Shown here: piece by piece, positions 1 to 64,000 of the stretch
How the letters are laid out: each line of letters begins with the position of its first letter
Position numbering within the stretch: the first letter of the stretch is position 1
Assembly: GCA_964016885.1 (NCBI GenBank)
Contig: OZ024742.1
Location: 116,002,001 to 116,066,000 of the forward strand
Source: Eledone cirrhosa
Lineage: Eukaryota
Length of the DNA: 64,000 nucleotides
Direction: 5' to 3'
Program-made: the position numbers and the translations under genes
The notes under the pieces: generated by a model
What the model was told of the DNA's origin: nothing
Database searches by the model: none
The model's input: the letters and a program-made list of their open reading frames with translations, nothing else

Positions 1-187
1 CGTATTACCCGTATTACCCGTATTTTGTTTAATTTCATTGTTTTCACTATTTGTATTAATTTGACTCTCCCTCCAATGAATTATATCGTTGAAATTTTGT
101 AAACTTTGCTTGACGACATCTTCTACATACGGTTTACATTGAGTTCTTCATACGTTTTTGACCCTACCATTAATTGATGGATTTATC

Positions 188-218
<31 letters not shown>

Positions 219-357
219 TTATTTATTTAGGTTTGTTGATTCACCACTGGATAGAACTCGTTGTAATATTATGGAGAGCACTCAACGTAATGCAACTCAC
301 CCGTCTTCGTTTGTGTAGTTGGTGGTGCGATGGTGCGAGTACGGAGTTAATTATTAT

Positions 358-682
358 AAAATAACCGGAGGCTGGACTGGTGTAAATCCTTGAAAGGTTT
401 ATTATACTATGATCATTTCAATGACCGGGTTCAGTATGAATCCGGTGACATCATCAGGTATTCAATGTATAACTCGAGGGCGGCCGACTGAAGTAGAAGC
501 TGCAAATAGTAGGTCCTCATCTTGTCTCTGATGGTCAGCCCTATGGATTTTATCTGTTATATTCCTTTGTTATACTTTGAATACCTGATGATGTCACCGG
601 ATTTATACTGAACCCGGTCATTGAGATGATCATAGTATAATAAACCTTTCAAAGATTTACATCAGTCCAGCCTCGAGTTATT
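358..682. mobile_element. Fold-back insert (~105-115 bp inverted arms) carrying a hammerhead; Penelope pLTR-like
   Basis: 368-472 is the reverse complement of 569-674 (gaggctggactg...tataac / gttata...cagtccagcctc). Each arm holds a hammerhead core. Followed by (TA)n(TG)n. Confidence 0.75.
404..461 (-). ncRNA. Type I hammerhead ribozyme (family A)
   Basis: Minus strand: atac CTGATGA tgtcaccgg-attcatactgaac-ccggtcatt GAA ATGATCAT A gtat. Helix I atac/gtat, palindromic helix III, AUA site. The plus-arm copy (581-638) has GAAA>GAGA. Confidence 0.7.
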
Positions 683-687
683 TTAGA

Positions 688-806
<119 letters not shown>

Positions 807-996
807 GAGGGTGGTGGTATGCAGGAGCCGATGAATAATCGAGTGGTGAAGTAGCATCAGCTCCTGCATTCGGAAACGGACTACAGCATCACCCTCAGCC
901 GCTTCACCAAATATCGTTGTTTGCCAAGTGTGTATGTATATAAATATATATAGAAATATCATACGGTTTATACCCTATCATTGATTGGTAGATTTA

Positions 997-1066
<70 letters not shown>

Positions 1067-1120
1067 TAAAAAAATAATGAATAAAACAATGAAACAGTTC
1101 CTTATATTAAACAAAAAAAG

Positions 1121-1275
1121 TTCATTATTTAACGATCGTTTCTAGGATATATATGTGTTAGAATTGGCATGCATATTCAACAGATCTATGTACAAAATTA
1201 TACAAAATTATACAAACTATCAAAATTAAGTATACATACCAAACACATATATATGCCGTCTTCAGAAATAATGAA
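1121..1275 (-). ncRNA. Type I hammerhead with very long helix II insertion (family B)
   Basis: Minus strand: ttcattattt CTGAAGA cggc-atatatatgtgtt...aacacatatatat-ccta GAA ACGATCGT T aaataatgaa. 10-bp helix I, 13-bp helix II segment, palindromic helix III. Second copy at 58197-58347 (+). Confidence 0.7.
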
Positions 1276-1499
1276 TTATATTTATTGATAATAACAACAA
1301 TTCAAAATTACAGGTCTGTTTGGGAACAGAGTTCAAATTGACCAATGAAAATACAAAAAAGTTCATACAGTTAGGTGTGTGTATATATATGTAAGTAACT
1401 TCGTTCACAGATATGCATAAAAATATATGTTCACATGCATACGCATGCCAAAAAGATGTATGTAAATACAAAAATTCAAGGCTAATGTCTCTGTATGTC

Positions 1500-1876
1500 T
1501 ATAATCTACAGATAAAATACGTACACACATATAAATATAAAATAAACATATACACACATTCATATACTCACACATATACGTACATTCACACACACACACG
1601 CGCGTATACGCATAAACATACACACAACCACGAACATACATACACACATACACCCCCACACACATATATATGTGTGTATATACTATTATCATAAGCATAT
1701 GGACATTAATGCGCGCACAAAAACACTGCCACACATATTTAGATCCAGATACAGAAAGTAGGTGGGGGGGGGAGAAGAGGTCAGTATTCACCGGTGTCAA
1801 CAGACTGCCTATTTATAAATGTATCTATGAACTTAGAAATAAAAAGAAAAGAAAAAGAAAAAAGAAATATATCAAG

Positions 1877-1913
<37 letters not shown>

Positions 1914-1914
1914 G

Positions 1915-2000
<86 letters not shown>

Positions 2001-2309
2001 CACATATATATAAACAAGTAAAATATAAAATATACATCGATATACATACATATACATATATATATATATATATATACACATACATGCATATACATACATA
2101 TACATACACATATACACAAACACATACATACTCATACATATAAATGCACACCATATAAATACACATACACATACACACACGCATACATATAGAGACACAT
2201 ACATATACACATATAAATACATAGACATATACACATATATATATATATACACATACACGCATACATATAAATATATATACATTCACAACACACGTATATA
2301 TATATATAT
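1500..2309. repeat. Compound (TA)n/(CA)n/(TACA)n microsatellite
   Basis: Seen directly; source of the spurious YI/HT ORFs. Confidence 0.9.
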
Positions 2310-2668
2310 ATAAAAACAAATAACGAAACGAAATTAAATTTCGTTTCGCTTCTAACTCACTTTTGTATGACTGATGCTTAAACAATTAAGTTAAAGTGTA
2401 CATCTACATATGTATACGGAAGTATTAGTATGCATATAAATACACACATGTATACATATGTACATGTACTCAGCTTTTCACTAGACACTTTACAGTGAGT
2501 GTCAGCTAGTCTGTATGTAACCACATATGTTTTTATCGTTTCCGCTGAACTGGTGCGTACAATGACTCATGTGCTATGCAAATTAGTCTACCCACTACTA
2601 ATTTTCATAGAAAAAGCATATAACGATATGTGCTTTTACAATTCTCCAGAGAAGCCGGAAGATGGGTA

Positions 2669-2713
2669 AATATTGCTGATGAGATGTAATAACATCGAAA
2701 CTAGTCCAATATT
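2669..2713 (+). ncRNA. Canonical minimal type I hammerhead (family C, copy 1)
   Basis: aatattg CTGATGA gatgt aata acatc GAA ACTAGT C caatatt. 7-bp helix I, 5-bp helix II with G10.1-C11.1, palindromic helix III, GUC site. Enclosed by ATTCTCCAGAG/CTCTGGAGAAT. Confidence 0.92.
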
Positions 2714-3137
2714 CCTGTCTGGCCCTCTGGAGAATAGAGGAAATGTATTTCCTTGAAAACCCGTATGACTCTAAAACCCGGTCCGTCTGTGTGGTTACAT
2801 ACAGACTAGCTGACACTCACTGTAAAGTGTCTAGTGAAAAGCTGAGTACATGTACATATGTATACATGTGTGTATTTATATGCATACTAATACTTCCGCA
2901 TACATATGTAGATGTACACTTTAACTTAATTGTTTAAGCGTCAGTCATACAAAAGTGAGTTAGAAGCGAAACGAAATTTAATTTCGTTTCGTTATTTGTT
3001 TTTATCGTTTCCGCTGAACCGGTGCGTACAATGACTCACGTTCTATGCAAATTAGTCTACCCACTACTAATTTTCATAGAAAAAGCAAATAACGATATGA
3101 GCTTTTACAATTCTCCAGAGAAGCCGGAAGATGGGTA

Positions 3138-3182
3138 AATATTGCTGATGAGATGTAATAACATCGAAACTAGTCCAATATT
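3138..3182 (+). ncRNA. Canonical minimal type I hammerhead (family C, copy 2)
   Basis: Identical to 2669-2713, 469 bp downstream. Confidence 0.92.
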
Positions 3183-3401
3183 CCTGTCTGGCCCTCTGGA
3201 GAATAGAGGAAATGTATTTCCTTGAAAACCCGTATGACTCTAAAACCCGGTCCGTCTGTGTGGTTACATACAGACTAGCTGACACTCACTGTAAAGTGTC
3301 TAGTGAAAAGCTGAGTACATGTACATATGTATACATGTGTGTATTTATATGCATACTAATACTTCCGCATACATATGTAGATGTACACTTTAACTTAATT
3401 G

Positions 3402-3402
<1 letters not shown>

Positions 3403-3457
<55 letters not shown>

Positions 3458-3667
3458 CTACACACATATATAAACACACTCTTGTATATACACACATACA
3501 TACCCACATATAAATATATATATATATACATACACACATACACACACATATATATATATATATATACACATATATATATACACACACATATATATATATA
3601 CACACACACATACACACACATACACATACACATATATAAAGATATATATACACACACACCCACATAT

Positions 3668-3723
<56 letters not shown>

Positions 3724-4091
3724 CACATACATACATACATATACACACATATATACACACACATACATACTCATACATAGACATACATATATACACACAC
3801 ACACATACACACATACATATACGCATATATACACATACATACACATCCATGTATGCGTATATACATACAAACAAACACCACCACACGCTCACACAGCTCA
3901 GACATACATGGATAAAGGGATATACATACACATATATACATATATAAATAGAGATACATATACATATATAAGTATATACACACGTACACACACAAACACA
4001 CATACATATACATACATACACACATACATACATACATATACACACACATATACACACATACATATATATATATATATACATATATATATAC

Positions 4092-4136
<45 letters not shown>

Positions 4137-4321
4137 TATAAAAAAATAAAGAAATAAGATAAATAAATAAATAAATAAATCAATACACACAGTCAGACAA
4201 ATATGCACACGCATACACATACATATATATAAATACACACACACACATATATATACACATATATATATATATATATACACACATACATACACATATATAC
4301 ATACACATACACACATCAACT

Positions 4322-4367
<46 letters not shown>

Positions 4368-4680
4368 TCACATATACATGCGCACATACGTACACATATA
4401 CACATACACACATATACACATATACATATACATGTGCATACATATACATACACACATATACCCACATAAATACATAGATACATATATATATACACATATA
4501 TATACACATATATATATACACACATATATACATATATATATACATATATATATATATATACACACAATCATACACCCTTATTTACATGCGCACATATCTA
4601 TTTTTATACTCACATACAAACACCCAAACATACATACCTACCTACATATACATACATACATCCACGCTTACAAATACAAA
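3403..4680. repeat. Compound (TA)/(CA) microsatellite
   Basis: Seen directly. Confidence 0.9.
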
Positions 4681-5321
4681 TAATAATAGTAGGGGGGGGG
4701 GGATTATAGTAAATATAGGTTTCAAGAGACATAGAATATTAATCTGCATTTAGATCATAATATGTGTTTACATAGTTTCAGTATTAGGAAATGTAAGGAA
4801 GAAGGCAAAATTATGTATTTCAATATAACTATACCATTAATTATAGGTTAACTAAACTAAAGATAGTTAATATATTGATTTCTAAGGTGTATACTACTTA
4901 GGTTTATAATATTTGAAGCGGAATTTTGAAGTAAAATAGTAGTAGAGTATTAATTATAGTATAACTAAATTAAAATTATTAACGTTATGGTATCAATATT
5001 AGGAAATGAATTTAGTAATAGGGAAAAACAAATAAAGTATTACATCGGTAGTAGAATATAAATTATAGGTTAACTAAATTAAAAATTATATATTAATTTC
5101 TATAGTATATGTTAATTAGGTTTATAATAATTAAAATAGATATTGTATTTTATCTATAGTAGAATATAATTATAGGTAAACAGAAATTAAAATTAAAATT
5201 AAAATTAATACATACACATATACATATACATATATATATACATATATATATATATACATACATATATATACACATACATATACATATTTTTTCAAAAATT
5301 GCAAAGAATATATTAACTAGG

Positions 5322-5434
5322 TATATCTTTCACCGAGAGTGATTTTTCATTGCATCTCTTCTTGCCATGATATCCGGATTACTTTGAGTTCTTCATACGG
5401 ATTGGACACTACCGTAAACTCTTGGTAGATTTAT
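5322..5434. repeat. Dispersed repeat end (...gagttcttcatacgg...ggtagatttat) abutting (TA)n
   Basis: Related copies at ~120-190, ~960-1000 and, inverted, 57922-58036. Confidence 0.65.
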
Positions 5435-5452
5435 ATACATATATATATATAT

Positions 5453-7835
5453 ATTGGAATAAATGCTCTGAAATAGCGATATATATGTGAATATAGACAT
5501 AGGATATTCGAAAATATTCTGTATGTTCATAATAAACATTTTGAAGACCTAATCGCTATAGAATAGAATACGTCACGTATTACAATTAGATTCTCGATAA
5601 AAGCAAGGGAAGTAAGTCTACGCGTTTCATTCTCGTTAGAAATCGTCAGGACTACATATCCAGTGCTTTCATCGAGAATGACACAGCTAGAGACTTATAG
5701 AATACTTAGCTGTGTACAGGAACTGGTTTGAAAGAGCGGTTGCCGGTCCGGCAGAAATTAGAAATTGGAATAAATGCTCTGAAATAGCGATATATATGTG
5801 AATATAGACATAGGATATTCGAAAATATTCTGTATGTTCATAATAAACATTTTGAAGACCTAATCGCTATAGAATAGAATACGTCACGTATTACAATTAG
5901 ATTCTCGATAAAAGCAAGGGAAGTAAGTCTACGCGTTTCATTCTCGTTAGAAATCGTCAGGACTACATATCCAGTGCTTTCATCGAGAATGACACAGCTA
6001 GAGACTTATAGAATACTTAGCTGTGTACAGGAACTGGTTTGAAAGAGCGGTTGCCGGTCCGGCAGAAATTAGAAATTGGAATAAATGCTCTGAAATAGCG
6101 ATATATATGTGAATATAGACATAGGATATTCGAAAATATTCTGTATGTTCATAATAAACATTTTGAAGACCTAATCGCTATAGAATAGAATACGTCACGT
6201 ATTACAATTAGATTCTCGATAAAAGCAAGGGAAGTAAGTCTACGCGTTTCATTCTCGTTAGAAATCGTCAGGACTACATATCCAGTGCTTTCATCGAGAA
6301 TGACACAGCTAGAGACTTATAGAATACTTAGCTGTGTACAGGAACTGGTTTGAAAGAGCGGTTGCCGGTCCGGCAGAAATTAGAAATTGGAATAAATGCT
6401 CTGAAATAGCGATATATATGTGAATATAGACATAGGATATTCGAAAATATTCTGTATGTTCATAATAAACATTTTGAAGACCTAATCGCTATAGAATAGA
6501 ATACGTCACGTATTACAATTAGATTCTCGATAAAAGCAAGGGAAGTAAGTCTACGCGTTTCATTCTCGTTAGAAATCGTCAGGACTACATATCCAGTGCT
6601 TTCATCGAGAATGACACAGCTAGAGACTTATAGAATACTTAGCTGTGTACAGGAACTGGTTTGAAAGAGCGGTTGCCGGTCCGGCAGAAATTAGAAATTG
6701 GAATAAATGCTCTGAAATAGCGATATATATGTGAATATAGACATAGGATATTCGAAAATATTCTGTATGTTCATAATAAACATTTTGAAGACCTAATCGC
6801 TATAGAATAGAATACGTCACGTATTACAATTAGATTCTCGATAAAAGCAAGGGAAGTAAGTCTACGCGTTTCATTCTCGTTAGAAATCGTCAGGACTACA
6901 TATCCAGTGCTTTCATCGAGAATGACACAGCTAGAGACTTATAGAATACTTAGCTGTGTACAGGAACTGGTTTGAAAGAGCGGTTGCCGGTCCGGCAGAA
7001 ATTAGAAATTGGAATAAATGCTCTGAAATAGCGATATATATGTGAATATAGACATAGGATATTCGAAAATATTCTGTATGTTCATAATAAACATTTTGAA
7101 GACCTAATCGCTATAGAATAGAATACGTCACGTATTACAATTAGATTCTCGATAAAAGCAAGGGAAGTAAGTCTACGCGTTTCATTCTCGTTAGAAATCG
7201 TCAGGACTACATATCCAGTGCTTTCATCGAGAATGACACAGCTAGAGACTTATAGAATACTTAGCTGTGTACAGGAACTGGTTTGAAAGAGCGGTTGCCG
7301 GTCCGGCAGAAATTAGAAATTGGAATAAATGCTCTGAAATAGCGATATATATGTGAATATGTAGTCCTGACGATTTCTAACGAGAATGAAACGCGTAGAC
7401 TTACTTCCCTTGCTTTTATCGAGAATCTAATTGTAATACGTGACGTATTCTATTCTATAGCGATTAGGTCTTCAAAATGTTTATTATGAACATACAGAAT
7501 ATTTTCGAATATCCTATGTCTATATTCACATATATATCGCTATTTCAGAGCATTTATTCCAATTTCTAATTTCTGCCGGACCGGCAACCGCTCTTTCAAA
7601 CCAGTTCCTGTACACAGCTAAGTATTCTATAAGTCTCTAGCTGTGTCATTCTCGATGAAAGCACTGGATATGTAGTCCTGACGATTTCTAACGAGAATGA
7701 AACGCGTAGACTTACTTCCCTTGCTTTTATCGAGAATCTAATTGTAATACGTGACGTATTCTATTCTATAGCGATTAGGTCTTCAAAATGTTTATTATGA
7801 ACATACAGAATATTTTCGAATATCCTATGTCTATA

Positions 7836-7839
<4 letters not shown>
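5453..7839 (-). mobile_element. 311-bp x6 tandem array plus ~1.5 inverted units, one hammerhead per unit (retrozyme-like)
   Basis: attggaat unit starts at 5453, 5764, 6075, 6386, 6697, 7008, 7319. Strand switch at ~7357-7360 through an ATAT microhomology. Inverted block runs to 7839. (TA)n flanks. Hammerheads on - at 5612-5655 and every +311, on + at 7361-7404 and 7672-7715. Confidence 0.9.
7361..7404 (+). ncRNA. Minimal type I hammerhead (family D; 8 copies in the array)
   Basis: gtagtc CTGACGA t-ttct aacg agaa-t GAA ACGCGT A gacttac. Palindromic helix III, GUA site. In complete units it is enclosed by attctcgatgaaagca/tgcttttatcgagaat. Confidence 0.85.
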
Positions 7840-7869
<30 letters not shown>

Positions 7870-7870
<1 letters not shown>

Positions 7871-8690
7871 GCTTGAAGTTAGAAGGCCAGAACAACGCAG
7901 GTATGGATATAGAATATAAATACAAATGCAAAAGGCATCGCTGACAATTAGTCTTTTACCTAAAATTTATTTGAATATCCTGATATTTCGAGATAATAAC
8001 TCTTCTTCAAAGGGAAGTAAAGGGGTTAATCCTGTGTTCTAATTAGCTTGCCAAGTTATGCTGACCGGAAATATTACTGAAACTCCATTCTATTTCTAAT
8101 GTCAAAGAGTGATGGTTAGGTGGATAAAGAGTTGTCTCCCTTTAAAAGGGTTTGAACATGTATGTCTAAGTGTAAGTGTCTGAGTGTGGGAGGATATATT
8201 GATATGTAAATGTGGGGGTTACATGCTCTATCATGTTAAAACTGGTCTATGTGTGTGCATGTGTATATGTGAGAGAGAAATAAAGGTGTAAGCGCGCTTG
8301 TGTGTGTGCGTGAGCGTGCGTGTGTGAGTGTGAGAGGATACGTGGAGATGTAAGTGTGGGACTAGGTGCTTTATCGTGTTAAACATTGGGTGTTGAATTC
8401 TAGTATGTTATTGATTGGTGGTTGTGTTTTGTCTATAATTAGTGCTTCTTTAATTCTAAGATTGCTGAGGTTTCTTTCTTCAGCTGCTATCCTAACTATT
8501 ATGTTTTTGCATTTCACTAGGTGTTTCTTAAATGAGGAAGCATTAGTGTTGACGTGTTCTTTTATTCTAATGTGAAGTGTCTGGTGGTGCTACCTATGTA
8601 AATATTGCTGCATTTGTCGCACTCTAATCTGTATACGGCTTAAGCCTGGTGGCATAGGTCTGTGTCGTCGATATATATTCCTGTTAAGTT
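7870..8690 (-). mobile_element. Penelope-like element 3' fragment (GIY-YIG endonuclease remnant + 3' UTR)
   Basis: Minus strand ~8640-8400 reads VYRLECDKCSNIYIG...EHVNTNASSFKKHLVKCKNIIVRIAAEERNLSNLRIKEALIIDKTQPPIN. Degenerate hammerhead (TTGAAGA..GAAATATC) at ~7979-8013. Confidence 0.75.
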
Positions 8691-9399
8691 GGAAGAACCC
8701 ACCAAAAATCATATTATTTTGTCACTTCTCGAACTATACACTTAATACAATAGAAACAGCAACACCAAAGAAAACGCTGTATATACACCAAGATGCAAAA
8801 AACTGGTTTTAGTAATGCAGTGACAATATGCAATAAAACTAATACTAGTAATGATGATTTCTAATTTAAGCACAACTCCAACAATAAATGCTGCGTTGTC
8901 AGAATTAGAGGGTTTACACTAAGACATGAGGGTACGAAAGAAATGCAATGGGTCTGATTGATGGTGGTGAGGCCTGGCAACAAATCCACAATCCGGTCAC
9001 TGATGGACAACGATGGGCGTATGCTACTTTATCCCAATCACATGTGTGCGGTTTTTCATCAGGTTTGCTCAACAGTTCGGGAGTTTTGCCTACCTCCACA
9101 GCTTGCTGCGGCACCCAGCCTCAGAGATGGAAGGTTACGAAACGGAGATAAGAGCCGCTGAAATACGTTGGGTAACTGCGTGTGGAATACGTCACCTTGA
9201 TTCTATGGTCTATGATACGAGCTATACGCTTAGATTCGATATTTATTCGGTGAACTCTTGGCAGACGCCTACTACAACTAACAGCAGAAGGGGAGAATTC
9301 TCTGTTATGTGAGCCGAGTGCGAGGTGTGCTACAAAGAAAGGGTCCGAACAATGGGGATTATGTATATAAGTGTAGGTCTCTTTATATACTAAACACAA

Positions 9400-10640
9400 A
9401 GGTTTTGGTCACGAGTTTGGCACTTATCATAGCTGGTCTAAAAGGGGAGGTGCAAGCATTTCGAACAGATACATACACGAACATCTCTATCTTGTAGGAT
9501 ACACCATAGGGATGGTGGTTATAGAACCTGAAACTGTTGGGGCCCTGTTAAATTTAGATCAATCAAAAAATTTCGATAGATTCGACTATCTGTACATGGT
9601 GGCAAGGGAGCTTCAGTCCCGGGCTAGATCACTGAACCGCACAGGCATCAGCTCTATGGTCAGATTGATAGGTCACCTCTCGCAACTGTCCAACGCTGTG
9701 TGCTTCGTCCACTTAACTTGTCCCATCTCGTCCATTTCGTATGTATTGATTCGCGAGCCGCTACAGCACGATATGGAGATTTTGAGGGGCGTCCGGGACG
9801 GAGCAGGATGCGGGATATCGGTGCCAGCATATGTCGACGAAGTAACTGTAGATTTATCGAATGCTTAACACATTAAGATGATCGGTATCGCTCCCAGAGA
9901 AGACGAGACATTAATAGCTCAGATCCTGTATAGAACGTTCTATGTCATAGATGTGCTTCACTCGTAGGGCTGCTAAGCTGACGGATCTTTTAAATTGGTG
10001 GGAGTCTTATTGTTCCAGACCTATAAAAGCACAAAGACTGGGACGAAGTAACAAGCAGGTTGACCACTCCCACCCAGAAATGGATAGAAAGTAAACTATG
10101 CTTCAAAGAACAAGCAGAGGTAGTGTCGTTTCCAGCATCTACTACCGTTTGACTACCTTGCCTTGTCCTGGTCAATATCTGACTGCACTGGGCATACCGT
10201 GACTGATAATGCGCAAACATGCGTTAAAGCTACAACTCCAGCCTTAGCAGTAAATAGATGTAGTATCTTTTGCTAGGCACTTTGTCTCCAGCTCGTCTCC
10301 TTGATTGAGCCGCAGCCATGGCTCAGACGAATACTGAGAGAGCGCGCGCTTGAAAAAATGGAATGTGTTCAGGGGTTCGGGCCCCTCTCCCAATCGGACA
10401 GTAGAGCGATGTAAACTCCACCTTAGATTTATGTAGATGGTTAGTGATAGGTAATATAGATGATGTTCTTCAGGAGACTCTGAGCGTCGACGAAAATCAA
10501 CTAGCCATACTTTCTAGATGATTTTTCTTCTAGGTATCATGAATAACTTCCAAAAATTTACCGCTTTTCAATCCTATTGGGACCGTTGCCTATTCGAGAT
10601 AAACTCTACAGATATGGATGTGCCGTAACCCATGTTTGAC
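9400..10640 (+). pseudogene. Degenerate L1/Tx1-like LINE reverse transcriptase fragment
   Basis: GALLNLDQSKNFDR resembles LDQEKAFDR; PAYVDEVT resembles YADDIT. Many stops and frameshifts; boundaries approximate. Confidence 0.65.
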
Positions 10641-10879
10641 CGAGCTGCACAGAGTCGTCGGGTATTGCTGATTTGAGGGTTTATATCGAATGCATGCATC
10701 TCAGCAGTACACTTCCGTCTCTTAGCTGAGTCCATTATGAACAAAGAAGTCATATGCTTGACTCTCTTTTGAAAGGACTGAAAATAGCCCTGATTAATGT
10801 TTACATGTTTCATCAAGGTAGAGAACGAAGTGTTACATTCCAACCTGTTTGTTGAAAGACTAGAGTTAGATTGTCGATC

Positions 10880-12340
10880 ATGGCTAAGTATACGCTTGTA
10901 TATTAGAACCGGAAAACTGGGAGGGATAACTACTCGAAGAAGGAGGACCTAATTGAAATTTCTGGCCTATATCTTCTTAACAAGGCAGAGGTTTTAGCAA
11001 GGTTTTAGCAAAGAAGTAGATGCTTGTCGGGAAATGTCTAATTTGGGAAGCAAAGACATTCGCAGCCCCGATCAGACGAATACAAAACAACCTCCACAAC
11101 ATATGATATATCATAGAGAGTGAAATTAGTACGCCTGGCGTCCGTGGGCCTCTGACACTGTATATTAATCGAAGGCCTTCCATAAAGTCAACCATCGCTG
11201 CAGGGAAGCTACCCTTTAGGCAGCTGGTTTTGGTCACGTTTGGACCGCTTCAATGAATAGTTCAGTAATAACAATAAATGATACCCTATAGGAACCATTT
11301 CAGCCCATGTATTTTCCGTCAAGTATGCCCTCTGTCTCCACTTCTTTGTGTACTGACTCACGAGAAAGTACTGCGAAAACTGGAGCTGTTGAAGGCCATC
11401 GTGTTCGAACTGGGGCATGGACGTTCTGCGTCGGTGTATGAAGAAGAGCTGATGGTGTTGAATATTACCGAAATCGATGTAGGAGCAAATTATTAGGGGA
11501 ATAACAAAATATGTTGGTGCCGGCGCGTATATACCCTTCGTCATGAACAACCATCTGACCGTAATATCTTGTACTAGTTAGCACCTCAACAAACTAGAAG
11601 ACCTGGTCTTCCTCTTTTTGTGGAACGGACAGGTTCTACTTGTCTATCCAACCATCTACAGCCAACACACATTTATGGATGGCTCAAGCATACGCTGGCT
11701 GATGATGCGCAAAAATGCTACAAGGATACGGCCTTTGTACATATTCCTAAATATTCCAATGCTGTCAGTGGAAATTCCACTTTAGCGTTCAATAGAGATA
11801 TAGTGGTAGCCAAGTACGACGATGTACTCGGAGAATCTCTGGCCGTCGACAAAATCGAATTAACTCCTCTGTTCCGGAGTACGCTTGAACTGGATCAGGC
11901 TATCGACCGACTCCATCCTGAAGGTCGCTCTGCCACCTTCTTTTACCTAGAAAAGGGCAGAGAGTTTTCCTCTGTTTTGTAGCTGTTCCTCTTAGATAGA
12001 AAGGTGAGGCATATTTGTTAAAATGTGGATGAATGTAAGGAAAAGGCACCTAGATGAGCATTCTCTGACTATGCGCCTGTAGACTGGATACTCTCCAGAG
12101 AAGATGGTATCTTTCTACGGTGCTCTTTTGGAGATTAGGGTGGTTTTGATATGTGGCGTTTCTTAGATACCCCTTGGGGTTCTCCTCCATTGAGGAATGT
12201 TTATTCTTATTATTTTATTGTTTATTATCTGTTTTATTTGTTTACATCAGTGTTTTGTTAATCTCCACTGTAACTTTCGTTTGTATTGTCCTACATAATT
12301 CGACCCTTGTGGCCCATAAAGAAAGGATTATATCATTATT
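10880..12340 (+). pseudogene. Second degenerate L1/Tx1-like LINE fragment with 3' end
   Basis: FRQVCPLSPLLCVLTHEKVLRKLE resembles RQGCPLSPLLY. Parallels the 9.4-10.6 kb copy and ends in a T-rich UTR with an (att)n tail. Confidence 0.65.
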
Positions 12341-12344
12341 AGTG

Positions 12345-12482
12345 TGCTATTTCGTTTAGCTCAGTTCAGTTTCTCTACTAGTGGTTTCAGGTCTTGAACC
12401 TAGAGTAATATATGTATTCATTGTAGAGAGAACTCATCTGAGAATGTGTGCTGTTCCTAGTAGCCCGATCCTCTGTAGCTCA
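12345..12482 (-). mobile_element. 3' terminal fragment of an R4/Dong-like RLE LINE
   Basis: Minus strand reads ELQRIGLLGTAHILR*VL, the typical C-terminus. Bounded by (att)n. Confidence 0.6.
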
Positions 12483-12539
12483 TATTATTTTTATTATTAT
12501 TATTATTGTTGTTATTATGGGAATGTTATATTGGTGGGG

Positions 12540-14255
12540 AACCCATCTAAAAAAAGCTACTTAAAAAGTATGTAGGTATTGTGGATGAAAAGAGTGATGA
12601 TAGAATTTGTCTTCTCAAAGGGTGCGTGTTTAAGTTAGAAACATCAGAACCAAGAACGCGTTATCCTAACTTGTAGAGATTCTTCACCTAGTCCATGCAC
12701 ATATGCCTTGAATAATGAAGTGAACGAAAATATATCTGGAATAAGGGCACTTCGTTAACAAATCTGAAGCACTTGCTATTAGGGAAAACATGATTGGTGT
12801 TGCAGAATTACGAGATACCGTGTCATCTCATGAAGCTGAACTGGTGAGACTCTAAGAGTTAGCCATTGATAATGTAAATGGGAACAGCAGCGTGTTAACT
12901 GAACATGAAAGGAATTTATTAACAATCTTAAGATGACTTATTATCAAGATGACTTACCACTGATCATTCCGTCAATAAAAACCATCAAATGGAATAAATC
13001 AAGGCTGAGGCAGAATTAGTCAACAACATTATTGTTCAAGTCAAAACGAATGTCAATAGTGAAACACATAAGCTGCTTACCAGGGTAGCATTATCTGCTG
13101 AGAAGATGGGAGTTAAATCCTGATAAAATAGCTGACGGAGGGAAATAGGTGCTCTATTCTAGAAAGGTAGATTCCAGAGAAAGGTCATTATCAGGTAAAA
13201 ATATTTCAGTGTCCTTGAAGGATTTAAGTAGGGAAATCATGATCTAAGCTCCAATGAAAGAGCAACGTTGAACAAAAGATATAATCTTCAAGATGTAGCA
13301 TATATAAGTGTGATCAGTCAAATTAAAACAGAAATATACTGTGGCAGTCAGAAAATTTGGAAATTTGAATTCCAACAAAAGTAATTCTATCAAAATAAAC
13401 GTTTTCTATCACTCTCTTCTCAGATCTATAAAGAAGTCGGTGGAAATGCAAAATGGAGAATGTACTCCCCGATCCAGTTGCTGCAACTGTATTTTGGAAT
13501 AATTTCTGTGGGATAATTTCTGCTCATAATGACGAGACAGTGGCTTCAGTGAGTAAGACATCAACTAATCCCGAATGTGAAACAAGATAACATAAGCCTT
13601 TACTGCAGTGACGTCAAACTGTTTGTTACTGGAATAACATATTCGAAGACAAGAGCCTTTGAATGCATCCAACTATTCAGGTACAAGAATTTGGACAACA
13701 GGCAAGATAAGATAGCAGAACACTTGAATATATGCTTGTAGCTAGGAGAAGCTCCAAATTGAATGACCGGGATTATCGAGAACAAGATATATTAAAATCT
13801 TGAAGAGACGAATCTCCTCCCAAATACAAAATCGAAAATCAATGTCATTGTTACGAACATACACCTTTTGAATCCCGGCTATCTGGTGACGGAGAAGAGA
13901 TATTTCGATACCTAGAGATCAATACAACCGCCCTGATATCATTGTCTTTAATTGATATTACTCTCGTTCAAGACAACAATATGGCTGAACAGTAAATGGA
14001 AATTAATAATCATTCAGACCATGCAAGCGTTACTAGAACTGAACACATTGTCGGGCCAATAGTCATTGTGGCGCTCGGCACAGTCCCTAAACACCTTGAG
14101 TCTTCCATCAAAAGCCTTGGGATCATGATTTCCTAGGTAGTGTCCATAATACTGCCGTTACTAACACTGCCAGAATTCTGTGCGATATATTGAGTCACTG
14201 AGTCCAGGGATAAAACCGATTGCAAGTGTGTTTGAAATTTATTATCATTATCATG
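12540..14255 (+). pseudogene. Internally deleted, decayed R4/Dong-like RLE LINE
   Basis: 13925-14200 reads NRPDIIV-LIDI..., PIVIVALGTVPKHLE..., TARIL (restriction-like endonuclease C-terminus). Upstream region is only weakly recognisable. (att/atc)n tail. Confidence 0.65.
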
Positions 14256-15150
14256 GTCATTATCATATAAGTGTATCTATCGCACAAATGTATACTTGAG
14301 TAAATTGCAGTATCATATACATCCAAGCGTATTAAGATAATATTTTACTGAAGATAAGTGTGTGTGGGTGAATGAAAGATAGATAGAGAGAGAGAGAGAC
14401 TGTGTGTATGCGTGGAAAGCAAACGTCCTAATAATGGGAAAATGGGAAAAGTATATTTGAATAACGTCCAGGGCCGAGAAGGGTAATAAAATCTTACTGT
14501 AAAAGAAAAGCCAATAGAACTAACAAATACATACACACAATAAACTAACAAATAAACTAACACATAAATACACACAGAAAGCGACACTGTATAATGGAAG
14601 GTTGATGAAGAAGTATGAGGTTTGGGAATGATGTGAGGAACATAAATTATGGTGTTTCAATAAGAAGAACGATTGATGGAAGAAGAAATTGAAATGATAG
14701 ATTCATAAGTAACAGTTACTTTTTTCTTTTACAGCATATCGATAAACTACGCAAATATGAATACTACCATTTCTAAATTTGTGATATCGTCTGACATGTT
14801 TTTCAATGCGTGCCCGAGTAACGGATCGAAATATGTGGTTTGGGAGAATTAAATGAAGGTAAAAATCATATCTCATCCAATATATTGTCTATATATAATA
14901 CGAGGAGATAATAAAATGAAAGCAGGAAAAAATTTATGTGGAATACTTTTTTTAATATCGATTATTTTCCCCCTTTAATAATATTTATTTTTCCGTTAAG
15001 TTTAAAAAAAGAATTAAAAGCATATATCAAGTGTTGATCCTTAATTTTAAGTCATGATAGCGGAATGAAGAACTGAATAAAAAGAAAATTAAAATCATAA
15101 AATGGATGGGAATAGTTTTAAAGAGGTAAGAGGGAAATAGATCATATTCC

Positions 15151-15221
<71 letters not shown>

Positions 15222-15261
15222 CATGTATACATACATAGAAATTGTTATATATATATATAGA

Positions 15262-15310
<49 letters not shown>

Positions 15311-15581
15311 CAAAGAAGGTGTGGTAAGATACCAGGTGGACCATAACGCACCAGAGTACTCGATACTTAGGGTAGTAGAGTGGGTAATATGAAAAGATTC
15401 AGGACCCAGACTGCTTACGCATCGTGGATTAATATTTTAATAAGAAGCAGGGGCTTGGTAGCAGTGGGATATGTGTGTGGTATGGGTCGAACACTGCTCC
15501 GCTACGGAAGTAGGAGCTAAAGTACGAAGAACGATATAGCTGTCGAAACGGCCGGAGCTCAGCTGTCGGGGTCCTGGGTAT

Positions 15582-15619
<38 letters not shown>

Positions 15620-15689
15620 GTGTGTGTGTGGGTGTATGTATGTGTGTGTGTGTGTCTGTGTGTGTGTGTGTGTGTGTCTGTGTGTAGTT

Positions 15690-15790
15690 ATATATAAAAA
15701 TGGCTCTTCTACAGAAGAAATTATCATTCCCTGGTAATTTCTTCTTAATGAAACAGTTCCTTTCCTGTAGAAATCATTTTTTTATATATA
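15690..15790. repeat. Degenerate copy of hammerhead family G insert
   Basis: ttctacagaag...cctggtaatttcttcttaatgaaacagttcc..cctgtagaa matches 38500-38583, 50755-50890 and 62188-62380. Confidence 0.55.
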
Positions 15791-18700
15791 ACGTGATGAT
15801 TACAATATTAATGTATTGAATACCTTACTAACTGTGGTTAACCCCGATTAAACCCGAGACACACACACACATATACACCATCGAGCTAGCTGTACATGAA
15901 GACTTTGGAATTCCTTTATCATTCATTATAGTGACATGACCAGCCCAGCATTGTTGTGATTTCATGAGAAAGGTTGTTATGTCTCCAATCTTGCACTTAC
16001 TAGAGAGGTCAGCGTTATAATTCTCCCACTTTCATAGATATAGAATGTTAATCGCCTTTTAATAGTATTCTCTCATCTCAATAAATAAATGAAGAATTAA
16101 TATCGCCCTTCAGTAATAGATTCGTACATATTGGGATCATCCCCCACTTGAATGAAGAGCAAAGTCAAAATCGGTATGATGTATACAGGCGTAAACAAAT
16201 AAACAAATGTGACAAGGATATTTTCCAACACAAACATTTCTGACAGTCCACTACTCTTTAGAATAAACAGCACGAAGGTCATATGGAGTAACTCGGCCTC
16301 CTTCTGGAAATAGTAATAAAATCTGCTTTAAATCACATAATACCGGCTAGAAAAGAAATCATATCTAATACTGCTCATAAATAGCGTGCAACTGAAAACA
16401 TGAAGGGATGGGCAAGCATAGAAAGCTTTTATTAGATTTGACATGTTTCCTAACCAACAACAACAAATATTAATCTATAAGCACAATTTTGCGCTCTGAG
16501 GAAGGATACCATAACATTTCACATCGAGTTATACGGAAAAAAAAAGCGAATATAGAATGTAAATTGTTTCAGGAATACTAAACGTGTAATTAGAAAGAAT
16601 GTAATTTTACATTTACCTTTATCGTGGCATTTTATTGTTTTATCTGAACAAATCTTTGGAACGTTGTATCTTAGTAGATAAGGATAAACATGTAGATAAG
16701 GATAAACATGTTTTCTGTAAATAGAAAACATGTTTACACTAAGCGGAAACGTGTCAGAACAAGACAAAATAATACGAAGAAATGATTTCTTGTCAATTTT
16801 TCAAGTTATATGTTTTCCAATATCTGAAACTGAGACGGCAGTCTGTAAGTAATTTGCAAAAAATATAGTCTATAGAAATTCAACAGCAGGAATAATCATA
16901 TTTGAATTGCTCAATTGTTTGTTCAAATGTATGAAAACAGGAAGGCATTATCCCGCCGAGTATAAACAATTATAGTGGTAACTACATCAATTGGATGTTT
17001 TAACAACACCAGAATTATCAACGGTTTTATAATTTGAAAGGAATTGTTCTGTACTAAGTAAGAATTGAAAATAAAAGCATATTTAATCGAATCTTCAATT
17101 ACTTGATACAAAACGGTGCCTCCGCAATAAGGGAAGAATTGTTGATGAGTTTAATTAAGATTAAATTAGAAACAGGATAACTATAGATGTATCTGTTTAA
17201 ACATTTGGCTTATTGCTGGTCTTAAAAAGTAAAATACATACTGATCTTTGGATTAGATTGCTAAAGAAATGGTGTAAGTTCATTAATATTCTGAAACCAA
17301 ATGTTTAAACATATGTATGAAGCCGACGCTAAAGTTATTCAGCTTACTACGTATTGGTTTGTCAATACTTTCTGTATGCTGAATCTGAAAATACTGTGAC
17401 TTTTACTATGGTCTTTGCAGTATTGGCATTTAACATGCGTTTAACGGTACGTGGATGTGGAGATCTTGTTTAGGCCCCTTAATTAATCTTAGCTCTATAG
17501 GACAGAATGTATGATAAGTTAACAGACCGCATGTGATATTGACCGTTTCAATATTGCTAAAAAAAAACTATCTAAAACAGAATGGAAGATTTCAGAAAAC
17601 ATAATATATATTGTATACAATGGGAAAAATGAATTTCAATGAGTAATGTTCCAGGTTAAGAACATAAATGGAAATTCAGATCATGAATATCAACATAGCA
17701 TATAGAACACAGCTTAATGATAATATTCGCCAAAGATTGGAGAGTAACAGGACTCTATACAAGAAAAGCATGTCTCTGAATCAATAACTGAAACAATAAA
17801 TGTTCACGGTATATAACTTTGATAAATAATTGTTTCCACTATTGGCACAAGGCCAGAAACAAGGCCGATAACTTTGATAAATAATGATGACGATTTGAAA
17901 GATATGAGGTATCTAAATGTACCAACACAAAACAAATGTTGCAGGATCTCCGAGAATTTTGAGCACAAAGACAATATCTACAATTGGATTTTTGTTTAAC
18001 ACTATCCAATCTCTGCAAGTGGCCCAGGTGGAAATAGAAGGCAGTGGATGTAATTGAGAGCGAATGAGGCATGCAACAAATATTGGTTCTATTCAATTGA
18101 AGGAAAAATAGAAATCTGCACAGCAAATTTTCGAGTTGACCTCAAACCGGAAATTGTTACAAAATCGTGGATTCTGCGAAATGAAAACAAGAATCAGTTT
18201 GTAGAGTTGCAAATTTCTGTTTGCTTTCATTTTATTTGATTCAGGCACTTCAAAGAAAAAGGTTTCATAGAACCATGAAACCCGAGAACTGACACAAGCA
18301 CTGGTACTTATAGTAGAATCATGCTATGACATGTGTTATGCTGCGATAAGCTGTGTTATATTGTGTCGTGCTAACTCCGTCAATCAACCTAATGTTACAT
18401 GCTCGCAGATGATGCGAACCAATTGGCATAAGTATCAATTAACCAAACGTGTTATGTGTAGTTGAGCTATGAACCACCTAAGAGGTATAATACACAACAT
18501 CAAATCGGATTCAATTATTTCTTCTTTTGTCAGTTGTTCATTGGAGATATATAGTCTCTGAAATTGGGAGTTTTCGCTCCATAGCTTTGAAACAAACCCA
18601 AACGCATAACCAGTAAGACTATAACAGTGTTTAATCATGATCAATGAAACGAAAAATAGCGGTTTAATTAAATCATTTATAAGAAACCAGTACAATAAAC

Positions 18701-20239
18701 ATTAGTGTTCTCAATAAAAGTCAAGGAAATTACATGGTCAATACATAACACATCTAAAATACATGAAATGGGCAATGTTAGATGAAATATCTATAACTAA
18801 TGAGAAAGCTAAGAAATATATACCACTTTCCCCACCTCCTCGCATTATAGTACTTTAGCTATATGGACAGTGTGACAAATTGACTAAGTATTAACTTCAA
18901 AAATATAGTCTTCACAAAGATGAACTAGTATCGATTGATTCACACATTCCAAACCTAATGTTTCAGGGTAAGGGTTAGAATATGGAACACGTTTCCCAAG
19001 TTTTCACTTTTAATTATTGTCTAGTCTACCGGAGTGAATGTTGACACTTAATGATCGCCGTCCGTCCTGAAAAAGATAAATATTAAAGAGACTACAATAT
19101 CTAGGAAAATAGATTCTCATAAACATGTGATGAAAGACCCCTCATAGTTTTGAAGGGAAAAAACATTGTCCCACCAGGCATCAATTGAATTAAATTGACA
19201 GAGGCGCCTTTAAAATGTAATTAAAATATTACATTATGCCAAACAACTTCATACCAAAACGAAAACTCCAAAATATCAGATGAGTTAATTTTTAAATAAT
19301 TACTTTTACATCTATTTATAAATGCATATAAATGTAATGGATAATTTATAAATTACAATGCATTCGAGATGAATCGATGAATACCCCAATAAACTATCAG
19401 TTGAAACATGCATAGCATTCTGGTAGATAGAGATGGAAGCCAGGAAGTCATTTGAGTTGCTCTAAGAAAATGTTGACGTCTTTAATTACCTGGTTTTCAT
19501 GTATCAATTTAAAGTCATCTGCCTAGCTGCTAAATATAACTGACTGAATTTACATAAATTTCTTTTTTCCTTTAACTACTGACTCAGATGCGATTCTGGT
19601 TTAACTGCTAGCACAAAGATTGACTTTGGTTTATCTAATAACAACAGACTTGTGTCTGAGTTACTTAATAATTCTAGATTTACAAAGTCGTTGCACTATA
19701 AGAGTCGGTACTGCGTAAAATAAAATGCCTTGAAGTATGTTGTTCAACTTTCTATGAGTTGAATTATATGGCGCCAAGCGTAGCTTTGCCTTTCAACTTG
19801 TGGGGATCAAGAAAATACGTCTCCAGGTTGGGCAATTGAAGAAATTGTCAGAGAGTTGGTAACAACACTTTGCGGTATTTGTTCCGCCCCTATATGTTCA
19901 GCGTTCGAATACATCTGAAGCCTATTTGTTTGGTAGATATAGTATAGCAACCAGTTAAATATCTGCACCAGATACTCGGTTGCCATTAAGGAATTCCACT
20001 CTGTTGTAGACGTTTACGCAATGTTTGCAGCCTAAGGAAACCTTACCCCATACACTCTTCGCTGAGGACTTTACATGTGTTAGAGGCGCTGCATCTCTCG
20101 TACTGATTATACAGTAAAACGTAGACTCACCTTACGATTGGTTTATCTACTAATACCAACGTGATATGTGGTTTAACTACTCTACATAAGAATTAACTAT
20201 GTTTGGTGGAGAGTATTTTTAGTTTAGTGTGGTGGAAGT

Positions 20240-20600
20240 CACAACGTCATGGGTTCCCCTAGTCCTCCGAGACAGGCGATATTTACGCGAATGATGTTAT
20301 TATTGAACACCTTGAAAGAGGAACAGGGGGATATTTCTGTAGAAATACAGTGTATGAGGGTCTGGGTATAGTGGTTGATGTGCCGTTTCCAGTTGTGTGT
20401 ATAATGAAAAGAAGTGTGAGTGAGATTTGCCTGAGTATAGGTATAACTGATATCTGAGATCTGAGGAACAGCCGTCACTGTTGTTGTAGAGAATGAGACA
20501 GTGAGTAAGAATATTTTTCCGTGGTTTTGTAGGATTGAGAAAAAGAGCACCCATTAAACGTTTCCATTCCGAGAATGGTTAGAATAGTAGATACTTTTCC
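20240..20600 (-). mobile_element. Possible old LINE (L2/CR1-like) 3' fragment
   Basis: HSHFFSLYTQL... weakly resembles the SFFPxTxxLWNxLP C-terminal motif; low support. Confidence 0.3.
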
Positions 20601-22590
20601 TGAATGCTTATGACAGAGTAGACTCCACTAAAGATACTAAAATACCAGATGTTGGTGCGGGGTGTTACATTTAGCCTAAAATTGTGTCTATTAACCAGTT
20701 GGACCACAGTGAGATTTGAAGCTGGAATTATAAGACCCGGAACAAATACATTAAGCATTTTGTACTAAAACCTAGCATCTGTAGAGCAGATGACGGAATA
20801 TCATTGTTTACATGAGTGTTTCCACGGCTTTAAAAGTGTAGTCTTACATATTATAAACCTCTATATTTCACTTCAAGACTGCTTAAGTAACATAATAGTT
20901 CCTAACGTAGGCACATATCCAGCAATTTATTTTGTTGGGTTGGGTGTAGTATATGAGTGACACTGTATTCTATCAGCTTCAGAGGGAGTAAGTTCACCCT
21001 GGAGGAGTTTGAATTCACAAAGTAAAAAACCATATGATTTAATTCAGATAATTATTTCATACACTAACAGTTCTGCCAATTTACCGCCCCTGCATAGCTG
21101 ATATAGTATTAGATGTTAGAACCAACGTGTCATCAAAGCGTTAAATAAAGAATTGACATATATAACGGTAAAATACCTATGAAAAATGTTAAATAGACTA
21201 TCCCTCAGTGGTTCAGGTTCAAATTCTACGGAGGTTCACTTTGTCTTTTATCATTTTATGTTCAATAAAATAATATAACATAGCAGACCATGGCAATGGA
21301 TGAGTGGAACTGTAAGGCCGAGATGCCTTAGGGTGTTTGTGTCCTATTGGGGTGGCAAACCATAGAAGTCGAGCAACTATAACACCTCCATCATGTCCTC
21401 GGGTCGCTTTAAAGAAGTTCACACTGTTGCAATCATGTGGATCAGGTCTCCTACCATCCCAACAATATTGCAGGCACCGAGAAACGTAATGGCCATCGTC
21501 CTTCTCTTTCTTAGTAAGCAGGTAAAAAGCGAGTTTTGCTAAACAATAGTAAATATAGAAAAATATTACCACCAAAATTTGACTAGAATGTATAAGAAAT
21601 ATATATGAAACGGTTTTATTAAATATACAATCATGTACCATTATAGGTTTCCTACAAATACAGTGACACATTTATGATGTATACTCTTTAATATTCCATT
21701 TCGCTGTGATCCACCTTAACGACAAAATCGCACACTTGTAACTGACGTGATGGCAATATTTTTACATCTCTCTAACAATGAGATGTTTATAAAATATCGA
21801 ATCCCCGTCTGGAATATCAACTGTGCAATACAAATACGTATTTGATGAATGAATAATGCGCTCATATATCAGCAACAACTCCGTCGAAGCCATATCAATG
21901 CAGCTAAGACTAAAATAAACCAGTCAATGTATACAACGCATCAGACGTTTATTTCTACATTATCATAAGACAAATATGTTCAACGTTTATATACATAAAG
22001 ACAACATTTATCTCAAAGCACATTTAATGTTTTTCTTTTGCTGTGTTCACTCATAAGATTGCGACCAGTACTCGGTTTGTTTTAAGTCTGGCACTTCTTT
22101 TATCCATCAAGCACCAAGTTTCTATTAATCTTTTATTTTCTCTTCTCTTCTTTCTTCGTTCGACTTTACTGTTCCTCCAGATTACACACGTGTGACCATA
22201 TTCTTCTTTTATGTTTTTCGCAGCTCAAGCAAATGAAGTTGTTTTAAGCCATATTTATGATACCCATTTTCGTGATGTGTTTAACCCCAATTTAATGACT
22301 GATACATGCATACAGTTATTCATTGTATACTTATATATTAGTTCTGTTTGTGATATAACAACGTCCGAACGATTCCGTTTTACTTTCATGTATAGATTTC
22401 GTTCTATTATTATTATATGTTAGTTGCTCTATTTTGGGGGGTACGTTTAGAATTTAGCAATGCAGGTTTTATCACGATAAAAAACATAGTCCTTTCCAGA
22501 TATTTGCGAAAGTTGGTGATTGGGTGTTTTTTTTGTTTTCGTCGTTTTTTCGTGTTTTGTCTCCCATTTTGAATGTTATATACATATAAA

Positions 22591-22690
22591 TAGTGTGTCC
22601 CACAAAAATGTATACATACTCTCAATACCTGTACATGCAATATTTATTAGAATGCTGTTGAAGTGTGTATACATTTTTGGGGACACCCTA
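22591..22690. mobile_element. ~100-bp Tc1/mariner-type MITE
   Basis: Terminal inverted repeats tagtgtgtcccacaaaaatgtatacatac / gtgtgtatacatttttggggacacccta, in a TA context. Confidence 0.65.
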
Positions 22691-22929
22691 TATATATATA
22701 TTTATATATATATATATATAAATGCAAGTTTACGATTCTGTGTGTCCGCCTAAAACTAGTAAACTACCGGACTAAACTCCTCAAAATTGCATGTACATAT
22801 TCACTATAGAGTCGGACAGGTAACGGTCGAAAAAGTTTACTTTGCAAAGCAAGGAATTCATTTAAATTCAATTTATCTTATTTTCTAATGACTCTCAAAA
22901 GAGATCATTCATTTTGTTTTGTTATCTTC

Positions 22930-23770
22930 TCCAGTCTGTAGATAAGAGAGTGAGGGATGAGAGAGAGAAAGAGAGAGAGTAAATGATGAGAGAGAAAGAG
23001 AGAGAGTGGGAGAGAGAGAGTAAGGGAATGTGAGAGAGAAAGAGAGTAAGGGATGAAAACGAGAGTGGGAGATGGGAGAGAGAGAGTAAGGGGATGTGAG
23101 AGAGAAAGAAAGAGAGTAAGGGGATGAGAGAGAGAGAGAGAGACGATGAAAGATAGAGAGGGAAAGTAACCAGCCTTCTTAACTTTTATTTATTTATTAA
23201 TTTTACACAGTCTTTAACTCTCAGGCTTCTTTAACGTTATTTATCTTTTCTTTAATTTGTGTTCTCTATTCCGTAGAGAGAGGAGGGATGTGAGAGAGAG
23301 AAAAAAAAGAGAGAGAGAGTAATGGGATGGGAGAGAGAGGGGGAGTAGCGAGCGATCATTAACTTTTATTTATTTATTATTTTTACACACGTCTTACCTC
23401 TCCCAATGTTATTTATCTTTTCTTTATTTTTTTGTTCTCTATTCTGTAGAGAGAGGGGGGATGTGAGAGAGGAAAGAGAGAGAGAGAGAGTAATGGGATG
23501 GGAGAGAGAGAGGGAAAGTAGCTAACGTTCATTAACGATTATTTATTTATTATTTTTACACACTTCTTAACTCTCCCAATGTTATTTAACTTTTATTTAT
23601 TTATTGTTTGCTATTATGTAGAGAATGAGTGAGAGAAAGAAAGAGACGAGATGAGAAAGAGAAAGGGAGTGAGGCGGATGGGAGAGAGAAAGAAAGAGAC
23701 GAGATGAGAAAGAGAAAGGGAGTGAGGCAGATGGGAGAGAGAAAAAAGTAGGGGCAGAAGAGAGGGAGGG
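22930..23770. repeat. GA-rich degenerate tandem repeats (~175-bp units) in the Helitron 5' region
   Basis: Recurrent gtagagagaggg.atgtgagagag...ttatttatttattat.ttttacaca blocks. Confidence 0.7.
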
Positions 23771-24001
23771 TGATTGGAGGGATTCTTTACCTAACGTGTG
23801 TCCGCGTTTATATATATTTACACACATATATGTGTGTTATGGGGGGAGGGCGTTCTTTAGCAGACGATATATGTTACCATCAAAGCTACTTTTCTACATA
23901 TGTCTAAAGAAATCACAGATGCTTTTATATGTTTTGTATATGTGTATGGATTTTCCAGACAAAAAAACGGTATTTTTAAAAGATATTATTTAAATATGTA
24001 A

Positions 24002-24192
24002 GGGCGGCGGATTGGCAGTATCGGTAGAGGGTCGGACGCCATGCTTTCCAGCATAGTTACGTCCCTTTATGATCCGAGTTCAAATCCCGCCGAGGTTAAC
24101 TTTGCCTTTCATCCTTACGGGGTCGATAAAATAAAGTACCAGTAATACACTGGAATAATTGCTGGCCTTGTGCCTAAAGTAGAAACAATTAT
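24002..24192 (+). mobile_element. tRNA-derived SINE
   Basis: A-box tggcagtatcgg, B-box gagttcaaatcc, conserved body gccgaggttaactttgcctttcatcc..ggggtcgataaaataaagtaccagt, att tail. Multicopy in the window. Confidence 0.85.
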
Positions 24193-24443
24193 TTACATAT
24201 ATTATTTTCCGCTTTTATTTGAATTAACACAGAAAATATTTTTTTTGTAGTGTTTGTCGCTTTTTTTTTTTTGGGGGGGGGGGGGTAATTTCAGAATACA
24301 ATCTGAAATCCCAATATTTTCTACATATGTCTAAAATTAATTACACCTAATATACATTCATATAAAAAGATCATTTAAAACAACTTTACTGAGTGAATAA
24401 TGCATTCTATAGTTGTTTCTATTTCGGAAAGAGTGTGGGGTGT

Positions 24444-24562
24444 AATAACTGTTTCTACTTTTGGCACAAGGCCATCAATTATCCAGTACATTACTGGTAC
24501 TTTATTTTATCGCCCCCGCATGGATGAAAGGCAAAGTTAACCTCGGCGGGATTTGAACTCAG
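24444..24562 (-). mobile_element. 5'-truncated SINE, same family
   Basis: Reverse complement of the 24075-24192 sequence. Confidence 0.8.
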
Positions 24563-24579
24563 TAATAATATCACTTCAA

Positions 24580-27500
24580 ATGCCTAGAAAACGTTCCAGA
24601 TCATTATATGGAAGGTCATCTTCCGAAGTTAAGAGAAAGAAAACACAGCGATCTGAAGAAATCGAAGAAGTTCGGCATGCCCGTCTAGCTGCTAACAGAG
24701 CCCAAGCAGCTTTAGCACGAGCACACCGTTTGGATAAAAGGGAACAAAGGACTGCTGCTACACGAGAACAACAAATTAAGGAACAGCAGAAAATAAGACG
24801 AAATACTAATCACGCACATAGTTCCAATGCCCGAGCAGGATAACAAGCCACAAGTAAAATGAACTGGCTGATGGATGCTTTTTCTTATGACCCTCAAAAG
24901 GACTACAGCAGTAATCCACAAATCAACATTGGGAAAATGAACAAATGCTGCCAGTATTGTGGTGCCAAGAAGTGGGCAGCAGAAACACCATGTCTATCCT
25001 GCTCAAAAGGCAAAGTGAGCCTTAAAACAATACAAGAACCTCCTGAATTTCTGAAGAATCTGCTCTTTCAGCATACACCAGAAGCACGATACTTCAATAA
25101 ATACATCATGAAATATAATTCTGGCTTTCAAATGACATCTTTTAGGGCTGACAGGAATGTGACTGACTTTAGATTCTGTACAACTTATAAAATTCAAGGA
25201 CAGTGTTACCACTTAATGAGTGGCCTTCTCCCACTTTCACAGGAGCCTCACAAATTTGTGCAGGCTTACTTCATGGGTGAAAATGAAACACAGGCCTAAC
25301 AAAGATGTACCAATGTCCATGGCGGTTTACAGTTCTACATAGTCATAAATCTACCAGAAATGCTTCACCAACATCACATGTACGTCAGTGTATTTAAATA
25401 TGCACTGGAGCATATGAACAACACTACAGATCGTAAAATCATCATTAGAGCAGACAAACGCCCAGCTTCAGAACATGAACGCAGATTCAATGTACCTGTC
25501 ACTGATGAAGTTGCAATCATAATGGTTGATGAACAGCATGAACGATGTGACATTGTTTTTCAAAAACAAAGTGGACATTTGGAGCAAATTTGTGAAACTC
25601 ATAGAGTTATGATTCACGACAATATCTGCTCATCTTTTGGAATGGTCAAGATGGATATCATTTTCAGCTACGGCAGATCAACCCAGGAATGCGACGAGAT
25701 ACTGGCCGATCGATCAGCTGCAAAGAATTCTATGCTTATCATTTCATGGTACGTGATCAGTTCAACCAAGTTCTGCGATTCAAAGAAGTGACCAGCCAGT
25801 TCATGGTGAATATGTATGCCAAAATTGAAACAGAAAGATTGGGTTTTCTTCGAAGGAATCAAACTAAGTTGAGGGCAAATAACTACATCCACCTTAGAGA
25901 TGCCATCAATTCTGATGTTGACCCAAGAAATATTGACCAGCCAGTCATACTACCATCAAGCTTCACGGGAGGACCACGTTACATGCATGAACGTACGCAA
26001 GATGCAATGGTCTATGTCAGAAAATTTGGTCGGCCAGATCTCTTCATTACATTTACATGCAATTCAAACTGGTCAGAAATATCAAAAGAATTATTTCAAA
26101 ATCAAAAACCAAAGGATCGACATGACCTCATTGTTCGGGTTTTCCAGGAAAAGCAAAAAAAAAACTCATCTGGCTCCTAAAAGAAGGAAGAATCTTTGGT
26201 GAGCTTAGTGCTTGGATGACCACTATTGAGTGGCAGAAGAGAGGTCTTCCTCACTCTCACACACTAATCTGGTGCAAGAAGATAAGACCAAATGATGTTG
26301 ATTAGATCATTTCAGCAGAGATGCTTTATAAAGGTGGTAATCCTGAGCTCTTTGAAACCATCAAGTCCACACTCATTCATGGTCCATGTGGAGTCATCAA
26401 TCCAGCCTCTCCCTGCATGAAAAATCAAAAATGCAGCAAACCTTTCCTAGAGCTTTTATTAGGGAAACTTCGACTGACAATAATGGATACCCCCTTTATC
26501 GTAGACGTAGACCAGAACAGGGAGGCAATACTGCAAGCCTAACAGTTCGAGGGGAGGAGCTGACCATAAACAATCAGTGGGGCGTCCCACTCAAAAGATT
26601 TTTGTGTAAACTTTTAAAACTGATATCAATATTGAGTATTGCAGCTCCGTCAAGTCAATCCTATATGTCACAAAATATATCAACAAGGCCAGTGACATAG
26701 CTACCTTTATTATTGACAAATAACTCAATGATGGTGGGCTGGATGACGTCAAACGGTATCAAACAGGTCGATACATCTCCAGCAATGAAGCTATCTGGGT
26801 AATTTTTCGATTTGATATTCACGAACCCACCCAACAGTGGTCAACCTCGCAATCCATCTGGAAAATGGACAGAGAGTGTACTTCACTGAGATCACTGCTC
26901 ATCAGTTGGCACAAGCATCACATGACACTACACTAAGTGGTTTCTTTAAACTCTGCCAGAATGATAAATTTGCTCGATCCCTCCTATATTCTGAAGTCCA
27001 AACATAAAACACCTGGACCAATTGCAAGACCTGGAATCGTAGAAGGCAGTGTCAGTTAGTGGAAGGTCATGAAGTCAAGAAAACTGATGTTATTGGGCGT
27101 GTGTACAATGTACATCCAAACAACAGAGAATGTTTTTATTTACGGCTACTTCTGCATATTGTTCGAGGACCAACGTCATTGGAGGATGTTAGGTGCTTCA
27201 GAGGAAGCGAGTGCGCAACATACCAAGAAGCATGTAAACAGCATAGACTCCTGCATGACAATGGACACTGGAGGAATTGCCTAGAAGAAGCAGCAATCAC
27301 TCAAGCAGCCAGTCAAATAAGACAATTATTTGCTATTATGCTCACAGTATGTGGAATTGATGAAGCTCATCTACTCTAGCAGCAGTACGAAAACAATATG
27401 TCGGACGACTATCTACACCTAGCCCGAAGACATCATGGCAATATGTATATGGAATATACCCCCAGGATTTACAATCAAGCTCTCTGTGACCTGTCCCATC

Positions 27501-28996
27501 GAGTTCAGGCAATGAATAGCACATTAACTAACTGCCGGATGCCAGAGCCAGATGAAGAAATGGAGGTAGCACAAGACATTTTTCAGGAGACAAACTACGA
27601 TATTCAAGCATTGCGTAAGTTTGTGGATGAAGATGAACCTCTATTGATGGATGACCAGAAATACGCCTACCACAACATTATCGAAAACATTCAAAATGAC
27701 AAGGGGAAGACTTTTCTTCATCGATGCTCCTGCTGACACAGGCAAGACATTCCTCATAAACCTCCTGCTTGTAAAAGTTCGCCAAAAGTAACATATTGAC
27801 CTTGCTGTGGCTTCACGTGGCATTGCAGCAACACTTCTGGATGGAGGAAGAACTGCATACTCCATGTTTAAGCTGCCTATAGATCTCACATGGCATGAAC
27901 AATCTTTTTGCAACATCAAGAACTCACCCAAGGGCAAGCTTCTGCAAATATGCAAAATGATAATTTGGGATGAAGCTATGAGCCATAAGGGAGCAATTGA
28001 AGCTTTGGACCGGACGATAAGGGATCTGAGAGAAAATAGTTACATAATGCGAGGAGTGACAATGGTTCTTGCTGGTGATTTCAGACAAACTCTGCCTGTA
28101 ATTCTTCGAGAGACTCGAGCTGATCAGATCCATGCCTGTCTGAAAACATCCTATCTCTGGCCACACTTTCAGCTGCTGAGCCTTACAAACCAACATGCGA
28201 GTGCACTTAACTGGTGACGAAGGTGTCAGTGAGTTTGCCATCCAACTACTTAAATTGGGATATGGACTTCTTGAAAAGGACTCCAATGACCATATTCAGT
28301 TGTCCTTTGGCCATATCATTGACACAGAATAAGAACTGATTGCCAGAGTGTTTCCAAACGTTCAGACCAGGCAATGTGATCCGAAATGGCTCTGTGAACG
28401 AGCAATCTTAGCACCTAAAAATGTTGCTGTGAAAGAAATCAACAGATCGCTGCTAGAGATGTTCCCGGGAGAGAAATATGCTACAAATCAGTTGACACAA
28501 TCACTTCTCACGACCAGGTTGTAAACTATCCAACTGAATTTTTGAACCGTCTTGAACAAGCGGAAATTCCTCCACACAACTTGATACTGACGCTTGGAGC
28601 ATCGGTTATGCTACTTCGCAATCTGGATCCTCCAAAACTTTGTAATGGCACAAGACTCATCATCAAAAATATGATGTCCTATGTTCTAGAAGTTGTAATC
28701 ATGTCAGCAAAATTTGCTGGTGACAATTGTTTCATTCCCAGAATACCTCTGAAGCCAACTTATTTGCCATTTGAATTTCAAAGACTTAAAATTCCGATCA
28801 GGGTCAGTTTTTCCATGACCATTAATAAATCTCAAGGGCAATTATTGAAAGTCGTTTGGTTGAATATGGCAGATCCTGACTTTTCAGATGTCAACTCTAT
28901 GTTGGCACAACAAGGGTTGGGAATCCTTATTGTCTCTTCATTGTGGCACCACAGGGCAAAACCAAGAATGTTGTTTATCCAGAGGCTTTGGAATGA
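24580..28996 (+). pseudogene. Helitron Rep/helicase (HUH endonuclease + PIF1 helicase), multiple stops and frameshifts
   Basis: CQYCGAKKW..CSKG zinc finger. Rep motifs GRPDLFITFTCN, EWQKRGLPHSH, YVTKY. Helicase motifs DAPADTGKT, IIWDE, GDFRQTLPV, MLLRNL..LCNGTR, FSMTINKSQGQ. Confidence 0.95.
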
Positions 28997-29981
28997 GCAA
29001 TGTTGTAATTCCCCATTCAATGACAATACACACAGATCTTAATTCCTTAGTCATGTAGTTTGCAAGGAATTCTGAAGCCGCAAATTTACTGCAAGGTATT
29101 ACTTTGGAATAATATGCAGGTATTCCCGGGCACCTCTGCTATATAAAGTGAAGACTGTGTTGGGTAGAAATAGCAGACAAATTTCTTTCAAATCCCACCT
29201 TACTTTCTCAGGTATGTATATATGTATGAAGCAAAAATGAATGTTTCTATGTGATAACTCGATCTACTAGAAATATTAGCAAAATCCATTTCAAATCACA
29301 AACAACTGTCTTACACACATACATGTTTGTGTATGTATCTATGTATGTCCTGTGAGCCACTATAACTGATGGTATAGCTAATAGAAATAGAAAACAAATC
29401 TCCCTCAAACAAGATCCTACTGCCATAGAGGCAAAGATTGGTGAAAGCTACAGTGTACGAATTTAAATACACTTTTCCCGAATCACAGAAATGAGTAAGT
29501 AAATGCTTCATTCAATCATTACCAAGGCTAAATTTATTTTCTTATTTTATTTATGGTTTTTAAAATTATCTTTACAGGTTGTTTTAATTTCAGAGGTTCA
29601 GATTGAGCCAAAGAAAGAAAGAAAGAAAGAAAGAAAAGGATAAATAAAAAAAAATCTAAATTTATTTTTTTGGTCATGCCCTTTTCAATGACAACATACC
29701 TATTGATTCATCTATGAGTAAAGCATTATATATCCTGACTGTAATAGGGAGCAGTATTCAACTAATCACCACTGGAAAAAACTAATATTTTTATCTAGAT
29801 GATTTACTTTGACCAAACCGCAATAAATATTCTGCTATAATTCCTACTTTGGTTAAAATTCAGCAATCATATTTGAATGTCAAATATTTTTTAATGTGTG
29901 CCAAATATATTGTAACTTTCATAAAATACCCAGGCATCACCGGGTAGCTCAGCTAGTATATATATATATATATATATATAT

Positions 29982-30143
<162 letters not shown>

Positions 30144-30208
30144 TGCAAGATTGTTTTCTGAAAACGTGTGTTGAAACAGATATTATTACACTTTGGGAGG
30201 GTGAGGTT

Positions 30209-30415
30209 GGTGGATTGGCAGTATCGGTAGAGGGCGGATGCCATGCGTTGCAGCATAGTCTTACGTCCCTTTATGATCTGAGTTCAAATCCCGCCGAGGT
30301 TAACTTTACCTTTCATAATTACGGGGTCGATAAAATATAACGTACCAGTTGGATCAATTTAATCGACTTTCTTCTACCCCGAAATTGCTGGCCTTGAGCC
30401 TATATAAGAAACTAT
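30209..30415 (+). mobile_element. tRNA-derived SINE
   Basis: Same family as 24002-24192. Confidence 0.85.
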
Positions 30416-32129
30416 TATACTTTGCGAGAGTAATAAATATCGAACGTACGTGTTGGGTTCCACTTCAATTTTTCAATATAAATTCCCAGTCGGTTAGTTA
30501 CACCACCGGGTCGTTGTTTAGTTATGTATGCCATCAAAGCTCTCTCCTGACATATACTGAGATCTTCTCAGTTGATTATTTTTGATGTGATTGTTTGCCT
30601 CTTTTGTTCTGTCTTACACCATCTTGTTTTGTAGGCTACGCATACGTTGTATCCGCGTATGTGTGTATTTGGGGTGTATGGGTGAGTTTCATTTATTTAT
30701 TTACTTGTTTATTTACTTATACGTCTCTTTATGTTCTCTCTTTCCTACTTGTCAATAGTAGGTTGCTTGTTCTATCTCTGCGTATTTGATTTATCTCTCA
30801 TTAATTAAGTTTTTGTGCGTTCAGCAACAAACCGATCCCCGAAAACCATGACAAAGTAAGGAAAATGATCACTCATGCGGTGTTGGTCAGTAGAAGACTA
30901 ACATAGCAATGCTGATGATAATGGTCAACTCCTCCTCTTGGGTATCGATACCAGAGAGCTGGGACTCCCTGATATAGTATTTTGTTATTCTAATATTTAT
31001 CCCTAGATCAGCTTTGCATTGCAGTCATGCCGATACGTTCTTTGTATATACGTGAGGCTACATTATCAAAAATATCTTTATTCAAAACAGTATGATTTCT
31101 TTTGAAGAAAACTTAATTGCGGTCTCTGTCAGCTAGATGTTATTTATTGTTTAACCCTCAGAGGTAACTTTGGAAATTAAGTTTATGTTAAGCGATATTC
31201 AAAGTGTGATCACTTTGGTTTTTTGTAAATCCGTGTGCATCTAGAACTGCAGTACGCAGAATGTCATTTTATTTTTATGAAAATAATTTGAATATGCAGG
31301 CCTTTGACCCCGTTCTTCTTCTTTCATTGTTTTCCCTCTCATGTTTCTTCTTTTAATAATGTATAGATATGTGAATAAAATTTATTTCATAAAAGTTTAG
31401 GGAATTCAGGCGCAGAAATAACTATAAAACCCCCAACTGCTATGGTGATCATAACCAAAACAACTTAATAAATTGAAGAGCTATCAAAGTGCAAAGTTCG
31501 CCTGTGCAGACAATAGGTGTTATGTAACTGAAATGTTATTAATAACTGATTTAAGCCTGGTAATGGGAATGGACTGTTTGTTCCAAAATAATACAATATT
31601 CACTCGGTAGCATCTATTGTGACTTCAATATTGTGAGTGTGCGCATTTTATAGATGTTTCGTGACAGAGAATTCTCTTATGCGGGTGTATTCTTAATGTT
31701 GGTGTGATATGTATGTGTAGCTTCCGGACAGTGCTTCCAGAAATTACAATTACCATGAATATATGAAGGAGGAAATGGGTATCCTCAAATTATTTAGTTT
31801 AAAAAAATGTGGATTCGGATTTATAAATTATTGCATATGAATTAACTGATTCGGCGGGCATATAGTGGAGATCCAACAAGCGCAGTTATCTTCTGTAAAT
31901 GTTGGGAACTGAAGGGATAAATTGTTTTTGTAGATATAAATTGTTTGTGTATATATTACTACTATATAAATTTACTTGGTGAGGTGGATGATTTTGGACA
32001 CACTGCGGGACAAAAAATACAACCTGACAAAGGGCGGAAGAACTCATAAGAGTCAACGTCCATCCAAAAATGTGTACATATCTATATACACATGTACATA
32101 TGTATGTGTATGTATATGCGTGTTTATAT

Positions 32130-32840
32130 GCCTGGGGTGTCAGAGAGGGGTATATACCTCTGTAGGAGAGAGTAGCCATGCCCTTTTCAGAACAGCTCGT
32201 CCTACATTGGGTCCCACCTGACACTCAGCTCTCACCTGTGGCGCCAAGAAGCTGTAGCATGTGACAGCGGCCACACCCGGTACACCTCTTTGGCCGGCGG
32301 GCCGACCCAGGTTGAGGGTAGCCAGACGGGTCTGAAACACCCCGGTGAGTTAGATAGTGTATGCCTACCCATGCATGCGAAGACAGGACACGGCGGAGTG
32401 CGTGTAGGAGAACAACATCGTCCCAACGGTCACGAAGGCGGCGACAGCAAGTGGTGTGGAGCGCTAGGGCACGGCAAGGCACTACAGATGTCGTGGCCAT
32501 CCACTGCAGCCAAGGAAGTCTCTGGTCCTGACGGTCCTCCGTACCACCGGATTCTGGCTTTTGCTGCAGAGTGAGTGGGACCGTCACTGTGCACTGGCCC
32601 TCCCTTTATAAACCTTTCCCGCACAGGTTTCTTCTTTAGCGTGCACTCTCAAAGCCCTGCGGTGATGGGCGAGAGGTGGAGGTAACAGGTGGAAGTAACC
32701 TCTGGGAGTTGCCAGTCTCAAACCCGCACGTGGCCCCAAGCGATTCCGGTCTCTTCCCCTGCCCCCACTGTCCCCGGACCTGCAAGTGAAGGATCGGCCT
32801 CCACAGCTACCTTCGCGCCCACGGCAGACGGGAACAACAA
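32130..32840 (+). mobile_element. GC-rich island, probably the 5' UTR remnant of an RTE-type LINE
   Basis: Abrupt GC rise. Sequence recalls RTE 5' UTRs (gacagcggccacacccgg..ggttgagggtagcc..cggtgagttag); from memory, unverified. Confidence 0.35.
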
Positions 32841-33052
32841 TGAAAAAGATGTCATCACCATTTACTATGGAAAACTAAGAATATTCTCTGAAATATGGCT
32901 TTTTTATAGTCCTCCAATTATGAGCAGATGTACTTTTACAATACCAGTATTAATGACATACCTTTAGTGTAGACGAAATGAAAATCAATATTTGCTTATG
33001 CTGTCATGACTGATGTCGAGAAACTAATTACATTTTGTGTTTCTGTTGTAAA

Positions 33053-33089
<37 letters not shown>

Positions 33090-33094
<5 letters not shown>

Positions 33095-33510
33095 GAGGTG
33101 AGTTTTATTGTAGTACAATAAAGCAATGCAGATATCGGATAAGAAGCACTCTACAGTTTGTAGGACTGGAGTATACATAATATATAAGATCAAAAGATGG
33201 TTAAAGGAGTTCCATGTATTTTATTATGCGCATTTCAAAAACAAACATCATCATGCAATAATATTTGTGTTTTCATCAGATAAAACAGGAGGACATGATA
33301 TGAAGGCTAAAAAACACTTGTGGATAGTGGAGTTTTAAATCAACTATGTTGATTTAAAACTGCACTATCCACAAGTGTTTTTTAGCCTTCATATCATGTC
33401 CTCCTGTTTTATCTGATGAAAACACAAATATTATTGCATGATGATGTTTGTTTTTGAAATGCGCATAATAAAATACATGGAACTCCTTTAACCATCTTTT
33501 GATCTTATAT

Positions 33511-33512
<2 letters not shown>
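33090..33512. mobile_element. Fold-back insert (~165-bp near-perfect arms) with hammerheads on both strands
   Basis: 33180-33345 is inverted to 33349-33512. (TA)n on both sides. A longer relative lies at 55387-55990. Confidence 0.85.
33407..33473 (+). ncRNA. Type I hammerhead (family E)
   Basis: ttttat CTGATGA aaacacaaata...tgtttgttttt GAA ATGCGCAT A ataaaa. Also at 33219-33285 (-) and 55883-55949 (+). Confidence 0.8.
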
Positions 33513-33566
<54 letters not shown>

Positions 33567-33580
33567 TATATGTATATTCA

Positions 33581-33665
<85 letters not shown>

Positions 33666-33689
33666 ATAATAATAAATGTGAAGACCCAA

Positions 33690-33726
<37 letters not shown>

Positions 33727-34554
33727 GTATGTATATGTACAGGGAGAGAGAGAAAGGGGGGGGGGATATATAGATTCATACATACATACCGATAAGTATA
33801 CTTCACAAGTGTATAACAGTAGATTATATTCAACATACCAATGTACATGATTGTATGTTTAATCAAACGTTTTCATATATAATTTGAGAATATAAACATA
33901 TGCTACTTCCAAATATTTTAGTCAAATTCTGGTGCTAGTAATTTTTTTTATTTTTAAATAAACATCCTTCATTTACCAATCAAATATTGTTTTCTTATTT
34001 GTTTACTAAGCGGAAAGGCAGCATGTATTACATTTTCCGGTGCACCCTGGACATATAGGCAGGAAGCAGAGCTAGCCCCAAATCCTTCCAAATAAATGGA
34101 CTCACATCAATTGACATAAAGACGAGATCGTGTGGCTATAATTGGGTCAGCATACAAGTCTGCAACTCCAGTAGTCTACAGAAGGATTGGAACTCGGAAA
34201 TCAAACAACCTAAGGAATCTCATATATACTATAATAGTTCCTCCAATCCACTGCTCGTATCAGGTATTTTGTTTTACAGACCATGAAGTGATGAAATGGA
34301 AAGTGGATTTCCGTTGAAATGGAACTCAGATCCCAGAACGATACTCTACTTAATTAATATGTTCGTGTATTTATATACATTACTATGTTATATATATCTT
34401 AAATGTTCTAGTCAAAAATTAATGATATCATTTAATATCACGTTAATTAAGTAAAAGCAGTGAATTATTTACGCCGTATTAAATGATTCATTAGATTCTA
34501 TAAACGCAGTCAACTGAAGGGATAATTTATATACATACATATGTTTATATATAT

Positions 34555-35547
34555 ATGACTAGGGCCAACTTTTTAGATGTCACCCTCGAACTAGATACTT
34601 CCCTCTATTGCCCGTACCACAAACTTAACGAGTTCCTTAGATATATTAATGTTAATTATAACCATCCCCAAAACATCACTGATAACTTAGTAAAAAGTGT
34701 CTCAATTAGAATCTCTGGCCTCTCGGCAAATGAAGATACATTTAACGTCTCCGCCTCCTACTACAATGACGCCCTCGCCCGCACGGATTTAAAGAAAAGA
34801 TAACTTACCTAGAAACCGCCGCAAGACTACCTAGGAGGAATAGGCATAGGCAGATTAATTGGTACACCCCCCACCCGCTTCAATAGAGTGGTCTCTACAC
34901 CTATAGCTAGGACTTTCTTCACTTTGCTGAAAACACACTTCCCCATACAACATAGGTACCACACCATCTTCAATAAGAACACAATAAGACTATCCTACTC
35001 CACTACACCTAACCTAGCTAGGAATATAGCCAATCTCAATTCTAAAAAATTAAATAAGCCAACTACCTCCGAACCCAATCCCGGAATGAAGCCTTGTGTA
35101 ATTGCCAAAATAAGGAAGCCTGCCCACTTGAAAAGAAATGCCTGACAAATGACATCGTATGCAAATGTGATGTCATCTCAGGCATCGATGATAGCAACAA
35201 CAAAAAGACTTACATCGGCATGACTTCCAATAACTTTAAGAACGGTGGTATGCTCATACACACTTTTCAGAAGACCGCACAAATCAAATCAGACAACACA
35301 CGCCTCCTAATTCTGGGACCTCAAAAAGAACTACCCCCCATTCACGCTTAAAAGGAAAATACTCCAGAAAGCGCGCTCATACAAGGGAGGGCACAAGTGC
35401 TGCGACCTTTGTATCTCAGAGAGCTACGAAATATTATTTGCCAAGGGCGCGCTACTGAGCAAACTCTCTGAACACTGCCCGAATTACATGCACAAACACT
35501 TTGCAAATTTCAAATATATTCAGCCAGTGTTAATGCCAGATGGCTAA
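34555..35547 (+). pseudogene. 5'-truncated Penelope-like ORF (RT end, thumb, CxC..CPL linker, GIY-YIG)
   Basis: NFLDVTLEL, YINVNYNHP, YHTIFNKNTIRLSYS, CNCQNKEACPLEKKCL, KTYIGMT, CDLCISE. Starts directly at (TA)n. Confidence 0.9.
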
Positions 35548-35836
35548 AAAGTTTCCCTTTTTTTTTAATCCCTATTCGACAAGATATCCCCACAACGTCC
35601 TTCCAACCCTACCCTACCCCCTCTGACCCGAAACACGGTACTATGGTCATGTAAGTACTTCTTACCTATCTGCTCTTTCCGCATGTAGACCCTACTTCAT
35701 CTGAATACTGTATATATGTCTGTGTGTATTTGTGTATATTTATTAGTGTATGTATGTGCGTATTTGTATGAGTGGCCGTACGATTGTATGCGTATGTTTG
35801 TGTGTACGTGCGTTTATATGCATTTACGTATATGTG

Positions 35837-35906
<70 letters not shown>

Positions 35907-35935
35907 AAAGAATAGAGGTGTATATATATAAGTAT

Positions 35936-38176
35936 AAGTGAAGAATAACATGGTCAACAGTACAAACAAGGAGATTTATTTACAGTCTAACAATTGTTTC
36001 CATGATAGAGTTGGCTAGAAATTGCTAAACACTGAAGACAGCATAACTCAATTTAAAATACATACAACTCCATCATTTCATCAGAAACTGATAAGAAATA
36101 CAAAATACATGCGTATGAATTCAAATTACTACATCAATAATAGTATTAACGAAAAAGAAATAAAGGAAGGAGACAGATGGAAAGGAGAGGGGACACAAAG
36201 AAGAACGGCGAAAGAGAGAACGAAGATATAGTTAAATGTATAACTGGCAAAGTTACGAAATTAAACTATCACATCAAAATAAATATAATATTAATAATAA
36301 AGATACAGATAGAAATAAAGAAGGGGGGATGTAGTAAAGGCAGAGAACAAAAAGAAGGATGAATAAGGAAGAGGAGAAAGAGATAGAGGAATATTAAGAA
36401 AAAGCGAGGAAGCAGGGAAGGATACTAATTATTGATGAATACGGGATACATACCAAATAACAACACACTTAATGTTAGTAATACTTCCCACAACTATAGA
36501 AACAACAAACCTAGGTCTAACCGCATAAATTGGCAGCATACACCTAATTTAAATAAACAGAATGCTAATACAAAAACCACTAGTAGCCATAAAATATGCA
36601 GAAATAGAAACTACTTATGGTTTAATTCAATGTTTAACTCCTCTATTAAAACCAAGCTTCCTTTCACTTTCTTTAAATTAGTTGACAAACACTTCCCTAA
36701 AATTCATAAATATCATAAAATCTTTAATAGAAAAACTATCAAACTATCATACTCCACTCCCAACAACATAGAATCGCACATTCACAACATTAACTACAAA
36801 ATAATTCATAATCCAAGTAGCCAGCATGTAAGGTCCATATCACCAAATACAGACCACACGCATATTACATCATTGCAACCGAACACACGCCCGAGCACAC
36901 CATCACAATACATCAACAAACCTAATTCGCAGCCCATACATAACAATCTTGAAAATGATATAGTAGAACCGGCGCATAGGAAAGCATTTCTATGTAACTG
37001 CCACTTACCTGACAAATGCCTTCTACTAAATAGATGCCTGGAGAAGAATGTAATATACCTGTGTACTATCAACTCAGGTAGCTTGGCATGGTAGTACATT
37101 GGTTCCACCGCAGGTGTTTTTAAAAAAACCATGGTACGTGCACACACATTCTATGATTAATAAGTATCAATCAAATACAACAATTCTCGCCAACAAAATC
37201 TGGCAACTCAGGAATGCAGGCATTGAATACGAAATCAGTTGGTCAATACTTTCAAAGCTAAGGCCTATCAAACTGGTATGTCCCACTGTAGGCTCTGTAA
37301 TATGGAGCTTTTCCAAATTCTTAATATCAGTAAAATTCTTCTGATCATTTTATCCTAACATGTAATACATCGCAAATTAACTAATTTAAATATTCAATTA
37401 TTTATTTATTTAGTTATTATTGATCTATTTATTCTCATCTCTACGTTTCACATATTATACCTTTTTTTATAACAATAGATGTAAATTGTTTATTTATTTA
37501 TCTATCTATGTATTTATCTATTTATCTATCCTTTTATTTATGCATTTATTTATTTATTTATCTCTTTGCTTAAATCTCTGTTTCTTATTTGCTTTCATCC
37601 CTGCAGTAATGTATATTCGTCCGTCTGTTTATCTTCCTTTTTCTCTCCTTCCTATCCCGTAATCATCAATAATTATTATCCTTCCTTGCTTCTTTCCTCC
37701 TTCTTTTTCTTCCTCTATAGCTTTCTCAGCTTCCTTATTCATCCTTCTTTTTCTTCTCTGCATTTACTACATCCCCCCTTCTTTCTTTCTATATGTATCT
37801 TTATGATTAATATTATATTTATTTTGATGTGATAGTTTGATTTCGTAAATTTGCTGGTGATACATTTAACTATATCTTCGTTCTCTCTTTCGCCGTTCTT
37901 CGTTTTTCCTCTGCTTTCCATCTGTCTCCCTTCCTTTATTTCTTTTTCATTAATACTATTATTGATATAGTAATTTGAATTTATAAGTTTACCGTTACGC
38001 ATGTATTTTGTATTTCTTATCAGTTTCTAATGAAATGATGGAGGTTGTATGTATTTTAAATTGAGTTATGCTGTCTTCAGTGTTTAACAATTTCTAGACA
38101 ATTCTATCATGGAAACAATTGTTAGACTGTAAATATATCTCCTTGTTTGTACTGTTGACTATGTTATTCTTCACTT
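35936..38176 (+). mobile_element. Penelope-like element: inverted pLTR + truncated ORF (36450-37344) + 3' pLTR
   Basis: 35936-36449 is the reverse complement of 37653-38176. ORF has WFNSMFN..DKHFPKIHKYHKIFNRKTIKLSYS..CNCHLPDKC..VIYLC..YIGST. Confidence 0.9.
35983..36090 (-). ncRNA. Type I hammerhead with long helix II (family F) in pLTR
   Basis: cagttt CTGATGA a-atgatggagttg...caactctatcat-g GAA ACAATTGT T agactg. Sister copy 38021-38129 has CTAATGA. Confidence 0.8.
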
Positions 38177-38356
38177 TTTGTATTACTCCAAGATAAATTT
38201 ACAAGTGAAGTCATAAACTCGTCACCCACGTAAACCTCTTGTTGAGTCACACAGAACTGTCCGTGATAAGTAGTTATCACAGACCCTTATCGGATTACCT
38301 TTAACGATTTATTGTTATCCTACATTTATATATATATATATATATATATGTGTGTC

Positions 38357-38503
<147 letters not shown>

Positions 38504-38531
38504 CAGAGTATAACAGTTTTAATATAGATGA

Positions 38532-38580
38532 GATTCTACAGGACTAGAACTGTTTCATTCATTAGAAATCATCAGGAATC
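38532..38580 (-). ncRNA. Type I hammerhead with true stem-loop helix III (family G)
   Basis: gattc CTGATGA t-ttc taat gaa-t GAA ACAG ttctagtc CTGT A gaatc. The copy at 62243-62293 has helix I agcttc/gaagct. Confidence 0.8.
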
Positions 38581-38676
38581 ATCATATATATATATATATA
38601 TATATTTGAATCATCATATATATATATATATATATATATTTGTATGTATGAATGTGCGTATGTATGTAGATATGTA

Positions 38677-38754
<78 letters not shown>

Positions 38755-38889
38755 GAGGTTATATTTAATTTGTCGGGATTCAACAAGCTTAAACATTTTT
38801 TTTTATGACTGATATAAAGCACTCAACAGTTTAGTGGAGTAAATATTCAATATATTAATAAATGGAAACTATATTTATAAAACCATAAT

Positions 38890-38955
38890 TATTTTATTAT
38901 ATATATTTCAAGGGCAACCAAGGCAAATTTTGGTGTGCTTTCATCAGATAAAATA
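38890..38955 (-). ncRNA. Type I hammerhead (family H) in solo pLTR fragment
   Basis: tattttat CTGATGA aagcac-accaa..ttggt-tgccctt GAA ATATATAT A ataaaata. Homologous to the termini of the 43169-47803 element. Confidence 0.78.
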
Positions 38956-39076
38956 CAAATTTGTTTTATAAATATTGACATACCCGAATAAAGACAACCT
39001 TAAAGGTTGAGGTTCGCAGGATAGTTTGCAATTTTCAATTGTTGAAAATTGCAAACTTGACTGTCACCACAGAATG

Positions 39077-39115
39077 TGAACCTGAAGATTGCGAAAGCAT
39101 GAAAGTACTTGTTCA
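39077..39115 (+). ncRNA. Minimal type I hammerhead (family L)
   Basis: tgaac CTGAAGA t-tgc gaaa gca-t GAA AGTACT T gttca. GNRA-capped helix II, palindromic helix III, CUU site. Confidence 0.75.
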
Positions 39116-39248
39116 ATTAACACAAAACATTTAATATTCTACCATACTATTTCATTCTAATACCATTATAATTTTAAAGGATTGTAAATTAGACAAAGTT
39201 GTAACTCCTTTTATTAATATATATATATATATGTGTGTTTATGTATGC

Positions 39249-39406
<158 letters not shown>

Positions 39407-39407
39407 G

Positions 39408-40687
39408 CAAATAAAGTGATCTACAATAGTAATGCTGATTACTATAACTCAGCGCTAGCTAAAGCATCCCACAGTCATAGGTTCAGCTATAATCCTAAGG
39501 GACATGATCGAGATGATCCAAGGGGGCCCCGGGCCAATACGCTCAGGGGCATGAGTCACCCATCTAATACCTCCGTGACCAGTAGTAACACTCCCAGACC
39601 CCTATCCGTCACCACCCCCTGTAGAAGGTCCAGCATACCCCACCGGTCTAATACCTACAACGCTGAAGACCACTGCGGTGCGCAGCATAGGCACTCCTGC
39701 ACCGGCCCCACAATCCACCGAACCCGCGCAGCTTTTTAGCCCCACGGTGGGCCCATAAAACCCTCATGATAGTGACCGCCCCGCACACCTGAGTGACACC
39801 AACCGAGCTCGACCTGAGCTGTGCACAACCCCGCGATGGACCACGGCGGACACCCAACTACCCCGCAAGAATAGGACTAGGAAGGTCACATGGTATAACC
39901 CTCCGTACTCGATGGGTCTACGTACCAGCCTGGCTAGAACATTCTTTAGAGTACTTGATAAATGTTTCCCTAGGACCTGCAAATACCATAAAATATTCAA
40001 CAGGCACACGGTGAAGCTTTCGTACTCAACCACACGCTCCGTAGCCCAGTACATAGCTGGCATAAATAGGAATAGGCTCATTGCCTCTAATACCACCATA
40101 AACACCGGAACCATCCAACGGAACCAGCACGCGGGACGCACCAGATCCCGGGCAGGCCCAACTAGCACAGCGGAACCCAACAACCCGGTACTGATTGCTG
40201 CTGCTTCCTAGCCCACCCCGAGTGATGGTAACCACGCGGTACATGTACAGGGCTTAAGAATTCATGCAATTGCAGAGACCCATCACTATGCCCCATTAGT
40301 AATGAATGCATAACAAAAAACGTAGTCTACAGGTGCAAGGTCACAACCTCTCACTCGGAGCACCACTATATAGGATCCACAACGACGAGCTTCTAAGATA
40401 GGTGGTATAACCATCGCCATTCCTTTAACAGAATAGAAAAGAGGAAACATACGGCCCTTTCTGAATTGATCTGGAAGCTCAAACTTGAAAAGACTCCGCA
40501 CTCTCTGGTCTGGTCAGTGGTTAGAAAGGTTCCCCCAGACATAGGTGGGTCTGGTATTTGCAACCTCCGTCTTAGTGAGACACTAGAGATACTTCATGAC
40601 GGAACCAAGCTATTAAACAGAAGGGCCGACTTATTCGGCGCCTGCAGACATCTATGGACGGGAACTTTCCTAAAGTTATATGGATAA
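39408..40687 (+). pseudogene. 5'-truncated GC-rich Penelope-like ORF (thumb + GIY-YIG)
   Basis: [85 protein letters not shown]. Probable 3' UTR to ~42750. Confidence 0.9.
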
Positions 40688-41399
40688 ACCCCGGTTCTGG
40701 CCCCCCACAACGCCCTCCGCCCCCCTGTAGGTCCCCTACACCCCGTACAATGACCAATGGGCAACAACACCCACCCATAATTTGTAGTCCCTACGGTGGA
40801 TTGTGCACCGGATCTTCTACTTGTTAGGAGTCAGCAAAACCACGTTTATTGAACCTGAGGACCCCCCCCCCCTGGGAATGGCCCACACAGGAAGAACCAT
40901 TATTCTAAGGTACTAACCCTATACGCATGAATGAGTGCCCGCACCGTGCGTTGTGTGTGTAACTGGGATTACGTGAATGTAGACACTCATGTGAACTCAA
41001 CGTAATACCAATACCCCAGGTTGCATTTGAAAAATGTTGGAGTGTATGCTTAAGAGTATATTTGTATATGCTCTCTTGTATGAGTGCACATGTGTATATA
41101 GACATACACACGCATCCAGAAGTATAAAAGTGTGGCTGGGTGCATGTACCTATATATGTCCGTACTAAGGGATTCGCCTAATCTCCAAATACCCCAAGCA
41201 ATTGCAGTGAAGATATATATCACACTCTACTTTTGTCTAGTCTAAACAATAACTTTTCCAAACACCCACTTTAATTTTCCTTAAAAATAACACACACCTC
41301 GTTTTATATCTGCCATATACTTGGTTTTGGGGGCCTCTGTTGTATACATATTCACGTGTGCGTACATACATATATATACATACCTGTATGGATTTGTGT

Positions 41400-41690
41400 G
41401 CGTAGATATGTGTGTGTGTCTGAGGGGGTAGGTGTGAGTGTATGTACAAGTCAAGCAACATAAGTCTTTTATTTGTAAACTTTCTAAGTATTTGACTCTA
41501 ACCATTATTTGCAGTATTACCACAACACTTAAATTCCTCAATGTGTATGTGTGGATATGTGTGTGTGTCTGTAGGGGTGGGTGTGAGGGTATGTTCAAGT
41601 CAACCAACTTAAGTCTTTTTATATGTAAACTTTCTAGAATTCGACCCTAACTATAATGTTCAGTAGTACCACCCCACATACATTCATCAA
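41400..41690. repeat. Degenerate ~150-bp tandem duplication
   Basis: gatatgtgtgtgtgtctg..ggtgtgag.gtatgt.caagtcaa occurs at ~41405 and ~41554. Confidence 0.65.
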
Positions 41691-41734
41691 TTTAAGAATG
41701 ACCTGTAGTATCGAATTTCATACTAAAAACTCAA

Positions 41735-42387
41735 TCTATATATATAAAGCTGTGGTTGTCTGTCTGTCTATCGATTTTTGGCACACATCTCCTCTTAGAA
41801 TCTCTGACGGAATTGCACCGAAATTGCTATACTTGTACATTGAGCCCTAGCGAAGACATCGGAATAAAAATATTTCAAATTGACCCACCCTATGTGACGA
41901 AATCGAATCTAATGTATCGATTTTTGAGCGTAAGTGACGAGTTATTTCCCTTTGTTCTGTGTTTACATTTTCTGCGTGCAAAAATTAAAAAAATTACGCT
42001 GGCTTTCTCAGCGTTTAAAATGACATTAACACAATACACGAACAGTTGTCGAGCCAGCAACATTTTAACCTGCAAAATTCATCAGTTCGAACACTAAGCT
42101 TCCGTTTTTCTTCATTTCCATTTAAAAGACTTTTAAAACAATATTTTTACTTGAAAACAAGTCTACTTAAAGACTACGTAAAGCAAGCAAATATTTCGTA
42201 AAAAAAAGCAAAAATTATATAAGTTTATTTAAAATATATGTATCTGTAAATTTCGTTAGGCGTGCAGACAGACAGTCGTGCAGACAGACAGTCGTGCAGA
42301 CAGACTTTAAGCCAAAAAAGAAACTTAACATTGTAACTTTAACACAGCTACTGAGCGACCCCGAGCAACGCCGGGCTTTACTGCTAG
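41735..42387 (+). mobile_element. Non-autonomous Helitron, copy 1
   Basis: A|TCTATATATATAAA...cccgagcaacgccggg hairpin...CTAG|T; inserted at an AT dinucleotide, no TSD. Confidence 0.9.
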
Positions 42388-42752
42388 TTGATTATATATC
42401 TGACCAGGAATGCTTTTTGTGAAAATCAGTCATATGGAACTATTGCCATCTTGCCTGACGGTTTGAACTTTACAACACCACCTGCCTCATTGAGGTCAAA
42501 TACCAACCCCACTAGCATCTACAAAGTGACCAATGAGAATTAAGATTATTCCTGCTGACAACATTAAATTATCCCTAACAAGCTTATATGTCTCTAGGCT
42601 CTGATACCATCAACACTGTAAACACAGAGCTGGCATATCTAAGAACTGACTAACTGGCTGGTGAGTTCATATCCATTCAATGGCTATCATCGAAATATAC
42701 ATAGCAGTAAATAAAGGATTATGAGTTCATGCAATTGACTTATGTTTCGTCA

Positions 42753-42822
<70 letters not shown>

Positions 42823-42877
42823 TGTGTATGTAGGTGTTTATATACTTTTTATATTTTTGTATGTATATATATACACT

Positions 42878-43169
<292 letters not shown>

Positions 43170-43670
43170 ATGATATTAAATAAATGGAAACTATATTTAT
43201 AAAACCATATTTATTCTATTATATATATATTTCAAGGGTGCCAACCCTTTAGTACGCTTTCATTAGATAAAATACAAAGTTTGTTTTATAAATTGTGACA
43301 TAACCAAGGAAAGATACCTTAACGGTTTTCCTTGGATGGTGAAGGGATAAGAGAAGAAAAGTCAGATATTTCAAATTATTAAAATAAGTATGCAAATGAG
43401 TTTGAGTTATAGGGCTGAAAAAAAACGTTATTTCAGACGCTATGCAGAATTTAAATAATTAGGATACATGTATGTAGGAAGTAGAAAAAGGAAGAAGAGC
43501 TTGTATTTACGTTAATTTAAAAGGAATTAACAATTTGAGGGAATGATGGAATATGATTCCAGAATTTAAATTTATTTAGCTATATTATGAGATATAATAT
43601 TGTATATATAATCAATTAGATTATAAGAAGAATTATGGTTGTAAGTATATTTTAACCTATTACATTACAA

Positions 43671-44589
43671 TCTATATATATAAAACTGTGGTTGTCTGTC
43701 TGTCTATCGATTTTTGGCACACATCTCCTCTTAGAATCTCTCACGGAATTGCACCGAAATTGCTATACTTGTACATTGAGCCCTAGCGAAGACATCGGGA
43801 AAAAAAATATTTCAAATTGACCCACCCTATGTGACGAATTCGAATATACTGTATCGATTTTTGATCGTAAGTTATCAGTTATTTCCCTTTGTTCTGTTTA
43901 CATTGAGCGTCTTACGTAAACAATTACGCTAGCTTTCTCAGCGTTTAAAATGACATTAACACAATACACGAACAAAATTCATCAGTTCGAACACTAAGCT
44001 TCCGTTTTGCTTCATTTCCATTTAAAAGCCTTTTAAAACAATATTTTTACTTGAAAACAAGTCTATTTAAAGACTACGTAAAACAAGCAAATATTTCGTC
44101 GTTAGGCGTGCAGACAGACAGTCGTGCAGAGAGACAGTCGTGCAGAGAGGTGATATACGCGTGCAGACAGACAGTCGTGCAGAGAGGTGATATAGGCGTG
44201 CAGACAGACAGTCGTGCAGAGAGGTGATATAGGCGTGCAGACAGACAGTCGTGCAGAGAGGTGATATAGGCGTGCAGACAGACATAACTGATAATTTGGT
44301 TACGCTAATGTTTTTCTCTGCGTTGCAGTGTTTACATTTTCGATCTTTGTTAATAAATAACCAGTGCAGTTTCTATCCCCAGCATCCTCTTTTGTTATAA
44401 CATTCGGGTTATCGTTATGTTTTCTTAACTTCATAAGGCATATTGTTGGTTGAGGGAATATTAATCAAAAACACCACATGCAAGTCTGCACAGTAGACAC
44501 TACAGTTTTTAAGCCAAGAAAGAAACTTAACATTGTAACTTTAACACAGCTACTGAGCGACCCCGAGCAACGCCGGGCTTTACTGCTAG
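43671..44589 (+). mobile_element. Non-autonomous Helitron, copy 2
   Basis: Same termini as 41735-42387 (A|TC...CTAG|T). Confidence 0.9.
44104..44284. repeat. 37-bp minisatellite inside Helitron copy 2
   Basis: aggcgtgcagacagacagtcgtgcagagaggtgatat, about 4-5 units. Only 16-bp subunits are present in copy 1 (42258-42305). Confidence 0.85.
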
Positions 44590-45239
44590 TAGTTTATAAA
44601 TGTATAAATATCTATATAGATTAATAATTATGCATGTATAAGTATTAGAGAAATAGAAATAATTTACAATTATTAGTTGTTTATATTTCTATTATGAGTT
44701 ACGAAGGATGTTGATTTTGCATTTTACATAAAAAACAGGTGATTCATGTTGTAAGAAGAGAACAATTTGTAGATTCGAATATTTTGTTCCAACATTGAGA
44801 ATGTTTTTAGAACATTGTTAATTTAGCGAAGTTATATAGTTTATCGAACATATTATTATAATATCATGTTTATGTTTGCACAATTGCAAAGGGAAAGATA
44901 ACTCCAATCTTGTTTGTTAACCGTTAAATTTGATGAATGATTTACTCAGGAAATATATAGAGAAAATTATATATTATTTCGTGTGAGATTAATTATTTTA
45001 GTCGAAAGATATGTAAAAGTTTGAAGATCAAAAGGAGAGGAAAAACGTAATGTGCATTTCGACGAACTATCGAAAGAGGATACATTTTCAGAATGTCAAT
45101 TAAAGATTATCAAACTACATCTAAAAAAATAATGTCAGAAGTAAAAAATATAAAAAAAATAAAATAAAAATATAAAAAAATAAAATAAAAAAATAAAATA
45201 AAAAAATAAAAAAAATAGTAGAAATATTAAAAAAAATTA

Positions 45240-47560
45240 AGAAGGAAGGTCATTTACAAAAAAATTACATTTAAATTTTAAAGAAAATAGGATCATTTTG
45301 AAGGTGTATAAGAATATCAAATTAAAAATACTTCTGAAAGTGCAATTTTGGCGGTGTCTGCAAGAAGAAAATAATTCTGTTTTAAGATTAATAGAGTTTT
45401 GACAATTAATTATATAAAAGATTTCCTCGATACATAAGTTACGGAATCTTGAGAAAGCCATCTTTCGGTATGCATGTGCTATCGAAATCGTTCTCCAAGA
45501 TATTGAATCGTCTATATTGTTGTCTTTTATGTTCCAAATTAAATGTGAAAAGTGAAGTGGAAGATTTGTTATTGAACTTCTTAAATGTGTGTTTATGGTT
45601 AAACCAGCATTCTTGGAATGTTGTCGAAGTGGCACCAATATAGTTAAATACTTTGTCTCTAGTTTTAACTGCATTTATAAGTTACCTTTTTGTCTAAGCA
45701 ATTATTTTTAAAGGGCAGTTTGATTTAAATCTACAGTTACATTTTCTGGAGTTGTTGTTCGGAACGGTACTATTATTCTGAATATTGTTGTTAGAAATAT
45801 TTGTATTGCTTCTTTGGTTAGTTTGGTTAGGGTTTAAATTTACGTTTCTATTATTAATTCTATTTATATGTTGTGCTATGTTCATAGTAGTAGAGTAGGA
45901 TAGTTTTATAGTGTGTCTGTTAAAAATAGAGTGCTATCTGTGGGTTTTAGGAAAACATTTATCTAGTGCTTTAAAGAATAGCTTTGCTAAAGATGATTTA
46001 ACGCTTAATGAGAATGGGGGAGAGTACCAAATGATATTTGTAGTTCTAGTGTTTTGTTTGGTTAAGTGTTTCAGTTAAATTGTTTATTATTATTATAATT
46101 AATTTTAGGATGATTTGTCATGTCATTGTTATCTATGTATTTAATTGTATTCGAGTATCCTGCTCTATGTAAAGTTTCGTTGTAATATTCTGCCTTATCA
46201 TCAAAAATATTTTTATTAGCAGAGATGTGTGAAATCCGTTGTTGACGCTATTGACAATAGTGTTTTTAATACTTCTAGGATGATTAGAATTGAAACTTAC
46301 GTAACTTAGATTTTCATTAATTTTATGGAAAGGATAGTAAAGACCTGTACTAAGGTTTAAGGTTACATCTAAGAAGATAATAATGTTGTAGTTATTCTCT
46401 ATTTCTATCTTAAGATTGTAGTTGTTGAAAAAGTGTATTGTGGATTTCTTTTTCCTATTAATTTCACTATTGCTATGTTTTTCAATTAAAAGTGACATAT
46501 CGTCACGATATAAACCTCCGGTCATCTCTGGCATTTTCCAATGCAGTACATTATTAATAAATAATCCAACGATGTCCTTTACTTGCGCCGAGTCAGATGA
46601 TCCCAGAATGATATCAAAATTGTTTTTTTCTATCGGCTCTTGTCCAGAGCTGATTATTAAATTCAATTAGTGTTTTACGTGCTGTTAGAATTATATTCAT
46701 TTCATCATTAGATAGGTATGTATATTTAGACGCGTAGATAAGTGCCTTATTAAGTAAGCTAGGGTTAATAGAGGAGTAGTAATTTGCAATATCCATTTGA
46801 ATGAATGTTTTGTTATGTTTTAATTTTATGTTATTGAACCAATCTATAACTTCATTAGTACCGTTCCATAGTTTAAGGTGTGATTTTTCTTTAAGCAGTG
46901 GTATAATTATATCTAATATATGCTTGCTAATTATGCCTAAGTCCGATTTAGATGGTGCGATGAGTCTGACTGGTAGTTCAATTTCAAAATTTCTTTTGTG
47001 GTCCTTCAGGTTAATCTTCGGTTTTCTGGGTATAAAGGGTTCAGTCTAATCTTGTATGCCTAATTTATAAATAATTTCAGAAGCTTCTCTATTTAACGTT
47101 GAAAGATCATTTGATGTTATTTTGTAGTTTTTCCTGAGTTCTTTCAATTTTATAAGGTTATTATATTCGTCCTTTTCCATACCATATAAATTATTTGTTT
47201 TGTCAAATTTTATCAGGATCCTTTGTTTTTTCTAGATTGTCTATTTTATTCTTGAGGCCTTTAAGGTACTCCTGGCCGATACATTTTTTTAAACATTTTT
47301 TTTTATATCATAGATATTACTTCATTTTCAAATTCGGTTAGTAGTGTGTTGCTAGGTGGATTCTTCTTAGATTTGAAGATAAGGTCGAAGTTGTAACTGG
47401 ATTTATTTATTTTGTCCTCGGATTTTCTATCAAAATGGAAAGCACGCAATCTAAGTCTTCGTATAAAGGAGTCAGATTTCTCAATTAGTTGTTTTAGATA
47501 TTCCTTATTTTTAGGTAAGGATACATCTTTTACAGAAGAAGAAATCCTAAAGAATTCCAT
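45240..47560 (-). pseudogene. Penelope-like RT + GIY-YIG ORF (probably Naiad clade), disrupted
   Basis: KDVSLP..LIEK..FIRRLR N-terminus, DIANYYSSI, GSSDSAQVKDIVGL, GLYRDD, FLDVTLNL, SNHP, WYSPPFS, CNCRFKSNCPL, YIGAT, NLCIEE, SCRH. Confidence 0.92.
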
Positions 47561-47822
47561 TATTTTGCAATCAGTTATAGTTTAAAGTGCTCAACATTGA
47601 AGGAGCTATTTTTAAGCAAAAGGGATATTCAATTTGTTGGTAATTCAACAAATATAAATGATTATAACTGATTCAGAGCACTCGACAAGTTTTCTGGAGT
47701 ATAATATTCAATGATAGTAAATCAATGGTAACTATATTTATAAAACCATATTTATCCTATTATATATATTTCAAGAGTACCAAAACTTTGGTAAGCTTTG
47801 ATTGTTTGTAAACCGAACTGTG

Positions 47823-48470
47823 TACGGCTAATAATTTCGGGCTGTTTGTTTACAAACAAACCGAGCATTATAATAAATATTCTGTAAACCCATACGTACA
47901 TATATATATATGTGTGTGCATGTATGTATGTATATACATACGACTGTACGTCTGTATACATATATGTATTACGTATACATACTTATATTTAAGTATCAGC
48001 CGTATTAAGAGTGAGAAATGAAATTTCATTTTTTTTCCATTTACCGTTTTCGGTATACACGGCCGACTAACTCACTCGATATGTAAATTAGGCTGCTCAG
48101 CAATTAATATGCATAAGAAAAGTATATACTTTCAAACGTTCAATCGACTGACAAGAAGGTATACGGTGCAGATGACAGCTTATAAGCTAGAAACTAGTTC
48201 ATCTTTCCTTTGTCAGTGTTGAACAAAAGAGCCACGTTGGTTGCCGAACACTACGGCTAATAATTTCGGGCTGTTTGTTTACAAACAAACCGAGCATTAT
48301 AATAAATGTTCGGTAAACCCATACGTACATATATATATGTGTGCATGTATGTATGTATATGCAGTACATACTACTGTACGCCTGTACACATATATGTATG
48401 TACGTATACATACTCATATTTAAGTATCAGCCGTACTAAGAGTGATAAATGAAATTTCATTTTTTTCCAT
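47823..48470. repeat. Direct repeat pair (~220 bp, spacing ~430)
   Basis: tacggctaataatttcgggctg...gaaatttcattttttttccat at 47823-48040 and 48252-48470. Confidence 0.8.
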
Positions 48471-48599
48471 GTATATATATATATATATATATTCAAAATT
48501 AATTTAATTAAATTGAATTAAGGGAGGCATGTCCGAGACATGCGCCATATCCACCGTGGAATAAGCTCAAAGATTCCAATGAATAGATCCGAGCATTTT

Positions 48600-49020
48600 A
48601 TATCAACTAGAAATTGATTGACATATATATATATTTAAAATAAACACATGAAACAATCACAGGGGATGATTTGTAAAGTGTGTAATCACACATAGCTAGG
48701 TAGGTGACTAATTAAATTTTAACTAGAGCTTCAAATATTACCTTTTTAAAAAATGATTAATCCTCCTTGTATATATTTCATTAAAGAAATATATTTCACC
48801 ATTAATCCGTAAAGTCACAGTAGTCAAATCTCGGATCTTCAGCAAGGAGGCAAGATTTTCAAAAGGTAATATTTTTTTTAAATGTAATATTTGAAGTCCT
48901 AGTTAAACTTTAATTAGTTACTTACCTAGCTGTGTGTGATTAAAACACTTTACAAATTATCCCCTGTGATTGTTTCACGTGTTTATTTTATATATATATA
49001 TATGTCAATCAATTTCGAGT

Positions 49021-49025
<5 letters not shown>
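48600..49025. repeat. Fold-back with ~145-bp inverted arms between (TA)n tracts
   Basis: 48601-48745 is inverted to 48880-49024. Confidence 0.8.
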
Positions 49026-49054
<29 letters not shown>

Positions 49055-49155
49055 ATATGTGTCTATGGATATATATGTGTATGTGTGTATATATGTAGTT
49101 TATTATTTGAACAGATAAAAGAGAGGCAGTACAAATGATATGATTTTTAGTTTCA

Positions 49156-49258
<103 letters not shown>

Positions 49259-49664
49259 TATATTGTCGTACTGCCTCTCTGTTCTGTCCCTGTTCAATTT
49301 TTTATTATACATATATATATATATATATAAATATGAAAACAGGGAGAAAGAGACGATTATTAGGAAGAAAAATATATTTGTTTTCCTTTTATGTTTCTCT
49401 CTCTCTTTTTTCTGGGTTTTAAAATGATTAAAACGAAATGTTTTACTTTGTGTGAAGTGTTAAGGTATTAGTTGATTTATTTATTATTTAACAATGGCAT
49501 TTATTTATCTATTTATATATTTATTAATTGTCTATTACCGGTTTCAACATTTATATATATATATTGTGTGTGTGTTTATATATATGTGTGTGTATGTGTG
49601 TATATGTGTATGTATGTGTATGTATGTGTGTATGTATATATATATATATATATATGTATACGTG

Positions 49665-49696
<32 letters not shown>

Positions 49697-49819
49697 CGTG
49701 TGTGTGTATGTATGTAGTTATGTATATATATATGTGCGTACGTGTGCATGTATGTATGTATATATGCACGTTTGAATGTGTGTATGCGTGTGTATGCATG
49801 AGAGCGTGTGTGTGTATAT

Positions 49820-50035
49820 AAGGCGTGTGGCTGAGTGGTTAGATAATTGGATTCGCAATCGTGAGGATGTGAGTACAATTCCTGGACCGGGCGATGCGTT
49901 ATGTCCTTGAGCAAGACACTTTATTTCACGTTGCTCCTTCTACCTGGAGTTGCGACCGATAGATAGTATTAGCAATTGGAAAGACCAACGGAAACATTGT
50001 TTCCTCGGTCCGATTTGACGAAAGTCGATCGTTCC
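49820..50035 (+). mobile_element. tRNA-derived SINE, second family
   Basis: A-box tggctgagtgg, degenerate B-box, central gtccttgagcaagacacttt (CORE/Meta-type domain). Confidence 0.7.
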
Positions 50036-50886
50036 TAAATATATATATATATATGTATATATGTATATATATGCGTGTGTGTGTCTGTGTGCGTATATAT
50101 GTACACATATTTGTATGTATGTGTATACATACGTGTATATATTTGTATATGTGTATGTGTGTATGTACTTTTTATATATGACTTTTGTGTGTGTCACTGT
50201 CTGTGTGTGTGTGCCTGCCTGTGTGTGCGTGCGTGTATGTGTGTGTACGTGTGTGAGTGAGCGAGTGTGTGTATGTGCTTGTCAACACCTGGAATATATA
50301 TTAAGAGAAACTTCACAATAAGGGGAAGCACCCCAACACTTGTATCTGTTGATGGGACCGTTTCTGCCTTTGTCACCCTATTCCAACCTTAAAGAATTAG
50401 CTTCTAAAGAATTTCCCTTTTGTTATACTTTGGGAGGGTCATGTTGCCAATAAGATAAAGAATCTTGCTAAACAAATTCAATTTCCCTTTTCTTTAAACC
50501 ATTGAACCACCCATCCTGTAGACACCTGTCTTACAAGCATTGTTAATCTAAATGATAAACTAGGATTGATATTCCAAATATGATTTTGTTTACAGTATTC
50601 TTCCTGCCTTTGATAATACTATAGCTTTAAAGAATTAGCTTTTAATGACATCCCTCTTCTTTAAATCCTTCAATCAATGACCTCCACCCATCCCACTCCC
50701 CACCCTCTTCTACCACCAGTAAAGATATAAATATCACTACTTACTTGGACATCAAGCTCCCTCATGATTCCTCACAAATGAAACAGTTCTACTCCTGTAA
50801 GCTCTTCTATATTAAAACTGTTATACTGTGCTATGTATTTAGTAACTTACTTACTGTGGTTTCCTACGATTCAACCCGGAATAACT

Positions 50887-50940
<54 letters not shown>

Positions 50941-51672
50941 GGTGTTTGGGTGTATGTTGGTGTGTGTGTGTGTATATATATATATGTGTGCATGTGTGTG
51001 AATGTATGTTTATATGTCTATATATATATATATGTGTGTATATGTGTGTGTGTGCGTGCCTGTGTATGTAGTAAATAAGAAAAAGAAACAGTAGAAAATG
51101 CTAACGGTATTTTCTCTCAGAATAACATCAAAACATTTATTTACAAAATAGGAATTTCCTCAATATTTATACCGGTTTCAATGTATATGCTTTTTCACAC
51201 GACGGAAGTGTGTACTGCAACTAAATTGCATAATTATGATTTCTTTATTTCATTATATATATTTTTTTTTCTTAAATTGCATAATAATAAGAACAATAAG
51301 GATATAGGGAAATAAAGTTTTTACATACATATATATAGGGAGAAAAGTTCAAATTTTTGTCTGTAGCTTTCTTTCTTTCTATCTTAGTGCTGACCTTAGC
51401 CGTGTCACTACCAACCTTAATTATCCGTCTGCTATCATTATCTTTTTATTTTATAGTTTGCTGTTTCATCTATTTGACTCACTTCACCGTACTCTATTTG
51501 AATGTCGCCATTATCCCTTCATCTCTTCCCATCCCATGTTATTACATTGTCAAGTTACCTTAAATATCTCCCTCACCTTATCATCTCTTCATTCAACCTC
51601 TCTTATTTTTTCCATGTTATTATTGTTATCACTATTTTACGCCTCTATCCTCCACATCACTGCAAATCCCCT

Positions 51673-52070
51673 GGTGGATTGGCAGTATCGGTAGAAGGTC
51701 GGACGCCATGCTTTACAGCACAGTTACGTCCCTTTACGGAATGAGTTCAAATCCCGCCGAGATTAACTTTGCCTTTCATCCTTACGGGGTCGATAAAATA
51801 AAGTACCAGTAATATACTGGATTAAGTGCTGGCCTTGTGCCAAAAGTAGAAACAATTATTATCACTATTATTAGGCGGTGGATTGGCAGTATCGGTAGAG
51901 GATCGGACGCCATGCTTTGCGGCATAGAGTTGCAGCCCTTTATGATCTGAGTTGAAATCCCACCGAGATTAACTTTGCCTTTCATCCCTACGGGGTCGAC
52001 AGACTAAAGTGCCAGTAACGTACTGGGATATCTGCTGGCCTTGTGCCAAAAGTAGAAACAATTATTACTA
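51673..52070 (+). mobile_element. Two head-to-tail SINEs (51673-51870, 51874-52070)
   Basis: Both match 24002-24192; the second starts in the att tail of the first. Confidence 0.88.
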
Positions 52071-52141
52071 TTATTGCTTTCATTCATGTTATTTCTCCAT
52101 GTATCTATAAATACTAGTGCACTGTATCATCTACACAGATC

Positions 52142-52252
52142 AGTATTCTGATGATTTGGTCGGGTATCGACTATAATTAAAATCGATTGACGTAGCTTCT
52201 GGCGATCAGTGATTTTCAGACACACGGGACTAATGAAACAATTGTTAATACT
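52142..52252 (+). ncRNA. Type I hammerhead with long helix II (family I)
   Basis: agtatt CTGATGA t-ttggtc...gactaa-t GAA ACAATTGT T aatact. Followed by aataaa and gttattcttcact, the same end motif as the pLTR at 38176. Confidence 0.75.
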
Positions 52253-52299
52253 TCGAATAAAACCTATTGTATAGCCGACTACGTTATTCTTCACTCATT

Positions 52300-52350
<51 letters not shown>

Positions 52351-52777
52351 TAATATATATAGAAATATATATTACGAGGATTACATAGTATATATTCATA
52401 ACTTTACAATATGAATGGATATCGTGCAAATTACGTTCTCTCATATAGCTAATGATATGTAATGTTGATTGGCTTTGTTCAGGTTTGTGTGACCGAGTAA
52501 GTCTGAACATTGAAACCATCTTCTCTAAACGCTATTACGTTTTCCTAATTATTCGTGATAAATTAATTATCAGTTCTATATTCGCATAAATTAAGTGAAT
52601 AATTGTAAAAATCACCTGGTCTAATAGGTAAGTATTCATTACACTAATCAACTATTGATGCTATTAATTAATCGATCTCTTCTCTTATGTAAGATGGTAA
52701 AATCGTCAATAAAAATATAGTTATGAATATGTTATTGAGAGTCGGTTAATTATTAATAGTTTTGCTTCTATTAATTA

Positions 52778-52834
<57 letters not shown>

Positions 52835-53035
52835 TCGTACACGTAAACACATGTATGCGCATACAGACGCATTCACGCATACACACACGCACGCACAAAC
52901 CTATGTATGTATATATAAATATATGTAATATAAATATATATATATATGTGTGTGTGTGGGTGTATGTGTAAGTGTGTGAGTTGGTGTATGTGTACGTGTG
53001 CGTGTGTACGTGTTTGTTTGCCTGTTTCTGTGTGT

Positions 53036-53083
<48 letters not shown>

Positions 53084-53516
53084 TACAAAATAATACAGCC
53101 AATTATCCACACAATACAATATAGTTCGCACTCCAAACGTTTAATTGGAAATATACTCCGGTATTTCCTAATGTTTGTTGAGTGAGATGGAAATTGATCG
53201 AAGTATCGCTAATAGCTTTCTCCGTTTATGTTATTATGTATATAGATATATTTGTACGTATCATATGTATATTTGTATATACGCTTTATTTTCCACACCT
53301 AATGAACTTATTCGCATATGTGTCGCCACGGAAAAGAAATATATCAATATCTATAGTTTATTTATCGTTAATTCCTGTTCCTCTTTGGGACTTGCATTCT
53401 CCAGATCTTGCACGATGTCCGGGGGATATTTCGGTTCTCCATATTATTTCAAATTTAAACAAGTGTAGACATTAATAATACGGTTAGGAATATCATCTAA
53501 GGTTTGTTACTTGAAT

Positions 53517-53547
<31 letters not shown>

Positions 53548-53591
53548 AACACACACATACACACACACACGCGCGCACGCGCGCGCGCATA

Positions 53592-53628
<37 letters not shown>

Positions 53629-53736
53629 ACACGCACACACACACACACACGCACACACAGATATATATATATATGTATGTATTTAAAATAGGTAAGTCAA
53701 ACATGTAAAATTTGGCTTCGTTTATTATAAATTCTT

Positions 53737-53787
53737 TGCTATATATATTTCAGTGACAGCTATTATTGGCTGTGACCTCTTCAGGCA
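53737..53787 (-). ncRNA. Type I hammerhead (family J)
   Basis: tgc CTGAAGA ggtcacagc caataata gctgtcact GAA ATATATAT A gca. The host repeat 53690-54015 recurs inverted at 56762-57095 with CTAAAGA. Confidence 0.7.
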
Positions 53788-54009
53788 GTACGATTTAATG
53801 TGGAAAAGACAGGTAAACATGTTGTTGAAATGTGTTTCACTCTGTCAATACATCGATATGTCCAGCTCCTGCGTTTGTTATTAGTCCTCCGAGGGAGTGG
53901 AAGCATATGTTTCCAGTTCCTCGGAGGACTAACAACACACTATCATTAAATGAGGTTATCATTAAATGAGGTGTAACCTTGTCGAGTTACAGCGTAACCT
54001 CCACCGAAA

Positions 54010-54061
<52 letters not shown>

Positions 54062-54146
54062 GATATATAGATATATGGTAGCCTACCACTACAGGGATTG
54101 AAGGTTCAAGACCTTAGGTGTATGTCAAATAACATATTTTGTATGA

Positions 54147-54203
54147 TTTATCTGACGAAAGCGTACTCGAAAAACATTGTTTCCTTGAAATATGTATAAT
54201 AAA
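54147..54203 (+). ncRNA. Type I hammerhead (family H relative)
   Basis: tttat CTGACGA aag...ctt GAA ATATGTAT A ataaa. Confidence 0.6.
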
Positions 54204-54347
54204 ATATATACTTTGGTTATGAAAGTATTTCTCATTTATTAATATGTTAAATATTATAAATACTCCAGATAAATTATCGTCGAATGCTTCTAATCTATTG
54301 TAAAATTGAATTCGTTGAATAATCAACGAACCATATAAACATTTGGT

Positions 54348-54379
<32 letters not shown>

Positions 54380-54421
54380 AAACATGTATATATATAAAAC
54401 ATTTTCAACCTGTCTATGTAA

Positions 54422-55136
<715 letters not shown>

Positions 55137-55209
55137 ATATATATATATATATATATAAATTTATGATATACGAAGCCACGTTTTACGTATTTGAATTAAT
55201 TATTTTATA

Positions 55210-55243
<34 letters not shown>

Positions 55244-55328
55244 ACCAAAAGTTTATATGGTACGTTGATTTTTCAACGAGTTCAATTTTACAATAGATTA
55301 GAAGCACTCCTCAAAAAATTATCTGGAG

Positions 55329-55380
<52 letters not shown>

Positions 55381-55386
55381 CATTTA

Positions 55387-55981
55387 GGAGGTGAGTTTTA
55401 TTGTAGTACAATAAAGCAATGCAGATATCGGATAAGAAGCACTCTACAGTTTGTAGCACTGGAATATACATAATATATAATAACAAAAGATAGTTAAAAG
55501 AGTTCCATGTATTTTATTAACCCCTCAATATACAAACCTTAACTTTACATTATTTTTCTCTACGTTAATTTTCAAATTCTTTTAATTTATACATTATCTT
55601 CCAACGGTTTTCAACCTGTCTATGTAAAACAATGTTTCATTCTCAGTTATAAAAGCTATCTCTCTCTCTCTATCACCCATCTCTCCTCCTATCTCATCCT
55701 TCCTCATTATACTCCTCCCTCTCCCCTTTTTACTCTCATCTCCTGCTCTTTTTCATCCCCCCCCCCCTCAAAATAAATATTTTTCCCAATATCACACATC
55801 AATCTAAAACTACTTTTCATATGTTGATTTAAAAATGCACTATCCGCAAGTGTTTTTTTAACCTTCATATCATGTCTTCCTGTTTTATCTGATGAAAACA
55901 CAAATATTATTGCATGATGATATTTGTTTTTGAAATGCGCATAATAAAATACAAGGAACTCTTTTAACCATCTTCTGTTCT

Positions 55982-55990
<9 letters not shown>
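55387..55990 (+). mobile_element. Family E pLTR-like insert with inverted ends
   Basis: 55387-55518 matches 33093-33224; 55820-55990 matches 33347-33512. Confidence 0.8.
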
Positions 55991-56048
<58 letters not shown>

Positions 56049-56655
56049 GTATTGTTAACTCTGATACTGGTTCAGTCTAGTTCAACTGGATTGGTCTGTC
56101 CCAGTCATTCATTGAGCAACATCGGTGAAGTTGGCACCCTTAACTCACAGTTGGGTGCGGATGCATTCATGTATATATGTGTGTGTCCGCATGTATCTGT
56201 GTGTTTCTAAATATATTGTTAATAACTCCCTCTGGTCGAGCAATCTTTGAAGTGTGGGGACAGCTGGAAAGCTTCCATTACTCATACTTCTCGCCTCCTT
56301 CACCACCTCTTCTACGGCCTCGATATAAATACCCCCTCCGCCTCCGTGGTATTTTCTTCGGGGTTATAAGAGGCTTAGCTCTGTTTCTCGACCGTTATAT
56401 CGCGTGACTATCTCCCCCTCCGCCTTTTGGGATTCTTTCTCACGTCGTGTAGACGCGTTCTTGAGACTAGTAAAATGAGGTATCCTCTTGATAAGTCGGC
56501 AGACCTCGCAGGGACTCTATATCTTTATGATATATTGTTTTTATTTATGCCACGAAACTACGTAGTCGTGGAAATTAGAAGCAGTTTAGGTATGATACAT
56601 TTTATTACTAATTATATCTAAATGTTTCTTCTCTCTTCATATATATATATATATA

Positions 56656-56750
<95 letters not shown>

Positions 56751-57097
56751 GGAGAGAGAGAGACATTTCGGTGGAGGTTTCGCAGTAATTCTACAACTCA
56801 TGTGATGATAGACTTATTTAATGGTAACCTCATTTAATGATAGTGTGTTGTTAGTCCTCCGAGGAACTGGAAACATAGGCTTCCACTCCCTCGGAGGACT
56901 AATAACAAACACAGGAGCTGGACATATCGATGTATTGACAGAGTGGAACACATTTCAACATGTTTACCTGTCTTTTCCACATTAAATTGTACTGCCTAAA
57001 GAGGTCACAGCCAATAATAGCTGTCACCGAAATATATATAGCAAAGAATTTATAATAAACGAAGCCAAATTTTACATGTTTGACTTACTTATTTTAT

Positions 57098-57157
<60 letters not shown>

Positions 57158-57235
57158 ATGTGTGTGTGTGTGCATATATTCAAGTAAGGAATATACACAC
57201 ACACATATATATATATATGCATACCCATTATTTTC

Positions 57236-57880
57236 GTTACATTCTAGGAAGGAATATGACGTCACTTTCAGCTTATATCTGGAGTCTAAAAGACAACCAC
57301 ACCCAATTTAAGTACCACTGGGAGATCCTAGCTACGGCAGGATCGTATAACGGAAATAGAAGACCAAGTGACCTCTGCGCGGCTGAGGCCCTGGAAATAC
57401 TCTACACCATAGACCACATGTTAAACAAAAAATTGAGGCAATTTCGGCTCGTAAACATAAATTGCACAAAACTTTCCTCTATTACAGCCCCACATTATAG
57501 CCTAACGGATAGTACGATCTATACGTGGATATTTTACGTCTTGATGTTGTAGCTACGTATATGTTGTGTTATACCACTACTTATTTGCATAGGTAAGTAT
57601 ATATTACCTGTATATTTTGTGAAGGGAACGTTTCCACGAACCAATGTATCGTCTTCCTTCCTGTCTGCCTCCGGTTGCAACGTTTTTTGAAATATCCACT
57701 TCTGCGTTTACAGATTGACTTTGTTAGTTTCAGAAGAGCCCGTTAAGGGTTAAAGCAGCGATTCTTTGCTTAAACTTTAATCTGTTATTTTAATAAATAT
57801 TTGCTCTACGGTTTTTATATATTTGATATATATTTATTCTTATCGAGCCCTCTTAGGATTTTAGTCTTCAAATTTATTAT
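57236..57880 (+). mobile_element. Penelope-like GIY-YIG C-terminal fragment + 3' UTR
   Basis: TSLSAYIWSLKD..WEILA..YNG..DLCAAEALEI..LNKK. Degenerate hammerhead at 57726-57776 (CAGAAGA gccc..gggt TAAA). Confidence 0.8.
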
Positions 57881-57886
57881 TATTAC

Positions 57887-57921
<35 letters not shown>

Positions 57922-58056
57922 GTAGATAAATCTACCAAGAGTTTACGGTAGTGTCCAATCCGTATGAAGAACTCAATGTATTCCGGATATCATGGAAAGA
58001 AGAGATGTAATGAAAATCCACTTTCGGTGAAAGATAAACGGTATACAGAGTCAAGA

Positions 58057-58520
<464 letters not shown>

Positions 58521-58928
58521 AGATAATCAAGGGACATTTCGCTGGAGGTTAGGCAGTAACTCTATGAGGTTAAACCGGTTTAAGCAATCCAAAAGCACTT
58601 CAAGTAAGTAGTCTACCACATCTTGTATGTCTACTGCTTGCATCAGTCAACACTTATGTAAATTAATTACGTAGGTCATTGATTTCGTTTGCCAATACTT
58701 GCATTAATTGATCTTGTGGGAGTTATCTCCCATGATAACCGACTTAAGGATTTAATCAAACCCAACACATGAGCTTATTTTAGAGGTGCAAGATCATTTT
58801 AGTGAATGGTAGTTGTTAAGCTAAGCGCATTTAATGATGGACATATATTTTCAGTTAAGGATGAAAGTAGCGATTCTTTGCTTAAAATTTAATCTAACAT
58901 TTTAATAAATATATATATATATATATAT

Positions 58929-58982
<54 letters not shown>

Positions 58983-58987
58983 ACACG

Positions 58988-59047
<60 letters not shown>

Positions 59048-60807
59048 TAAGTTCCTTGCATTGAAAAGCCGACTGAGCTTTAGATTATCTTCGTTATCAA
59101 TGCTTTGTATTTGTATGCGTCTGTGGCAAGTGGTTTGGAATAATATATTTACCACTAAATAGACGATCATTAATTGAAGCAATATACATGACACAGCATA
59201 ATAATAGAACAAACACACAGAGAACATGCTTATTTGAAATCAGAAATAAATACCTGTCTGATGGCGTCTAAATCTAATGATCAAAACTCGAATTCTGGTA
59301 GTAATTCCTGTACCAATCAGGTTACTCCGCCAACAGTAAAGACGCTGCAAGACATGTCAACAAAAATGGCTCCTCAATTGTTCGATCAATCGAAAATCAA
59401 ACAACGTATTAATTAGCATGTACGTAAGTGAGTATTTCGCAAGCACGTTTGTTCTTGACACAATTCGCCACTCAAATCAAAGTCATACAATACGTGATAA
59501 TTACAAATATAATCAATCCAACGGGCTCCTACATATATTCCGCCTAATTAATTCCATTTATTATAATTGTGTCAATGCTATGCTATGGTAATGTTATTCA
59601 CACACAATGACATGCAGTGAGCTCGAACACGGCTTCTCATTGTTACGAGGGAAGCTTCTTAACCACAGGTTTATGCTTACGCTAATATTTTCATTAAAGT
59701 ATGTATAAAAGTAAATCTGTTCTATATATATTAAATGTCAATACTTCACGATGAAACGGCGAAAACCGAAACATTAAAACACAATTATAGAATTGGTATA
59801 AGAATAACTATATTTCTACTTCTACAACACAAGGAATGTATCTCATACCAAAGTTTTTGAAAATACACAAACAAATACGTACACTGCTTATTATTAATCA
59901 CATTATATGATAACTGAAGTATAGCCAAAGGCACTATCAAATATCTTGCTGATACACATTGTAGTTTCGATGTGACAGGTAAATACAATGGTTTTATCGA
60001 CGTTTTAACCGGCATCATCTTTGAGAGAACAGGAAAAGTGGGATCGATCTTGATATTTTCTAGTCTTCCCTGTACTTCATCAGAAAAGGTATGTCCATCT
60101 TTTGACTACGGAGAGATTGGTAGCTTATATATATTTATAGTGTATATAAGTTTGAACAGAGCTAAGCTGATTGTTTGACATAAAAATGCTCTAAACGAAG
60201 TTAATTATATTATTCGCTGCAGGGAGGTTTTTGATTATTTGTCATATAATATAAGGTATACAACAAACAAAGCAATTTAACACTGTTGAAGTTTATGTAT
60301 TCTTAGTCACAAGATAATAAAACCTCCATTGCTAGATATGAGTATTCTTTTTCCAATGAAAAATTTCAGAAGTTTAAGAAACCTATCCGATCGTTCCAAT
60401 TTTTCTTTTTTTTTTCTTTTTCACAAATGCTGACGTACATTTAAGGAGTAATGTCATTGTTGACGTTTCATATTCATTTCATCTTACATATCTATGATTC
60501 AAGGTTGAAGACGTTTGGCCTTGTGGTAAGGGTGTTGGACTAACGATCATAATATCGTAGAGATAGATTACTGGATCAATTAAAGGAGTAAGATTGTCTC
60601 TCAGACGCTTAACGGGCGTTGAGCAAAAAAGTAAACGAGGCGTATATTACATTAACTTTACAATCAACTGTAAACACACTTCAGTGCGTCTGAGCATATG
60701 TTTTAAATACCCTATAAGCTAATAACAGTTCTGTGGAAAGAAGATGAGTATTCCTTTCTTGATGAAAATCACAGAATGCCAGTGGCGGACAGGGTTTAAA
60801 AGTCTTG

Positions 60808-62000
<1,193 letters not shown>

Positions 62001-62026
62001 TGACCTTTGGTCTTTCACACTCACTC

Positions 62027-62135
<109 letters not shown>

Positions 62136-62187
62136 ACGCGCGTGTGTGTGTATCTGTATATATCGATCCATCTATCTAAATATATAT

Positions 62188-62380
62188 TATAGAAGAGCTT
62201 CTACAGGACCAGAACTGTTTCATTCGTGAGAAATCACCAAGAAGCTTCCTGATTATTTCTCACGAATGAAAGAGTTCTAGTCTTGTAGAAGCTCTTCTAT
62301 ATTAAAACTTTTATACTCTGCTATGTATTGAGTACCTTACGTACCCTGGTTACCACCGATTCAACCCGGAATAACTTATA
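62188..62380. mobile_element. Family G insert forming a spacer-less palindrome (centre 62244/62245)
   Basis: 62188-62301 is self-complementary around gaagcttc; both hammerhead cores are mutated. Confidence 0.75.
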
Positions 62381-62387
62381 CATATAT

Positions 62388-62922
62388 ATAATCGAAAGAA
62401 TTGATGAAAGAGAAGCAAGCCGTTAAACATATTTATAAAAATCTCTTACATATGTTTCGCCCAATGGGGCTCATCTGAGGCAATTACATAGGCAAATAAT
62501 GTAATAATGTACCCTGTACGGGTATAATCATAATTTAACATCAGAATGCATTACACTGTGTAGCAAATGACTTTACTCATAATTGAAACTCATACTCATA
62601 CCTTAACACTGCCTCATTAAATCGATTTGACAAACAATAATTAAATTAACCCCTTGTAGCAAGAAATAAATAATTGTTTACTAGCGGTCATTATTCTGAC
62701 AGTTCACTATACTTTACACCGTTTAATTACCTCCCTTAGCGCACAGGGACTTTTTGCTTCACAGAGTAATGCATTCTGATGTTAAAATATGATTATACCC
62801 GTACAGGGTACATTATTAAATGATGTGCCTTTGTAATTGCCTCAGATAAGCCCCATTGGGCGAAACATTTTTATAAATGTGTTTTAACGGCTTGCTTCTC
62901 TTTCATAATTTCTTTCGATTAT
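62388..62922. mobile_element. Fold-back insert (~170-bp arms) with variant hammerhead-like motif
   Basis: 62388-62560 is inverted to 62760-62922. Minus strand: ct CAGATGA gccc catt gggc GAA ACATATGT A ag. Confidence 0.7.
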
Positions 62923-63072
62923 AACTGTTCTGCTTATCTTCGTAAACTAAATGTTAACGCCTTTAATATTTAACCCTTTTTACACAAGCATCGAGCACAT
63001 ATGCACCCGCTTTGGGCAAGTAACACTCTTATACCTCCTCTTTCTAACTTCTTTTACGATACTTTAACTTTT

Positions 63073-63145
<73 letters not shown>

Positions 63146-63154
63146 TACACAAAA

Positions 63155-63193
<39 letters not shown>

Positions 63194-63197
<4 letters not shown>

Positions 63198-64000
63198 GCA
63201 TATGGCCCTTAAAGCGATGAAATGCCTGGGACGGTTGGAGGGTCACTGATGAAGGACTCACTTTTTCATATGAACCACCATTTGCAACGCGCAGCCATCA
63301 TTATTATCATATTTGCACATAATTTTTCTTCTGCTGCTACGCGTCCGTTTCGTTCTTTGTACCTTTTACCCTTTCTCGTTCTTTGTACCTTTTACCCTTT
63401 CTAGCAGTCTCTCTCTCTGTTAGCCTCCTCCTCAACTTTCACTCAACCATTCTCTGTCACTACCTCTCCTCCTCCTCTTTCCTCCTCCTCCTTCAAGTTT
63501 GACCTGTGTGTAATTCTTTTCTCACGCGTTCCTGGTCAAGCTGGTATGGAATTTTTTTCTCTCTCTTTCGTCTGCGACTTCACAAAACTTATGTTTACCG
63601 AATTCGTAGACCAGACCCCTTTTCTTCTTCTTCTTCTTCTTCTTCTTCTTCTTCTTCTTCTTCTTCTTCTTCTTCTTCTTCTTCTTCTTCTTCTTCTTCT
63701 TCTTCTTCTTCTTCTTCTTCTCCCCGTTAGACTTGTGCGAAATTCCTTCCTTGCTCACATTTCAACCAGGTTTGATGGTCTTTTGTCTCTTGTTCACGAT
63801 TTCACCGAGTTTATATTCATAGAGATCTGGGACTTGTCTATTTCTTCTCACTTTCCGTTGCTTAAACCATTTTGTTTGTTACCCTAACGTCCCCTTTATT
63901 TACGTGTCCCAACGACTTTTTTTAGCCGTTGTTCGCACCAACCTGAGGCATATGGCCCTTAAAGCGATGAAATGCCTGGGACGGTCGGAGGGTCACTGAT
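63194..64000. repeat. 750-bp-period direct repeat running off the window, containing (CTT)n at 63622-63721
   Basis: tgaggcatatggcccttaaagcg... at 63194 and 63944 (1 mismatch in 57 bp). Begins at a (TA)n tract. Confidence 0.8.

Follow-up and report, generated by a model that had tools for sequence, protein, structure and literature searches.

Introduction

Non-LTR retrozymes are recognized by at least two consecutive tandem units that each carry a type I hammerhead ribozyme, and the units described from vertebrates measure 51-972 bp (bioRxiv 10.64898/2026.07.22.740005). The same preprint reports pLTR homology and suggests local tandem amplification. Penelope-like elements (PLEs) had been proposed as the mobilizers of circular RNA templates (PMC7229834). 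In its canonical metazoan form, the type I hammerhead has a weak helix III with a palindrome and is expected to need a dimer (PMC4209133). EN+ PLEs themselves leave an inverted, 5'-truncated arm, and just one of the two ends bears a tail (PMC8557442; PMC3846280). In vitro, a lizard PLE uses two adjacent internal RT start sites, cuts and extends both strands and takes AT-rich targets, and the PLE tail lies between the two internal start sites (PMC11167929). A literature search with subscription papers and bioRxiv supplements outside its scope turned up no work on retrozymes in cephalopods or on retrozyme insertions with two arms.

Here we describe a 469-bp repeat from Eledone cirrhosa, a genuine hammerhead-bearing retroelement that is young and non-autonomous and belongs to the animal non-LTR retrozymes. 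It has at least two consecutive tandem units, each with a type I hammerhead, it is non-coding and its copies are dispersed. Very probably, this non-coding hammerhead repeat was copied from RNA into a TA tract by the RT-endonuclease of an autonomous PLE.

Results

Anatomy of the element

The window, the whole 64,000-nucleotide stretch of DNA analysed, contains the element at 2310-3402. The original prediction of a tandem with an inversion and TA flanks is confirmed. Segments 2528-2933 and 2997-3402 repeat with a period of 469 bp and 5 mismatches, 2310-2525 is the reverse complement of 2790-3005 with 2 mismatches, and TA tracts abut both ends. The terms 'partial tandem' and 'inversion' describe the sequence layout correctly and can be refined: the tandem corresponds to a single arm 1.9 units long, and the inverted segment to a second arm, which has a fixed end of its own (Table 1). 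A target duplication is not distinguishable at this locus with its (TA)n flanks. The octamer ATGCAAAT, which is also present in a 386-bp sister family, may serve as a promoter element of the kind found in snRNA-type promoters.

Table 1 Features of the 469-bp element (window positions; register 1 of the unit is position 2707)
Feature	Position	Strand	Description
Left (TA)n flank	2295..2309		
Left arm	2310..2525	-	216 nt, register 84-299; 3' end at 2310 is the fixed long end with the tail, on (TA)n
Head-to-head arm junction	2525..2527		Position varies among copies
Right arm	2528..3402	+	875 nt, register 291-469, 1-469, 1-227; 3' end at 3402 is the fixed short end, on (TA)n
Octamer ATGCAAAT	2576..2583, again 3045-3052	+	Possible promoter element
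Hammerhead module 1	2641..2735	+	Outer helix, bulged helix I, core from 2676, GTC triplet ending at 2706, predicted cut after C2706
Unit-length monomer	2707..3175	+	469 nt between two predicted cleavage sites; non-coding, longest stop-free frame 84 codons
'Tail' between the two fixed ends	2932..3004	+	68-73 nt; 13-bp hairpin at ~2965-2993
Hammerhead module 2	3110..3204	+	Core from 3145, GTC triplet ending at 3175, predicted cut after C3175
Right (TA)n flank	3403..3448		

Elsewhere in the window, a small two-armed element at 400-690 has a hammerhead-like core on the minus strand at 457, and further hammerhead-like cores lie at 33279, 33413, 38575, 38947, 53784, 54152, 54709, 54941 and 55889. 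Broken Helitron-like reading frames occupy 24844-29039, the last of them with a Pif1 2B domain.

A conserved hammerhead

The two modules have the canonical metazoan type I core, with helix II formed by GATGT/ACATC and helix I by AATATTG/CAATATT. As originally described, the ribozyme sits within an extended hairpin, closed by the outer helix ATTCTCCAGAG/CTCTGGAGAAT at 2641-2651/2725-2735. The 95-nt module folds with a z-score of -5.7 and the 469-nt monomer with -8.8, and in neither case does any shuffle fold as well. A scan of the window with Rfam at gathering score gave no matches. Helix III comprises only 1-2 bp and the palindrome ACTAGT; since this form is expected to act as a dimer, a single hammerhead of the family may not cut. 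When the double hammerhead is imposed on a span of two units, the fold lies only 1.4 kcal/mol higher than the minimum, and in this model the double-hammerhead fold is energetically accessible.

Across 57 loci, the catalytic core (CUGANGA / GAAA / NUH, helices I-III) is invariant, with GUC or GUU as the triplet and C or T at position 17. The core and the helix III palindrome are kept across subfamilies 86-97% identical and in the sister family. An A-T pair of helix II is swapped to T-A in 14 of the 57 loci, and the same swap occurs in a contig of another organism; contigs from three organisms contain relatives. In an alignment of 12 family and 6 sister modules, 97.6% of cells are paired and 6 of 14 pairs change on both sides, which represents few independent events and mostly one event between the two families. 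The covariation score is 0.414, a value reached by none of 500 shuffles. The 'textbook hammerhead' of the original prediction is thus borne out, and the sequence supports a real hammerhead at both modules, with self-cleavage predicted. RT errors at a ligation scar were considered for position 17 and rejected: the position differs between subfamilies, and variation inside a single locus is confined to L036 and L180.

Family size and samples

Counted as an exact pattern, the long end occurs at 2,334 sites in the 3.0-Gb genome (control, 0), and exact-pattern counts on the forward strand give 1,155 long ends versus 743 + 196 short ends. DNA searches of the genome, which score the best candidates only, returned at least 308 matches from 39 of 735 candidates. 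The copies are dispersed over thousands of sites with unrelated flanks. The 469-bp type of the window is a minority; most copies belong to subfamilies of 465-467 bp that are 86-91% identical to it. Three sets were mapped: the window with 36 best-match loci (37); a position-ordered set of 60 loci from the first 80 listed ends, with 61 insertions; and 20 loci picked by eye among short ends without a nearby exact long end. Together they hold 118 insertions, ~5% of the family. Some loci are duplicated along with their flanks (L049/L050, L053/L054, L163/L164).

RNA-editing scars are not significant family-wide (24 distinct A>G versus 16 T>C events, p 0.21). In L147 and L172, A>G changes are clustered around the octamer; every unit carries them, and in L172 they make up 8 of 10 differences, as editing of the template RNA would leave.

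Insertions have two fixed ends

An insertion consists of one or two arms whose 3' ends face outward onto (TA)n, with a variable inner junction. Arm 3' ends fall at register 294-299 (long) or 220-232 (short). By script-assigned classes, 47 of the 61 insertions in the position-ordered set pair a long with a short end and none pairs two long ends; ten of the others have one such end and a TA-flanked 5' end, three have foreign junctions and one ran off the stretch. By eye, three of the ten single-end insertions show a tiny second arm, and the array that ran off closes at a short end 14.7 kb away, at ~31 units. The best-match set, in which two duplicated pairs are counted, contains 25 long-short insertions among 37, one long-long and no short-short. 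Among the hand-picked loci, classified by eye (n = 20), we find ten long-short, one short-short (L238), one compound, four single arms and four foreign junctions.

Inner breakpoints are spread around the unit, so that arms read through the predicted cut site. With three duplicated loci dropped, 15 of 156 arm 5' ends lie near that site, where ~9.6 are expected (p 0.06); a pile-up of 5' ends was considered as proof of cleavage and found insufficient. Target duplications were found for 8 of 97 candidates, convincingly only at L033 (12 bp) and L177 (~40-56 bp). L033 and L251 are independent insertions into the same site of another repeat.

By analogy with EN+ PLEs, the two-armed layout is a Penelope footprint: one arm is inverted and 5'-truncated, and a tail stands at one end only, between two putative RT start sites. 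Elements mobilized by PLEs are further expected to have a tail of 30-40 nt, and that of the 469-bp family is longer, at 68-73 nt. With its 29-nt hairpin looped out, it measures 39-44 nt. The 59-nt tail of the 386-bp sister likewise contains a hairpin of ~24 nt and comes to ~35 nt without it. Uncorrected tails measure 35 nt in a second repeat family of the window, the 311-bp family, 35 nt in its sister, and 38 and 37 nt in the coding PLE families F149 and F057. Because the long tails drop to ~35-44 nt once the stable hairpin is removed, our data suggest that the enzyme sets a constant distance between two start sites.

The relation to coding Penelope elements

The original prediction distinguished an independent element from an ordinary pLTR by whether its copies are attached to coding Penelope bodies, and our survey favours the independent element. 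A PLE ORF runs into the unit at a fixed register in none of the 118 insertions. Most were judged by the TA tracts at their two ends, the others by tblastn or by inspecting the flanks (tblastn results cover 21 loci and all 20 hand-picked loci). In 98 PLE-centred loci, the unit matches are all separate TA-flanked insertions. What follows the long end is further non-coding sequence of the unit itself. A pLTR shared with the intact PLE beside L036 or with the families F038 and F057 was considered and dropped, as these have no pLTR in common with the unit.

Intact autonomous families with RT and GIY-YIG are present in the genome. F149, with a 784-aa ORF in a 4,734-bp unit, stops at an equivalent pair of ends on (TA)n; of its two-armed copies seen whole, 7 of 7 have one long and one short end, and F057 likewise has two ends. 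A canonical hammerhead was not found in the F149 unit, and in the F057 loci none surfaced that was part of the element. These two families, which have no hammerheads, are the best candidates for the helper enzyme. We take them to be Neptune-like from the CxxC linker before the GIY-YIG motif, a label that follows the motif rather than a tree.

F149 sequence forms the second arm in two of the 61 position-ordered insertions (L149:1820-4290, L180:3317-3570). In both, the arm begins in F149 and passes directly into the retrozyme, with TA tracts at the outer ends only; the joint in L180 has a 13-nt fold-back. F149 accounts for 660 of the 854,500 other bases in the mapped sets. These chimeras do not prove a partnership, since foreign arms also come from other sources: two other hammerhead families (L036, L057), a LINE (L035) and flank fold-backs (L037, L056, L165). 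The F149 piece in L149 is degraded, and later deletion could have produced the chimeras. The F149 end and the unit have no sequence likeness beyond 10-nt words. In the three fold-backs, the second arm repeats, in inverted orientation, 30-75 nt from immediately beyond the TA tract, which would fit a cut TA end that folded back to prime synthesis on the DNA flanking it.

F149 (L218:4299-7948) and F057 (L110) have an extra upstream ORF of 455 codons with no Pfam match, while PLEs have a single ORF in the published descriptions consulted. Its overlap with the RT-GIY-YIG ORF is in the -1 frame and contains a T TTT TTA heptamer, which could be a frameshift site or a splice acceptor; no hairpin is predicted downstream of the heptamer. 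A further PLE at L036:6567-8969 is young and of high copy number (RT and GIY-YIG, 35,015 candidates), with a hammerhead-like core of its own in the terminal repeat and TA-flanked inverted arms.

Sister families and the outer helix

The 311-bp family (window 5453-7839) shares with the 469-bp family two arms, two fixed ends, TA flanks and an outer helix that starts with ATTCTC, and both have a palindromic helix III (ACGCGT and ACTAGT, respectively). It differs in its short tail and in the octamer, which was not found in the 311-bp unit, and blastn and nhmmer detect no homology between the two units. Both the common architecture and the lack of similarity had been predicted.

A further proposal, that ATTCTC may be a shared recognition element, is not supported, as sister families on both sides replace the motif and keep the helix. 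The 386-bp sister (nhmmer 5.5e-24 to the 469-bp unit) has the outer stem GTTCAAC/GTTGAAC, with ATTCTC in none of nine modules. Its copies lie at window ~47890-48490 and in L045, L054, L100 and L142; it shares the octamer and the tail hairpin with the 469-bp unit and differs in its outer helix, and its helix II has a U-U mismatch at the base. A sister of the 311-bp family (~70% identical) has TTTTCGGCG or TTTTCAACA stems, with ATTCTC in neither of two. We surveyed such stems more widely in 1.37 Mb of fetched DNA, which is enriched for the 469-bp family and yielded ~460 hammerhead-like matches in 19 clusters; ATTCTC occurs only in the clusters that contain the 469- and 311-bp families. At the base of the outer helix, only TTC/GAA is common to all four families examined. 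The most likely role of the outer helix is to hold the two ends of the released monomer together.

Discussion

We propose that arrays would be transcribed and that paired hammerheads would cut as a double hammerhead, releasing 469-nt units whose ends would be held together by helix I and the outer helix; these units would probably be ligated into circles. A Penelope enzyme would cut both (TA)n strands and begin one cDNA at each fixed site, each cDNA would continue through the ligation site, and the two cDNA ends would then be joined head to head. An RNA circle is more likely than not to be the template. Single arms can traverse the predicted cut site dozens of times and reach 15-30 units. In L147 (17 units), L167 (19) and L148 (6), all units of the two arms share fixed variants specific to the locus, a pattern expected from repeated reading of one molecule. 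A single template for both arms is not universal, since T193C is present in both right-arm units of the window copy and absent from the left arm, and since the arms of L031 come from different subfamilies. Variants occur in only some units of L040 (A25G), L064 and L066, the last with alternating patterns; local dimer duplications are likely in L066. Junction ('back-splice') reads cannot show a circle, as the genomic tandem has the same junction.

The same element and enzyme could also work from an uncleaved linear multimer transcribed from an existing array, with a hammerhead that acts slowly, depends on protein or serves 5' processing alone, and with no need for a circle. We hold this to be possible though not probable. 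Uncleaved RNA was the main substrate of the lizard PLE in vitro (PMC11167929), and only one of nine Xenopus retrozyme dimers was cut in vitro (bioRxiv 10.64898/2026.07.22.740005). The partial-unit variants of L040, L064 and L066 fit a mixed linear template or local duplication, and common variants could be inherited from a uniform parent array. Arms of 15-30 units with locus-specific variants fixed on both sides argue against a linear template, as does the conservation of the core and helix III palindrome across subfamilies and the sister family; moreover, the recurring variants do not lie at matching positions counted from the two arm ends. Amplification of a satellite at the DNA level, by unequal exchange or fold-back repair with no RNA step for most copies, would explain the duplications that include flanks and the probable dimer duplications in L066. 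The copies, however, occupy thousands of scattered sites whose flanks are unrelated, their 3' ends fall at two fixed points on TA tracts while the 5' junctions vary, and L033 and L177 show the occasional long target duplication. These features make DNA-level amplification highly improbable as a general account, and the fixed-end pattern, being common to coding PLEs, largely refutes it.

Two other alternatives concern the origin of the unit and its outer helix. On the derivation model of Li, Clavereau and Pollet (2026), the unit would be a solo or amplified pLTR of an unsampled coding Penelope. That preprint matches 24 of 57 retrozyme families of Xenopus to known TEs, almost exclusively PLE termini (bioRxiv 10.64898/2026.07.22.740005), and the ends examined here belong to four coding PLE families (F036, F038, F057, F149). 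Given that no PLE ORF runs into the unit in any mapped insertion, that matches in PLE-centred loci are separate TA-flanked insertions and that the unit's own non-coding sequence goes on beyond the long end, we consider such a pLTR very unlikely; an ancient pLTR origin is possible. As for the outer helix, ATTCTC/GAGAAT might be a sequence code that one protein reads in both families: neither strand varies appreciably across 57 loci of the 469/467 family, the motif is present in 8 of 11 unique modules of the 311-bp family, and TTC/GAA recurs in all four families. The sisters nevertheless keep the helix without the motif, every other one of the 19 hammerhead clusters lacks it, and it lies far from the putative RT start sites, as the element ends ~170-240 nt from the cleavage site and not at the outer helix. 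A code of this kind is therefore unlikely; a weak sequence preference is conceivable.

Returning to the circle as template, we tentatively suggest a more specific arrangement, in which a hammerhead circular RNA that does not derive from the helper's pLTR hijacks a two-ORF, Neptune-like enzyme lacking a hammerhead. A dimer of the enzyme would grip one circle at two start sites, measured by a ruler of ~35-40 unstructured nt with hairpins looped out, and would copy round it from both sides of the TA break; the chimeras would record jumps between helper and retrozyme RNA.

The family bears on which enzyme moves animal retrozymes and on whether a circle is copied, and it names candidate helpers with intact copies together with two precise start sites. 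In five families or clades, tails are 35-38 nt or return to about that length without the hairpin, which makes the spacing rule testable. The Penelope 'tail' and the rolling-circle proposal can thereby be tested directly in vitro.

The class itself is not new, as retrozymes and their Penelope link are already in print; the 469-bp family adds the negative ATTCTC result, chimeric insertions suggestive of a helper and a tail length corrected for the hairpin. It resembles the metazoan non-LTR retrozymes of Cervera and de la Pena (2020, PMC7229834) in its tandem non-coding units, one type I hammerhead per unit and low GC, and its weak palindromic helix III is as in the axolotl HHR_Amex1 described there. 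Its unit, at 469 bp, lies slightly above the 150-450 bp given in that paper. The word 'inverted' is absent from the accessible text of the paper, whereas most copies here are two-armed with fixed ends. To EN+ PLEs it is linked by a preference for (TA)n and by the existence of multicopy head-to-tail non-autonomous elements such as MRC1 in Chlamydomonas. In contrast to those PLEs, the family has no ORF, and its tail is longer and contains a stable hairpin. The vertebrate retrozymes viewed as PLE derivatives by Li, Clavereau and Pollet (2026, bioRxiv 10.64898/2026.07.22.740005) are likewise non-autonomous, PLE-linked and range from monomer to multimer. Unlike them, the 469-bp family has no coding pLTR among the mapped insertions and its candidate partners lack a hammerhead, and its multimers appear to be laid down at insertion.

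Follow-up and report, generated by a model that had tools for sequence, protein, structure and literature searches.

Does a tandem array that reverses its strand part-way represent a satellite repeat, or is it the DNA record of a small self-cleaving RNA? The array that raises this question lies at positions 5453-7839 of the window, a 64,000-nucleotide stretch of the Eledone cirrhosa genome (contig OZ024742.1). A sequence-only reading of it had proposed a retrozyme, formed by rolling reverse transcription of a circle of about 311 nt by a Penelope-like enzyme. Tests across the whole family of related insertions support this proposal, in which the identity of the enzyme is something we infer.

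The anatomy of the locus agrees with that first description. Six 311-bp units begin at 5453, 5764, 6075, 6386, 6697 and 7008, with 0 mismatches each, and the 311-bp periodicity extends up to 7360, or 6.14 units. These identical units form the long arm (5453-7360), with the hammerhead sense on the minus strand. The inverted stretch, which had been put at about 1.5 units, is an exact 483-bp reverse-complement match of 1.55 units and forms the short arm (7357-7839), with the hammerhead sense on the plus strand. The two arms share 4 nt, ATAT, at 7357-7360, which bears out the switch through ATAT microhomology and defines a central head-to-head junction between monomer positions 125 and 271. Monomer positions are counted on the hammerhead-sense strand from the predicted ribozyme cut. 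On this scale the outer end of the long arm lies at position 166 (site A, the long end) and that of the short arm at 131-140 (site B, the short end). The array does sit within (TA)n, with a short, imperfect run on the left (about 5432-5454), whose last bases overlap the element end, and (AT)15.5 on the right (7839-7869). The unit is about 35% GC, varies from 310 to 312 bp over the family and, as first noted, has no open reading frame, the longest ATG frame read round the circle being 30 aa in sense and 17 aa in antisense.

Each unit had been credited with one type I hammerhead, and reading the core consensus by eye finds it in 8/8 units here, in the form GUAGUC-CUGACGA-UUUCUAACGAGAAU-GAAACGCGUA^GACUUAC, which reads along the minus strand in the long arm and along the plus strand in the short one. 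Six lie in the long arm (5612-7210, minus strand), with predicted cuts after 7174, 6863, 6552, 6241, 5930 and 5619. The short arm carries two on the plus strand, one at 7361-7404, predicted to cut after GUA at 7397/7398, and one at 7672-7715, with its predicted cut at 7708/7709; the stretch between these cuts, 7398-7708, makes up one monomer. Helix I consists of 6 pairs and one bulge, and in helix II a U-U mismatch lies below 4 pairs. Helix III is indeed palindromic, AC-GC-GU lying within the self-complementary ACGCGU. Short palindromic helices III are described as typical of animal hammerheads that act as dimers (PMC4209133, in its accessible part), but only one of nine Xenopus retrozyme dimers is reported to cut in vitro in the available text of 10.64898/2026.07.22.740005.

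Folding predictions place the hammerhead at the tip of the long flanking hairpin that had been said to enclose it. This hairpin, at 7648-7737 on the plus strand and in every unit, extends helix I and is more stable than shuffled sequence (z = -5.5, 0/200 shuffles equally stable). The predicted circular monomer is likewise strongly self-paired (z = -3.4, 0/100 shuffles as stable). Its minimum-energy fold retains helix I and lacks the active hammerhead core. Rfam gives no hammerhead family in the window at gathering score (0 matches) and only a noise miRNA match at E <= 10 over 7340-7860, and the ribozyme is therefore identified from a by-eye reading of the core consensus. Among 43 loci chosen independently of the core, that core is intact in all 41 that are readable. 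Position 7, loop II and the helices vary in this set with pairing kept, and the changes in helices I and II are compensatory. Differences in length and sequence between haplotypes (310, 311 and 312 bp) cluster at monomer positions 2-3, which directly follow the predicted cut and would be the ligation point of a circle; helix I pairing is kept throughout.

The genome-wide copy search that had been proposed for this unit reveals a large family, with insertions at over a thousand places. A 31-nt core pattern has 13,928 exact matches in the 3.0 Gb assembly, its reversed control has 0 in the genome, and the pattern has 0 among the metagenome and viral contigs searched. At 310 bp per unit, these 13,928 units add about 4 Mb of palindromic DNA. 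The head-to-head layout recurs in 13/13 of the best-matching other loci, and the first 16 loci in order along C1 comprise 12 head-to-head insertions, three with a single arm and one cut by a gap. In head-to-head insertions the RNA-sense 3' ends face outwards into (TA)n, and no tail-to-tail layout occurs among the insertions examined. Over the first 200 Mb of C1, paired insertions measure 2.25 kb at the median and 0.24-15 kb at the extremes. The window itself holds a second member at 54540-55136, diverged by about 4%, with 1.1 + 0.8 units head-to-head in (TA)n and one B end and one A end. This retrozyme family is young, non-coding, dispersed and mobile.

Several observations accompany this survey. 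Run X1, which may represent the source sample, assembles into numerous branched contigs of very high depth whose loose ends run into TA. Runs X4, X5 and X6, from three other organism codes and three studies, yield one closed 340-nt contig each, of a haplotype that also occurs in genome G000; such contigs would look alike whether they came from a tandem array, a circle or carry-over, and carry-over is the plain reading. A bacterial promoter scan, a tool ill-suited to animal DNA, stays at chance level.

The ends of the insertions show that the inversion is real, but not the local accident it might seem from a single locus. It is the normal product of priming twice, at two fixed internal positions. 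The outer ends lie at about position 166 (A) or at 131-140 (B), where AU-rich bases match the TA target, and the junctions to TA genome-wide number 1,150 of A type and 1,367 of B type. The phase of the ends is confined to two internal sites 26-35 nt apart. No element ends at the ribozyme cut (0 junctions genome-wide), though GUA gives an equal TA match there. In the first 200 Mb of C1, 53/53 paired ends are A+B, with 0 A+A and 0 B+B (p about 1e-16). A further 72 ends in this region are unpaired, 47 of them B ends; among 14 of these that were inspected, nine have an A-like end at 168-173, one has a 7-nt A stub, three are single-arm insertions, one ran beyond the stretch and none is B+B. A separate tally of ends over 44 loci includes 19 picked as A+B pairs and is not a test of asymmetry. 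Family insertions lie in (TA)n or AT-rich targets, and duplications of 10-14 bp flank the four loci whose targets hold informative non-TA letters. The A+B ends and the inverted copy match the signature of Penelope insertions, an inverted 5' copy with a one-sided tail, and the A/B offset corresponds to this Penelope 'tail'.

The inner ends behave quite differently from the fixed outer ones. Central junctions are spread anywhere over the unit (chi-square p = 0.61), and 2/88 inner ends coincide with the ribozyme cut vs 2.0 expected if uniform. An overlap of at least 2 nt marks 23 of the 33 junctions that lack inserted bases, where 18% would be expected, and short insertions occur at 11/44 central junctions. 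This body of evidence bears on the suspicion that tandem-plus-inversion is an artefact of assembly or library, born of a collapsed repeat or of fold-back reads. Polishing could account for perfect unit identity, but neither collapse nor fold-back would be expected to yield locus-specific haplotypes and junction positions, strict A+B pairing, duplicated target sites and variants in single units across dozens of loci. An artefact is hardly credible.

What was copied is recorded in the alleles. Fifty loci resolve into 25 haplotypes, each locus being fixed for one across the two arms; of 167,693 bases, 83 are minority calls. The majority sequence of their locus is carried by 484/560 full units, and a recurrent unit variant is found in 6/50 loci and absent in 44/50; by reading, several recurrent variants are slippage or CpG sites. 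Very young loci, with 0 internal differences, already hold 12-15 units.

These figures weigh on the idea that one- or two-unit Penelope-type insertions later grew into satellites by unequal exchange, their arms being homogenised by conversion, a local-amplification scenario of the kind discussed in the accessible text of 10.64898/2026.07.22.740005. Growth of this sort has a trace in one 45-unit arm (G000:C1:97461500-97476500; L201, L202), where a higher-order pattern of unit variants is repeated, so long arms also grow through local duplication, or are misassembled; one further arm, on C6, is longer than 39 units. As a general origin it is very improbable, since partial sweeps are rare, as the unit majorities and the 44 loci without a recurrent variant show, and very young loci are already long.

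Rare alleles reveal how narrow the template was. Allele 91G occurs in 58 units at nine places genome-wide, on several different haplotype backgrounds, and 116C in 35 units, of which 32 lie in three loci and three are singletons. In 6/6 rare-allele loci inspected, the allele is present in every pass read, in both arms. The pair 91G+116C is found in the assembly only at the 5453-7839 locus, in 8/8 passes. Single-unit changes have thus repeatedly spread over whole two-armed insertions, which requires a monomer bottleneck followed by copying over many rounds.

Were a long linear transcript the template, variants of its individual units would turn up at corresponding places in the two arms, and this expectation is the basis of a mirror test. 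At 44 loci with 49,749 shared positions, 0 variants are mirrored at equal template position in both arms vs 34 in one arm, a result whose power falls if source arrays are far more uniform than the average array. A further 12 loci (6,478 shared positions; L210 and C6all, with an end not reached, left out) give one mirrored vs nine one-arm variants. A second insertion at the edge of L074 is excluded from the set. At L220 a variant is mirrored in both arms, in one pass only, which points to a multimeric template or inter-arm conversion there; a monomer circle alone cannot yield it without conversion between arms.

The main competitor of a circular template is twin priming by a Penelope-like enzyme on long linear multimers, either array transcripts or RNA-to-RNA copies, with the circle a by-product or an occasional bottleneck. 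The mirrored variant at L220 speaks for it, as does the finding that uncleaved RNA is the main in vitro substrate of the anole enzyme (PMC11167929), and it would fit the A+B ends, the duplications and the central microhomology equally well. It is nonetheless unlikely. One mirrored variant stands against 43 in one arm, no run-off at the ribozyme cut is seen, and rare alleles, on several backgrounds, are fixed in every unit of the two arms. Linear copying alone can neither lengthen arrays nor fix a new single-unit mutation. The assembly, from which the source array of a rare haplotype could be missing, holds none for the 91G+116C haplotype.

Rolling copying could also have taken place on two separate circles, one for each arm, held by an asymmetric enzyme dimer. 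A dimer of this kind could force an A start on one RNA and a B start on another, and sibling circles of one array share their haplotype. Against this, 0 two-arm loci are discordant (both arms with at least 2 passes), one singleton site aside, while 25 haplotypes coexist, and alleles at about 0.4% frequency are common to both arms. Two circles are a poorer prospect than a linear multimer.

The best reading, to which we give a probability of roughly 0.7, is that one circular monomer is twin-primed by a Penelope-like dimer, copied in rolling fashion and fixed by microhomology joining of the cDNAs. Array transcripts would self-cleave after GUA, probably as double hammerheads formed through ACGCGU, and the cleaved monomers would be ligated into the predicted 311-nt RNA circles. 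A GIY-YIG endonuclease would then make a staggered cut in (TA)n, as the target-site duplications and end sequences suggest. One DNA 3' end would prime at about 166 and the other at about 131-140, positions that are seen directly in the insertions and that are assigned here to a putative enzyme; AU-rich bases at both match the TA target. Each reverse transcriptase would roll several times round one shared circle, a step to which the allele patterns point, and rolling on one circle would give every unit of both arms the same sequence. The two cDNAs would join at their far ends by the short microhomology visible at the junctions and template each other's second strand, leaving the head-to-head structure.

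Stated at its strongest, every typical insertion would be a record of one RNA circle with the two reverse transcriptases of one Penelope-like dimer chasing round it, from starts 26-35 nt apart that come from the two ends of the cut. We consider this full version a little better than an even bet. If true, it would provide genomic proof that ribozyme-made circles are genuine retrotransposition intermediates, and would explain Penelope tandems, inverted ends and the one-sided tail by one mechanism.

How an enzyme might recognize such a circle is suggested by the sequence around the two start sites. The 'tail' between site B (7528-7537) and site A (7563), at 7528-7563 on the plus strand, is present in every unit and is a candidate enzyme-binding module. 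Between the two sites, at 7539-7552 (+), lies a 14-nt motif common to older sister families, whose invariance in those families follows from the selection of the sample. The sister families have units of 314-322 bp (4,102 matches to one motif variant) that align with the 311-bp unit over its whole length and carry a different hammerhead. Just 5' of site B, at 7492-7519 (+), every unit forms a hairpin that shows compensatory changes in the sister families: 11 cells are changed on both sides vs 4.0 in shuffles (0/500; relatedness uncontrolled), and 95% are paired vs 16-73% when the hairpin is slid. Several sister-family copies end in TA about 25 nt past the start of the motif. A hairpin-plus-motif module that is kept while the ribozyme is exchanged would be a candidate landing site for the enzyme and, if the one-circle reading is true, a portable signal for integrating circular RNA. 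Sister families are seen at L137, L142, L150, L175, L179 and others. Some copies read UUGAUAAG where CUGANGA is expected, and an intact core may have been missing as part of the sister family spread or decayed.

The genome also holds a candidate for the enzyme. P0001 is an intact, young family with a 758-aa frame comprising a reverse transcriptase plus, at the C terminus, GIY-YIG, and it is represented by L157 (G000:C1:14208964-14211237, minus strand) among about 25 full-length copies at 96-100% identity. We take it to be Penelope-like by its reverse transcriptase aspartate motifs, GIY-YIG and CCHH, and also because of its hammerhead and insertion ends. Its hammerhead has 3,303 matches in the genome, overlaps the start of the coding frame and resembles that of the retrozyme in core and helix II. 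In eight of ten head-to-head pairs of P0001, one end in TA is short and the other long. The 3' region is long and TA-rich, and the tail, at about 60-70 nt, differs from that of the retrozyme in length and sequence, which makes P0001 a candidate partner enzyme and not a proven one. A search for relatives returns 1,199, nearly all without a name. Pfam gives nothing at E <= 0.01 for four Penelope proteins, with only a sub-threshold GIY-YIG match on P0001, and a PDB search gives nothing significant. Other Penelope families are abundant in the genome. The retrozyme tail motif stands beside no Penelope ORF in 60 loci sampled, and a sample of ten long-frame copies of other Penelope families shows no clear homology to the 311-bp unit. 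At L156 (G000:C1:83678500-83686500), the 3' end of the P0001 family forms a tandem array that repeats about every 1.08 kb, has 12 listed hammerheads and includes a TA tract in each unit; this unit is possibly derived from a pLTR and amplified as a circle or locally.

Traces of such elements surround the array in the window. The right flank, 7870-8800, is a decayed repeat with a GIY-YIG-like remnant and copies about 91% identical, and in its paralogues the ends, which run into (TA)n, fall at two sites separated by about 40 nt. These two end sites indicate that 7870-8800 is an older Penelope-type element and that the retrozyme landed in its terminal TA run. No empty site was obtained through these paralogues, the flank being the end of the element itself, which stops in (TA)n. 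Five Penelope-like coding remnants are found by tblastn at 34555-35544, 35903-38325, 39855-40705, 45333-47536 and 57214-57429, the second of which is flanked by TA runs and has its 5' part inverted. Other families contribute hammerhead-like motifs at 2676 and 3145 (+), 38575 (-) and 39082 (+); these motifs include a pair 469 bp apart, a P0001-family hammerhead fragment and one motif upstream of a Penelope remnant. The broken frames at 24844-29042 we take, from their motifs, to be Helitron-like Rep/helicase.

Metazoan non-LTR retrozymes are tandem, non-coding units of 150-450 bp with GC < 50% and a type I hammerhead each, and in the published model the circle is the template on which a reverse transcriptase makes tandem cDNA, Penelope-like elements being the candidate partner (PMC7229834, main text). 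Size, GC content, hammerhead, lack of coding capacity and a self-paired predicted circle are all shared by the 311-bp unit, which at the level of sequence has every feature of non-LTR retrozymes; the circles here are predicted from sequence. Non-LTR retrozymes have target-site duplications, where any are present, of more than 4 bp, and the 10-14 bp duplications agree with this. Even the 2-bp helix III and the U-U mismatch at the base of helix II recur in axolotl HHR_Amex2, as given in the same main text (PMC7229834). Two other assignments are ruled out: an autonomous Penelope-like element, by the lack of a reverse transcriptase plus GIY-YIG ORF in the unit, and a plant LTR retrozyme, whose LTRs carry type III hammerheads and whose duplication is 4 bp, by the type I topology, tandem units and 10-14 bp duplications.

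The differences lie in the architecture. The main text of PMC7229834 describes plain tandem repeats, with the word 'inverted' absent from it, and gives neither priming sites at fixed positions nor a tail nor allele evidence by locus, whereas the 311-bp family is head-to-head and has all of these. According to the accessible part of a review, retrozyme repeats carry no conserved motif that points to a partner (PMC7761336). Vertebrate non-LTR retrozymes, presented as derivatives of Penelope, also co-occur with Penelope-like elements and have related hammerhead-bearing ends (10.64898/2026.07.22.740005). Their link to Penelope, in the available text of that work, from which the words 'tail', 'orientation' and 'initiation' are absent, is through co-occurrence and pLTR homology, while that of the 311-bp family is through its insertion signature. 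The 311-bp unit is not the pLTR of any coding element found.

The family's insertions resemble those of Penelope-like elements. The green anole enzyme PAc, a predicted dimer, cuts and extends both strands of AT-rich DNA, and its two adjacent internal initiation sites delimit a one-sided tail of 30-40 nt; in vitro, hammerhead cleavage is dispensable for its insertion and initiation proceeds without target homology (PMC11167929), two points that speak against the best reading given above. A head-to-head inverted 5' copy is common to PAc, Adineta Pen (PMC3846280) and Naiad/Chlamys (10.1101/2021.04.23.441226), as here, and the one-sided 30-40 nt tail, AT-rich or (TA)n targets and duplications of about 10 bp given in the accessible accounts of these elements are found in the 311-bp family as well. 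Unlike them, the 311-bp family has no ORF, both of its arms are multi-unit and its AU-rich starts match the target. Head-to-head inversions were explained earlier by self-priming on an antisense template (PMC3846280, accessible part) and the tail by endonuclease resolution (10.1101/2021.04.23.441226, accessible part), where the origin of Penelope tandem and inverted insertions and of the tail is also called undefined. The data favour two primings on one sense RNA over these explanations.

The retrozyme class, the circle model and the Penelope link are thus already published, and the circle as transposition template and Penelope-like enzymes as its agents stand there as hypotheses. A literature search, with subscription papers and the PMC7229834 supplement outside it, found no report of head-to-head or twin-primed retrozymes and, at equal scope, none of fixed paired priming sites or of allele evidence for a monomer template; 'Penelope', 'twin priming' and 'hammerhead' combined gave 0 papers. 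What the present genome adds is thousands of very young, marked insertions that discriminate between models, together with an intact candidate enzyme. A defined 311-nt substrate, two mapped start sites and one protein would make a direct in vitro test, and without this reading some 4 Mb of palindromic DNA would be classed as satellite. The closest parallel to the architecture outside these systems is LINE-1 twin priming, in which both target ends prime on one RNA and leave an inverted 5' part with a microhomology joint. In LINE-1 the RNA is linear; the first priming occurs at its poly(A) end, and the internal site of the second varies. The two sites of the 311-bp family, unlike those of LINE-1, lie next to each other at fixed positions, and each product is longer than one unit.
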